Positions 1 through 64,000 of a DNA stretch of 64,000 bases are shown here, one piece after another. The DNA comes from Podarcis pityusensis. Its lineage: Eukaryota. Each line of letters opens with the position of its first letter. Position 1 is the first letter of the stretch. Below the pieces are notes generated by a model, which did no database searches, was not told where the DNA came from, and worked only from the letters and a program-made list of their open reading frames with translations. A program made the position numbers and the translations under genes. The stretch is taken from NCBI GenBank assembly GCA_964106645.2, contig OZ067039.1, one strand, 5' to 3'.

Positions 1-563
1 GCATCTGCGGAGCAAAGCGTTTGCAGCCTCTCTGAATAAACAGAACCTCAGCCGGATGAGTATGTTAAAGTTTGCACATGCATCTCTCCCCCTCTTGCTA
101 GTTTTGCTGGTGAATTATTGTTCTTGCGAGGGACACAGTGTGAGAGGAAACCCTTTGCCCTGTTGTCTGTTTTGGGGCTGGAGTGCCTGCGTTCCTTATT
201 GGCAGCTAGCAAGCCCTGGAGTTGGCGGTGCAGAATGCTTGCTCCAGCCTCCCTTCCTGGGTGCTGCATGCTGCTCTGTTCATTGTGGGGCCCAGCTGTG
301 TACTCAGCAATCTGCTTTCATCTGGCTGGTGCCACCAGTTCAGCCCTCTCCTTGTATGGGGCTTTGAGCCAGAAGCCGCTTAACCCTTGAGTGGCTGCTC
401 CCTTGATGTCACGCCTGCTCAGCAAGCAACGCCTGCTGCTTTGGGTGATGATTCAGTAGTGTTTAGCATCCCAGCTATTTTGCAGTCTAGCTGGCTCCTA
501 GGGGGCAGGAATCAAATTCCCTTTCCTCCTCTCTCTTTGCTCTGTTCTGCCATAGCCCTAAAG

Positions 564-1404
564 CAGGGGTCAGCAAACTTTTTCAGCAGGGAGCTGGTCC
601 ATTGTCCCTCAGACCTTGTGGGGGGGGGCAGACTATATGTTGCCATGATTATGACCCGCATTTTTGGCAAAAACCCTTATTGGGACCAACCCCAATGTTG
701 CCCAAATGTGACTTTTGGGGGGGGGGTCCCTCATACACCCACGCTGCTTCCTTTGTGTTTTATGCGTTGACAGTTATTATTTCTCTCATAAGGTGGGGTG
801 GGGGGCTGAGGTAAGCGTGCCATTCCTGTCAGCCCTGGAGAGTGTTTGCGCATGTGTGGGTGAAGGGAAAAGCCGTTGGCCACGCTTAGTCAGGCCGGCA
901 CCACTCAAGCAAAGACTTTCCTTTCCCCACGTGAGGGAAGACGAGGCGGTGGCTATTTACCTTTCCATGGCTCGCACCGTGTAGCTAACAAGCGGCCTCC
1001 CCAGCAGAGTGCAGAACTGCTTTGGAGTGCAGCCGCCCAGGCACTCCCCGTTTCCTTTGGTGGGGAGCACCGCCGCCAAACCCCTGCCGAGGCGCCTCCA
1101 AACCCCTGCCACTGCAACTGCCCTTCCTGAGGTCAGTCGCCGGCAGCTCCGTGGTGGAATTCCAAACTGTGGCTCCTTTTCCCTCTTCCCCACCCCCACC
1201 CCATAAGAAAATACTGTTGCGTGCGACGGACGGAGAAGGGGCTTGTCTCAAGCAGCCACCCACCTCATTTTTGACCCCCAAGCCTGGCTGAGTCGCAAAA
1301 ACCATTGTGCCCACGTGCTGTGCCAGCTGCCTGGATTCCTGGACCGTCCGCGGGCCAGATCTGGGACCTGATCTGGCCCACAGACCTTAGTTTGCCAACC
1401 CATG
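564..1404. mobile_element. Non-autonomous hAT DNA transposon carrying captured host sequence (Pack-hAT)
   Basis: Imperfect TIRs CAGGGGTCAGCAAACT (564-579) and AGTTTGCCAACCCATG (1389-1404). Perfect 8-bp TSD CCCTAAAG at 556-563 and 1405-1412. Ends match the shorter element at 9262-9496. Confidence 0.9.
961..1152 (-). pseudogene. CRPPA: Captured, decayed exon-1 fragment of CRPPA/ISPD (CDP-ribitol pyrophosphorylase A)
   Basis: Translates [40 protein letters not shown] versus recalled human [40 protein letters not shown]. Ends at a donor AG|GTAAAT (961/960). Likely former start CCACC-ACG-G at 1150-1152. Frameshifted, and no downstream exons in the window. Confidence 0.8.
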
Positions 1405-2714
1405 CCCTAAAGCCTCAGTCCTTGTCCTTTTCTAGCCTTGTATTTTTAAGTCTTTGGCATTTCCACGACTCTGCTGTTTTTAATAGGAGATAGCAAACAG
1501 ATTTGGTCTCTTGTGCAACCCAAAAGCCAGGGTGTCCTAACACATTTCATCAGGCACCGCACTGCTTTTCTACAAACATGACGTCTGAAACAACGCTGTC
1601 GAATTGTTCTGAGCTGTTCGACTGAGCCATTGTCTGCCAGCTGTAACAATAGCCTCGCTTTTCTGTACAGTTCTGCTTTGGGTTTGCTTTCTGTGCTTTA
1701 AAAATAAATAAATTAAAAGCTTGTCTGTCTATGGTAGCTCATTTGACACTATCATGGCAGCATCTTCGTTGTTCCATGCTAATCCCCACCAACACATTTG
1801 GGCTGCATCCAGCCTAATGGATCTCAGTTTCTGCGAGCATAGCAGGGGAAGGACGGGTGGCCCAGCATAGCAGCTTGGCTGCCTTCCAAGGCTGCTTCCT
1901 CCTTGGCTTCTGCTTGGGGCTAGCTGAGGTGACAGAGCTCTCTCAGGCGGCTCAGCTGCTCCAGGGTGCCCTGCCTAGGATCCTTTGCACCTGTCCGTCA
2001 GGGTAAGGCAACTGCTGTGATCTGTGGGCAGACGCGGCCCTTGAAGTCATTCTGCTGCAGAAGGAATGAAATTAACGCAGTTGTTGGTCCAGTCCGGTGT
2101 GATTTTGATTAGCTGCTGATACAGTTCAACAGTTGGGAGTATGAACTTGGACCTGTGAAGCATCTGCTGGAATCCAAGTTTATTCAAGGCCACACTCTGG
2201 CATTGAGTCGTCATTCCCTTTGCCATGAGTCTGTCAGGAGTGTTGAATGACAGTGATGAAGATGGGGGGTGGACAGGAAGTTTAGAAGCATAATAAAGTA
2301 ATTTGCACACGAATGATAAATAGCAACGGCGATAGTGTAGACCACCTTTTCCCAATCTGGTGCCCTCTTGAGGTTTTGGACTACAACTCCCATCATTCCT
2401 AGCCAAGATGGCCTGTGGTCAGAATAATGGGAATTGTAGTTGGCAACAGCTAGAGAGTACCAGGTTGGAAAATGCTGGTGTAGACATTGAGTTTTCAGCA
2501 TGTTTCCCCTCCCCCTTGGGACTGAGGTGGTTTGATGGTGGATTTTGGCATATGTAACTATCACCTCAGCTTCATACATAGCTATCATTTCTGGTCCTAT
2601 ATAGATTGCTTGTAAGCGTGCATCAGGTCCAGCTTTCCTCTGTCCTGTATTTCTGTCTGAAAATCTGGACTCCCCAGTTGGTTACCCAATGCCTTCCCCA
2701 ATTTAAGACTAAAC

Positions 2715-2860
2715 AGAATCATAGAATCCTAGAGTTCGAAGGAACCACAAGGGTCATCTAGTCCAGCCCCCCGCAATGCAGGAATTATTTGCCTAACATG
2801 GGGTACAAACTCATGATCCTGAGATTAAGAGTCTCATGCTCTACTGACTGAGCAATCCCA
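2715..2860 (-). mobile_element. tRNA-Lys(CTT)-derived SINE with CR1-type 3' tail
   Basis: Minus strand reads GCTCAGTCAGTAGAGCATGAGACTCTTAATCTCAGG (tRNA-Lys-like head), then GGACTAGATGACC...CTAGGATTCTATGATTCT (CR1 3' end). Confidence 0.8.
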
Positions 2861-3089
2861 GCTAATAGCTGCCTGAGGCTATTCTGTGCCATTTCTTTAC
2901 CTGCCTACTAATGGGGGGGGGAGTTCCTCCTCCAGTTATTGAAGAATTGAGATCCCCGATCAAACTTGCAGAAGAGATGAGGATTAATTTTATTTGCAGA
3001 TTACAACAACGTCATGCCAAACCCTGGCTGAAATGAGCCCCGGTATCAACCCCTCTATGCTTCTAAGTCATTTGGATCAATCTGAATTT

Positions 3090-3920
3090 AATCATGCATT
3101 TTATGAAGTTGTGCTCTGTGCGTATTGATTGTGGCGGTGCTAGGTTGTTTTGGTTTTGTGATTTTATCATAGCCTATGGGTGAAACAAATAAACTAACAG
3201 ACTGAAGCTGTGCTATTATGTTTTTGCCTTCACCACGATACTCCATTTTCTTAACCACTTGCTTCACAACTTGGCTACTTCTGTTTATTTCTCTCTGAAA
3301 ACAATCAATAACTATGAATTTACCCAAGTGTCTTTTCCTGGTAGCTTTAAATAGTTCTAGAATGGATTCGACTCAACTTATTTCTTTGGGTGCTGAAAAA
3401 TTATTTGATAAAATATATTCGCAGTTTTTATTTGTTACTTTGTAAAAAATTGGATTTCCTCAGGAATTTATGAATTAGTGAATTAGAATTTTTTACCTCT
3501 CCTAAATTGTATGAACAAATGGTTCCTTCAGATCCAGATTTTAACCATATGGGGATTAATGGCTGAATAACAAAAGTGGACTTTGAGTCCTTATGGTGGC
3601 TAAGAAACTTATACTTTTTTGCTATCCACCATCTATTACACAATAGTTTAGAGACCTTACTTCCTTGGTTACGTTCAAACATATTTGATATAGGCGCCAA
3701 TCTCATGCAGATACCTATCTGGACATGTCGAACACTTATATTAACTTGCATGTCTTTTTTAAAATCCATGTACTGCTGGGCATTGTATTTGCAATGGGAA
3801 CATATGGCAATTTGTTAATAGTATATTTATTTTCTCTCTTTTCGGTAGTTTGCTTATGTTTTTCTTCCTCTTCTTTTCTGTTCCTTGTTAAAGCTGCAAG
3901 CAAATAAAATAATTTTTTTT
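3090..3920 (+). mobile_element. Possible old L1/Tx1-like LINE remnant
   Basis: AT-rich stretch with a degenerate SLDAEKAFD-like segment (tctttgggtgctgaaaaattatttgataaa near 3383-3412) and an AATAAA-like end. Boundaries uncertain. Confidence 0.35.
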
Positions 3921-4515
3921 AAAGCTCTGGTCCCTTAAAGTCAGAAAGGGTTAAAAGGGGGCCCCCTTCATCCCCTTCCATATGGTTCCGATTATCTCCT
4001 GGTCCAGGCCTTGAACATTTATCAGTAGGGTGTGTCGAAGCTGAATGTGCTGACTTTAACCAAAGGCAGTAGCCGGCTAATAGCTATCCAGGGATGTCAA
4101 GGGATTGGGCAACTCGTCTTGCTTTAGGTGAGTGGGAAAACAGGGTTGTCCACCCTTCCTTTCCTAACAGGTGACTGCAGTTTTTCTGCAGCAGAACTGC
4201 CCTAACTTACTTTACCATTAAGGCTTATGCAGTACAGTCTTGGACAGTATCATTGTTCAGTGGAGCTTGTGGGATTGAGGTTTCATAGGAGCATCTTGGA
4301 CTTGTTCTTTACAACAGAAAGAAGCATAGTTGGTTAAAATGAAGGTGCCATTTTGGCTGTTGTTTAGAAGGGAAATGCAGACACAGTTAACAAATCGGGG
4401 TGCATACAGATGATCACTTACTAGGCAACAGCACATCACAGTCTGCATGGAGCTACTTGATAGGGCATTTGAGCCCATATAAACAAACCATTCTGCAGTT
4501 GCTTGTTTGTCTGTA

Positions 4516-4736
4516 CAGTCATACCTCGGAAGTCGAATGGAATCCGTTCCAGAAGTCTCTTCGACTTCCGAAAAGTTCAGAAACGCAGGCACGCCGGAAA
4601 CAATCGTGGAAGCTGTGCCAAACATTTGGCTTAAAAAAAAAGTTCGGAAACCAGAACTCTCACTTCCGGTTTTCGATTGTTCGGGAGCTGGAACATTCGA
4701 CTCCCAAGGCATTGTTTGGGAGCCGAGGTACGACTG
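4516..4736. mobile_element. Tigger/pogo-type MITE
   Basis: TIRs CAGTCATACCTCGG and CCGAGGTACGACTG. TA on the left, TG on the right. Confidence 0.75.
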
Positions 4737-4900
4737 TGTTATCCTGGCACGTGGTTAGAAAGTTGTTTCTGCACAAGTGCAAAGTAAATGAAATGGTTAT
4801 CTGTATGGGTTCCACGGCATTGTCCTGCCAAATGGTGAAGATTAGACAAGGGCCATAACTTGGTGGTAAAATATATGTCTCAGGTTCAATCCTTGGCATC

Positions 4901-5172
4901 TAATAATAATAATCATCATCATCATCTGGGCGGCTCACTACAGAATATTAAAAACACGATAAAACATCAAACATTAAAAACTTCCATAAACAGGGCTGCC
5001 TTCAGGTGTTTTCTAAAAGTCAGACAGTTGTTTATTTCCTTGACATCTGATGGGAGGGCATTCCACAGGGCAGGTGCCACTACCGAGAAGGCCCTCTGTC
5101 TGGTTCTCTGTAACCTCACTTCTCGCAGTGAGGGAACGGCCAGAAAGCCCTCAGAGCTGGACCTCAGTGTCT
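4901..5172 (-). mobile_element. L2-type LINE 3' fragment with (TAA)n tail, inserted in an older SINE
   Basis: (TAA)/(CAT) tail at 4901-4925 and GGGAGGGCATTCCACAGGGCAGGTGCCACTACCGAGAAGGCCCT, typical of reverse-oriented squamate L2. Flanks (4851-4900, 5173-5260) look like one interrupted SINE. Confidence 0.6.
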
Positions 5173-5571
5173 AGCCAGGAAAGATTTCTGTCTGAAACCC
5201 TGGAGAGCAGCTGCCAATCAGTGAAGACAACACTGAGCTAGATAGGACAATGGTCTGACATTGTATATTTCCACTTTCTGTGCTCTTGCTTTGTAAGATT
5301 TCTGATTAGGTGTAGAAGTGTAGCAAATATCTCGTCTACTTTGAGTGGGCACTTAGCTTGTTAAGTGGCGGATTTCATACCATGGTAAATTCCTTCTTTG
5401 CAAATAGTCATCTGTAATCCCCCTCGGTCACAGGTAGGGAAAAGGAAGACCCTGTCTCATGCTCCACATTCTTCAGATAGGGTGCGTTCTAGGGAAACAC
5501 AGTGTGCATCCTGTAAGTCATACAGGTGAACGTCTCACTTGTTCTGACCTTTTCTCCTCTCTTCCTCCTAG

Positions 5572-5688
5572 GAGCTCACCGGATTGCAAAGATGGAGTCT
5601 CAGGCCAGTGATGACGAGGCAGCCAGTGAAGTGCTGAGTCACTACAGCAGCGCCAGTGAGACGACCAGTGTGACTGAAGAAGTGACAG
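5572..5688 (+). CDS. IFRD2: IFRD2 exon 2
   Basis: cctag|GAGCTC...ACAG|gtgag; AHRIAKMESQASDDEAASEVLSHYSSASETTSVTEEVT. Confidence 0.88.
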
Positions 5689-8600
5689 GTGAGGGTGGGC
5701 AGAAGTTAGTGACAGAAACCCTGGCCTCCTGTGTATTGAGCAAAACTTTAGATTTTGTAAACACTACTTTCAAACCTCAGGAAGCTCCACATAACATAGT
5801 GGTTTTTCTTCCTGGAATGTTTTTTTCACCCTTCAGATTTTAGAGGGATGTGTGCATGTGTGTGATAATTTTTGGGGTGCAGGGTGGGGAGTCATTGAGA
5901 AGGAAGACTTGCTGCTCTACAAAAAAGATTGGGGACAGGAGAATACGTGAGCTTTTTAGCAAAACTTCCACCACATGTTCAGGTTTGTTAGAATCTCCTC
6001 CAGGTCATAAGACAGGGAAAGGTGACAAAATTTGGTTATTTTGGGTTGCAAATTACATTAGCAGATAACATCTGCAGACTAATTCACAAGCTTGCAAAAG
6101 AAAAGAAAAGAAAAGAAAAGAACCACCTCACACAACAAACTGGTATGTGGAGTGTCTTGGAATCAAAATAAAGAGTTTTAGGGTGCTGTAATGGATGTGA
6201 TATACCCCACCACGTGACCACATAATAGGCACTCTTCCAGAGACATCGCTTTGTAAGCATTGTATGAAATTTTTTCCACCGAGTCGGTACTCAGAGTGGT
6301 TTTCAACAAAGCAATTTAAAGCATGGATGGTTTAAAAAAATGGTTGTGGGTGTGGGTGGTGGTGTTGTTTTTTGCTGTTACTAAAACTTCATTAATTACA
6401 GTATAATTCCATTTGAGCTGATACAGTTAAATGTCACATCAGCTGCCAGGACAATTCATAACTCAAGACTGGTCAAAAGCCTGTTGAGCAAGCGTCTCGA
6501 ACAAAAAACCTGTTGAAATGCTACGATAAAGAATCCACTGGCATTTCTGCCAGCACTGTTCAGACTTTCAACCCTTGCTCCCCTTTCTTTAGGGGTACAA
6601 GATCTGCAGGCTGTGGGTCTGGATGTTCCAATCTTTGACGCTTTCCTCCCCTGCTCCCATTTTTTCTGTTTTTCCACAGGAGGTGAAGCAGTGGATGAGC
6701 AGGCGCAGCAAGAGGAGGTGGAAGATAAACTGAAGGAGTGCATTGACAATGTGATGGACAAGAGGTGAGGCTCATCGGCTGTTTTTAAGCTAAATTCAAA
6801 TGTTGTGCCAAACCGTGGCTCTGGAAGCTTATTCCATGCCCCCTGAGGATGCTCAGACCTCCCTGGATTGTTGTTTTTTCCTCAGCCCTTAAAGTTTTCC
6901 CTCCCAAAAGTTACTTTTAATTCTGGAAAGTAGTTTTGATTCCTCCAAGCCTGCTCTTATGTACAGAAACATAACACTCATCATTTGGGCTGCCTAAGAG
7001 GAGGCGGTCAGAGAACTGTGTTCCCTGTTAGCATATAGACTGCTTCCATGGCAAGCTGCCAACCGGGATAGGCTGGGTGCAGCTCCATTGAGAAGAACTT
7101 GGCAGAAGTGCACACAGCGCTTGGCACTTCTCCTCACTACAACAGTATGAATTACTGCTGCCCTTCTGGCCCTGCAGCCTCGATTATTCAGAGTGAACTT
7201 CTGAACTGGGGTGATGGTCTGCACAGTCCGTAGAACATCATTGACTTAGCGTGCGTTCTGATCTCCGTCACACCATGGAATTATTAGGAGGTGCACACTG
7301 GGATATATCATGTATACTTCTGGTGTATTTCCTGATAAACCAAAGCGGTTGGTTCTGAGCCTCAGAATACACACTGCCCTCCCCGAGTCACTTGTGCAGT
7401 TCAGAGCGCGTGCCGTGTACCCGTTATCTTCACACTGAATCAGTATGGGTTTTGTAGCAGGTGAAGAATTTGCTGAACTGTTCAGAAAGATGAAGTAAAC
7501 CTGCAAAATTCGTTCAGAGCGAGCTGACTTTATTTGGCACTGGACTTGGATTCTTGTGAGGAGGGCTGCGCATTCTTGGCTCTTGTTATGACTCCCATCT
7601 CTCTCTTTTTGACATCTTTCCAGTGCCAAGACACGGCAGGTTGCTCTAGAGAGCCTGCGACTGGCCTTCTCCTCCAAGACGCTCTTTGACTTCCTGTTGG
7701 AACGCAGGCTCACTGTCACAGACTCCTTAGAGAAGTGCCTGAAGAAAGGTGGGTCTCTGCAACCTTTAGTACAGCACCATTATGTAATACAGACGGACTT
7801 GATCCAGCTTAACCAAAGCACTTCCAAGTCCCATTTGGTTTTAGCAGGAGAAATGAGCACCTGCTTTAATTAAATCTCTCCCACCGAAAACAACTGGGCA
7901 TGAAAATGGTTTGTGTTGGCAGTTTCATACTTTTCTAAATAAGGTAACTTCTGGTTGTTTTTATTGTCCTTTTGTAATTTGATACTTCTGTTAAGCATAA
8001 AGATTGTGAAGTTACCATATTTGATGCATAATAATAATAATAATAATTTATTATTTATACCCCTCCCATCTGGCTGGACTTCCCCAGCCACTCTGGGCAG
8101 CTAATGTAAACATTTCCACATAAGTTTTCATCCATTGTTAACAACCACCTTATAAGATAGGCTAGTGTGATTATCCCCTTGTTACTAGTACGAGCAGAGG
8201 GCGACTGCAACTCGCCCCAGGTTTACTGTGAATTTTGAACCAAGGCCTCCTGGCTCTCTCACAAAATGAGGCATGTTAGTGCTGCCGTTCTCCCATCTGT
8301 GAAGGATTGGTAGGTTTCTGTGACATCTCCATTGTTATATGGCAAAGGGATAGAACTTTACTTCTCTATGTTCATTTTAACAACTTGCGTGCTTCTTGCC
8401 TGCCCTCTTGATGTTGCCTTTGAAATGCCCTGTGCATCAGAGATGGTGAGTCTTTGCAACCCTCCCAGATATTGGGCTACAACTCCCATCAGCCTCAGCT
8501 AGCATGGCCGATGGTCAGGGATGATGAGAGTTGTAGTCAGACAACATCTGGAGGGCCGCAGCATCTTTGTCCCAGTTCTACATCCTGTAGGCAACCTTTT

Positions 8601-11600
8601 GCCTTTAAAACCGCTTTGGAATATTGTGAGACAGTACTGCGCCAGGGCAGAAAAGATGCCGCTTCTGGTGCTCTGTGCCCCCGCAATTCTAAGTTTCATA
8701 ACTGTCCCGTGTTCCCTGTTTTCTTGCACATGACTAGTGCTGTTTTGAATATTTTGCATGAGAGGGAAAGGCAGCTTATTCTCTTCCTCCTCTCAGGTAA
8801 AGGGGAGGAGCAGTCCCTTGCTGCTACTGTCCTTACACTACTGTGCCTTCAGATGGGCTCGGGGCCCGAGGGGGAGGAGGTGTTCCGCAGCCTGAAGCCC
8901 CTCCTCACCACCATCCTCACAGACTCCTCGGCCAGCCCAGTTGCTCGGCAAAGTGTGAGTAGCACCTCTTTTTTTCTGTCTCAGAGGAAACCTTGTGGGA
9001 GGGAGATGTTACTGGGCACTCTGGGAAATGGTTTCTTAAAATGGCTACTTGGAATGGCTTTGACGTTGCCTTGTCCTGTCTTCCTTTTTCTCTTCCGTCT
9101 CCCCCGGTAGTGTGCCACTGCTCTTGGGATGTGCTGCTACATCGCTGCTGCAGACATGGAGGTAACTTACCCTAATGCTTTAACTTGACAGGCGGTAGCC
9201 AGTGAAGCAAGAACCTAGATCTCCCTCCCCTCCTGTATGGGGTGGTGTAGTAGTAACAAGGCAGGGGTCAGCAAACTTTTTCAGCAGGGGGCCGGTCCAC
9301 TGTCCCTCAGATCTTGTGGGGGGCCGGACTATATTTTTTTTTGGGGGGGGGGATGAACGAATTCCTATGTCCCACAAATAACCCAGAGATGCATTTTAAA
9401 TAAAAGGACACATTCTACTCATGTAAAAACACGCTGATTCCCGGACCGTCCACGGGCCGGATTTAGGCGATTGGGGCCTTATTTTGTCTACTCATGACTA
9501 GAGTGTCAGCACCCTGTCTTTGAATACTGATCCTTGGAGTTTGTCAGGTCTAGATTAGTTGTAAGAGTGCCCGACTCCACCATGCTCTCAAATTGTTTCA
9601 GAGAGTATTTGTTACTTTCTGAAAAGTGGTTAGCCAAGTATTGATCCCCTGAAGTGTTTTAGGGAAGCCATTCATTTTGCATTGAGAAACAGCCCCTTGA
9701 CTACTGATTCCTTGCATAACTCAGTCTATTGAGACTCCTCCGTAGTCCCTTCTGATTAAATAGCTCCTGGTTTTTCCACCCACAGTTTTTATCCCATGCT
9801 GCTTCTCTGGTATACCGCTTAGCTATTGCTTTTGTAGCTACACAGAGGACTGACCACCTCACTACAGGTAGAGCCAATTCCTTTTGGATCAGCCCAGAGA
9901 GGTGGGACTAAGATGAGCTGCTCTCTGCATTAGGACATGGCCATAGCTGGACTTACCTATTCAAGTTGAAACTGGTGGTTTTAAGGCTTCATTCACGAAA
10001 ATGGACTCATTCTTCATGCGCAGGAATACTTAACAGATTTACAAGGGGAAAGCACATACTGTAAGTGTTTTGGGGTGTGCGTTTCATTTCTAGAACAAAA
10101 GAGAACAAGAAAAAGCACTTTGGGTGTCATTGAACTTTAGGGCTGCAGTCTACCCAACTTTCCTGCATTGGCAAACCTGGCTCCCTCAGAGTTGATTGCC
10201 AGCGTAATGTGAACCCAGATTATGTGCCACCCTGAAGCCCCAGCGTAGTTCACCCAGAAACTTAGATACTCTTCTGGTTTATTGTATCCTTTTTTAGTTT
10301 CTCTTATTGTTTCTGTGAGAACTGACTGATCACTTCCCACCCCCTTCAGGACTTGGTTTCCTGTCTTGCCTGCCTAGAAGGCATCTTTGGCAGTTCCTGC
10401 AGCACGGATGCCAGCTTGGTGCCCTCTCATCACAGTCCTCTGCTCCAGACCTTGCATTGCAATGCACTCCAGTCATGGTCTCTGCTCCTCACCATCTGCC
10501 CAAGCACCCAGATCAAGAAGATCCTGGACAAGTGAGTGTTGAGCTTGATGATCAGACTGGGGAAGGGGCTTTCCATGGGCGTCTGGTTGACCACTGTGAG
10601 ACCAGGATGCTGGACTAGATGCGCCACTTGCCTGATCGAGCAGGGCTGTTCTTACATTCTTGCCTTGTGCTCTCCTTCTACAGTCACTTACCCAAGTTGC
10701 CGCTGATGCTGTCCAGTGATAACGTCAACCTTCGGATTGTGGCAGGTGAAACGATTGCACTGCTCTTTGAACTGGCTCGAGACATGGAGGTAGGATATAG
10801 CACTTGCTGATACTTGCATACTCACATGCGAGGTCCCTCTTGTGCTTGTGACCATTCTCTATTGGAGGCAATATTGCACTGAACGCCAGCTTCTAGGGAG
10901 CAGAAACGTCTGCTGCCTTCGTATCACAGAGCCTTGTGATTGCCCATTGTGAGAAACAGGTTGCCCAACTAGATAGGCCTTTGGTCTGGTCCAGCAAGGC
11001 TCATCGTGGGTTCTTGTAGCCCCTGAGGCCTTTGCCAATAAGCTGGGGGGGGGGGGACTTAAGAAGATCCCTTCTGGATCAGGTCAATGGCCCATCTACT
11101 CCAGCCTCCTGTTCCCACAGTAGCCAACCAGATGCATATGGGAAGCCTGCAAGCTGGTTGGAAGACCCAGTGAAGAAAATAATAGTCTTGACAGCAATTC
11201 CAAATCTATCAACTTCCAAGTTTCATTCCCTGTCTGCACACGAACACACACACTCTTAGTGTCTTAGGATATGATCATTTGAGGCAAACCCTGCAGTGCC
11301 CTTTGGCTTTGTGTTGATAAAAGACTGCCTTAGAAAATTTAATCTTGAGTAAAATGCTGTCCCACTCAAAATTTGTGAGTCTATATGAGGAAAGGGTGGA
11401 TCGGTCTATTTTTTTGTCTTTGTCCATTTTGCACATATTCATGAGTTTAGTATGGTTTCTGCAGCCACCTTTTTATTGCAAAACACTCCTTTTATCCTAA
11501 AATATACATTTTCTAAATGTACGTCAGCACATTGTTGCTGTTTTTTTGAACTGAGCGTTGAATTGCAAAATTCATAAGTGTGAAATCCAAACAGTAAACT

Positions 11601-13585
11601 ACTTTCCAATCTACACATTAGTCCAGGAAGTCAGGTTGGCTTGCAGTGGAATTCACAGGAATTTAATTCCTCAGAACTACGGATCTGAGGCATAGGATCC
11701 TGTTCCTTAAGTGGATGTGGACTGATAAAAGTACATGCCTGGACAGCAGGTGCCAGGAGCCCCATTTCAGGCCACAGAGAGTTTCCTGAAGGAGTTGTGA
11801 GATACAGATACAAAAAGTAAAACCTTTGCACCTCTCGCTGCCTTTTGGGTGGCCTGCAAGTTGAAGCTTCTGCTTGACGCCGTTCATCTCTTTTTGCCAT
11901 AGGAGGATTTCTTTTATGAAGACACAGACCTGCTCTGCACAAAACTGAAAGCCCTGGCCACAGACAGCAACAAGTACAGAGCCAAGACCGACCGGCGCAA
12001 GCAGCGCTCCATCTTCCGCGATGTGCTGCATTTCATTGAGGTGCCTTGCCTGGCTCATGCCGCCCTTGCCTAGTTCAGAAGAGGGCTCCTCCCTCCGCAT
12101 TGCTTCAACCCTTAGATTTCCCAGAAGAACAAGGCGCAGGGACGTGAGGGCCTTTATAGAATTGCACTCCTTTAACTCCAGCTTTGTGATGCACAGGCTG
12201 TGACTGTTCTGAGGGAAAATGCACTCTGTGCATGTTTAAGAGGCATTCTCCTCTTTTTTTTTGCCCCCATAATGTTTCACGTGTTCCAACCTTATGACCT
12301 GGTGTTCAAAATCTGTCTCAGATTAAAGCTCTGGGCTTACCCTCATGTTCCTGGAAAGGGAGGAAGGGAGCCTGTCAGTAGAGGGTTTTCTCTGTGAGCA
12401 CTTAGAGCAGCTCTGCTGTCCTGCTTTCCAGGGCATAGTATCCATGAAACTCTCTGTGGTAGGCACTGGGGTAGTGCTGGTGCTTGCATGAAATGCCTGT
12501 GAGTGGCTTTCTTCTGCTGTGAGGTAGCGTCCATGAAGCTACCACTTTTAAGCAGTAAGAGAGACAACATGGTGCTGAGCTTTGCTCGTGAGATGTGGGG
12601 TGAGATGAACTTCCGCTCTCTCTTTCTCTACGGAGTCTCCAGCTGCCTTTTCTTCTCTGCTCCAGAATGGGGAGTGCCATGAGGAGACGATCAAGTTTGG
12701 ACTGGAGTGTATGTATGTGGACAGCTGGGCAAGGAGGAGAACATACAATGCCTTCAAAGAGGCTCTTGGCTCTGGGGTCAGACACCACCTTCAGGTAAGG
12801 GCAGAAGAGTCCATGTGGGGCTCATAAGGTTTATTCCTTGCCTTTGTGCTGGTCTACCTGGGCTGCTGCACCCTCAGTTCCGAGATTTCCCACCTAATGG
12901 GTGTTGTTGTCTTGCCCACAGAACAACGAGCTCCTGCGTGAGATATTTGAGCTGGGCCCCCCGCTAGTGCTGGATGCTGCAGCTATTAAAGCCAGCAAGA
13001 TATCACGTTTTGAGAAGGTACGTCAGCGGTGCTCCTAGTATTTCTGCTACCGTTAGCTCCCTTGCTTTGCTTTGTTAAGTTTCAATGTTTTTTTCTTCTC
13101 TACAACACCAGCAAACCTGTGTGCATCTTTCCCCACCAATGATAGCCTATTTCCAAGTAACAACCTTTAGGTTATGTGACCACTCTGGCCCTCAAGAGAA
13201 ATGTGCAGTGGCAAAGCCAGATTATGGTTGAAATGCAAGTCTTCAGATGGTGTGGAGGTGTGTGTTTTAGGCAGGGGGTGAGGGTGTGTGTGAATGTAAT
13301 ATAATAAAACCAGGTGCTGGGGGGAAAGGAGAGGGGGTTCTTGCCGTGCCTGTGAATGCCCTTGAGGCATGGCTAGCAACTTCTGCAGACGCAATGTTGG
13401 ACTACATGTCTCTTTTGGTCTGATTTGGCAGAGTTTTTCTGATGTTCCCCCAGCTAATTTCCCCCTCTGTCTCTCTTTCTTTTCTCTTTCTGCATCCCCA
13501 CCAGCACCTCTACAACTCGGCTGCTTTCAAGGCCCGGACGAAAGCAAGGAGCCGTGTTCGAGATAAGCGAGCCGACGTCCTTTGA
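5572..13585 (+). CDS. IFRD2: Interferon-related developmental regulator 2, coding exons 2-12 (5'-partial). join(5572-5688,6680-6764,7624-7748,8797-8954,9111-9161,10350-10531,10684-10789,11903-12040,12666-12794,12922-13017,13505-13585)
   Basis: All introns GT-AG with consistent phases. Spliced frame is open to TGA at 13583-13585. Motifs SDDEAASE, KTRQ.ALESLRLA, NLRI.AGETIALLFELARD, LATDSNKYRAK and C-terminal KARTKARSRVRDKRADVL match IFRD2. Synteny with HYAL3/LSMEM2 favours IFRD2 over IFRD1. Confidence 0.95.
6680..6764 (+). CDS. IFRD2: IFRD2 exon 3
   Basis: ccacag|GAGGT...AAGAG|gtgagg; GEAVDEQAQQEEVEDKLKECIDNVMDK. Confidence 0.9.
7624..7748 (+). CDS. IFRD2: IFRD2 exon 4
   Basis: ttccag|TGCC...AAAG|gtgggt; AKTRQVALESLRLAFSSKTLFDFLLERRLTVTDSLEKCLKK. 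Confidence 0.93.
8797..8954 (+). CDS. IFRD2: IFRD2 exon 5
   Basis: tctcag|GTAAAG...AAGT|gtgagt; KGEEQSLAATVLTLLCLQMGSGPEGEEVFRSLKPLL...ASPVARQS. Confidence 0.93.
9111..9161 (+). CDS. IFRD2: IFRD2 exon 6
   Basis: cggtag|TGT...GAG|gtaact; CATALGMCCYIAAADME. Confidence 0.92.
9262..9496. mobile_element. Non-autonomous hAT element, short 'empty' member of the 564-1404 family
   Basis: 5' ~75 bp nearly identical to 564-638. 3' part (GATTCCCGGACCGTCC...CCTTATTTTGTCTACTCATG) matches 1334-1404. No clear TSD. Confidence 0.8.
10350..10531 (+). CDS. IFRD2: IFRD2 exon 7
   Basis: cttcag|GAC...ACAA|gtgagt; DLVSCLACLEGIF...ALQSWSLLLTICPSTQIKKILD. Confidence 0.93.
10684..10789 (+). CDS. IFRD2: IFRD2 exon 8
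   Basis: ctacag|TCAC...GAG|gtagga; HLPKLPLMLSSDNVNLRIVAGETIALLFELARDME. Confidence 0.93.
11903..12040 (+). CDS. IFRD2: IFRD2 exon 9
   Basis: ccatag|GAG...GAG|gtgcct; EDFFYEDTDLLCTKLKALATDSNKYRAKTDRRKQRSIFRDVLHFIE. Confidence 0.93.
12666..12794 (+). CDS. IFRD2: IFRD2 exon 10
   Basis: ctccag|AAT...CAG|gtaagg; NGECHEETIKFGLECMYVDSWARRRTYNAFKEALGSGVRHHLQ. Confidence 0.93.
12922..13017 (+). CDS. IFRD2: IFRD2 exon 11
   Basis: ccacag|AAC...AAG|gtacgt; NNELLREIFELGPPLVLDAAAIKASKISRFEK. Confidence 0.93.
13505..13585 (+). CDS. IFRD2: IFRD2 exon 12 (terminal coding part)
   Basis: caccag|CAC...TGA; HLYNSAAFKARTKARSRVRDKRADVL*. Confidence 0.93.
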   Translation, partial: HLYNSAAFKARTKARSRVRDKRADVL

Positions 13586-15188
13586 GGGAGGCTTGTTTCC
13601 TCCTCCTCCTGCTGCTGCTGCTGCTGCCGCCTTCCGTGCAAGCCAATGCGCTACAGACCTGGAACACTGTGAACCTTGTGGGTGGAGGGAGAGCCTGTGG
13701 CAAAGGAGCCCTGTTGCCTTCGCTCTTTACGAAAGCTGGGCTTGTGCCATGCCCCCCTCTGCTTCCCCACCATTGTCTGGGGGCTTTTATATATGTACAG
13801 AATAATATTTAAATGTCTCGAATGTTTGAATCGTGGCGGGGTGGCAATGGGCAGGTGCCATTTTTATTTTTTTAACCAAAAAAAAAAAAATCTAAGCGAG
13901 GTTGGGTATTGGGGAGGCTTATTTTTTCTCCCCACTGCTTTTTTAAGCCAGTGATTCTTTTTTCTAAAAGCCCCATCTTTCTCCCTGTCTCTGATGCTGA
14001 ACACATCCTGCAGTTGCCGTTGCAGTGTGCGCAGTGAAATCAAGGACTAGATCTTCCCACCCCCTTCCACGGTGAGAACTTCCAGTGAGGTACCCAGTGC
14101 AGGAGGCTGGCTTAGTTGTAAGGCTAAAGACTGCAGTTGTCCAGGATGGAGGTGGCGAAAGTACCGGCTTGAGGTTTGGTGCCTTGGGTTCTTCCCCTCC
14201 AGTGTTGAAGATACTTTGCCTTTGGGTTGAATGAAATGTACACTAGAAATCAGTGTGGTTGTTTATTAAAGGCTGGGCTGACAGCACCATGAAAGGGGCT
14301 GTACCTCTTCTCTGCTCATGCAGCTGCTATTTTTCGCAGCCCTCTCTATGACACCCTGCCCAACACTGTCTTTAATTCTGTTCTCTCACGTGATTATAAC
14401 ACTCAGTTTTGCTCCGCACTTGCATGGCTGCTGCTTCTCTTTTCTTCTTCTTTGATGGCAGAATGAAAAGCCAGCAAAAGCCTCAGGGCAAAGAAAGGGC
14501 CTGTCCTCTGGCCATCCTGGCAAAGCTCCTCTTCATAGTGGGGCATGTTCCCCTGTTGTAGGAGAAGGGTCCTGTGGCTGATTTGGCTGGTGTAAAGTTG
14601 GTGTGTGGTGCTTTGCCCTGCTCAGTGGGCCCTCCTGCCTTCAGAAAGCTGAATTCTGTAAGCATATATTGCATAATTTATTTTAAGTCTGCTATGTGGT
14701 GGTGGTGGTGAGCTATACAGGGGCCCCATTACTTTGACAGCTGCAATTCTTGCTATCCCTCATCATTTTTTGCAAAGCATGGTCTACGTGCTTCCTCTTT
14801 TGTGCAGCTGTAAAGATTGATATCCAGATTAATATATAATAGGAGTGATCTGGACCAGCTAGTTGTATTATGTTTCCACTGATTTCAGCGCGGCTTAGGT
14901 GAAACTAACTTAGTTTGGATCAGATCCTGTATAAATATATACTATGCTTGTGTTCTCTCTTTCATTCACATACTTCTACATATTCTTAGGAGGTTGAATT
15001 CTGTGCCTAAAGTTAGTCTGTGTTTGTGCAGTGCTCACTTGCACAGAATCCTAGCCTTGCACTTGAGTACCAGGAAATCAGCAAATGGAGGAATCTGGCA
15101 GTATGAAGAACTGCTGCTCACCATTTTGCTTCCCTCATTTGGCTTCTCTGTAATGTATTTTGGGGGATTTTGTCATCACAAATAGGAT

Positions 15189-15190
<2 letters not shown>

Positions 15191-15234
<44 letters not shown>

Positions 15235-15266
15235 TTATATATTTATATATATATATACACACATAC
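15191..15266. repeat. Compound microsatellite (GT)n(AT)n(AC)n
   Basis: Directly visible dinucleotide runs. Confidence 0.9.
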
Positions 15267-16459
15267 ATAGCTTCAAACCTTTGCTGTCCAGACTGGAGAC
15301 ATAGCACATCATCGTCACAGAGCAAAGTTAATGGAAAGTACGTGTTATCTCCTGGTACCTTTCTCTGTTGATCTCTGAAACACATTGCCTCATTTTCATA
15401 GTGTTGTCAGCAGAAAATGCCCACGTTGGCCTATTTGGCTTTAAATCAAGAGAAAATATTAAACATAAAGTGGTAGGTAAAAAGCCATATTCCTATCAAC
15501 ATGACCTCATCAGCAGTGGTGTATGGGCATAGAACTTATGTCTGGGGGTTCAAGAGTTGCAAGCTTCATAGATATTTGCAGAATTAACCAGGAGTGTCCT
15601 GTTGTGCGTCCTGCAGTTCAGGAGTTGTGCCGTGCCTTTCCTTCCCATACATTCTCCGACTCCAGCTGAGTTGTGCAGATCTGTACAATGAATTCATGCA
15701 TTATTATTTATTAGGTTTGTTAGTCGCTTGCGATCTGAAGATCTCCAAGCGACTTACAGTACTTACCATGTGATATGTACCCCCATATCGCAAGACATCT
15801 TGCGTAGTTGTTCCCAGAAAGCAATTGCTCAAGAGGATTTGCCCTTGCCTAGTGCCAAACTGCAGGGTTGTCCTAACTCTTGTGGTTGGGCCACCTGGGA
15901 TTCTGCTGCTGGCTTCCTGCCATTCTTTTTACTCCAGGTTCAGTTGTGAACTTTGGGGCTGGTGCATCAAAGCAGGGAGTCTATATGTCTGCATTGCTAT
16001 GACTGTAGTTAGAATCAGAGTGTAGAATTCGGATAATTTCAGCTATCCCTTTTTGTTTTAAAATAAAATCTAGCTGCCTTGAAGAACAGATTGGGACCAT
16101 ACACCCATTTTTTCCTTCAGAAACAGTCTTGGAAAACGAGTATCGGGAATCCTGGGCACTGTCAAGTGGGGGGGAATTAGGCACTAATTAAGGAAAGGGC
16201 ATGCTCATATGTCACATTTACATGTAATTGTTCAACAAAAGCAAGGTATTATGGCTGCAGAGAGGTTTGACACGGGTAATTCGAGCTGCTTCCGTTTTAG
16301 CAGCCTGATAGAACACAAGGGTTCCTTCTGCTCTGCTCCAAGCCTAGTTTGTAGGCCGACGGTCCCTCTTCACCAGATAGAGCCTGGGCAGATTTTAGTG
16401 CTGATCAGCTGAAGAGAGAAGCACAGCTTGGCAAAGGAAGCCTGTGAGTTTCATCGTCA

Positions 16460-16465
16460 TTTATT
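16460..16465 (-). promoter_or_regulatory. Probable LSMEM2 polyadenylation signal AATAAA
   Basis: TTTATT on + strand, about 380 bp past the LSMEM2 stop. Confidence 0.55.
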
Positions 16466-16842
16466 AAAACATTTCGGCAAAGGTGCCCCATGGGCAACGA
16501 TTAAAAGGTGGGTATAAAGTAGAGCAACATAGTGCAAATAAGGTACTGAAAATAGTGCTCAAATAAAAGCAAAAGAGTATCTGAGGCGCTGAGGAAAGGC
16601 CCTCTGCATCAGTATCTTCCTGTCCCTCCTCTCTTCAGGCAGATTCCAGTCCTGCAGCCAGTGCTGCCCATAGGGCACATCAACCTCGGCAGCACCCCAC
16701 CAGTGAGTTGGGGGAGGTTGCTTAAAGGTTTGCATAATCTAGACCAACACATGTCCGTCCTCAACGTGCCAAGCGGTGAGTCAATTTTCCCATCCGGCTC
16801 CCCAAAGAAAATGTTTGCGGGGGGTTGAAAGGTAGGACTCTC

Positions 16843-16976
16843 TCAGGTTTGAAATCCTGAATCGCTGGCATTTAGCTGCCTCCATAGCTGTAAGCTCACA
16901 GCTCTCATTTCTCGGATGGCCTCCTCCTGGGACTCCAGCCACTGGGCAAGGACACGCAGTGACTCACGCTGCAAGA
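16843..16976 (-). CDS. LSMEM2: LSMEM2 last coding exon
   Basis: ctgcag|TCTTG...TGA; VLQRESLRVLAQWLESQEEAIREMRAVSLQLWRQLNASDSGFQT*. Confidence 0.88.
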
Positions 16977-19261
16977 CTGCAGAGAGGAGAAGCAGAAACC
17001 ACGTGACTAAACAGCCTCTCCGTTTTATTATTTGAAGAAATGTATCGCAGGCACTGTAACTTTCACCATTTTGACACTCATTCTCAAGAGCAGTTTACCA
17101 CCAGGCACATCAGACTCGTACGTTGCCTTGCTAAGAGCGAACTGAGGAGCTCTTCTGCCAATATAAATTGTCTGAAATATTTTACAGACAGAATGTTGAT
17201 GAAGCAGCACTATGGGAGTCGTCACCAGAGCGGTGAGGGAGCAAACTTGTTCTCTGGTTCAGTTTGAGGGACCCCATTACATAGAGAGGATTCCCCCAAA
17301 TCCAGAGGCCACAGAGGACAATCCTAATGCTGGAGATTACATACCTTGGTTTATATTATTATTGGACCTCAATAAATAACTCAATACCATACTTCCCGTT
17401 CAGGCGATCTGTAAACGGCCCTAATATCCTCAGATGAAGGGTGGTATATAAATTTAATAAATAATTCTGGTGACAGACTCCTTCATCAACAGCCACTTTG
17501 TAGGGATGCTGTAGTGGTTTTCCTGCTTAAGCCAAGGGCTGGACTACATGGTCAATTGTGGTGCCATCAAGGGACCCCAAGAGTCCTCTCGTCCAACCCC
17601 CTGCAAATTCTAAGGCCCACTAGCTGAGGGGCAGCAGTCCTCTGGTAACTAAAGGGTGGTTTGGAAAAACTTCCTATTGCATTGGTCAAGAGTACTTCAC
17701 ACTGGACTTCAGCATAATCCGTTTCAGTCTGGGGATACTGCTTTTTAGCATGTCCTTAGGTCACATCTGTGGCAGACCCTTCGCAAAATGTAAGCTGAGG
17801 TATAGCTTCCTGGAAAGCTGGATGTGAGAACAATAAGTTTACAACAGTTGCATCCTTAGAAGTGGATGGGTGAGAATTCAAGTGCCCAAGGGGAACAGGC
17901 TGGATTCTGTACCCCACAAAGTAATGGCTCAGGATCTGTGGTGTATATATGCATTTGGAAATTTGACAGAAAGTGCTGTGGATTCCACAGAATGGGGTGC
18001 CGTTTGAGCTACTGTTTTAAGCCTATGTTTTTCAGTGGATGCCCAAATAACTTACCTGTTTTATGGTACTTTCTCCTGCATTGCCCAGAAGAACCACTAT
18101 GGGGCATGATAGGTCCTCAGTTTCCTACCACCCACGTTTCATCTTGCATACGGTCTGTTACCTGGGACTGGCCAGATGAAAATACTTGGGTCCCACAGAG
18201 CCACCCTCTTCCCTGGCCCCCATGGTGGTAGGTACCAGTTCCCACCAGGAGCTCCTTATTGTCAAGAATGGCCCACCAGACCCTGAACCTACCACTCAGA
18301 TACACGGCCAATGTGGCTAGGCCAAGGCTGGCCACTACGAGCACCCCGAGGAGAGCAAAGAAGCTTGCAGGGCAACATGTCGGACTGAAGCAAGGGCAGC
18401 AGGTGAAAGCAGGGAGGAGATGGAGATTCTGGACAGGTAGAAAGGACGTGTCCTCTTCGTTTGGGAAAGTGAAATGTTTGGAGGAAGTGCTGTGAGGAGT
18501 CCATGGGCTGTTGGGCTGAGATGGGCTGCCCCCTGGAAAAGAAGGATGGAGAGAGAGAGGAATGAGCAGGAGTAGGGAAGCAGCCACTGTTGATTTATAT
18601 TAGGCTGGGGGGGGGCTCATGTCTAGGGCCTCAAACTGCCCCCTTAGACCTCTGGCTGACACTTGGGGCTTTCCCCAGGCCACAGCCCTCATAGGTTCCT
18701 CAAGTTCTTTTATCTTGTGTCCTTGAACTGTTGTCAATGCCTTGCTTACCTGGATCAAAGGACTGAGAGGTGTGTGAGAGGAGGTGTCGAAACCTCTGAC
18801 TTCTGCAAGACTGGAATATAGCCTGCTTTACACAGGTAAGAGTCGCATCCTCTGCTCTGCCCACTTCTGCCTCTGCCACTCTCACCCTGTGCACCGCCTG
18901 CTGGTTGCCCATGAGGAAATGTGGCCTTTGGGCTGAAAAAGTTTCCCCACCCATATTAGCCCATGTAATAGCCCAGCGCCAGCTCAGCTCACAGTGTCCT
19001 GTTTTCATGGGGAAAGCTCATTACTGGTCTGGGGTCTTCTTCCTACTGCTTCCTACTGCTGTTTAGTTACTCTGGGCACTCATGAGGTTGCTTGAGTTCA
19101 ACTCGGGGTGCTGGGTACTACATACCTTCTGAGACCCTGCCACTCTCACGTCCGCCAGATGCATAATGCAGGTCACTGATGGACTCTACCGCGTGCAAGT
19201 TTATTTCTGCCATGCCATTTTCAATGAGTTCCCTGTCGGAGGAAGCGGCATCCTTCGCCAT
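16843..19261 (-). CDS. LSMEM2: Leucine-rich single-pass membrane protein 2, ~169 aa. complement(join(16843-16976,18293-18532,19126-19261))
   Basis: EINLHAVESISDLH (recalled human EVCLHQVESISDLH), TM segment FFALLGVLVVASLGLATLAVYLS, then VLQRESLRVLAQWLESQEE (human VLQSESLRILAHTLRTQEE). GT-AG phase-1 introns and Kozak ACACCATGG. An additional upstream coding exon is possible. Confidence 0.88.
18293..18532 (-). CDS. LSMEM2: LSMEM2 middle coding exon (TM helix)
   Basis: tttccag|GG...AGTG|gtaggt; Cys-rich CCPCFSPTCCP followed by the hydrophobic helix. Confidence 0.87.
19126..19261 (-). CDS. LSMEM2: LSMEM2 first identified coding exon
   Basis: tgtgcag|ACACCATGG...GAAG|gtatgt; MAKDAASSDRELIENGMAEINLHAVESISDLHYASGGRESGRVSE. 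Confidence 0.82.
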
Positions 19262-20190
19262 GGTGTCTGCACAGGAAAGAGTGGTTTGGCATATGAGAGG
19301 TGGAAGTGCGTCACTGCTATTTTCTTCAGTAAGAAATAAGGCTTTCCTAGAAAAGACCTGATGCTCTGCTAGTGCAGGGGGATAAGAGCCTCCCTTCCCC
19401 CACTCTCCAGTCTCCATTCACTCTCTCCACCATCCCACCAAGTCTTTTAGGTAGATACCAAAGAAGCCCCTCCCCGTTATCTGTTCTCTTAACAATTGTC
19501 ATTTTTCTAGAGCTGCTCTAGTCATTTTTCTAGAGCTCCTGTGTGCTTTCTGTTGTTATACTTGCTGGTATGTTTGATGCGACGGCTCTGCCTTTACCCA
19601 TGTTGTGTGAGATGAGGCCCTGAGAGACAGTAACTAGCAAAGATTTACATTCCCCACCCACTCGGGTTCTTGTGAGCCTGAGACCATCTTCCATTACCAA
19701 TTGGCTGAGACAGCTGAAGCCGCCCCCCCCCGACTTTAATACTTCAGATTCTGCCACTTAAGAGAATATGCACCACTTACCCTTGCTGTGTTTCTGCCCT
19801 TCCCCATTTAAACTGCTTAGCAGCACATCCAAGGACAGGATTTCCAGTGCCTCTTTAGCAGGGATGGAATCCTGGACAGTCTCCACTGTCCTATGTAATA
19901 AGCCCCTGTACCTTAATATAACCACTGGCCTCTTCCCATGGCCTGATTGTACACATACCATATGACCCAGAGGCACATTTGTCAAGCTGCAGAAACTGCA
20001 AGCCTGAGCTGTATATGTTGATGCTCTTGCTACCTGGCTGTCATTCCTTGCCTTTCGAAAAGCAGATTTATGCTTTCGCATATAGATCTTCCTAGTTACT
20101 GACTTTTTATTCATTTGCTTGTGTTTCTTTCTTTGTGCTTTCCCAAACTCTTTAATGGTGACACAGGTAAACATTCAACAGGTGAAGCCT

Positions 20191-20332
20191 ATCAGAGAAT
20201 TGTAGAATTGGAAGGGACTATGAAGATAATCTCTAGTCCAGCCCATTGCAACGCAGAAATCTTTTGCCCAACGTGGGGCTTGAATCCACAACCTTGAGAT
20301 TAAGAGTCTCATGCTCTACCAACTGGAGATAT
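20191..20332 (-). mobile_element. tRNA-Lys-derived SINE with CR1 tail (second copy)
   Basis: Similar to 2715-2860 (GAGATTAAGAGTCTCATGCTCTAC; GCCCAACGTGGGGCTTGAA). A tail-only piece also lies at 21848-21920. Confidence 0.78.
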
Positions 20333-23300
20333 AGACAACTTTGCCTGGGGAACAACTGCCTGTTAAATAGTAGCTGAAAGAACAACACTCTGCCAAGGTG
20401 GGGAAAGGACTAAGCTGGCAACCTTATCCTTAGCAGGAATGCTTCCCTGATTACAGAAGTGTTGCCAGCTAAATCATGGCTCAAATTTACAGGCACTTTG
20501 GGATCGTATCTTTCAAGGACACAAAGGACAACGCGGCCTAATTACACTTAGCACAGCAGTGTCACCTTTTCCCAGACAGGGAAAATACCTTTAATTACAG
20601 GCTAAGACAGAAATTCAACAGTGACATTCTCTCTGATTCTCTGCCAGAATAAAAAGGCCACAGTTGTGGAATTTCTCTTTGCTGACCATCTGTTAAAGGC
20701 ACAGTAGCAGCACTGGAAAAGTTCTTACACTTCCACATGTTTACCCAAAATTAGTTGTGCTGAGATTACATGTCTGAAATTAGTTTTGCGGGTGTGTTTT
20801 TTTTTGTGTGGCCATTTTTAAGCACGTTTTATAGGTGAAATAGGTGGGCTGTACACTACGCAAGTGCCTAGACAAAGAAAAGGCCATGTTAATTAATCAA
20901 AATAAAAGAGGTTAATTGTAGAATTGTAAAAGGCTACCATAAAAATGCTTTGGTTGAGTGGAGAAGAATGGTCCTTTCAATAAAAACATTGTGTGTGGGC
21001 CAAATTGCTACATGATGTTAATTGCTATAACACGGCCCTTAGATTGTGTTAGGGAGCAAACAACCATGTTAATTGATAATATGAACATGGTTGTAAAATG
21101 GAGTGGTTATTATAATCAGGGTGAATGACTATAAGAACTGAACTGAGGATTGAAATGGAAGGCATTCGTATGAAAGTTGGAAGCCTGTTACACATAGACA
21201 TAATTGCATGGCAGGAGGAGCCAGGCTACATTGCCTGATCTTGCCTGTAATACCTCACATCCCACCAACCCAGATCCCTATGTCCATGAGTTGAAAGCAG
21301 ACATCTGTAGAGGGATGCCTAGTCACACACAGTTGAACATTTATTTAATAGCATTTATGTACTACTTGGCTGTAAACAGAGCCTCTAGTCTAAGTGGTTT
21401 ACAAAAAGTAAAATTCTAAAGTTGTCAATAAAAGACAAGTTAAAAACGGGTATTTTGAAAATTCAAAATATAATTTTGGACTACATCTCCCATCATTCCT
21501 AGTTAGCAGGACCAGTAGTCAGAGTTGGGCATGTGATGGCAAGAGGGACACTTCATCCCTATATGTGGAGATTTTCTGAATAGTGCTTTGGTTGTGTCAG
21601 AATCAAAGAATATAAAGCATTTAGCTGTGGATTATACTTCAATGTGACTTGGATTGTGACATATATTTGCCAAGTTGTCATGGCAGGGTATTGGGAAAAG
21701 TTGGCAATTAGTAATAATTGTGCCTCGGATTAACCTTATTGGCTACGATACTGCCACTGTTCAAAGCTAATGGGACTTGGATTTACCTCAGCAGTAAAAA
21801 ACTAGTGCCTATGTCTGGGCTGTACCACTTCTGAATGCAAGGGGCACAGAATCATAGAACCGTAGAGATGGAAGGTACCCTGAGGATCATCTAGTCCAAC
21901 CCATTGCAATGCAGGAATCTCAGCGAAAGCATTTGTGACATGATGCACATCCTGTGTGTGTGTGCTTGTATGCATCATATATGTGCTTGTTCGCTTCCAT
22001 ACAGAAAGACTCCATGAAAAAGGTAAAACCAGATGTGAGGGAGAAGGGCTCCTTTTCACTGACATAACTAGCTTTCTGTGTGGAGGAAGGCCCACCACAG
22101 ATGTGTCTTCTGCCATGTGAGCTGCCCCTTCCTGAAACGGTAACAGTCCAGGCAGTACTGTTTGAGTTAAAACTGGGCCCACTTGCTGCCATATTTGCTA
22201 GACTGTGCAGAAAGATTCTGGTGGGATGTTGCAAACTGCCATTTTTATGCAGTTAACTTACATCTCAGCCTCCGGAAGTATTTTTCTCTTTGAACACCAA
22301 TTCCTTTGCTTTTAAAAGTAGTTTGTAACAAGTTTATTTGACTGATGTTCAAATGTTCATCTGGTTCTCATTGAACTTAGAGGATGTTTCTGATTCCGAC
22401 AAGGAGACACATTCACATCTGAGAGTGATGTTCTCATACAATCAAGCTCAGCTAGAGCTGGATGGGGTCCATTAACTATCCAGCTACATTTTGAGGGCCC
22501 ATCATATTTCCTGCAGCAATCGAGTTAAATAGGATCTTAAAATGTAACTTTGGCCTTTCTCCAATGTTCCCTTCAGTTGCTAGTTCCATATTACCCATGT
22601 ATCATTTCCACAGTGTGGAATGCAAGGAATACCAAGAAGCAGAACAAAGCTTTTGTTCCTAACTACAATTTAGGGCAGTCTTGCTTTCAACATTTCAATC
22701 ATCATGCAACAATGTGTTTGAATAGGCATGCAAAGAACTATTTTAGGGCGACATCTGTCTTCACTGTAGCTGAGTGAGCAGGAAGCAATTTTTAATTGCT
22801 TTAATTGAGAAGGAATTGTCTGTGTGAATCAGGTCCTATTGTCCTCTATTGGCAACTCAAGGGCAGGTCCTCTTGTAAAACACCACAATTGTATTATTTT
22901 GAAACCCTATGTGGTCTGTATATTTTGCTGCGTGGGCAGAGTCCTACAGCTGAAGCAGGTTTTATTGCTGAAGCAACAGAGGCAACACGCCACAAGGGTG
23001 ACTCCTACCCCTAGGTTATAGTAGTAAATAGGCCCACATGGTTGGGTAAAAGTGGAATCTTTCCTGAAGCAGCAAATGGGACTGCGGTGAGTAAATGGTA
23101 TGAGGGAGGCTTAGTGTTGGGGCTTGCACCGGGCTCTTCAATAAGCAGCCACCGCCTCTGAGTCAGGAGCCGGTCACTCTGACTGGACGGCACATGACAG
23201 GCTTCCATGACTTGGACCGAAGGCAGCAGGAGTGACTCAGCCATGTCTGAAGAAGTGTGCATGCACACGAAAGCTCATACCAGTAACAAACTTAGTTGGT

Positions 23301-25879
23301 CTCTAAGGTGCTACTGGAAGGGATTTTTTAAAATATTGTTTCAGCCATGTCTGAGAGAGTTAGCAAGCATGGGGAGAGTTGTGGCTTAAATCACAACCAA
23401 ATAGGCTTGCACCTAGATAATTCTCGTCCCTCTTGCCTGCGCCAGGATCAGGCTCTTATGGACAATGTGTTTCATTCTTTTGAACCTGTTCAGCTACAGC
23501 AATATGCTCTCAAACCTCTGCTTTGAATTTCTCAGACCTGCACCAACTACAGCCACCAGCCAGGATAAGCTCAGGTCCTTTGACAAGAATTCCCCCACAA
23601 CACCTACATAAAGTTGAGAGCAGCCAAAAGTCTCTCTCATTTCCAGCTGCCACCCTCATTGCTCACTGTGCCGGTGGCAGTGACAGACGAGCTGTCTTCT
23701 GTCCTTTGAACATCGCGACATGGCTTGAGACCCAGGTCTCCTGTTGCCAGAAAGGCAAGAGAATCAGATCTCCTGGTCGAGTTTTGCAGCCTGGCCCTCC
23801 AAAGAGGTACTAGAGTCATGTCTCAATGACTAGAAGATTAACCCTACTTCAACACGCTCTCTACAACTCTCTCCCCCGCTCCTCAAAACCCCCAGACCAT
23901 ACCTTCTCCAGTGTCACTGGACATCCCTAGAACCAGAGTCCTCTGTGTGTGGCTGCTGCAGAAGCTGTGAGGGGCCCGTGCGCTGAGCCCCCTGGGACCT
24001 GATGGGGAAGTAAACACAGGCTTCTGCCTGTCATATCAGCTGCTCAAGCTTAAAATAGGAATAAGTGGAGCCCAAGGAGGAGCTATAGATAGAGACCAAA
24101 CAGAGGGGCTGGAGAGGATACAGTGGGGACTTATGTTAAGTGAGTGCTGGGAAAAGAAAGAGCAGGCTGGCAGAATGCAGAAAGGCTACTGCATTGGGGA
24201 GAGACAGATAACTGTGGCAGGAAGGCAACAGTTTCCTAAGAACAGCAAAGGTAGGATGAAGGAGTCAGTATGGAGGAGGGGAAAAGCACGGAACCCTTAT
24301 TTTATTTATTTAGTTACTGGCTCTCCCTGTCTCCATATTATTAGATCAGGCTGAGAGTGAGTGACTGGCCCATGGTCCCTCACCCAGCTTCATGGCCGAG
24401 TGAGGATTTGAACTCGGGTCATAGCCCAACATTCCAACCACAGCTCTTAGGTTAGGTTAGCGAAATGGAAAATCAGATTATTCTCCCTCCTGAACAGAGA
24501 TCTCTCCCCCCCCCCCCAATTGGTAACAGAAAGCAGCTAAGCGGCATCAATGCAAATGTTTTATCCAATTTTAAAACGCCTGAACTAGTACACTTCAGTG
24601 TGAGTCTGTGAACGGTGCAAGACTGAGATTTTTGCCCAGGGAGCCAAACTTGTATATTTCCATACGTAATTTTGTACAGATTCTACCTACTTAGAACCAG
24701 AAGGAACGTCTTCAGGTAACTTTTCTCCTTGTTTCAAACAAAAACAAGTGTGAAAACAAATGTACCCCACAAATATATAAAAAATCCCACTGTCATACAT
24801 TCACAGTTTGCCCTTTGATATTTGAATCCGTATTTGTTGTCTCGCCATTTATCTGATACTTAAAATTTGCTGGCTGACACTATATAGTGGATGATATTCA
24901 ATAATTATACAAAAACCTTGAACAATTCCAGTTCTGAAAAGGAGAACACCCAGTCCCAGAGCAAAAACAAGAAGAGTGGTATGACTTGATCTCGCTGTGC
25001 AGTAGCCTGCCATTTTCCCAGTTAATGATCAACCCTTTGACATCCAGATAAGCCCATTCAGTCATATGGAAACATATTGTGTAGCCTTTCAGGCACAACC
25101 AACCAGAAAATGCTCTTTTAAACTAATGACTGTTCCTATCAAGTTGGGCTTTCCCCCAAAACAAGCACGGTCGAATGCTGATATCATTTAGCATTTCACA
25201 GACAGAATTTAGATTTAAAAATCCAAAGCTTCTAAACTAAGAATCCTGGAAGGAGATAAAGCAGAAAACGGAACTTACATTGCTTTAATGGTTATTTAAA
25301 GAACCACAAAGAATTGCTTTGAAGATGCTTTTATTGAAGTTATGTTTAATCCATTTTTAGCCCATTAAATCTTCATACCATTATTCTAACACCATCCTTA
25401 ACTTTATCCTTTAGCTACTTGAAGATTAGAAGGGAAGGGACAACAATGAGTGTGGCCTGTCTGGTGAAGAAATGCATTAATGGAGCTGGGGTGCTAGTAT
25501 CTATAATTATTCTTGGAAGCTGTTGGATGTATTGTTTTGGACGAAGCACTGAAACCCTTCTCTCTTGATGCAATGCCAGTTTGGGCTGAGATGTGATCTT
25601 ACTGGGTTCTTTTTAACTCGGGGAATTAGCCATAATAGCGGAATTGAACTCAGCATTGAAACCTACCACGTGCTTGTAGCGTGCTTGTGAATATCTCATG
25701 ATAGCAAAAGTACAAACAACTGGGTTGATGTCTTGCTCTGTTTGTGGGATTATTGGAAGCATGTTTGGCAAAGGATGCTGGACTCCACTGAGTCTTCTAA
25801 CTTTAATTTTTTTATAAAATTAAGATTTAGTGACACCAATATTTTGAATTGCTGAGATAGAAAAGAAGAAACACGTGAT

Positions 25880-26199
25880 GTATAAAAGGATATAAAAGGA
25901 TGTCACATAGAGGAGGGAGAAAGGTTGTTTTCTGCTGCTCCAGAGAAGCGGACACGGAGCAATGGATCCAAACTACAAGAAAGAAGATTCCACCTAAACA
26001 TTAGGAAGAACTTCCTGACAGTAAGAGCTGTTTGACAGTGGAATTTGCTGCCAAGGAGTGTGGTGGAGTCTCCTTCTTTGGAGGTCTTTAAACAGAGGCT
26101 TGACAACCATATGTCAGGAGTGCTCTGATGGTGTTTCCTGCTTGGCAGGGGGTTGGACTCGATGGCCCTTGTGGTCTCTTCCAACTCTATGATTCTATT
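25880..26199 (+). mobile_element. CR1 LINE 3' end (5'-truncated, young)
   Basis: Nearly identical to the reverse complement of 44920-45245. Ends in CCAACTCTATGATTCTA. Confidence 0.9.
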
Positions 26200-27707
26200 T
26201 AAGGAGCCAAAAACCCAGCACAGATGCATCCAAAAGCTAGGCAATTGGACCAGAGCCTCCCTGGAACTGGGAAATTCAGGGGGAAGAATTCAACATAGTA
26301 CCATGGCAATCATTCTACCAGTGCAAGCATTTCAGCTTGGCCAACACAGCAATTTCCCTCTCCTCACCCACTCCCTGCATGGGTCTGGGTTCTCATCACC
26401 CCCACAAGCCAACTGGGGGAGTAGAGTGGGGTAAGCCCCAAAGCACCAGCAGAAACCCTTGTGCAGGGTTTCTGCTAGCAGGTCTCATTAGGTGAATCTG
26501 GTGCAGGATGTTTTGATCTCACGTAGGGTAGACTAACATACCGGCAGACACACACTTCAGCATATAAACATATGTAGCTGCCTTATATTGGTCCATCTCG
26601 CCCCACACTTTAATTGGCAGTAGCTCCCCTTGGTGTCTGGCAGATGTCATTTCCAGCCCTGGTAGCACCTTAAACAGGAGGCACTGGAGAATGAGTCTTG
26701 GTCCTCTTTGCGCATGCTTCCAGGGCTACTCTTTTGATGGAGGTGCTGCTATTGTATCACACTGCAGGCCAACTGTCCTTTTGCTTACAGTAGTCTTTTC
26801 CTCATCTGTGGCAAGGTCCTGATGGGGAAGAGGGAAGACTTGTTGGTGCTCACAACATTTTTTAAAGGCTAACTTGAGTATGGCCATACTTAGGGGTGGT
26901 ACAGCCAATTTGAGGGGCAATAAATAGGGCTCAACATCTAAATAATTTTAGTTCAGTTGTACTTAATACCACCCCCCCCAGCAAAAAAAGGATGCAAGGG
27001 GGTCAGAGTTGTGTCACACCTGCTGACAAGCCTTTCCCTATCTAGTGCCTTCCAAATATTTTGGCTATAGTTCTCATCCTTGACCACTGGTGATGCTGCC
27101 TGGAGCTGATGGGAGTTGTAGTCCAAAATATTTGGGAGGCACCAGATTGGGGAAGGTAGTTCTTGACCAACAGCCTCGTGGACACTATCCAATAGGTAAC
27201 CATAATACTCACACATCTCCCCATTGCCCTGCATTCATCATCATGGTAGTAGCACTGCCTTGTGTCTGATAAAAGGCAGTTAGCTCACCCAAGTATTGCA
27301 GTTTCATCTGGGAAAGCGCAATATCCTTGTAGCAGTAGCACAGGTGAGAGGAAATGAACCCGAATCTTGCATAATAGTTGTTCAGCTAAGTGTGCTAAAA
27401 AAACAGACTGAGGGAGAAAAGTGAATGAGAGAAGCCTTCCAACTCACTTGCTTTCTCATAGCTTTTACTGAAGTTGGGGGGGAAAGAGACGAGAGTGGTT
27501 ACGAAAAGGTAGTTATGACACCAAGTTCCAGACATCTGTCTCCTTTAAGTTGTAGTGCTAACAAGTGTAGGAAGGGTGTGCAAGGATGACTTTCATGGTG
27601 GTAGTGAATGCTTCCATTTCCCAGCATTCCACCTGCCAGATCACATACGAACTCGGAAGGTATAAGGTGCTCTCATGCTACAGCTCTTTAGGGTTTCCAA
27701 GTGTGTC

Positions 27708-27713
27708 TTTATT
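27708..27713 (-). promoter_or_regulatory. Probable HYAL3 polyadenylation signal AATAAA
   Basis: TTTATT on + strand, about 250 bp past the HYAL3 stop. Confidence 0.55.
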
Positions 27714-27960
27714 TTACTAGATGTGCTTGGCTACAGTTTCAAAACCCAACAATGCCTAAGCCCTTACTTTAGGCTTACACCTGAGATCATTTTTAAATTA
27801 TAGCGCACCATCAAAGAAGGAAAAAGTGTGAGTCTGCTATTTGTCTACATCCAGACCCCGCTCTGTTTGAAAAACGGAGGAGTCACCCAGTTGAGAAATG
27901 TCTAGAATGGATATCATCAAAACTGCCCTTAGAGTAAAGTGCTGAATCTGCAAAGATGTG

Positions 27961-28389
27961 TTATTGGAATTCTGTCTTTTCATTGTAAATGGAAGGAGGA
28001 CAGATGTTTGACTTCACAACAACATTGCTGACATACCCTGCATGAAATATATTGTAATACTGTTGAGCTCGACTACACTCCGGTCCTAGGACAGGCTCCA
28101 GCCACAGCGGTGTCTCACACGAGGCTCCAGTCCACTGAGGATAGCAGTGACACTGAAATTGTTCCCAAGCGAACATGTCTTGATCTGGAAAATCTGTCAT
28201 TGAGGACTCCTCTTCCCACTGCTGCGGGTCCAGGTGGAGGAAGGCTTCCAGTTCACTGGGGTCCTGTCTCACGCAACGTCCATGCCCGTGGCACAGCTCG
28301 CGGCTGCACATGCGCGCTGCCGTGGTTACGTTGACGATGTATGGGCCCAGTGTCGTGGTGATGTAATGCTTGAGGCTCCTGCAGCTCTC
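27961..28389 (-). CDS. HYAL3: HYAL3 last coding exon (EGF-like domain plus tail)
   Basis: ttctag|GAG; [39 protein letters not shown]...KTEFQ*. Confidence 0.92.
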   Translation of the reverse strand, partial: ESCRSLKHYITTTLGPYIVNVTTAARMCSRELCHGHGRCVRQDPSELEAFLHLDPQQWEEESSMTDFPDQDMFAWEQFQCHCYPQWTGASCETPLWLEPVLGPECSRAQQYYNIFHAGYVSNVVVKSNICPPSIYNEKTEFQ

Positions 28390-31300
28390 CTAGAAGATGG
28401 AAAGCTAGGATTACAGCTCAGAACATTCTAGGGACTGGACCCATCGGCACTGGGGATGGGAGCTTCCAGCCATTTCTGTTTAGGCAGAACCAACCACACG
28501 GGCAGGTGAGCATGGTCATTAGTCAAGGTATCAATAAAACTGGGAGAAACAAGTTATCCTATCCCCACCAAAGCTGGAAAGTAGGGGAATAGCTGCTGGG
28601 CTACCAATGAGGTGGGCAAAGAGAGTATCTGTTTTCTCTCTCAGGCTGATTCTCAACTTAGGTAGTGCAGTGGCACCTCGGGTTAAGTACCGTACTTAAT
28701 TTGTTCCGGAGGTCCGTTCTTAACCTGAAACTGTTCTTAACCTGAAGCACCACTTTAGCCTATGGGGCCTCCTGCTGCCACTGCGCCGCCGCAGCACGAT
28801 TTCTGTTCTCATCCTGAAGCAAAGTTCTTAACCCAAGGTACTATTTCTGGGTTAGCGGAGTCTGTAACCTGAAGCGTATGTAACCTGAAGTGTATGTAAC
28901 CTGAGGTACCGCTGTATATCCTAGGAAGAGGGCCTTCTTGGCCATGGCATCCCACCGATTGAATGCTTTCCCCATGGAGGCTGGCACCTGTTTTGGTGCC
29001 TGGTAAATAGCTTTTTATTTCCTTTAAATAATAAAAGTTTTAATATAATTGTTTAAATCTGCTGCATGATTTTTTCACGGTTGATGGTTGTATTTGAATA
29101 CATTATAGGTATTCTCAGGAAATGTTGTAATTGGGAAGCATATAAAGGCGGTTCATGAATTAATAGATGGATGGGACATTGTTGCAGAGATACTCACCGG
29201 TGACTGGGAATAGGAGAGGTCACCCCAGAGCACAACCCCAGCGGCCCCAAGTGCTGCACTCTCTCCAATTGTATACACCAGGTCAGCCTGAATGGAGAAA
29301 AGGAGGGAATTGTTAGCACTGGGCAGCTTTCTGCATGAGAAGTGCAACGTATCACTTTGGTGATATTAACACATTGCATTAGGCAGGTTTCCTGGCTAGT
29401 TACAATGGATAGATTTTCACTGAATTTTTCTGGCCCAATTAAGTTCTCTGGTCAAACATGAGTTGTAGTTTCTGTAATGCTTCAAAAGTCTGACCAATTT
29501 GTTTAACAAGACACCACAGGAATGTGGATTGTGAACCCCTTTTTGTGCATCATTTTATTCTATGTTTATGCAGCATTTTCCTCAAGCTATTGCTCACCCC
29601 CACTTTCTCCTCCCTAAATCCAGAAAATCCAGTAATCAGCAGCTTCTAGCCCATTGGCCAAATTTGGTTCAGGATGGATGGACCCCCATTTGGCCCACAA
29701 GGCTAATTCCCCCACACCTGACATGGGGCTGCATCACCTGTGTGACTGAGTGCCTTACAGGGTTTGTGATCATACAGCCAATTCCTGCGGAAAGCAAGGT
29801 TGAAGTCATTACCCATCAGTGATGGGCAGTGAGCTCAGGCCTACCAGACTGTCTGGTACCAAGTTCCCCATGAGGAACATAGTTATGAGATGAATGAAAA
29901 ACGGGTTGCTCCACCCACCTATCAAAGTTGGCGCACAGAATTGGGGAAAGATGAGAGTGTGGCTAGCCGGGCCAAAAGGATTCCCCATCCCTGACAACAC
30001 CTTTCTATTAAAGCAGTTAATTAGTTGCTTCCTGTTCACTCATAGCTGGCTGCAGCATTAATGAAGTGCCTCAATTAATTAACTACTGTGACTGCATATA
30101 TATATATATATATATATATAGTGGTGCAACATTCCATCTGAAGCATTAAATTGACTGAATGGCCTTGGGCCAATAATTTTCTCTCTGGCTAACCAACCTA
30201 CCTCACAGGGTTGTTATGAGAACAGTGTAATGAAATACCCCCTCTGTGACACTCCAGGCTCCTTGGAAGGACAGGATAAAAATATAATAAATGAATAATG
30301 TACAGTGAGGAGGGAAAGTATTTGATCCCCTGCTAAATTTGGCCGTTTGCCCTCTGACGAAGAAATGACCAGTCCATAATTTTAATGGTAGGTTTATTGC
30401 AGCTGTGAGAGACAAAATAACAACAGGGGATCAAATACTTTCCCCCCTCACTGTATGGTGGCAGCTAATATTCCCCACAGAAGGAAGTTTCCAGCTAGAT
30501 AAGAGATCTGCACCTCAGTCCTAGCTGTGTTTACTCAGAGGTAAGTCCTACTGAATTCAGTGGGGCTTACTCCCAGGTTAAGTGGGTTTAGGATTGCAGC
30601 CTTAACCTTTATTCAATTGCTACCATTGATGAAAAGTGCCTGGGCCTATTGTACGCAGTTGGCACCTCTCACTTCTTACCTCAGTCAGGTACTGTGGAGA
30701 ATGTCTGTAGGAGACTCTGGAATATGCGATCACAGGGAGAGGCTGCTTCACGCCAAACTGTGCCACGCGAAATGCTTCTTTGAGGCGGTGGTGAACATAA
30801 CTCTGGTGGTAAGATGTTGGGAGTTTTGGTGAGAGGTAGATACTGGGATAGAGGGCAGATGAAACCTTCCAGAGCCACATGAGATGATCATTCCACTGGA
30901 CCTCTGTGGGGTTGCAATGACCGGTGTAGTTCTCTTCGCTCTCCCAGTTGTAATTGAAACAGTCAGGGAACCCATAGAAGCCCCAGAATCCCTGTGGCCT
31001 CAGAGACTTCCCCATTTCTAGAGTTCTCTCCATGAAGGCCCGAGCTGCCTGTTCAAACTCTATCTCCGCAAGATAAGATTGCTCCGTGAGGGGTTCATCA
31101 GGCCTTCTGTTCCTTGCCCATTTTTCAGAGGCCGCCCTATACACGTTCTTGGGGCCCCAGTTCTGCCTCCAGAGAGGCCGCCACTCCTCCCAGTCCACCA
31201 CGGCCAGTCCCTGGAAATCAGGCTTCAGGCTTTCCAAAACATCTCTTGAGACCGTCTCCAGGTGCTTCTTCAGATCGACGTTCTGAGGTATCCCTCCATT

Positions 31301-31600
31301 GTGCCATTTGCCATCTGGGGAGATGTAGGGATAGAGCCCAAACTTGTTCTTGTAAAAAATGGTTATGTTCTGGCCACGAAAAGCATTGTCCTTGTTCTCC
31401 ACAATGCCATAGGCTTCCAGAGGCAGGGTGATCCCAAAATGCTCTCGACACTTAGCTGTGGGCAAGTTCCACACCACCACAAATGGCTCCTGCTGGAAAA
31501 CAGAGCTGGCTGTCGTCTGCTCCCAGCTATACCCTCTCAGGCACTGGATGACCCCAAGGAGGAAGATGATGCAGACCGAAATGGTTTTGTCCAGGATCAT
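27961..31600 (-). CDS. HYAL3: Hyaluronidase-3 (GH56), ~479 aa. complement(join(27961-28389,29198-29287,30680-31600))
   Basis: Signal peptide, [17 protein letters not shown], catalytic [25 protein letters not shown] and a HyalEGF domain ([12 protein letters not shown]...[12 protein letters not shown]). Canonical large + 90-bp + terminal exon layout. HYAL3-specific similarity and position next to NAA80. Confidence 0.93.
28668..28914. mobile_element. Tigger/pogo-type MITE (family also at 44257-44498 and 47067-47284)
   Basis: TIRs CAGTGGCACCTCGGGTTA and TAACCTGAGGTACCGCTG. Internal TAACCTGAAG repeats. Confidence 0.85.
29198..29287 (-). CDS. HYAL3: HYAL3 90-bp coding exon
   Basis: attcag|GCT...CCG|gtgagt; [30 protein letters not shown]. 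Confidence 0.93.
30096..30120. repeat. (AT)n microsatellite
   Basis: Directly visible. Confidence 0.85.
30303..30453. mobile_element. Tc1-derived MITE
   Basis: Near-perfect 30-bp TIRs CAGTGAGGAGGGAAAGTATTTGATCCCCTG and CAGGGGATCAAATACTTTCCCCCCTCACTG. TA on both sides. Confidence 0.9.
30680..31600 (-). CDS. HYAL3: HYAL3 large first coding exon (acceptor at 31663)
   Basis: Kozak CCCACCATG; ends GAG|gtaaga; 307 codons. Confidence 0.93.
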
Positions 31601-34600
31601 GGTGGGTGTAAGAAGCCAATGTCTCTTCTGGGGCCCCTCCTGCTTTGTTTACAAATGTGCACCCTGGCAGGGAGAGGGGAAAGACAGAGTAAGATCTTCC
31701 CCCTGAATTTAAATATCTGACACACAGGGCCAGGGCAGTGTAGCAGTTAGGCTCAGATTATGGCTAGGGACAGCCAGGTTCAAATCCGCTTACCAAGGCG
31801 ACACGATGTGCCAAGGTAAGCAAGGCAGTTTTGAATCCATGCTCCCCATAAATCACTGGGTGGCTCTGGAAATCATTTTTTCCCTGCCCAGGGGGGTGGG
31901 GTAGGTGGGACTGGCCCGCTCAGGTTGGATCCAGAACTGGCCCACCCTCCATAGGCCGCTTTGACAGGTGTACAAGAATGCTATTCAGCAATTACCTGGA
32001 ACCATATGATGTGAGGTGATTAAAATTTAAACCTGCAGCTGCAAACTTAAGATTGTGCTCTTCATTCTTCCTTCTGAATTGGGCACTGGGGCTGCACCTG
32101 CTATCATATGACATCAGGTAATGGACAGGTGACCATGGTTTGGGCCAAACCACCATACGAGGAGGCCTAACAAGGTCTCACGGATTTTACAGGGAAGAGG
32201 CAACCATGCCAGTCACCTGGAGCTCCTTGAGAAAATGTGGGACATAAATATAATTAATTCAGCTAGCCTCAAAATATTTTTTATTGTATTTTAAACCTGG
32301 ATATCTGGGCTTGACATGGATTCCAAATGGGATTGCTTACCTTGAATATCAAGGTATCTTGGGGTAAGTGTCTTATGTGTCTAAGTTTTAAGGGAGATAA
32401 ATTCATGAGGTAAACCCAAGGAGAGGGAAAGGCTGAACACCAGGAAGAGGAGAGCTGGCTGTACTGGCTGATGTGTAAACTTACCTAAAGTCACCTTACT
32501 TGGGAACAGAAGCTGTTTGGATTACACAGGCATCTATGCTGCCAGGTATTTTTCCACAATGGAGAAGCCCAAAACACCAACTAGGCTGCTTCCACTTGTT
32601 GGTTTTGTTTTGTTTGCTCTGTGTCATCCCCCCTGGCTTCATTTCCCACTCTAACACTGCACTACGGAGGGTTAGAATAATACCTAAGAAACTGCATGCC
32701 AGGATCCTTCCCTAGCTGAACTACTGACTAGCTAGCCAGCCAGCCTCTGAACTAGAGACAAGCTAATGAATTAATAGGGCATATTGTCTGAGCCAGCCTG
32801 TCCAATGAATCAGGTGTGGCTTAGGATCAGAACCACATGGCCACTCTGAAGCCAACAGGTCATCATTAACATCACATGCACAAACCCCCAGCCCACCCCC
32901 TCCCTGCAAAGGAACACCAGGGTTCAAACTCAAACTTTATTAGACAGGCCAATTCGATGACTGGTTTTGCAATCATCTTGGGACTAGATAAGCATACTGC
33001 ATACAGATCTTGGGATCAGGTAAGCATTCTGCTTCCTGAGTCGGCATGGAAAACCCCAGCCATCATCTCTCTGTGTTGCAATATTTCCTTTTAGTGGAAC
33101 AGGTGTGGTAAAACATCCTTTCTCCTGGCCTCTTTCCTGCCATGATGTGCGCTCTGATCTTCATGTTACTGGTAACGCATAGAAATCATAGCATTATTTT
33201 CCTTTCTCCAACTTTTCCTCTAACCACAGTTTGATGTAAAGCTATTGCTAGGTGTCTCAAGAGTTTTGAATTTACTAAGGATATTTGGCTTCACTTAAGT
33301 GTGAAGAGTGTTCCTTATTGCAGAAAAGATCTATGCAAATCTACTCACAAATTGAAGTGCCCAGGGCACAGAAGGGGTGAAACATAAAAAAGGGTCTCTT
33401 GCACCCTTGGCAAGGAGCTATATTGATGCCCTACCCCTGAAAAACCCACTTTACCGCAATAGCTGCATTATTTGTCTAAAATCACCCCCTCTACTCCAGT
33501 ATCTCAATTTTTTCTGAGGTGATTCTGTCATCCAGGCAATCTGCCTCTCACGACTTTTGGCCCACACAACTTAACTCTCTTGGTCAGAGCAATCTGGGGA
33601 GATTTTTGCAGGGGCCGTTTTCACCATCCCATAGGTGCACCCCTGGGCATACAAGCTAAGAATTATTGTATTGAGTGAACTGTCAGAAATAGCCTCACAT
33701 GCTCAGAGATGGGACTTGACAACCAGGAATCGGACATTGCTGTACAGCAAAATCACACTCCCAGGCTTGAAAAAGCCCCTTTTCCTAATTAAAACATTAA
33801 TATGTAACATGGGAAGTACTGGAGTCGAATCCTTACCCTTAAAACTCTTAAATCACTAAGGTATAGATGCTGGTTTTGGTTACTCAGTACTGTAATGTGA
33901 GAACAAGACTCTCACATGCTTATTTCATGTTATTTCAAAGCTCAGCTCTGAGGCTGAAAACAGATTTTTGGGCTTTGTGCAGTTCAAAAGAACTCATTTG
34001 TCATTTCCACCATTTCCTTCTCAGCAGGCATGCTGATTTGCATAATTCACCAGCTTTTATAACCTCGACTCAGGAGTGATGTATTAATGAACCAAGTGTG
34101 TACAGCAATATGGATTAAAGAATATATGAAGGTAATGTTAGCCTAGGAGTAGAAGCAAGAGTCGCCATTCATGGGGAAGAAGATTTGAAGATTAGTATGT
34201 TACAACTGCAACAATTTGATCAAGGCTAGGGCGTGCATTATTCTGGTTTTTTTAAATTACATATTGCTGAAGTTGGTGAATATAAAAGCACCAATCATAG
34301 CCCAGCCAACTTCCCACCAGAAAAATCTGTTTATCGAGGAATTTTGTATGGGAGAGTCGGATAGGAAAAGTAGAAACGAACCAAATTATACAGTCTCACC
34401 ATTCTAACAATACCGAAACATTTTGATGTGCTAATCTACACGCAGGAAAACATCCTGCTTCCCTCTACTATGAAGTCTTAAGAGCAGACAGCTGGCAACA
34501 GGGATCACTTTACTGAATCCTCCCTCCCATTATTAGTAGGCTGAGTTTCCTGCACGCTGAAAAGTGGAATAAATTGCAACAATGGGCTTACAAATAGCAC

Positions 34601-37600
34601 AAGTAACATAAGAATAATATTTGTCACCTTGAGCTCCTTCAGGCGGAAGAGAGGGAAGTAAATTGAATAAATAATTATGCTTACTCCACAAGCTTGCAGT
34701 CCGCTCTTCTCATTCCACAGGACATCTGAGCCAGAAGTGCTGATGTGACCAGCCCAGCTGCATTGTTAGTACCCAAATTTGATGACATCATCACCTACTG
34801 CACCCCATTTCTATCTGGGGCGGCTATATCATGGCAGAACGAGTTACTCAGTAGAACTGAGCCAGACTCAAAACAATTGCTACCTGTATGGTTGCCTCAG
34901 GGCAGCCACCTCATGGCAGCATGGTTAGAAAGCTGATTCTGCTCTTATGGTAAAAGATCCCTAATCAAGTGTCATGGTTAACTAAATCATGTTTTGTTGA
35001 CTTACGTTGCACCAGAAAGTAAAAAAAATAAAAATATAACAAAAATTCATTTTTCCTTGCCTGATTGTTCAGACAACTTGGTAGGTTTAAATCTACAGGT
35101 TTTTGTAGAAGTAAACAAGAACTCAAATTGGTTTGCAGTTTGCCAAGTTCATTGTGGAAGGCAGCAAGTGTGGGAGGAAGAAGAACATGTAATAGCTGCT
35201 AATGTGTAGTTACACAGGCCAATTCACGTGCTTCAGAGTCTGATGACTTGGACTGACCTTTTTAAAATGCAGCTTGTTGTGTTGTGACTTTTTAAAAAAA
35301 CCCCACACTTATTTAACTTGTTTTTCACCTGAAACCAATCGGTCCCAACAATAATAAAACAATAAACTGAAATAATTCAGAAGCATAACACACACAACCC
35401 CCAAACCAATCGCTAAAAATAAAACAATAATAACATTATTTACAACTAAAAAGCAACCCCAAACATATAAGCCTAATTATATTCCATCAAATATTTCTCA
35501 TATTCTGGGATGTAGGCGATGGTTTTAACCGGGCACCAAAGACATGAGTTAGTACCAGGAGGGTTTCAATGGGGAGAGCATTACACAGATAGGAGTGCCC
35601 TCTCCCTAACTGCCACCTTCTGAACCTGTCTTTAGGGGACACTCAGAGAAGAGCCTCAGATGATGCTCACAGGATCTGGATATGTTAGTTTTTGAGCAAT
35701 CTCCTTATCAGTCTTCTGCGTATGGTGCTTAAAGCATGAGTCTTTCCCAGCTACATCAGTGATGTGTACTTTTGCAGAAATTGCCAGATGGGTTCGAAAG
35801 AGCAAAGATGTTGAAGCCAAGAGAGACTCTGGTCTGTAATCTGCAGTGCTATATAGTCCATGTTGCTATTTCAGCCTGTGCTCAAGTCTCATACAATCAG
35901 ATCAGCACACACAAACTGGACTGAATTCAACCATGTTTTGGCCAGATTTGAACTGAACTAGCTGAACTAGCTACGTGGCCAATTCTGTGCATGTGCAACA
36001 GCCATCATAGTGAATGGTTCATGTGAACAGGCCCAGCAAAGGGTTTAAGAAGCAGAGCTGAAGCTGCTCTATCTGTCAGGCAATTAAGGGTATCCCTTCC
36101 CCTTAGGAATTAGAATCAGTCAATTGGTCTATGAAGCTCAGTGTTGTCCATCTCTAGACTGGCAGTGGCTCTCCTGGATCTGCATGCAAATAATGAGCCC
36201 TACTATTGAGTGCTGTCCATTTCCATTGCTTCATGCCACATAAATCACCTATAATGAGCAGAGAAGGATGAAACACTGAAGGCATAATACTTGTGGCATG
36301 GTCAATTTCTTTGGCAGAAAGTGTCAGATTCCACAACACCTTCACAGAAGATGAACAATCCCTACATACAAAAGAGAGGTGTCCAGAGCATATATTCGTG
36401 ATTTTATTTGTATGATCAGAGGAACTTTGTATAAGTTTTTATTTTATTTTTTTTGGGGGGGGGGGGACGGGACTTCATTTTCCTTTGAGGGACCAGAACT
36501 CTGAACGGCCCCGAGACCTGCAGGTATAGGGTGGTATATAAATTCAATTAGTAGTAGTAGTAGTAGTAGTAGGTACAGAGGAAAACAACCCAAGGTGACC
36601 AGACTTTTGAAAATAAAATGTGGGAATCCTGCAAACCACACAGATCTATTGTCTCTTCCAAGAAACAAGGGACAAAGCTACTGGTGTGGTTTCAAGCATT
36701 ATTACTGGAAAAATATAAGCAGGCTTCTTCACATGTACTTAAATGAAAATGCTTCATAGGAAAATGTATTGAACAATGTAGATGGTAATACACAAGCTGG
36801 CAGCTGTGTTGCATTGTACCTGCAGTGCCATTTGTGCAGTTTCGGGTGAGGGATTGCAAGAGTCAATACTTGGTATGAGTTGGAGATTTTTTCAGTTAAT
36901 GGAAACCTCAGCATACAATGCACAATTCAGAAATGAAAGCATCTGTGATTAAGCACCCAATAGCCTGCATGTGGAATTGTTGTTTGATAACGGACACATA
37001 AAAGTTGCACTCTCTCCTACAGCAGCCTTTTCTCAGCTGCATCCACAGGACTGCTGTTCCAAGGCTGGAAAGGAGGAAATTCCAAATGAGCTTGGGCTCT
37101 GCATTCTTAAGAAGGAATTGTCAAGATTTTGAAGTCGTAAATGTAAAGAAATAATAATAGTTTATATACAGTATAAGTTCGAAGTTGCATCAGACTGAGA
37201 CGTATTAAATTTCTGTGATAAAATAGTTTCATGGTTGTACAAAGTCTTTAATTACTCTTACTGAATTATGCTATTCTGACTATAGGACATGGGATGTAAT
37301 TCTCCACAAAATTGTGGCATTTATTTTCTAGCTTTGGCTCCATGGAACAGACGTCACACTTTTGACTGTCCCCCTCAATGGAGAATGTATTTTATAACAG
37401 CAAGAGCTGAGCCAGCCTAGTTTAGAAGAAACAGCAAGTATGCCTCCTATAAGCACACTGAGGGAGAAAGAGCATTAAGGCCATCGCACGCACTATTTTA
37501 ACATGTGTCTGCAAATGATTTCAACCTTACCTGCAAAAAATGTGGCATCTGCACATGACCAACACGTGTCTGCAAAGGCACACAATTAATATATAGAGGG

Positions 37601-38622
37601 ATGTTCCTAACATGTAAAGTGTGAAACTGCCTTAGAAGTGGGATACTGCCTTGAGCAAAATTTAACTATGGCAAGATGGCATACAAATAAATGATGATGA
37701 TAAATTACTGAAATGAAATGAAACCACAGGCTTAAGAACAAATAGTCACAGAAGGAACAGTGAGCACCTTCACTTAAACACACACAATTGGGTGGCGGGG
37801 TGGAGAGAGACTTGACTTTCCTAAAAGTTTTTAATTGGTGTCCTTCACTGCAGGAACCCGATCCTGTAGTTCCAAATTGTTGGGCCTCATAGTGGTTGCT
37901 CAAGAGTGAGAGGAAAGTACTACACATTGGGTGGAATTCAACGTATTGCTAAAGAAATTGTTCCATCAGGCAAACATAAATGCCCTGACAGAGCAATCTC
38001 CCTTCTCCCCCCGCTCCTGTATGCTGTGCTGTCGTTATCCTGCCCCCCCCATTGATTTAAGAACATGGGTTGAGAGAGGAGAACCCCATTATGCCAGCAG
38101 GTCTCATTGAGCTGGCTTCCAGTAGCACAGCTATTTAGCAGAGTCCAGCCCACCATCAGGGACATTCATTTCACCGGGCTCATTTTAACTGTGATCATTA
38201 CCTCAACTATTAAGAGGATAGCATCGCGACAGTTAAATTAGGCTATGAAGTTGATCTCTGCCTCAGACCAAGTCATTAACCTGACGGTTAAAAAACACCT
38301 TTGCAATCAGGCAAGCATTCTATTACAAACATATTTCTGGAATGCAGGCTTCCCAGAACAGACCAAGAGGCCAAAGAATGATACAGCTTTCAAATTAGAA
38401 TTGTGTGCGTTTGTGAAGGACAGGCCTGCTCTGCCATTATCCTGCCAAAATACGTCTTTCTCTCGGTTTTATCTAATCTTTGTGGGGACGCTGTTGCCTC
38501 CAGCAGATGCCTAGTCCTACTGCACTGACGTCCGTTAGCATTAATTCCATGGGCTCTGAAATACACCTATCTGTGCATTCGCTGCAGAGTCAGAGGAGAC
38601 GGTTCAGATATTTCAGAGGTGC

Positions 38623-38628
38623 TTTATT
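38623..38628 (-). promoter_or_regulatory. Probable NAA80 polyadenylation signal AATAAA
   Basis: TTTATT on + strand, about 365 bp past the NAA80 stop. Confidence 0.65.
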
Positions 38629-38993
38629 GATAAAATGACATCAAACTTGAAGGCAAGGCAATTTACGATACACAGCTCAGAACAGGCCCACCCAGCTATG
38701 GCAACCACCACTGAAAGACAATGGGGGACAGTGGATGGCCTTGAAAGTGTATCTAAAATAGATCATTGTCTAAGCGAACTTCATATTTTTATGGCATGAA
38801 AATGGGCTCTTGTCTGAAAAGAATTCTGGTAAAAACAACCATGGAAGATAGAATCTATTGGCTTTGTTTGTTAGAACAGTTCTCTCACAGCCCATCTCAC
38901 TGGATCCGAAGCTGAGCTTTTCTTCTCAGCATCTCTGCTCCTTCAGCCGTCACTTCATCTTCATCACACTCACATAGGCACATGGTGAAAGGG

Positions 38994-39998
38994 TCATATG
39001 TCTTTCTCCATCCAGAATATGGGCCGCCCCTTCAGGTCACGATATGGCGTTTCTAGAAACAGCTGGCTCTGGGCTTTGTCTCCCGATAAGGTAGAAGAGG
39101 AATCGGGATGGCCTGCCGAAAGGGCCATGGGCGGAGGGGGAGGAAGAGGAGGTGGGGGAGGGGGAGGAAGGTTTGCAGCAAAAAGAGGCACAGTGGCTGA
39201 TTGCGAGGGCGGAACAGAAGCATTCATGGCCTGGGAAGAGGAACTGTGGGAAGCTACAGAAGCTGGCAGGCGGGGAGGGGGAGAAATGGTTGCGGCTGCT
39301 GGCGGATAAGAATGAACAGGAAGCAATGGGGGTGATGGGGGAGGAGAAGCCGCTGAACAAACTGCGAATGAGGAAAGGTGTGCTGAAGGTGGCAATGGAG
39401 GAAGGCTTGCACTGCATCTCCTGCTGCAAGACGCACTTGGCTCATGCTTCCCAGACCCTGTGGGAAGTTCCTTGTCCTGCTGAAGGGGAGAGAAGCTCTC
39501 CAGAAACTCCATAGGTACAAGGGAACTCGTGAATCCCGCACACTGAACTGGCTTGGACAAGCTGTAACCCAGGTGGGCGTAGAATTGCTGCTTGTCGTGG
39601 GTGGTGAGGTGCAGGCGCCTATAGCTGCAGGACCTGGCGTACTGCTCAACAGCTTCCATCAGCTTCCTGCCATAGCCCTTTCCCCGGAGGGCCTTGGCAA
39701 CAACCACCGTCTCCACAAACAAGCTCTTGGGCTGGCCAACCACACGGGACAGCCTGGCATGCCCCAGGAGTTGGCACTGACTCTTGGCCGTCTTCCCTTC
39801 TGCGGTGTCTTCCACTGATCTCTGGGTCCTAATCAGTACCAGGCACATGGGGAAGCTGTTGCTGGATCTCTGCAGGGAGTGGATGCGGGAGGTTCTGCTC
39901 CTTTTCCACTCTTCATTGATGAGGTCGGCACAGGCCTCTAGGAGATCGGGCCTCTGGTGAAGGGGCACCGCTGTGAGCATCTCTGAAACAGACCCCAT
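38994..39998 (-). CDS. NAA80: N-alpha-acetyltransferase 80 (actin N-terminal acetyltransferase, NAT6/FUS2), ~334 aa, single coding exon
   Basis: PLHQRPDLLEACADLINEEWKRSRTSRIHSL, GHARLSRV, Ac-CoA motif LRGKGYG, LHLTTHD, polyproline loop and C-terminal GRPIFWMEKDI. Acceptor tgctttcag| at 40063; first in-frame ATG after it is at 39998 (AGAATGG). Confidence 0.93.
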   Translation of the reverse strand: MGSVSEMLTAVPLHQRPDLLEACADLINEEWKRSRTSRIHSLQRSSNSFPMCLVLIRTQRSVEDTAEGKTAKSQCQLLGHARLSRVVGQPKSLFVETVVVAKALRGKGYGRKLMEAVEQYARSCSYRRLHLTTHDKQQFYAHLGYSLSKPVQCAGFTSSLVPMEFLESFSPLQQDKELPTGSGKHEPSASCSRRCSASLPPLPPSAHLSSFAVCSAASPPPSPPLLPVHSYPPAAATISPPPRLPASVASHSSSSQAMNASVPPSQSATVPLFAANLPPPPPPPLPPPPPMALSAGHPDSSSTLSGDKAQSQLFLETPYRDLKGRPIFWMEKDI

Positions 39999-42900
39999 TC
40001 TTCTCACCACCAGAGGACCAAGCGGTGAAACGTTACATGGGACACAGGGAGCTTGACTCACTCCTGAAAGCACAAACACAATGAAGTGTGTTTGCAGTGC
40101 ACAATCGATTCCAAGAGACCTACTAACCCTTTCACAGGGAAACCTCACCTTTCCAGGAACAAACCCAAGCAGAAGGAGCTGCAGCATCCTCTGTAATCAT
40201 CCCATAAAGCAAAGGGATGCAGATGCCAAGACAGCCTTAGCTCTTGGTCTTACAAAGGCACAGATAGCCAAGGCAGTGTGATTCTAATGTTGTAGCCCAC
40301 GACTCCCAACATCCCTATTGGCTATGCTGGCTGCAGCTGATGAAAGTTGTAGTCCAACAACATCAGGAGGGCATTGCATTGGCTATCCTTCCACTTGGTC
40401 CTTTACCAAGTGCCGATTTGGGGCATGCGTAACAAGACATCTAGTCCGGATCCTCTGCTACAGTGTTGGAGAAACTGTGGCTCTCCAACTCCCACAGTTC
40501 CTGAAGACTGGCCATGCTGGTTTTGGCTGATCAGAGTTGGGAGTCCAGCAACATTTGGAAGGCCACAAGTTTCCCAACCCAGTTCTACTATAAAAACATC
40601 TGGGAATCAGTGTAGACTATAAGCCAATTCCTATAAATGCTTGTTTGAAACTTGGCTTTTATTTTTCCCTTGGGGACTGAAAAGGATTCAGTCATACAGA
40701 AATATGGTGCACCCCCTCCCAAGGAACAGAAGTACGTAACATGGTTCACTTACTATATTCATGTAAGTGCAGTCTGGCTGAATGCAACTCATCCCTTGTC
40801 CATTGGAAGGCCCACTCAAGCTCTATGAGTTTCTAAACTGCCAACATGTTCCCACATTTAATTCACAATTATGGGAGTATGTTCTGTACTCCATGAGATG
40901 ATGATGGCCATTGAGATTCCTGGGCAGCCAGACTGCAGACCAGATACGACTTCTTAAGCTATGTGTGAAGAGCAATCCACTTTAGAAGAAAACTCAGGTT
41001 CTGTTTGGCTTCTTTACCCTTCTTACAACAGTCCAGTTGGGACCTTGATTCAAGAGTGGTTTAAAATTGAAGGTACTCTGATATAGCTTAGGTGGCTTCT
41101 TTCAAGACTGTCACACCTCCTCTCAAGAGATGGCACCTAAACATACAACACAGGTTGTCTTCTCTTTGCATCTGCCTACACTGCAGAGCATTCAAGTGAA
41201 TATTTGTATAGAATGTGCATCGACCAATAACATGCCCAAACTGTGAAAGGCTGTTTACTAAAAAAAAATAAAAAAAATAATAATCCAGCAGAATCTTCCA
41301 CATAAAATGGAAGCAATGATCCCAAGGACCACCTTACATCACCACTTTTGTCTCATCTGGAGCACGTGGGAACTGGCCAAGCAACCGTTTCCACATGTCT
41401 CCATAATGCAATGTGCCACTTCCTCCAAAATCTCCCAGAAGGGGACTCAGCTATAGGTTTGGCAAATTGCAAGCAGGTGGTATGTTGAAACGTTCCCCTA
41501 ACCAGTCCAGAATGTCACACATGAGCCTCAAATGGTTTCAAGAATCAGCCCACAGGGAGAGTTCAAACACTGTATGAATCTCATTGTCCTCTGGTTGGCG
41601 CATGAATTTGCTGAGAGGCAGCTGTGTTGAGCAGGACCCTGACCCCCCAGTGAATGTTAGCAAGTCTAGTCACAACTCTATCCTTCTCTGTATATTTTTG
41701 GAGGTGGTGGTGGGGTACATACAAGTGCAAGGGGCATAGTAAGTCAGTGACAGAGCACACACTTTGCATAAAATAGTTCCCAAGTTCAACCCAGGCATCT
41801 TCATATATGGGTAAAGACCACTGCCTGAAACCCTGGAAAGTTGAGAAGAATATAGAAAATACGGAGTCAGACGGCAATGATATGAAGGTATCTTCGTGTG
41901 TTCAAGTGACAGGGGGAGGGTGGGCTTCCATTTACACAGTTTTGTCCCCTTAACTCTTCATCTCTCCGATGTTTCAGACAGCACAGAAAATTCTCTCCAG
42001 GCTGCCTGGGATGAAATGGAGGAAACTGGGGAGAGAAGAATGTTCTCACTCATTCTTTTTTTCCTTGCTCTCTCTCCTTTTGATTTCCGTACCTTCCATA
42101 CAGTGAGACTCAACGTTATCGTAGACTCTCACTAAACCCGTGAGGCAGCCTCCAAATGGGAGCCACACTGGAAGGTGAAAAAAACACCCAAGAGACAATA
42201 AAATTCACCCTTTCACAACCCTTTATGAAGTAGCTTATGAAATTATACCATGCAGCCACTGCACTCAGGTTATGAAATAGGAACAGAACATGCCCTCCGA
42301 AAGGTGGGCTGAGGAGATTCTCACGACAGGGACATTAGCTGGGGGCAAATCCTAGAGCCACGTAAGCAGAGGGAACTCTAGGGTATTGCGTTAGAGCCTT
42401 AGCATCATCCAGTTACTGCCGCACTGAGTTTAGAGAATGCTATTTTGACAATACTGTGTTGCATCTGCAGACATGCACAGTCAAGTCCTCACGATTGCTT
42501 ATGTCTGCTCTCATTTACCTGCAAACAGCAGGTGATTCAGTTCCATCTCAGAGGCTAGATGTAGCCCCCTCACACAAGTTTTCAACACAGCCCGTGCTAC
42601 CTTTTCTGCAAAGGTGCTCTGTGACATTACTGGAAAAGCCATATGTTTGGGGAAGGAAGTGTCTCGTACAAAGAGTTTTCTCAATAAAGGCTAAGAACAC
42701 CACAACTTGTGCTTCCCTACCAGCCCTGACTCCAGTTACTGGCAAGGACTGCTCCTCAAGGCAAAATTTGGTTGTGCACCAAAAAGAATTAATGTACATC
42801 TTTTCAAAGTTGTTGCATTAGCAGCCCACTCAAGTCACAGGAGTGCATTCCCACCAGGGCAGAGAATCAGTCCAACGGTCTAAAACTGTTTCAATCACCT

Positions 42901-43489
42901 CTCACAAACATCAATTACTCATGCTTATTACTAATTATGCATATTAAGTACATAGGCACTTTTCCAGGCGCTTCACATGAATTCCACTGAAGTAACCCTT
43001 ACAACAGCCTTGTAAGGTAGACCAGTTTTATTATCCCAGCATCACAGATTGGGGGTGTATGGGGGGTGGCTGAGGCTGAGAAAGCAATGGCCTGCCTAAG
43101 GCCACCTAATGAGTTTGTGATTGACATAAAGATGGATGTAAAATTACTGCTGAACTCTTTGATAGGCTGGTACTAACATTTTGCTATGCACTGCTGTCTT
43201 CGTTATTTCCTTCTGTATCTTAAGCCATTTGGGGAAGCTCTTGAGGGAAAGGGACATACAAATAAACTGACAGAGGTGATGATTGGTAAGGCGAGATTTT
43301 CACTGGTTTGCCAACCACAGCTCGTTCTCTAACCATGCACTATGCCAGCTTCCACCGCCTTTGCCATCCTATTGCCCTCCAGATGTTTTAGGCTGTGATT
43401 CCCATCAGCCCCATGCAGCATGGCCCCATTGGCTGGGGCTAGCAGGCGTTGTGATCGAAAACATCAGCAGGGCACTAGGTTAGTGAAGG

Positions 43490-43886
43490 CAGCGGTGGAG
43501 CATATGCCTGCGCTGCCTAGGGCGGGCCCGCTCCCGAGAGGAGTGGGGGGTGCCCTTCCAGGTGTGGGATAGCTGCTCGGGTGCAGGGAGTGACATGTGC
43601 GCCCTGCAGCCAGGGTCGGAGCGAGCCACTCGCAGGGGTGGAGCAAGCCGCCCATGGCAGACATTCAGCGCGCTGCCCACCCATGACTCCCAAGCCTCCC
43701 ACAAGCTGTCAGAACGAAGGGGGAAGGGGGGAATACCGCCAGCAAAGTGGCACAGCTCCCCCCCCTCCGCTGATGGCTCGGGGTAGGCTTAGGCGTTGCA
43801 GGTTTGTGGAGCACCAAATGTCACCCCCCTCAGCGAAGACACCCGGGGTGGTCCGCCCCCACCGCACCCCCCTTTCTCCGCCCCTG
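43490..43886. mobile_element. GC-rich hAT-like non-autonomous element
   Basis: Ends CAGCGGTGGAG and CTCCGCCCCTG. Degenerate 8-bp TSD AGTGAAGG / AGTGACTG. Confidence 0.55.
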
Positions 43887-44256
43887 AGTGACTGCCTTCA
43901 AGCAACAGATATGCACACACAAAAACACCTCTAAGTTTGCTCAGGGCTACCTTTGTCACCTGTGACCATTGCCAACGTGGGGATAGACTGCTAAAGGGAA
44001 CCTGAATTTACTTTCTCGCCCATGTAGGTTCTGCATCCACATTACAAATTGATTTAAGCACCAGGTGTTCAACTGCTTTGGGAGCTTGCTCAGCACCAGG
44101 TGTCCAAGAATACACAGAAAAGGCACTTGTCATAAGCCCCCCTGGAGGGAAGAGCCCCGAGGTATGGTGTGAAGGCACATGAGCCTATCACCTTGCTAGA
44201 GCTGAACAGGCTGCCACATTGCCAGGATGAGTGACTGCCTGTGAACCATGCACATA

Positions 44257-44498
44257 CAGTGGTACCTCGGGTTAAGTACTGAATTTGTTCTGGAGGTCTG
44301 TTCTTAACCTGAAACTGTTCTTAACCTGAAGCACCACTTTAGCGAATGGGGCCTCCTGCTGCCGCCGCGCCGCCGGAGCCCGATTTCTGTTCTCATCCTT
44401 AAGCAAAGTTCTTAACCCAAGGTACTATTTCTGGGTTAGCGGAGTCTGTAACCTGAAGCGTCTGTAACCTGAAGCATATGTAACCCAAGGTACCACTG
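44257..44498. mobile_element. Tigger/pogo-type MITE
   Basis: TIRs CAGTGGTACCTCGGGTTA and TAACCCAAGGTACCACTG, flanked by TA on both sides. Confidence 0.9.
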
Positions 44499-44919
44499 TA
44501 CTGCCTTGAATTCCATTACTAAATTAATGACACAGAGGTCAGAAAATAAATAAAAATCATACAACCTGCCTTGTGTGCACTATTCAAGACTCACTTGAAG
44601 AAGAGATGAGAAAAGTAATTAACGCACCATATGGGAATGACCTCTGCTGCATCACTCACAGACCGTTTTGGAAAGCACTCTAGCAGAGAACAGGGCAATC
44701 AGAAAATAGCATACCCCTAGGTAGACTAATAAGCACTACTTGCGCTAAATTCCAAGTTACCAGGCAGGCCTGCAAGTTCTGGTCCAAGTAGCTTTTCTGA
44801 CAAAAACCTCTGTATCCAAGGCACGCACTGCTACAGGGGATTTCTTGTTTTCAAGGATCCTGGCTCTGGAAATGAGCCAGCAGTGTCATCACAACACTTC
44901 ATAAGCAATATCACCCAAA

Positions 44920-45783
44920 AATCATAGAATAATAGAATCATAGAGTTGGAAGAGACCACAAGGGCCATCGAGTCCAACCCCCTGCCAAGCAGGAAACACC
45001 ATCAGAGCACTCCTGACATATGGTTGTCAAGCCTCTGCTTAAAGACCTCCAAAGAAGGAGACTCCACCACACTCCTTGGCAGCAAATTCCACTGTCGAAC
45101 AGCTCTTACTGTCAGGAAGTTCTTCCTAATGTTTAGGTGGAATCTTCTTTCTTGTAGTTTGGATCCATTGCTCCGTGTCCGCTTCTCTGGAGCAGCAGAA
45201 AACAACCTTTCTCCCTCCTCTCTGTGACATCCTTTTATATATTTGAACATGGCTATCATATCACCCCTTAACCTCCTCTTCTCCAGGCTAAACATGCCCA
45301 GCTCCCTTAGCCGTTCCTCATAAGGCATCGTTTCCAGGCCTTTGACCATTTTGGTTGCCCTCCTCTGGACACGTTCCAGTTTGTCAGTGTCCTTCTTGAA
45401 CTGTGGTGCCCAGAACTGGACACAGTACTCCAGGTGAGGTCTGACCAGAGCAGAATACAGTGGCACTATTACTTCCCTTGATCTAGATGCTATACTCCTA
45501 TTGATGCAGCCCAGAATTGCATTGGCTTTTTTAGCTGCCGCGTCACACTATTGGCTCATGTCAAGTTTGTGGTCAACCAAGACTCCTAGATCCTTTTCAC
45601 ATGTACTGCTCTCAAGCCAGGTGTCACCCATCTTGTATTTGTGCCTCTCATTTTTTTTGCCCAAGTGCAATACTTTACATTTCTCCCTGTTAAAATTCAT
45701 CTTGTTTGTTTTGGCCCAGTTCTCTAATCTGTCAAGGTCATTTTGAAGTGTGATCCTGTCCTCTGGGGTGTTAGCCACCCCTC
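44920..45783 (-). mobile_element. CR1 LINE, 5'-truncated, end of ORF2 (RT C-terminus) plus 3' UTR
   Basis: LQNDLDRLENWAKTNKMNFNREKCKVLHLG...[20 protein letters not shown]...[12 protein letters not shown]. One in-frame stop at 45548. ATTCT-type tail. Confidence 0.95.
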
Positions 45784-47066
45784 AAATGTCACACAGTGTT
45801 TCCTTTTTCCATTTCTAAGCATCCTGCTGCCAACCTGGGCACTAGGATTCCCTACCCCTCCTGCTAAAATCAACAACACACTCTACACATCCTGGAGGAA
45901 GAGAAGAGGCTGAACTAATTCCATTCATCCACACCTACCCCCAGCTCTACTAGAGCAGCACTAGATGAGAATCGCTCCTTGCGTGAGGTGAAGATTCTAT
46001 CCATATTAACAAAAGCCAGGAGAGCATCCCTCATTCTTCAGTTTCTACCCTTACCTCTCAGAACCAGGCCCACATGACAGCATGACCCATATGATACCCT
46101 GGTCCCAAACGTTCAAAATTCTGAACAGGCACCAAACCTACACACTTTATATCCCATCCATCCCAGTTTTATATTGCCTGTTCCTCTAGTACAGCTGTCT
46201 GAGCACAGTATACATGTTTGCTACAGGATCCCTTTATAACAGAATGAGAAACCCATGGCTCTCCAGGTGTTGTTGGACTTCATCTCCCATCAGCCCCAGC
46301 CCACATTGCCAGTGGTCAGGATTGATGGGAGCTGTAGTCCAGCTAGACTTGAAGAGTCACAGGCTCCCCTCCCCTGCTCCACAATAAGACCACCAGCAGA
46401 AGAAAAGAAGTGTCAAATACCTGTGGCAAATGGGAGCTGCCTGAAGTGCCGCTTCCCTCCTTTGGAGATTGTGCTTGCAATGCTAAGGCTCAAGGGAAAC
46501 CGTCTACTTTCGCAAGAGCATGACAGGAAGCTACACATGCGCCTACAGCTCATTTCTTCTTTTAAAGAGTGAGCTGTCTGTTTACTTGACACCCAGGTTT
46601 TGGAATGTAAATTGTGTGCTGAGTAGCCCAGCCCAGCCCTGACAGGAGCCAAAGGCTGGCACCCATCCAAACAACAAAGCAGCAGACACAGACTTCGTCT
46701 ATGGGGTTCCCAAACAGATGCCTTCAACCACTACAGCTCCTAGGTCCAAGTGTAGGCTGAAGTATCAAAGAACTCTATTTTTCGGTGGTGGTGGTGGGGA
46801 GAAATGGACCCATTTAGATTCTGAGAATCCAGCCCCAATAAACATCCAGCCAACTCACTTTGGCAACAGCAATTCTATCATGAGTAGAAAGGAAAGGGAG
46901 CAGGGCTAGCAACCATCCAACAGCAAAGAAAGCAGGTGGGCAAGGAAGGCAAACTAGACTTGCTGCTTACCGTGCCTTAACTCCTCCCCAATACTTCCAT
47001 CTCCACACATCACAAAATGAGGCTGCTGAAGCAAAAGGCTGGTAGTAACCCAGACTAGCCTTTGCA

Positions 47067-47284
47067 CAGTAGTACCTCGGGGTACAGATGCTTCAGGTTA
47101 CAGACTCTGCTAACCCAGAAATATTACCTTGGGTTAAGAACTTTGCTTCAGGATGAGAACAGAAATTGCGCAGCGGCGGCAGCAGGAGGCCCCATTAGCT
47201 AAAGTGGTGCTTCAGGTTAAGAACAGTTTCAGGTTAAGAACGGACCTCCAGAACAAATTAAGTTCTTAACCCGAGGTACCACTA
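47067..47284. mobile_element. Tigger/pogo-type MITE, opposite orientation to 44257-44498
   Basis: Reverse-complement match to the 44.3-kb copy. TIRs CAGTAGTACCTCGGG and CCCGAGGTACCACTA. Confidence 0.85.
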
Positions 47285-48829
47285 TATTAGTCTACAGCAG
47301 GGGTGGAGGGGGGGGCTTGAGGCCCTCCAGATGTTGGACTCCAACTCCCATCAGCCCCTGCCAGTGTGGCCAATGGTCAAGGATGAAGGGAGTCGGAGTC
47401 CAGCAATATCTAGAGGACCACAAATTCCCCACCTCTGATTTTCAGTTCTCTATGCCTTCTTGCCACAGCACAAAACCCCTTTTGCTAGTACAGGTACTTT
47501 ACCTTCTTGATTAGAGGCATGTTTCCAAGCTGTTATACCTACACACCAGTTCTATGAACATATAAACTTCGGCTTATTCAATGTCAACAGAGCCAAACGG
47601 AGCTTATGTTACTAGAGTAATAGATGGAAACCAGGCCTACTGGGGTGGGGTGAGGAGGCCAGGGAATCCACTGGGCAGAACTAGGACATTGCCATTAAGA
47701 CATTCATCCTGCCCGGTCTCCAGAAAGGACAGGAAGGATGTTGTTTACAAGGTCTCAAAGCACAGAGCCTTGTTCTCCTGTGCTGTCTTCCAGTGTCAAC
47801 ACATAGTGCAACACAAGGAGGAAACAAACCTGCTCTGTGTCTCAGGTAATTTTGGGACGCACCTGCTACCAACAAACACTCCTTGGTAAAAGGTCATAAA
47901 ACTCATGAAACTGGGGACAAGACAAGGTGGTTAGACTGTCCACAGGCAATGCGGTAGTCTGTTTCCTACCACTATTAATGTACCCAACACAGCTTTTCCT
48001 GCAATGGAATTAAAAATACCAATTAAGTTTCAATTCCCTTCCAGATCCTAACTTCTGGAAAACAGTCATATTCCTTTTGGGGACACAGAAAACATTCATA
48101 TATTCATAGAGCTCTGAATAACTGGAACTGCTGTTTACCCATTGTCGGATGGGAAACATAACCAAGCAAAAGGGAATCGTGACTATGCCTCAATGGACAA
48201 AAGGCACTGACAGCACAATCCTATACATGCCTACTCAGAAGTAAATTCATTGAGCAACGGGGTTTACTCCCAAGAAATTGGGTACAAGAATGTAGTCTTA
48301 AAGTCAGTCGTAATGAAGCCCCCTTTCAGTGCTTTCTATGGGGCTGAGTTACAACGAACTTCTGCCATCCAAGTTGGTGGCTATCACTATATCTAGGGGG
48401 CTAAAATTCCATAGTTTAAAGATGCGTGTCCAGTGTTCAAAATTCACATGCGACCAAGTGAAGATGTCCAGCCCCCAGGATGGCGCCTAATGTCTCCACC
48501 ATCTGGAGGTGCATGCCTGGGGATCTTTGGGTCTTGCCTGTTTTCACACAATAGCAACACATCCTGTAGAATTATACCCATTATATTTTATCTGCACAAT
48601 CAGAATGAATTTCAGGAACCAAAAAGTCGTGGTGAAAGATATGTCTTTCAAGCCAATGTGGCCCAAAAATGGTAACTAGGCATTCCGTTTTGGCAACTGT
48701 AACCCTGGTTTTTACATTTGGCACATAGCTTTTATCTGATTTTCTAATACAGTACTGGATCATGTGTTATGTGAAGAAGTACTTTTTTTTATCTGCCCTA
48801 AACGTTCCAGTATTAAACTTCATTGACAG

Positions 48830-49550
48830 TCCCAAGTTCTAGTATTACGAAAGAGAGAAGAGCTTCTCTTAGTTTACCTCTACCCCGTACATAATTTTAT
48901 ACACTTCTATCACACCTGTCCTTTACTCACCTTCTCTCTATGCTAAAAAAAAAAAAAGCCCCACATGTTATACCTTTTCCTTGTAGAGCAGTTTTGGCTT
49001 CCATTTTCTTAACTTTTTCCAGCTCTACAATACTCTTTTTGAGGTGAAGGAACTGTACACGGTATTATTTAAAGTGTAGCTGCACCACAGATTTGTATAA
49101 CAACATTACAGTATTGGCAGTTTTATTTCCCTTTCCTAACCCAGCATGCAATTCACCTTTTTCATAGCTGCTGCAGGCTGGCTCAACATCTTAGTTGAGC
49201 TAACAGCAATGACCCCAAAATCTTGCTTCTGCTCAGTCAACCCCACTTCAGATCCCATGAGCATGTATGTGAAGTTAAGATTTATTTACAGTGATACCTT
49301 GGTTTACAACCATAAACCGTTCCGGAGGTCCAGTTGTAAACCAAAACAGGTTGTAACCCAAGACGTGCTTTCGCCAATGGGGCCTCAAAAAAAATAAAAA
49401 ATGGTTGTAATAAAAAAGGGGGGGGGGGAAAGGTTGTAATCCAAAAAAAGGGACACACACTTCAGGGTTTGACGTGGTTGTAATCCAAAACGGTTGCAAA
49501 CCAAGGTACCACTGTATTTGCCCCACTTTACTTTCACTGAACTGCAATTA
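48830..49550 (-). mobile_element. Old degraded CR1-like fragment interrupted by a MITE
   Basis: Weak colinear similarity to 45230-45700 (e.g. GAACTGTACACGGTATT, TTTTTCATAGCTGCTGC, ATGACCCCAAAATC). Confidence 0.5.
49289..49514. mobile_element. Tigger/pogo-type MITE (related subfamily)
   Basis: TIRs CAGTGATACCTTGGTTT and AAACCAAGGTACCACTG, TA on both sides. Confidence 0.85.
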
Positions 49551-51099
49551 CCCTTTTTTTGTAAGGGAGAATCTTACAAAAGCATAAAATGAAATGTTCA
49601 TCCTATTTTGGAGAACTCACAAACCCCTTTTCAAATGGACCTAAATTTGCGTGCCTGCAACCCACTCACTAGGATACAGCCCACTAAGGATGTGGGGGAC
49701 AGTGGCTGTGTAGCTTCAACAGACAGGCTATTTGGCCATACCTTCCCTAGTTAGTGTCCATTGGCCTCATTGGTATCACAGTAGGCTACCCTCTTCTACA
49801 AGCGAGGCTCGCCTGGCGCCTTCATTACATATTTTTAAGTACTAGGCAAAAAAGTTTCTCTTCAACCAGGCATTCAACTGATTAACATTCTATGGCTTTT
49901 TATAAGTGTTGTGGAAGGTGGGGAGTTCATAATACAAAGCTTTAGTACTGGTGCACTTATGAGTCCCTTTCACATATTATTATTTTTTCCTGATTATGCA
50001 AGCAGTTTACATGCACTTCATCCAAAGCACTGGGCAGTGGAGAATCAGAACTAGGTCTCCACAAGAGAGAAACAGTTCAAGTCCTGAATGCCTGTACCTG
50101 TGGTTGGGTTAGTCTCAAGAGATGGCTTGGCCCTCTTTAGTAAAATTGGGATCTGCCAGCCAACAACACATTCTTTCCCATGGGTGAACGGATGCATCAG
50201 TGTTGTTTATGGGATTTCCATCCCCAACCCTCTCTACTAGTTATTCTGCCCAAGAGTCATGCTGCAAAAACCACTGTCTAGACCCAAAAGAGAGGACAGT
50301 CAATAGATCACAGTTAAAATTACCAAAGCGCAGGGAAACCCTAATAAAACATTTTCAGCCACAGGAAGAGTCGAGACCAAAGGTCACTTCTATAAACAAC
50401 TTAATGCTGAGGAAAGGTGAGTTCATGCCAGTGCTTCTCACATCCCACTTATTTCCAAATGAATGCCTGGTCCTCCTCAAGGCCTTAGCATGCACTGCCT
50501 TTAAAATTTTTAAAAAATGAACTACATGAACTAAACTCAGATTCATTCACACATGCACTCGAATCCTATGCATGCTTAGTCAGAATATTGCTGAGTAAGT
50601 ATATAGGATTGCTGCCTCTCAGGTGTACATCTATAAAGAGAACTGAATTGCACACTGGTTCTCAATCTCCTCCTAGTGAAAGGAACACAAAAACTCCAAT
50701 AAAAAGCCACCTACACATTGCAGGGTTTAGGGATGGGTTCACTGCTGAGAGGCAGAGGTACTGGTTAATGAACGGCTGATGCCCAAAGTAATATCCTCCA
50801 GCCCTGCCTAAGGCAAATCCAAGGATGATAGAGGAGGCAGTGTACCTTGCACTGGCAACACACATGGTACTCCTCTCTCCTGAGACTCATTATTATAATT
50901 CAAGGATGCTACGGCCCCTCTAGCAATATGGATAGATTACAAGAGCGACCTATTTCAGTAATGGGGTGGGTTAGATATTAGGGAGGAAGCACTTAGTTGC
51001 CTTGTCCCGTGTGCACCTGCGGGAATATGCTGTTTCAGTTCCCTGGGGAATCCACCTTTGAACTCTGAGCGGATGTTAGTCATTGTGCAGTGGCTCTGC

Positions 51100-52210
51100 A
51101 ACCTCAGCTGAGGTCGATGGTCAGCCCTGCTGCATCCCTTCCCTTTCGCTCTTTCTGCTCCAAGCAACTGCCGGCAGCCCCTTCTCTGGCTCCTAGTCCG
51201 GGGGAGCGGCGTCCCCCGTCCGCCTCCCCTAGGGCAGAATCGCAGCTCGAAAGAGCTTTCCAAGAAGCGACGCAAGGTGTCAGCAAAGTTCCTGCCAGCG
51301 CGCTAGAAACCCGCCGCCTCCCACCGATCTAAGGGGCGGCCAGCCGGGGCGCTCCCTTCCTTAAAAGCAGGCCTTTCCTCTCCGGGGGCCGCTCTCCAGG
51401 AGGCACCCCCTAAGGAGAAGCGGGCATCTCATATTATTTCCCCCTTTCCTTTTTTTCTCGCTCACTCGTGCCTGCGCGCAAATACTGGACTAAGAAACTC
51501 TTGCAAGTCTTTAACTTGAGTCACTAAGCTGGATCCCAGGAGCGAGGGAGGGACGGGTGTCCTCGCCCGCTTCCCGCAGAAGCCTCTCCTCCTTGCCAGA
51601 AGAGGTCCAAGCCCTTTTAAGGACACAGCCTCCTGCTTCCTCCGAGATGCCACAGGACAGCCGCCGCCGGGCCGGTCCCCCACCCCCCGCTCGTAGGGGC
51701 CACCCTAAAATCGGGCACGCGATTCTGCCCCCCCCCACGCCCCGAGAGAATGTGGGGTGTCGCCCCGTGGAGAGCCCTGCCTCCCGCTGGAGGGGATTTC
51801 AACCGGGCGTAACCTCCCCGGCACCATCTCTTCCGACCCGGGCGCATCCCCAGTGTGCAATGATGGCGAGCCCGGCTCCGCGAGCGCTTTAAGCGGGGAC
51901 GGGACGGGAAGAGATACTGACATGCTAGCGAACGGCAGGGGCTCTCAGCCGCGCACTCAGCTCTCCCCGCTTCCTCCGGCTGCGCAGAGCAGAACTACCC
52001 CGCTTTCGCCCTCGCTCCTCCCTTTACGCACAAGTCGAGGAGAGGCGGGAAAGAAAGACGCCCAGCTTCTTCTTCTGGAGGCCACAGCGCCGTGTAGCGG
52101 CTAGGAAATTTCTTCCTCAGGAGAGCCTCCCGCCCCCCCCCCATCGCGTCTTGGCTTTTTCAGCCGCGCGTCTAGAAGCATGTGTGCACTCGGAACACGA
52201 GCGTGCTTCG
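51100..52210 (-). promoter_or_regulatory. CpG island: likely promoter and non-coding first exon for NAA80 (and HYAL3)
   Basis: Sharp rise in GC and CpG. Candidate donor CGA|GTGAGC at 51466/51465. Lies upstream of NAA80 and downstream of the HYAL1 polyA signal, as in mammals where NAA80 and HYAL3 share exon 1. Confidence 0.7.
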
Positions 52211-54402
52211 TGAAGGGGAGATTAATGCATATTGTGAGCGTTGAATCCCCAGAAGAGATGAAATTCGACTGTCCGCTATGCAGTTGGAGACACCCTTTGA
52301 AACCCTTGTTTTGCTTGGAAGAGGCATCTGTTCAATTTATCATAGACATAATAGATTTAGTAAGCATACGTTAGTAAAATTAGGTACAACATAAATATTA
52401 TTACTTAGTTTTTAGTTTTTCTTACAGAATAAGAAAACCCTGGCAGGATGTGAAGAACATTTCCTGAAGGATCAGTTACACCATTTCTGTTTTCCTTCAT
52501 GATACAGGCTTCAATCCTATGCAAACTCACCTGGTAGTAAGCCCCACTTAACTCAAGGGAGCAGACATTTACAGCATTGCATTGTTTTTCAGCTACATAC
52601 TGGAAGTACTCATATTAGCATATGATTTTATGTGGCAGACAGTAGGTAGTTCTTAAGAAGGATGGAAAGAACTGTTGTCATTGGTTTCCAGGGGTAGTGT
52701 AGACGTGCATGCTTTTACTCAGATCTCCAGGATTTCAGAAGAATTTGCACTTCCACAGTAGGACATCCGGAAGGGGCCTGCTGTCACTCTACCTCCATTA
52801 ATGAATGCCTGGTACTTCACTTCGTACAAGAGGTACATTTTCAGAAGAACAAACACTTCCAGGAACTTTCCCATCACAAGTCATTTGAGAATGGGCTGCC
52901 CATATAAGTAATGCAAGAGTGGCTAATCCTAGTTTGGGGGCCTGATCTACTTCTACAAGCAAATGTTTCTGACTCCCCATGACCATACTGATTTTAGGCA
53001 TGGCAGCAAAAATAGACACAACACTGGGATGGGGAAAACCAAGAGCATAACCTTGATGGGAGTGCAGGTTGCTCCTTCCCAGGTAATTAGATCTTTCGAT
53101 GAGCAGAGAGGGGGCCATTACCCCTCCCCTCAGCTGATCTGCATGGATTATCTAAGGAGGGGAGGCTGCTGGTGTGTCTTGTGGGTGCACGCATGCAAGA
53201 GTGGCCACACTCACCACTGGTATGTGGCCTGTGGAAGGTTGGCCAAGAGTGAATGTGGCCCTCGTATCCAAAAAGTGTTGGGAGGGGTGAGGAAGGTCCA
53301 GCATGGAACAGAAGTGCCCATTTGCAGGTGTATTTATGTACAACAGGTTCTAATAGATAATGTCAGATGCAAACAGAGACACTAGTTTAGACATGTAGTA
53401 TACCACTTTTAATAAAGATCTAGCCTCTACCTCTACATGCAGGGAAGCATGAAGAGTGGCTTCTTCTGACTAATGGCCTAAGAATTACTACCCAAAACCC
53501 CCAGTTAGAGTCATATACTACTGTGCCTGCTCAGTTTCATTAATATGATATTGCTACATCTAACAATATCATAGAGGCTCTAGCTGAAGTTCCTCTCGAC
53601 TTGGGGAGGAAGCAGGATCATACATCAAAAACTATATGCTGGGATACCACATTCAATCTGCTGTCCTAATTCGGCCTTCCTCAACCTGATGCCCCCTAGA
53701 TGTTTTGAACTACAACTCCCATCATCCCCAGCCAGCCCATGAATCGAAAACATCTGGAGAGCACCAGCTTGAGGAAGGTTGTCCTTATTCAACTGCAACA
53801 CAACAGCCTTGCTGTGTTGCCATTGGGTCTTATTCTCTGGTAGCTGCCTGCCACCACCAGCCTCCCACTTACTCTTGCAGTCCAAATGGGTGATGACCTG
53901 GGATGCACCAAAGCAATTGCTTTTCAAAAGGTCCCGAGCCACTGCACCTGGCATTCCTTGGTTCACAAACTGCTAGGGAAATCAGGGCTAGCTTCCAGCT
54001 GCCTTATCCTGGTCCAAGCTCAAAGCAACTTGATTGTTTCCCTGGGAGACCACTCCTAACTTCCTCAAACCCAAGAACTCTGAGACCAAGGGCACTGTGC
54101 ATGTCCCAGACAGTTCCCTTGTAAGTTACTCAGAGTGTAAAGACAGCCCACACTCCCTGAGCCCTTCCCAGATCTCAGAAGAGCATGCTGGTCTCTTACA
54201 CTCTAATCCTAAACTTTCAGTAGCATAAATTCCAAGCATCTCTAGGCACATGGTTACGGTGGAACCCAGGTAGGCAAAATAACCTTCCACCTCCACTCCT
54301 TCATGGTCTCCTGAGAAAGTCAGATGCCAATATAAGACACATGGGGATTCTAAAACTCTGAGGCTGGGAATAACACACACTTCAGTGGTCAGCTTAGGAA
54401 AC

Positions 54403-54408
54403 TTTATT
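54403..54408 (-). promoter_or_regulatory. Probable HYAL1 polyadenylation signal AATAAA
   Basis: TTTATT on + strand, about 1.25 kb past the HYAL1 stop. Confidence 0.55.
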
Positions 54409-55320
54409 AAATCTTTATGAAAGGTAAAGGAAAAGCAGGCAGAAGGTTGCAACTGAATACAAAATAAACCAGGACACTGTGGCTCTAAAACTGGACTAAT
54501 CCTATCCTAGCCATTACAATATGATTCTAATTTACTTTCGAGTAGACAACAAAGATGATCAGCCTTGCATAAAGTCCAGTCTGAATCCCGGATAGTGGGA
54601 GGGAACACAGAGGCAGCTAAGCTTTCTTAAAGGTTCTCTCTCCCTTGTCTTCTTGAGGGAGTGACTTCTGACAACTGACCAAGGGGGCCAGTGTTGAGGC
54701 TGCTGTAGTCTCTCAGGTAGGCGTCTTAGGTACCCTCCTTAAAACTGAAGAGAATTGGCAGGAGATACTTGACAAACTGGCTTAGAGAAATGGTGGGGCA
54801 AATCAGGGCCTTTCTCCGCAGTCCTAACAACTAACAAATCTGAGAATAATTTCAGATCTCCTGCTTGAAACACAGAGTCTACTCCTGAAGACAGCCAGGA
54901 GGGCTCTTGGAGAGCAGAAGTCATATGTGAGATAGGACAGAGTGTTGTGAAATATTGCAATGGCAGGCCAGCAATGTATCTAATAGGCATTTAACAGTTT
55001 GATTTAAACACATGCACACTGGTCTACGCATGCACATTTTAAGTTTTTTATAAGGACAAGCGGTGTCCTATAGTGCAGCCATGCCTGAAAAGCATTCCCT
55101 CTCTCAGTCTACTTCTGAGTAGATTGCATATTTCAGGAGAAAGCCAAGTATGTGCTTCTGGGGAAAGTATGTATAAGCACATGTTGACCAGAAGGTACAT
55201 GTGGAGATCCTCTCATAAGTGTGTAGTGGTGAGGGAAGAGAGAGAGAGAAGAGATTTTTATATACCTAAGGAGTACAGGCTGGTGCAATGTGCCTTTCCT
55301 GCAGCTTTCCTTGCCAATTA

Positions 55321-55614
55321 CTGCATTTTTCGCTCCATAAGATGCACTTTTTTCCTCCTAAAAAGTAAGGGGAGTGAATGCCTATGGACGGTGGCGGGAT
55401 CCCGCAGCAGTTGCAAGCAGAGGCTCCATGGCTCCCCTTCCTTCCCTCCTCTGAGGCTCGCTTTAAAACAGCAAAGCAGACAGGAGCTGCCCGCTTTGCT
55501 GCTTTAAATAGTTTAGTACAACATTTGATTCAGAATATTTTTTTTCGTGTTTTCCTCCTCTAAAAACTAGGTGCGTCTTATGGTCAGGTGCGTCTTATGG
55601 AGCGAAAAATACAG
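55321..55614. mobile_element. Tc2/pogo-like MITE in the HYAL1 3' UTR
   Basis: TIRs CTGCATTTTTCGCTCCATAAGATGCAC and GTGCGTCTTATGGAGCGAAAAATACAG, TA on both sides. Confidence 0.85.
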
Positions 55615-55651
55615 TAAGTGCCTGTGCAAACAGATAAGGTGCCTCTCTCTC

Positions 55652-55966
55652 TTAAGTTGACCTTTTCTCACACCGCGAGCCTTCCCAGCCGCTGTAACAT
55701 TGGCATGCGAATTCTTTGGCCATCTGGACTTGCTCCTTCACTGACATCTGACCCCTGACAACAAAGTGTGGCTCTTCCGACTGCCTCTGAATAGAGAAGC
55801 TGGCAGGAGTGAGGTGCAGAAAAGCATTGAGGTGCCCGTCCTGCCGCACACAGCGGCCGTTCTTTGAACACAAGATCTGGCTACACAGCCTGGTGCTGCT
55901 GGTCACATTTACAATGTATGGACCAAGGACAGTGTCCACGTACTTCTTCACATCGAGGCAGGCTTC
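55652..55966 (-). CDS. HYAL1: HYAL1 last coding exon
   Basis: tttcag|GAA; [24 protein letters not shown]...CQCYSGWEGSRCEKRST*. Confidence 0.93.
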   Translation of the reverse strand, partial: EACLDVKKYVDTVLGPYIVNVTSSTRLCSQILCSKNGRCVRQDGHLNAFLHLTPASFSIQRQSEEPHFVVRGQMSVKEQVQMAKEFACQCYSGWEGSRCEKRST

Positions 55967-58900
55967 CTGAAAGGGGCAAAACCAAGTCCAGGGGAAGAAA
56001 GTTAGCATTTTCCTATTCCAAGTGGGCAACAGCCAAGTTCCTTCAACACATCCTTGCTGTTGTAGGACCAAACCTTTAAGAGCATGAATGGGAGGATTCC
56101 TCCTGCCACTGCCTGATCTCCAAGCCCCATCTTCAACACTTCAACATCAACACACACCTAATCGCAGAACTAACAAAATTAGCCATTTGCCTTCATGACC
56201 TTAATCTGTATTTTCATTTTTTAACGGTGTCTTATGTTTTTAACCTTGTATACCACCCTGATATTTTGTGATGTGGCAGTGCAGACTTTTATAAATATAA
56301 ATAAAGAAGCCGGGCTGGCTAGCTGACTTGATGATGCAAAAGGACTACCACTAACCCCATCCAAGCTAATAACGGCATCCTACCCCAGAGGTTCTCCTTC
56401 AACCTATACATTTGTGAATATAAAAAGTTTTGCAAAGAGGCAATAAGGTTCCAGGGCACATTCAGGACTGTCCCCTTCAACATAGACTTGCCAGTCTAAA
56501 TTGGGGCTTCCCATCATTTGGTAAAGGAGGAGAAAAGCAAGTCAAAAAATAAGGATGCTTCACCTCTCTCTTAAGGGACTTGCAAATCTGAGCACCTCAT
56601 AGTCACAGATTTATTCACAACCACAAGGCTGCTACCATAACACACAGGTTGCTTTACAAAAGCAGTGAGAAATTTATGTACTGCTTGGTTGTAATAAAAC
56701 AAAACAAAACTCTGCTCCATAGCTACAGGATCCTGCTGATGTCCCCTGACTGGTTCTCTTATTTGGTCTCATTTTTATTCCCCGCTTCCTCAAGGAGCCC
56801 AGGGTAACACAAAGTTCTTCCGCCCTCCCCCAATTTATCCTCACAAGAACCCTGCAAAGTAAGTTAGGCCAAGATACTGTGACTGGCTCCAAGACCCCCC
56901 AGCAACTTCCATGGCTGAATGAGGATCTGAACCTGGGACTCGACAGGCTCCCGACACTCCAACCACTGAACCACACTGGCTCCCACTCCCAATCCTGCTC
57001 CTCTGCGTCACTCACCTCAGAGTTACTGTCATTTGTGCTCCCCCACAATATGACCCCAGCAGCACCTTGAGAGGCACTCTCACCAATGGTGTGGACCAGG
57101 TCCTCCTGCAGAACAAGCAGAGCAAAAACAGTGAGTTCACCAGTAGTCTCTTCTCTGACATCTGGATTTGCATGCCCATCATTGGGTCCTTCTTGGTCCA
57201 TTAAAACCAGAGGTGAGGAAACAGTGACTTCTTGAACTCTAGCTCCTATTAGCCCTGGCCAGCATGGCAATGGCCAGGGGCGATGGGGAGTTATAGTTGA
57301 GCAACATCTGGATGGCCACATGTTCCCCACCCCTCCTTTAGACACTATGGCTTATGGACAGAAGCAGCAACACTCTGGGTATCTTGGCCATACTTAGGAT
57401 TATGTATTAGGAAAGGAATCAGGAAATGATCAGTGATTAAACATTTAGCCTGCTGCCTTTAACAAAGTGTTTTTTAAAAAAACCTTTTTTTGGGAGATCT
57501 AACTCCTTCTCCTCAGTGGCTCCTTTGTTAATTGACCTTTGTGTGGATGACCTTCAAATCCATCTGCTTCTATCAGATCACTTGTCTCAAGATATCTTTC
57601 TGATCTGACACTTCCTCGTGGACATGCCAGCATTATTATTACATGCCCCTGTCTCCCAGGCATGCAATGCTTTTCTGAGTCATCTTCAAATTCCTCCACA
57701 GTCAAGTCATTGCCCAGTGCTGATGCTCCTTCCTCTTCAAAATTCTTAGAAACCACCTGATTCCTGCTCTCATCCATGCTCTGGTCACATCCTGCCTTCG
57801 CTGCTACAAATCCTGCTGCTCATCACTCTCTTGTCCTCTCTCCATTTCAGCAAATTCAGAAAGCCTCAGCTAAAACGATCCCTCTCCCTAAAGATCCTGT
57901 AGCAAAATTATTTGGATATGTAAAGTATAGTGTACTAGAAAATGATTTAGAGATGGTGATTACTTTGCTAACAGCAGCCAGGCTTACAATATGACAGAGC
58001 CATCCACTGGCACATTTAGTTAATTGGATAGGCAACAAGAACACAAATTCATTGAGAAGGGAAGTTTGTTTGTCTCTTATCGAAACAACAAAATGCAGGA
58101 TTCAGCAAAAACCTATACTTGCCACTGGTTTAATCTCTTGGAGGTGGGACGCAGGTGGCACTGTGGGTTAAACCACAGAGCCTAGGACTTGCTGATCAGA
58201 AGGTCAGTGGTTTGAATCCCCGTGACGGGGTGAGCTCCTGTTGCTTGGTCCCTGCTCCTGCCAACCTAGCAGTTCGAAAGCATGTCAAAGTGCAAGTAGA
58301 TAAATAGGTACCGCTCCAGCGGGAAAGTAAATGGCGTTTCCGTGTGCTGCTCTGGTTCGCCAGAAGCGGCTTAGTCATGCTGGCCACATGACCCGGAAGC
58401 TGTACGCCGGCTCCCTTGGCCAATAAAGCGAGATGAGCGCCACAACCCCAGAGTCGGCCACGACTGGACCTAATGGTCAGGGGTCCCTTTACCTTTACTT
58501 AATCTCTTGGAATATGTTATTTATTATTATTTATTTAATAAATGTAAACACCTCTTGATTGTTTAAAAAAAAACCTCAAAGCAGTTTACAAAATTGGAAG
58601 TACAGATCAGGAAATTTAAATACGAGAAGAAGAAATGCATTGTACAGCAATATGCTTAGTATGCTCAGCAGGAAGAGGGAATCATATGTTTTTAATTACG
58701 TGAATATTTCTTAGTATACGATATTTATACTGGCCTGTTTTCACACTGACTTTGTTCTGTGCAGGCATGGGGAGGGGGAGCAGAAGTGTTTTTCAGAGCT
58801 TGCTTGCAAGGAGATGCTCGCTATGTGGAGATAGTGTGAGAGGAGCCTGGGCTTTGCAGTCACCACCCACCCCAAACCTTCCCTATGAAGGGGGCACAAG

Positions 58901-60767
58901 GTGAGAAAAGGGTAGAAGAAGCAGTGGGAGGGGGAGCAATGGTGTCTTGAAAAAGCCTGATCTGAAATAAAGCTCTGGCTCATTTCCCTGCTGCTCCCTA
59001 CTAAGTATATGGAAGAACCTCTCCCCCTCTGTTGTGTCACCATGGCAGTGTTTCATCTCTTCCTTTAAATTCATTCTTAAAATAGCTTCCCTCTGCAAAG
59101 GCTTTCCTGGGCTCCCCTAGATTCACTTGTTCCATGCCTATCACTAGCTAACTCCTCTACAGCCTTCCTTCCAAAACATCCTCACCCCACCTCCCTACAC
59201 CCCAAATCAAAGCTTATTTTCTCCTTAGTCCTGCCCATTACTGACAAACTAAAGTCTGCTGGGCAGGGACTGTGCTAGTTTGAGGTTTTGCAGTACATTT
59301 TCATTACTGACACAACATCAACATTTATATATTTTTTTAAAAAACCCTGATTTTCTTAAAAGAAATCTGAAATAGGAATAGTTTGATATTTTTCTTTCAT
59401 AATATTTACTTATACATAACAACATTTGAAAACACAATAATTTTCAACATTGGCTTATTGAAAAACAAGAGCCTTCATAATATTTCTGACCAAAAATAAA
59501 AGTGTGACATATACCAGAAACAGTTGCAAAAGGGAGAACAACAACAGCGTTTTTGCTTAACCAGGATAAATGTTATGAACATCTAAATGTTGGGGTAAGT
59601 GTTTTTCTCAAAATGAAATATTAGAATATTAATATTAATATTAGAAATATTTGACATGGCTACCGCTCATTCCCAGGAAAATCACTGTAGCAGATTCTTA
59701 ATGGCAACTGCACACACTGAAGCCAAGATTCTCCAAGCATACCGACAGAGAAGTATCTCCCACTTCCATGTTGTGTTTTCAGGTTAAGTACTTATTGGCA
59801 AAGATTGATCGTATTCTGCATTGGGACATCTGGGAAAGCTTACCTGTGACAGGAAGCTCTGTGTCTGTGTGAACTGATATTCAATGGAAGCATAAGGCAA
59901 GACTGGGATGCTTCCATTCCCCGTCTGGTTCACTATCCTGAATGCCTCTTGGACTCGATGACGGACAAACTCAAGAGTCTTGTTGAGGAATCTGAGCTCT
60001 TTGGGAAGATAAATGCTGGGATAGAGAGCTCGGCTTTGGTTCCACAGCCACTGCAATTCGTCATTCCTCTGCTTCTCAATCTCTGGACATTCTCCGGTGT
60101 AATCGGTGCTTTTGTATTCATTGTTATAGCAGTCAGGGAAGCCATAGAAGCCCCAGAAACCCTCCGGCCTCAGGGTTCGGCCAAGCGCCAAAGTCAGCTC
60201 CATGAACGCCCGACTCATTTGCTCGAATTCTCGCTTAGCTTCCCTAGCCACCTTATCAGCAGGCCAGCCGGGGTGCTGCTCCTTCACCAGCTCTATGGAT
60301 TTATTCTGGTAGATCTGCATGGAGTCCCAGTTGCGAACCCACAAGGGACGCCAGCTCTCCCAGTCCACGACCGCCAGACCTTTGAAACCTGCCTCCGAAA
60401 TTGTTTTTTCAATATCTTGCCCAGTCTTCCAAAGATGACTATTGAGGCTGGCGTTTTGGGGGGTGCCCCCGTTGACCGCTGTGGCGTTCTCAGTGTAGTA
60501 TGGATAATATCCTAACCTGTGGCTGTAGAAAAGGGTAATGTCGCTCCCTGTGAATGATTCGTTCTGGTTGGCAACCACATCAAAAATCCCCAAGTCAAGG
60601 GATACTCTGTATTTCTCTTCACATTCTTGACTGGGAGCATTCCAGACGGTGATGAATGGATGATCCAGTATTACAGGGCCTCCACCAGCCATTCGACGGC
60701 TCCAAGCCACTGAGAAAACATCCAGCAAGCAGACCCACAGTGTCAAGTATGCTGTAATAATTGCCAT
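55652..60767 (-). CDS. HYAL1: Hyaluronidase-1 (GH56), ~442 aa. complement(join(55652-55966,57016-57105,59844-60767))
   Basis: Signal peptide, PFITVWNA, catalytic [51 protein letters not shown] domain ends CEKRST* with no hydrophobic GPI tail, unlike HYAL2/SPAM1/HYAL4. Syntenic position. Confidence 0.92.
57016..57105 (-). CDS. HYAL1: HYAL1 90-bp coding exon
   Basis: ctgcag|GAG...GAG|gtgagt; EDLVHTIGESASQGAAGVILWGSTNDSNSE. Confidence 0.93.
58143..58498 (+). mobile_element. Full-length Sauria SINE
   Basis: GGGACGCAGGTGGCACTGTGG head, CCAACCTAGCAGTTCGAAAGCA...TAGATAAATAGGTACC core and ACCTTT-type tail. 13-bp TSD TTAATCTCTTGGA at 58130-58142 and 58499-58511. Confidence 0.92.
59844..60767 (-). 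CDS. HYAL1: HYAL1 large first coding exon
   Basis: AAAATGG start; ends CAG|gtaagc; 308 codons. Confidence 0.92.
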
Positions 60768-61676
60768 TTTGAAGCCGATTTCCTGAGATACCTGGGAAAT
60801 TGCTCTAGGCTTTCACCTCCTTTTCAGCACCACTTGCTTCTGGCAGAATAATGTCCCTTCTAGCAAATGGGGAAGTAACCTCAGCAGAGAGGCAGCAGGG
60901 AGAGAAGTCATCAGAGTCAGCAGTTTGCTCTTCTTACCCCATCTCTCAAGAGGAAGAAGCTATAACAGAGGAGAGCTTGTTGGTCTTCATAATTTTCCTC
61001 CTCTGTTTCCAGATTCTTCCAGAAGCAAACCAAGCAGAAAATACACGTCAGAGTCCTACAATGGAAATGTTGCTGGGACTGACCTTTGGTCTTTGCTTAT
61101 CCATTGACTTTGACAAACATTTTGATAGTGTTGGCAGAGTGGGCAAAGGGATCCTTATCCCTTGGACTGCCAGTTCTTTGGTTAGCAGGTTTGGCTAATG
61201 TCTCTGTTTCCATCCAGAATCACGTTCTTCCTCTTCTGGATCATTGCAGGGTCATTCTACAGAGGCGGCCTTCACAATGAGGAGGCTGGATGTGTGCAAA
61301 TAGACAGGACCCTCTGAATGCAGGTCAAATCTCCTACGGTGAAAAAGGGAAGCATCAAGGCAAAACAGGGATCAAATAATAGTACTGATGTAGCACATTT
61401 CAAGTGTTCAGAGCATTTCAACAAAACATTACCTCAGAAATCCTTACAGCAGCCCTGAAAGGTACCAGTATTACTTTCTCAGCTCCCTTAACAAATTAGT
61501 TTCCAGGATCTTTTGTGGGAAACCATTAATGTTTGAAGTGGCATGAGAGTGCTTTAAATGTATGGAGCGAGAGAGCGTGGTCTTGTTTCAGTATCAGCAA
61601 TGGGAGAGCTTCCTGCAGCACACCTGGGGACAGCAGCATAGTTACAGGAATGCAAAACTAGTCACATGGCATAGGT

Positions 61677-61839
61677 CAGGGGTGCCCAAAATTTTTTCAA
61701 AGAGGGCCAGATTTGATGAAGTGAACATGCGGTGTGAGGGCCGACCAAAGTTGTTGAGCTTTTTAAAGGATTTGACCCCAAGAAATAAACTGCCACAGGG
61801 GCCGAATTAGGCCCCCAAAACAGACTTTGGACATGTCTA
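61677..61839. mobile_element. Short non-autonomous hAT element
   Basis: Ends CAGGGGTGCCCAAA and TTTGGACATGTCTA. Perfect 8-bp TSD GCATAGGT at 61669-61676 and 61840-61847. Confidence 0.85.
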
Positions 61840-63149
61840 GCATAGGTCCCCCAGCAGAAGGGCACAGCCAGAGGGCATAAGAGAAAGGGCTGTGGACCTG
61901 TCACCATTGTCCCCTCTTCCTTGCATGTGTCTATTGAGGCAATCAGCTCTCTCTGCCTAAAAATACAGTCAGCTCTGTAGTGAAGCTTTGAGCCGTTAGT
62001 TGCATTGTAAGAGTCAATAATGTTGCCACAGACTCTATAATCAAACAGTTCTGAAACCCACCCTCCCGCTTCAAACAGCAATCTGAGATAAACATGGGGG
62101 GCGGAAAATCACATCATTTTCTACAGATGCTAGGTGGACATCTTGCTACTTGTTTGCATAAAGTACAGCACTGACAGGAAAAGTAAGTACAGGTGACTGA
62201 GAAAGAATAGGTTATGTAGGAATGGATAATTAAGAATGTATTTCATCTTAATATTGCACCCCCAGCTGCCATTCTTTGAAAGCATTTTCCCTCCTTGGTA
62301 CTTAGGAGGCTGCTCAAGCACTTAATCCCACTATAGCAAGACCAAGTCATGTGAGATCATTTGAGCCTGCCAGTCATTAGCAATCACTGACCACCAGTGA
62401 CAGAGCTGGATCACAGGGGGAAGAGAGTAGGTAGGAAGAAAACAAGCTCCCAGGACAACACTACTACAATATGGGAAGTGGCCCATGAAGACACTCACAG
62501 GCATAAGAGCAGGGAGATAGTCTACGAACTGTTGGTCCTGGCGATCATGACGATGAAACATTCGTAGAGTAATAAATTCTGGAAGAGCTGCAGCAAAAAT
62601 GAGTGTCTTATGAGATGTAATCAAGCAAAGCATTGACACTCCCTCCACTCCCTGCCCATATCACTGCAGAAAGATGGTATGGTGGCCTTTTTCTATGCAC
62701 TCTAATTCTGAGCTTAAGGAATCTAATTTAGATGCCAATTAGATCAAAGTGATGCATCAGCAATTTCCTTATTTTTATTTATAGATGCGCAGGGGGGCTT
62801 TGCAAAGTATTTCAGGCTTTCAGCAACAAGGCTCAAATGTAAACTTTGACAGAGAATAAAGGCTGAGGAATGGAAACTCATTTATGTTGCATAACTCTTA
62901 AAATCTAAGTACCATGAATAATCTAGCCCTGAACTGTGTAATCAGACAGTTATTTCCAAGTTTGATCAGAAATCTTTCCCACCCTTGTTAGCTGGAGAAA
63001 CTGGTGACTGAAGCCAGAATTAAAAGTGCGGTTTTTTAAATTAAAAAAAAATTAAAGCAGATTTTTAAAAATGATTGCTAAACCATTCCCCTCTTGAATT
63101 ATGAAACAACACAGTGCAGGACAAGAGGTCTTGCAGAATTCCGAATTCA

Positions 63150-64000
63150 CTGGCAGACGCTTGGAGCAACCGGCCAGAAATTTTGGGTGGGAGTGTTTAA
63201 TTACCGTGAAGGCTGTCGGCTCCCGCGAAGAAGAGGGGATGGGAATTAATCGCCAGGAAACGTGCGAGGAAAAAATACCGCACATTAAAAAAAAGAGAGA
63301 CTTACCGGCTCCTGGGGAAGCGGAATATTCCCCAACCCCGCCCCTTTCCCAAACTTTCGGCCAATGGGGATAGAGAGGGGGGACGTCACTTCCAATACAG
63401 GACGCAGGGGGCGCGTGAGTGCTCGCCAGCTTCATACGCGTTCATGGGTGGGATTTAAAGGCGCGTTTTTGCGGGACGGGAGGGGAAAGGAAAGTTGGCG
63501 GGGACAGGCGGGGTGGATGAGGAAGAAAGGGTGGGAGACCCGGGGTAGGGCGGGGGTGTTGCTCCAAGCCTTTCTCGTGATGCCCTTGTTGTAAATCTAG
63601 CAGGCAGATCCGACTATTATGCTGCACCCCCATGGAGACCGGAGCTCTGCCGCCTTCACCGCGAAAGTGAAGGATTCAGAATTCCGACGCAACCACTGTA
63701 CACGTGTAAAGTTATATTGCCGTACGAGGCTTCCGCGCCGCCCGTTTCTGTTTTCCAAGCAGAGGGTCGAGAGGGAAATCGTTCTCTTTTTCTCTCCCGG
63801 GCGCGCTGTTTTGGAGGTCGGGGCCATGTGGGGGGCGCTGATCGGCAGAGGGCAGCAGCGATCCCACGCCTGCAACCCGGGAGGGCGAGGCGCAAGGCGG
63901 GGGAACAAATCCCTCTTTCCTTCGGAGTCTGGTTTCTATTATGCAGCCTGTCCCGCTTGCTTGGGCTCCGAGGAGGGGGCGGAAGGGGTTTCGGCGAAAG
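63150..64000 (-). promoter_or_regulatory. CpG island: probable HYAL1 promoter and non-coding exon 1
   Basis: High CpG. Strong donor CCG|GTAAGT at 63306/63305, CCAAT boxes (63361, 63392), ETS-CRE-like GACGTCACTTCC (63382-63393) and GC boxes. Confidence 0.65.

What the first reader, a model, noticed from the sequence alone, without database searches (positions are those of the whole stretch)
564..1404. hAT transposon that captured exon 1 of CRPPA/ISPD (Pack-TIR-type gene-fragment capture in a reptile)
Seen: an 841-bp unit bounded by hAT-type TIRs and a perfect 8-bp TSD (CCCTAAAG). Its ends match a 235-bp element at 9262-9496, but the middle is replaced by ~650 bp of unrelated DNA. On the minus strand that cargo encodes [39 protein letters not shown], then AG|GTAAAT. 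Knowledge: this matches the N-terminal nucleotide-binding motif of CRPPA/ISPD (recalled human [39 protein letters not shown]), whose first exon ends at this codon. CRPPA is not part of the HYAL cluster. Inference: the retained donor and following intron-like DNA mean capture at the DNA level (e.g. gap repair), not retrotransposition. The intact TSD suggests the loaded element may have transposed as a unit. Pack-MULE-like capture is well known in plants and much less documented in vertebrates.
Basis: partly seen in the sequence, partly recalled or inferred. Interest (0 to 1): 0.9.

Follow-up and report, generated by a model that had tools for sequence, protein, structure and literature searches.

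The report
Lizard transposon carrying CRPPA gene start
A small cut-and-paste (hAT-type) transposon in a lacertid lizard genome carries a decayed DNA copy of the promoter-proximal region, first exon and start of the first intron of the glycosylation gene CRPPA, and this loaded element exists in tens of copies in several related lizards, which is unusual for gene-carrying DNA transposons in animals.

Summary
Window 564-1404 is an 841-bp unit with hAT-like inverted ends and a perfect 8-bp target-site duplication (CCCTAAAG). Its ends (564-637, 1336-1404) match the short element at 9262-9496.

The interior, 638-1335 on the minus strand, aligns colinearly with the true CRPPA locus of Podarcis raffonei (L001:2975-3665, 89% identity outside gaps). 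It covers 188 bp upstream of the ATG, all of exon 1 with its GTAAAT donor, and 297 bp of intron 1. Homology stops at the transposon ends.

The window copy is dead: ATG>ACG, a 14-nt frameshifting deletion, the catalytic Arg>Cys, and strong CpG decay.

New here:
- **The cargo is not private to this copy.** Contigs from four related species put the interior at roughly 50-70 times single-copy depth. There are 17-36 distinct contigs per site, and almost all keep the ATG. Depth falls to single copy just outside the inverted ends.
- **Another copy lies at a different locus.** It appears inside a Zootoca vivipara receptor gene model.
- **This insertion is old.** It is shown in a second species and probably shared by all four.

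It is therefore an old, amplified Pack-hAT family. The scan has noted similar hAT elements with other gene-start cargos (GNAL, SPR) elsewhere in this genome. No function is shown.

The parts
556..563 (.). Left copy of the 8-bp target-site duplication CCCTAAAG
   Evidence: Read directly. Identical to 1405-1412.
564..637 (+). Left end of the non-autonomous hAT-type element; the terminal inverted repeat is 564-579 and starts CAGGGG
   Evidence: 89% identical to 9262-9333. Contig depth is about 45,000 times the flank in four species, so this is a very abundant MITE end.
638..960 (-). Cargo part derived from the first ~297 bp of CRPPA intron 1. It has about 31 extra bases near 900-930 relative to Podarcis
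   Evidence: Colinear with L001:3369-3665, 89.5% identity outside gaps. Homology ends at 638, where the MITE end begins.
961..1152 (-). Cargo part derived from CRPPA exon 1 coding sequence. The start codon now reads ACG (1152-1150), a 14-nt deletion lies near 1080, the motif Arg codon now reads TGC (1043-1041), and the donor AG|GTAAAT at 962-955 is kept
   Evidence: Hits human ISPD at E 8e-10. 91% identical to L001:3163-3368. At 1151, 19-24 contigs per species carry the letter that restores ATG.
1153..1335 (-). Cargo part derived from the 188 bp upstream of the CRPPA start codon (5'UTR / promoter-proximal, CpG-rich)
   Evidence: Colinear with L001:2975-3162, 87.5% identity. Homology ends at 1335.
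1336..1404 (+). Right end of the hAT-type element, with a subterminal hairpin at 1346-1385 and the terminal inverted repeat at 1389-1404
   Evidence: Matches 9438-9496 of the short element. Inverted repeats I2 and I3. Depth is about 290 times the flank.
1405..1412 (.). Right copy of the target-site duplication CCCTAAAG
   Evidence: Read directly.
9262..9496 (+). Unloaded 235-bp relative of the same transposon backbone (a MITE); no intact TSD seen

Best explanation
Window 564-1404 is one fixed, decayed copy of a non-autonomous hAT-type transposon family (a 'Pack-hAT'). About 100 bp of the MITE's interior was replaced by a 691-bp DNA-level copy of the 5' end of the host gene CRPPA: 188 bp upstream of the ATG, exon 1, the splice donor and 297 bp of intron 1.

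Shown:
- the hAT-like ends and the TSD;
- colinear homology to a true CRPPA locus that ends at the transposon-end junctions;
- the disabling changes and CpG decay in this copy;
- the multi-copy state of the cargo, bounded by the inverted ends, in four related species;
- a second copy at another locus in Zootoca;
- presence of this very insertion in at least one other species, and probably in all four.

Inferred:
- The capture happened once, tens of millions of years ago in the lacertid lineage. The likely route is repair or replication template switching at short microhomologies; 1-4 nt are shared at both junctions.
- The loaded element was then mobilised in trans by a hAT transposase and amplified to tens of copies.
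- All copies, including this one, are now inert.
- The cassette of promoter-proximal DNA, first exon and donor could in principle start or contribute exons to chimeric transcripts. One gene model in Zootoca suggests this. Nothing shows it at this locus.
For: - Ends and TSD.
- Cargo identity: phmmer against PDB finds human ISPD at E 8e-10. The library-wide phmmer returns vertebrate CRPPA N-termini.
- Parent locus: blastn places window 1335->638 on L001:2975-3665, the P. raffonei CRPPA locus. It is the only hit in 56 kb: 587/729 columns, 89.4% identity outside gaps. L001 holds none of the transposon-end sequence.
- Junctions: homology to CRPPA and homology to the MITE abut at 637/638 and 1335/1336.
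- Direction of copying: 25 of 70 substitutions are CpG>TpG/CpA from real gene to cargo, against 5 the other way. CpG count is 55 in the real gene and 29 in the cargo.
- Decay: ATG>ACG, a 14-nt deletion and Arg>Cys.
- Multi-copy state: flanks 1-480 and 1441-2320 are at single-copy depth (X1 21-27). The interior bins 641-1360 are at 594-1886, with the same ratio in X3, X8 and X16. There are 17-36 distinct contigs per variable site, and other copies differ from this one by 12-15%. One contig of another copy (X3 record 23) crosses the cargo/right-end junction.
- Other locus: XP_034992723.1 (Zootoca, calcium-sensing-receptor-like) contains the cargo-encoded stretch, including its 5'UTR part.
- Shared insertion: X8 record 31 runs 1281-2002 without gaps. 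Flank contigs of all four species run 15-23 nt into the left inverted repeat.
Against: - No second copy could be read end to end, so identical ends and different TSDs in sibling copies are not shown directly.
- Summed contig depth is only a rough proxy for copy number, as the tool itself warns.
- No autonomous hAT partner was identified.
- The TSD fits the hAT consensus nTnnnnAn only at position 7.
- The left and right ends differ about 150-fold in abundance, which is unexplained.
- No RNA data were available, so any activity of the cassette is speculation. The Zootoca exon is a computed gene model.
Confidence: 0.82

Rival explanations
1. Transposition-independent capture in place. An ordinary MITE already sat at this site, a break inside it was repaired using the CRPPA locus as template, and the loaded element never moved. 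This is the commonest origin of animal Pack-TIRs according to Tan et al. 2021.
For: The TSD is equally compatible with this reading. PMC8277862 reports that most animal Pack-TIRs are single-copy and arise this way. Short microhomologies lie at both junctions.
Against: The cargo is at roughly 50-70 times single-copy depth, with dozens of distinct contigs in each of four species, and the repeated unit ends at the inverted ends. A copy lies in a different gene in Zootoca. One other copy shows the same cargo/right-end junction (X3 record 23). Only the founder copy could have arisen this way, and nothing marks this copy as the founder. Its private changes at 1102, 1151, 1160 and 1268 differ from nearly all other copies.
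Confidence: 0.07
2. The cargo is multi-copy for a reason other than hAT transposition, such as segmental or tandem duplication, or carriage inside a larger unrelated repeat. On this reading the hAT ends at this locus are incidental.
For: Sibling copies were seen only as short contigs (180-320 nt), most of which do not reach the ends.
Against: Depth falls to single copy immediately outside both inverted ends. Contigs of sibling copies break where the high-copy MITE ends begin (about 1343-1362), as expected if those copies continue into the same ends. CRPPA homology stops at the MITE junctions. The TSD is perfect.
Confidence: 0.06
3. This is the real CRPPA exon 1 of this lizard, flanked by two independent MITE fragments.
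For: The window starts only 960 bp downstream of the exon, and intron 1 is 6.5 kb in Podarcis. Missing later exons therefore cannot exclude this reading.
Against: The start codon is lost, there is a 14-nt frameshift, and the catalytic Arg is replaced. Homology to the real locus ends abruptly at the MITE ends on both sides, while the real locus continues with unrelated sequence. The 8-bp TSD brackets the whole unit. The neighbours are IFRD2, HYAL and NAA80. Nearly all other copies keep the ATG.
Confidence: 0.02

Closest known systems
Animal Pack-TIRs, especially Pack-hAT (Tan et al. 2021, Nat Commun 12:4280, PMC8277862)
   Same: A TIR DNA transposon whose interior is a DNA-level copy of host non-TE sequence, with an identifiable backbone TE and parental locus. 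hAT is the commonest carrier (208 of 370). The multicopy frog example carries a 5'UTR fragment (CAPSL in hAT-N8_XT).
   Different: That survey found only 4 multicopy cases among 370, and the one detailed has three copies. Here the rough estimate is tens of copies per genome in four species. The cargo is a complete cassette of promoter-proximal region, first exon, donor and intron start. The family is old (copies 12-15% apart) and not young.
Plant Pack-MULEs (rice, maize)
   Same: Non-autonomous TIR elements that carry gene fragments, introns included, and amplify. From my own knowledge, they favour GC-rich 5' ends of genes.
   Different: A different superfamily (Mutator, 9-10-bp TSD, long TIRs), in plants, with thousands of different captures. 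Here one capture is documented in a hAT backbone, with scan notes hinting at others.
Bat Helitrons carrying promoters and first exons (Thomas et al. 2014, PMC4224331, seen; the NUBPL case is recalled from memory)
   Same: A vertebrate DNA transposon that picked up a host promoter and 5' exon with its donor and amplified it, creating potential for chimeric transcripts.
   Different: Rolling-circle mechanism, no TIRs and no TSD, capture by read-through at the element's end, and copy numbers in the thousands.
CRPPA / ISPD (D-ribitol-5-phosphate cytidylyltransferase), IspD family PF01128
   Same: The cargo's exon is homologous to exon 1, which encodes the N-terminal nucleotide-binding signature.
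   Different: Only exon 1 is present, without a start codon, frameshifted, and with the signature Arg replaced. It is not a gene.

Membership tests
hAT superfamily (non-autonomous member) | 8-bp target-site duplication | tested here: met
   CCCTAAAG at 556-563 and 1405-1412, perfect.
hAT superfamily (non-autonomous member) | Short terminal inverted repeats beginning CAG / YARNG | tested here: met
   The two termini, CAGGGGTCAGCAAACT and the reverse complement CATGGGTTGGCAAACT, match at 13/16. That this motif is hAT-typical rests on my own knowledge.
hAT superfamily (non-autonomous member) | TSD consensus nTnnnnAn | tested here: inconclusive
   Position 7 is A as expected, but position 2 is C and not T. 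A single site cannot decide.
hAT superfamily (non-autonomous member) | A matching autonomous element with hAT transposase and the same ends | not testable with these tools
   No transposase ORF lies in the unit. The host genome could not be searched.
Pack-TIR (as in Tan et al. 2021) | Interior derived from a non-TE parental locus, with both backbone TE and parent identified | tested here: met
   Backbone: 9262-9496. Parent: CRPPA, L001:2975-3665 in P. raffonei. The parent in the window's own genome was not seen.
Multicopy (transposed) Pack-TIR | Several copies at different loci with the same junctions and different TSDs | tested here: inconclusive
   Many copies and a different locus are supported, and one sibling contig crosses the right junction. 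No sibling TSD could be read.
CRPPA/IspD functional gene | Intact reading frame with the Gly-x-Gly-x-Arg signature and the remaining exons | tested here: not met
   ACG replaces ATG, there is a 14-nt deletion, Arg is replaced by Cys, and only exon 1 is present.

The most novel reading that the evidence does not exclude
One very abundant hAT MITE backbone of lacertid lizards has repeatedly captured CpG-island gene starts (CRPPA here; GNAL-XL, SPR exon 1 and others according to scan notes) and amplified each to tens or hundreds of copies. That would be an animal counterpart of rice Pack-MULEs, scattering promoter/first-exon/donor cassettes that can be exonised by host genes, as in the Zootoca receptor gene model.
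Probability: 0.4. Interest if true: 0.8.

Novelty: new member of a known kind. Interest (0 to 1): 0.55.

Why it matters
Gene-fragment capture by cut-and-paste transposons is a major source of new gene structures in plants. The one systematic animal survey found it to be mostly single-copy and transposition-independent.

This case is a vertebrate family in which a loaded hAT element amplified to tens of copies, persisted across species, and carries a complete promoter-proximal, first-exon and splice-donor cassette. It gives a concrete system for three questions: how such elements load, whether they favour CpG-island gene starts, and whether they seed chimeric transcripts or new exons.

It also matters for annotation. 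Copies can be mistaken for CRPPA exons or be built into gene models, as appears to have happened in Zootoca.

Tried and rejected
- The search for homologous proteins with the 80-aa ORF 960-1199(-) found nothing. The length limits and absence of lizard ORF calls make this uninformative.
- The look-up of encoding contigs found nothing on record for the Zootoca chimeric protein P0005, the P. muralis CRPPA isoform P0104, or the window's NAA80 ORF. No sibling copy, no second real locus and no species name for the window could be fetched.
- A metagenome scan with the 18-nt junction word gave nine contigs that match over 18-21 nt only, which is chance.
- I first thought that 564-755 was MITE-derived and that the cargo began near 756, because of weak resemblance to the short element's interior. 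This was rejected: CRPPA homology runs continuously to 638.
- The inner inverted repeat 781-804/1188-1211 comes from G-rich and C-rich tracts that are also present in the real CRPPA locus. It is not a second transposon.
- The sibling note's '22-nt duplication' was rejected. Against the real gene the lesion is a 14-nt deletion, and other copies carry extra bases at 1078-1085.
- No empty-site allele (a joint skipping 564-1404) appears among the joints shown for the four species. 21 further joints were not shown.
- No RNA run holds the stretch, so expression was not tested.

Full report
**Observation.** The unit 564-1404 is bracketed by a perfect 8-bp direct repeat, CCCTAAAG, at 556-563 and 1405-1412. 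It ends in imperfect inverted repeats (564-579 against 1389-1404, 13/16) that begin CAGGGG / CATGGG. Its first 74 bp match 9262-9333 at 89%. Its last ~70 bp match the right end of the same 235-bp element with a 10-nt indel. A 28-nt left-end motif occurs only at these two places in the window, with none expected by chance.

On the minus strand the interior encodes the quoted peptide. That peptide matches human ISPD/CRPPA residues 6-46 (4cvh_A, E 8e-10) and Pfam IspD (E 6e-5). It is followed by GTAAAT.

**What the cargo is.** A library-wide phmmer search with the peptide returned vertebrate CRPPA N-termini. A further search gave the lacertid proteins P0103 (Podarcis raffonei) and P0104 (P. muralis). 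The P. raffonei gene was fetched as L001.

BLASTN of window 300-1700 against these 56 kb gives one hit. Window 1335 down to 638 is colinear with L001:2975-3665, at 587/729 columns and 89.4% identity outside gaps. By tblastn the real exon 1 is L001:3001-3368 and exon 2 starts 6.5 kb later.

The cargo therefore equals 188 bp upstream of the conserved ATG (L001:3163), the exon-1 coding sequence, the donor, and 297 bp of intron 1. Identity is similar in the three parts (87.5%, 91.1%, 89.5%), which fits neutral decay. Homology to CRPPA stops at 638 and 1335, exactly where homology to the short MITE starts. The real locus continues with unrelated sequence, and only 1-4 nt are shared at each junction. 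L001 contains no trace of the transposon ends.

It also rules out retroposition, because the intron and upstream DNA are retained.

**State of this copy.** Relative to the real gene, this copy has three disabling changes:
- ACG in place of ATG in a Kozak-like context (1152-1150);
- a 14-nt deletion near 1080 that shifts the frame;
- TGC (Cys) in place of the CGC (Arg) of the Gly-x-Gly-x-Arg signature (1043-1041).

Twenty-five of the 70 substitutions are CpG to TpG/CpA in the direction gene to cargo, against 5 in the reverse direction. CpG count is 29 in the cargo against 55 in the real gene. This is the pattern expected of a methylated, unconstrained copy of a CpG-island gene start.

A sibling scan note read the frameshift as a 22-nt duplication. 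The comparison with the real gene shows a deletion instead. Its ATG>ACG reading is confirmed.

**Context.** The window holds IFRD (8454-9110), two hyaluronidase genes and a GNAT acetyltransferase of the NAA80 type. From my own knowledge this is the gene order of the human 3p21.3 cluster, whereas human CRPPA lies at 7p21. Only exon 1 of CRPPA is found in the 64 kb.

**The cargo is a family feature.** Logan contigs of four runs from four related species were laid on window 1-2400 at 80% likeness or more.
- The flanks 1-480 and 1441-2320 are at single-copy depth (X1: 21-27).
- Every interior bin from 641 to 1360 is at 594-1886 in X1, with the same ratio in X3, X8 and X16. This is roughly 50-70 copy equivalents, a rough figure because summed contig depth is not a copy number.
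- At individual sites 17-36 distinct contigs per species differ from the window.
- At 1151, 19-24 contigs per species carry the base that makes the codon ATG, so the lost start codon is private to this copy.
- Listed sibling contigs differ from the window by 12-15%.
- The repeated unit ends at the inverted repeats.
- One sibling contig (X3 record 23) crosses the cargo/right-end junction.

Independently, the Zootoca vivipara model XP_034992723.1 (calcium-sensing-receptor-like, 819 aa) contains, between its receptor domains, a stretch of about 85 residues. That stretch matches the cargo translation, including the part upstream of the ATG, and ends at the same donor. So a copy lies in a different gene in another lacertid genus and has been taken up as an exon by the annotation.

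**Age and fixation.** X8 record 31 runs without gaps from 1281 to 2002, so species C has this insertion, cargo included. Flank contigs of all four species continue 15-23 nt into the left inverted repeat, and those of A and B continue 29 nt into the right one. These lengths are below the tool's 31-nt bridging rule, so for A, B and F this is consistent with presence and not proof of it. Flank divergence between the species is 0.4-3.6%, far less than the 12-15% between copies. The amplification therefore predates these species. No empty allele was seen among the joints shown.

**Mechanism.** The steps shown and the steps inferred are listed under Best explanation. The most likely history has three stages:
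1. A single loading of an abundant hAT MITE with CRPPA 5' DNA. This could have happened by gap repair or replication template switching at microhomology, the models discussed by Tan et al. 2021 (PMC8277862).
2. Mobilisation of the loaded element in trans and amplification to tens of copies.
3. Decay of all copies.

The TSD alone cannot separate in-situ loading from transposition of the loaded unit. The multi-copy evidence does that.

**Comparison with what is known.** Tan et al. found 370 Pack-TIRs in 100 animal genomes. Of these, 208 were on hAT backbones and only four were multicopy; the one detailed, a frog hAT-N8_XT element with a CAPSL 5'UTR fragment, has three copies. This family is of that kind but appears far more amplified, and it carries a whole cassette of promoter-proximal DNA, first exon and donor. 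In that respect it resembles bat Helitron captures in its effect.

Scan notes list further Pack-type hAT candidates in this genome with other gene-start cargos. One of them (GNAL-XL) was followed up and reported as multi-copy. These notes are leads that I did not test.

**Limits.**
- No sibling copy could be read end to end, so sibling TSDs and junctions remain to be shown.
- No RNA data were available.
- The window's own intact CRPPA was not seen.
- The species of the window was not determined beyond its being a lacertid relative of Podarcis and Zootoca.

Noticed in passing
window 2343-2477 (TSD GTGTAGAC at 2335-2342 and 2478-2485): A 135-bp palindromic MITE with a perfect 8-bp TSD. Its sequence is at about 2,000 times single-copy depth in all four species (bin 2321-2400; sequence). 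It is a different family from the CRPPA carrier.
   Followed up: partly
window 564-637 versus 1336-1404: The two ends of the unit differ about 150-fold in abundance in the contig data: about 45,000 times against about 290 times single copy. Either the right end is a rare variant (10-nt indel and hairpin 1346-1385 relative to 9262-9496) or the left end is shared with much larger families.
   Followed up: no
window 1071-1110: The apparent 22-nt tandem repeat (family D3), read elsewhere in the scan as a duplication, is an effect of a 14-nt deletion plus substitutions when compared with the real Podarcis CRPPA exon.
   Followed up: yes
Zootoca vivipara XP_034992723.1 (P0005), residues about 440-522: A calcium-sensing/vomeronasal-type receptor gene model contains an extra exon that derives from a copy of this transposon's CRPPA cargo. 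It is either a genuine exonisation or an annotation artefact.
   Followed up: partly
L001:3001-3162 (Podarcis raffonei CRPPA): The NCBI model starts 54 codons upstream of the ATG that other squamate CRPPA proteins use (ME[LP]PATD...). The extension is probably 5'UTR read as coding sequence.
   Followed up: no
window 9262-9496: The unloaded short element lies just downstream of the IFRD-like exon ORF (8454-9110) and has no recognisable TSD (TAACAAGG against ACTAGAGT). This suggests an older insertion than the loaded one.
   Followed up: no
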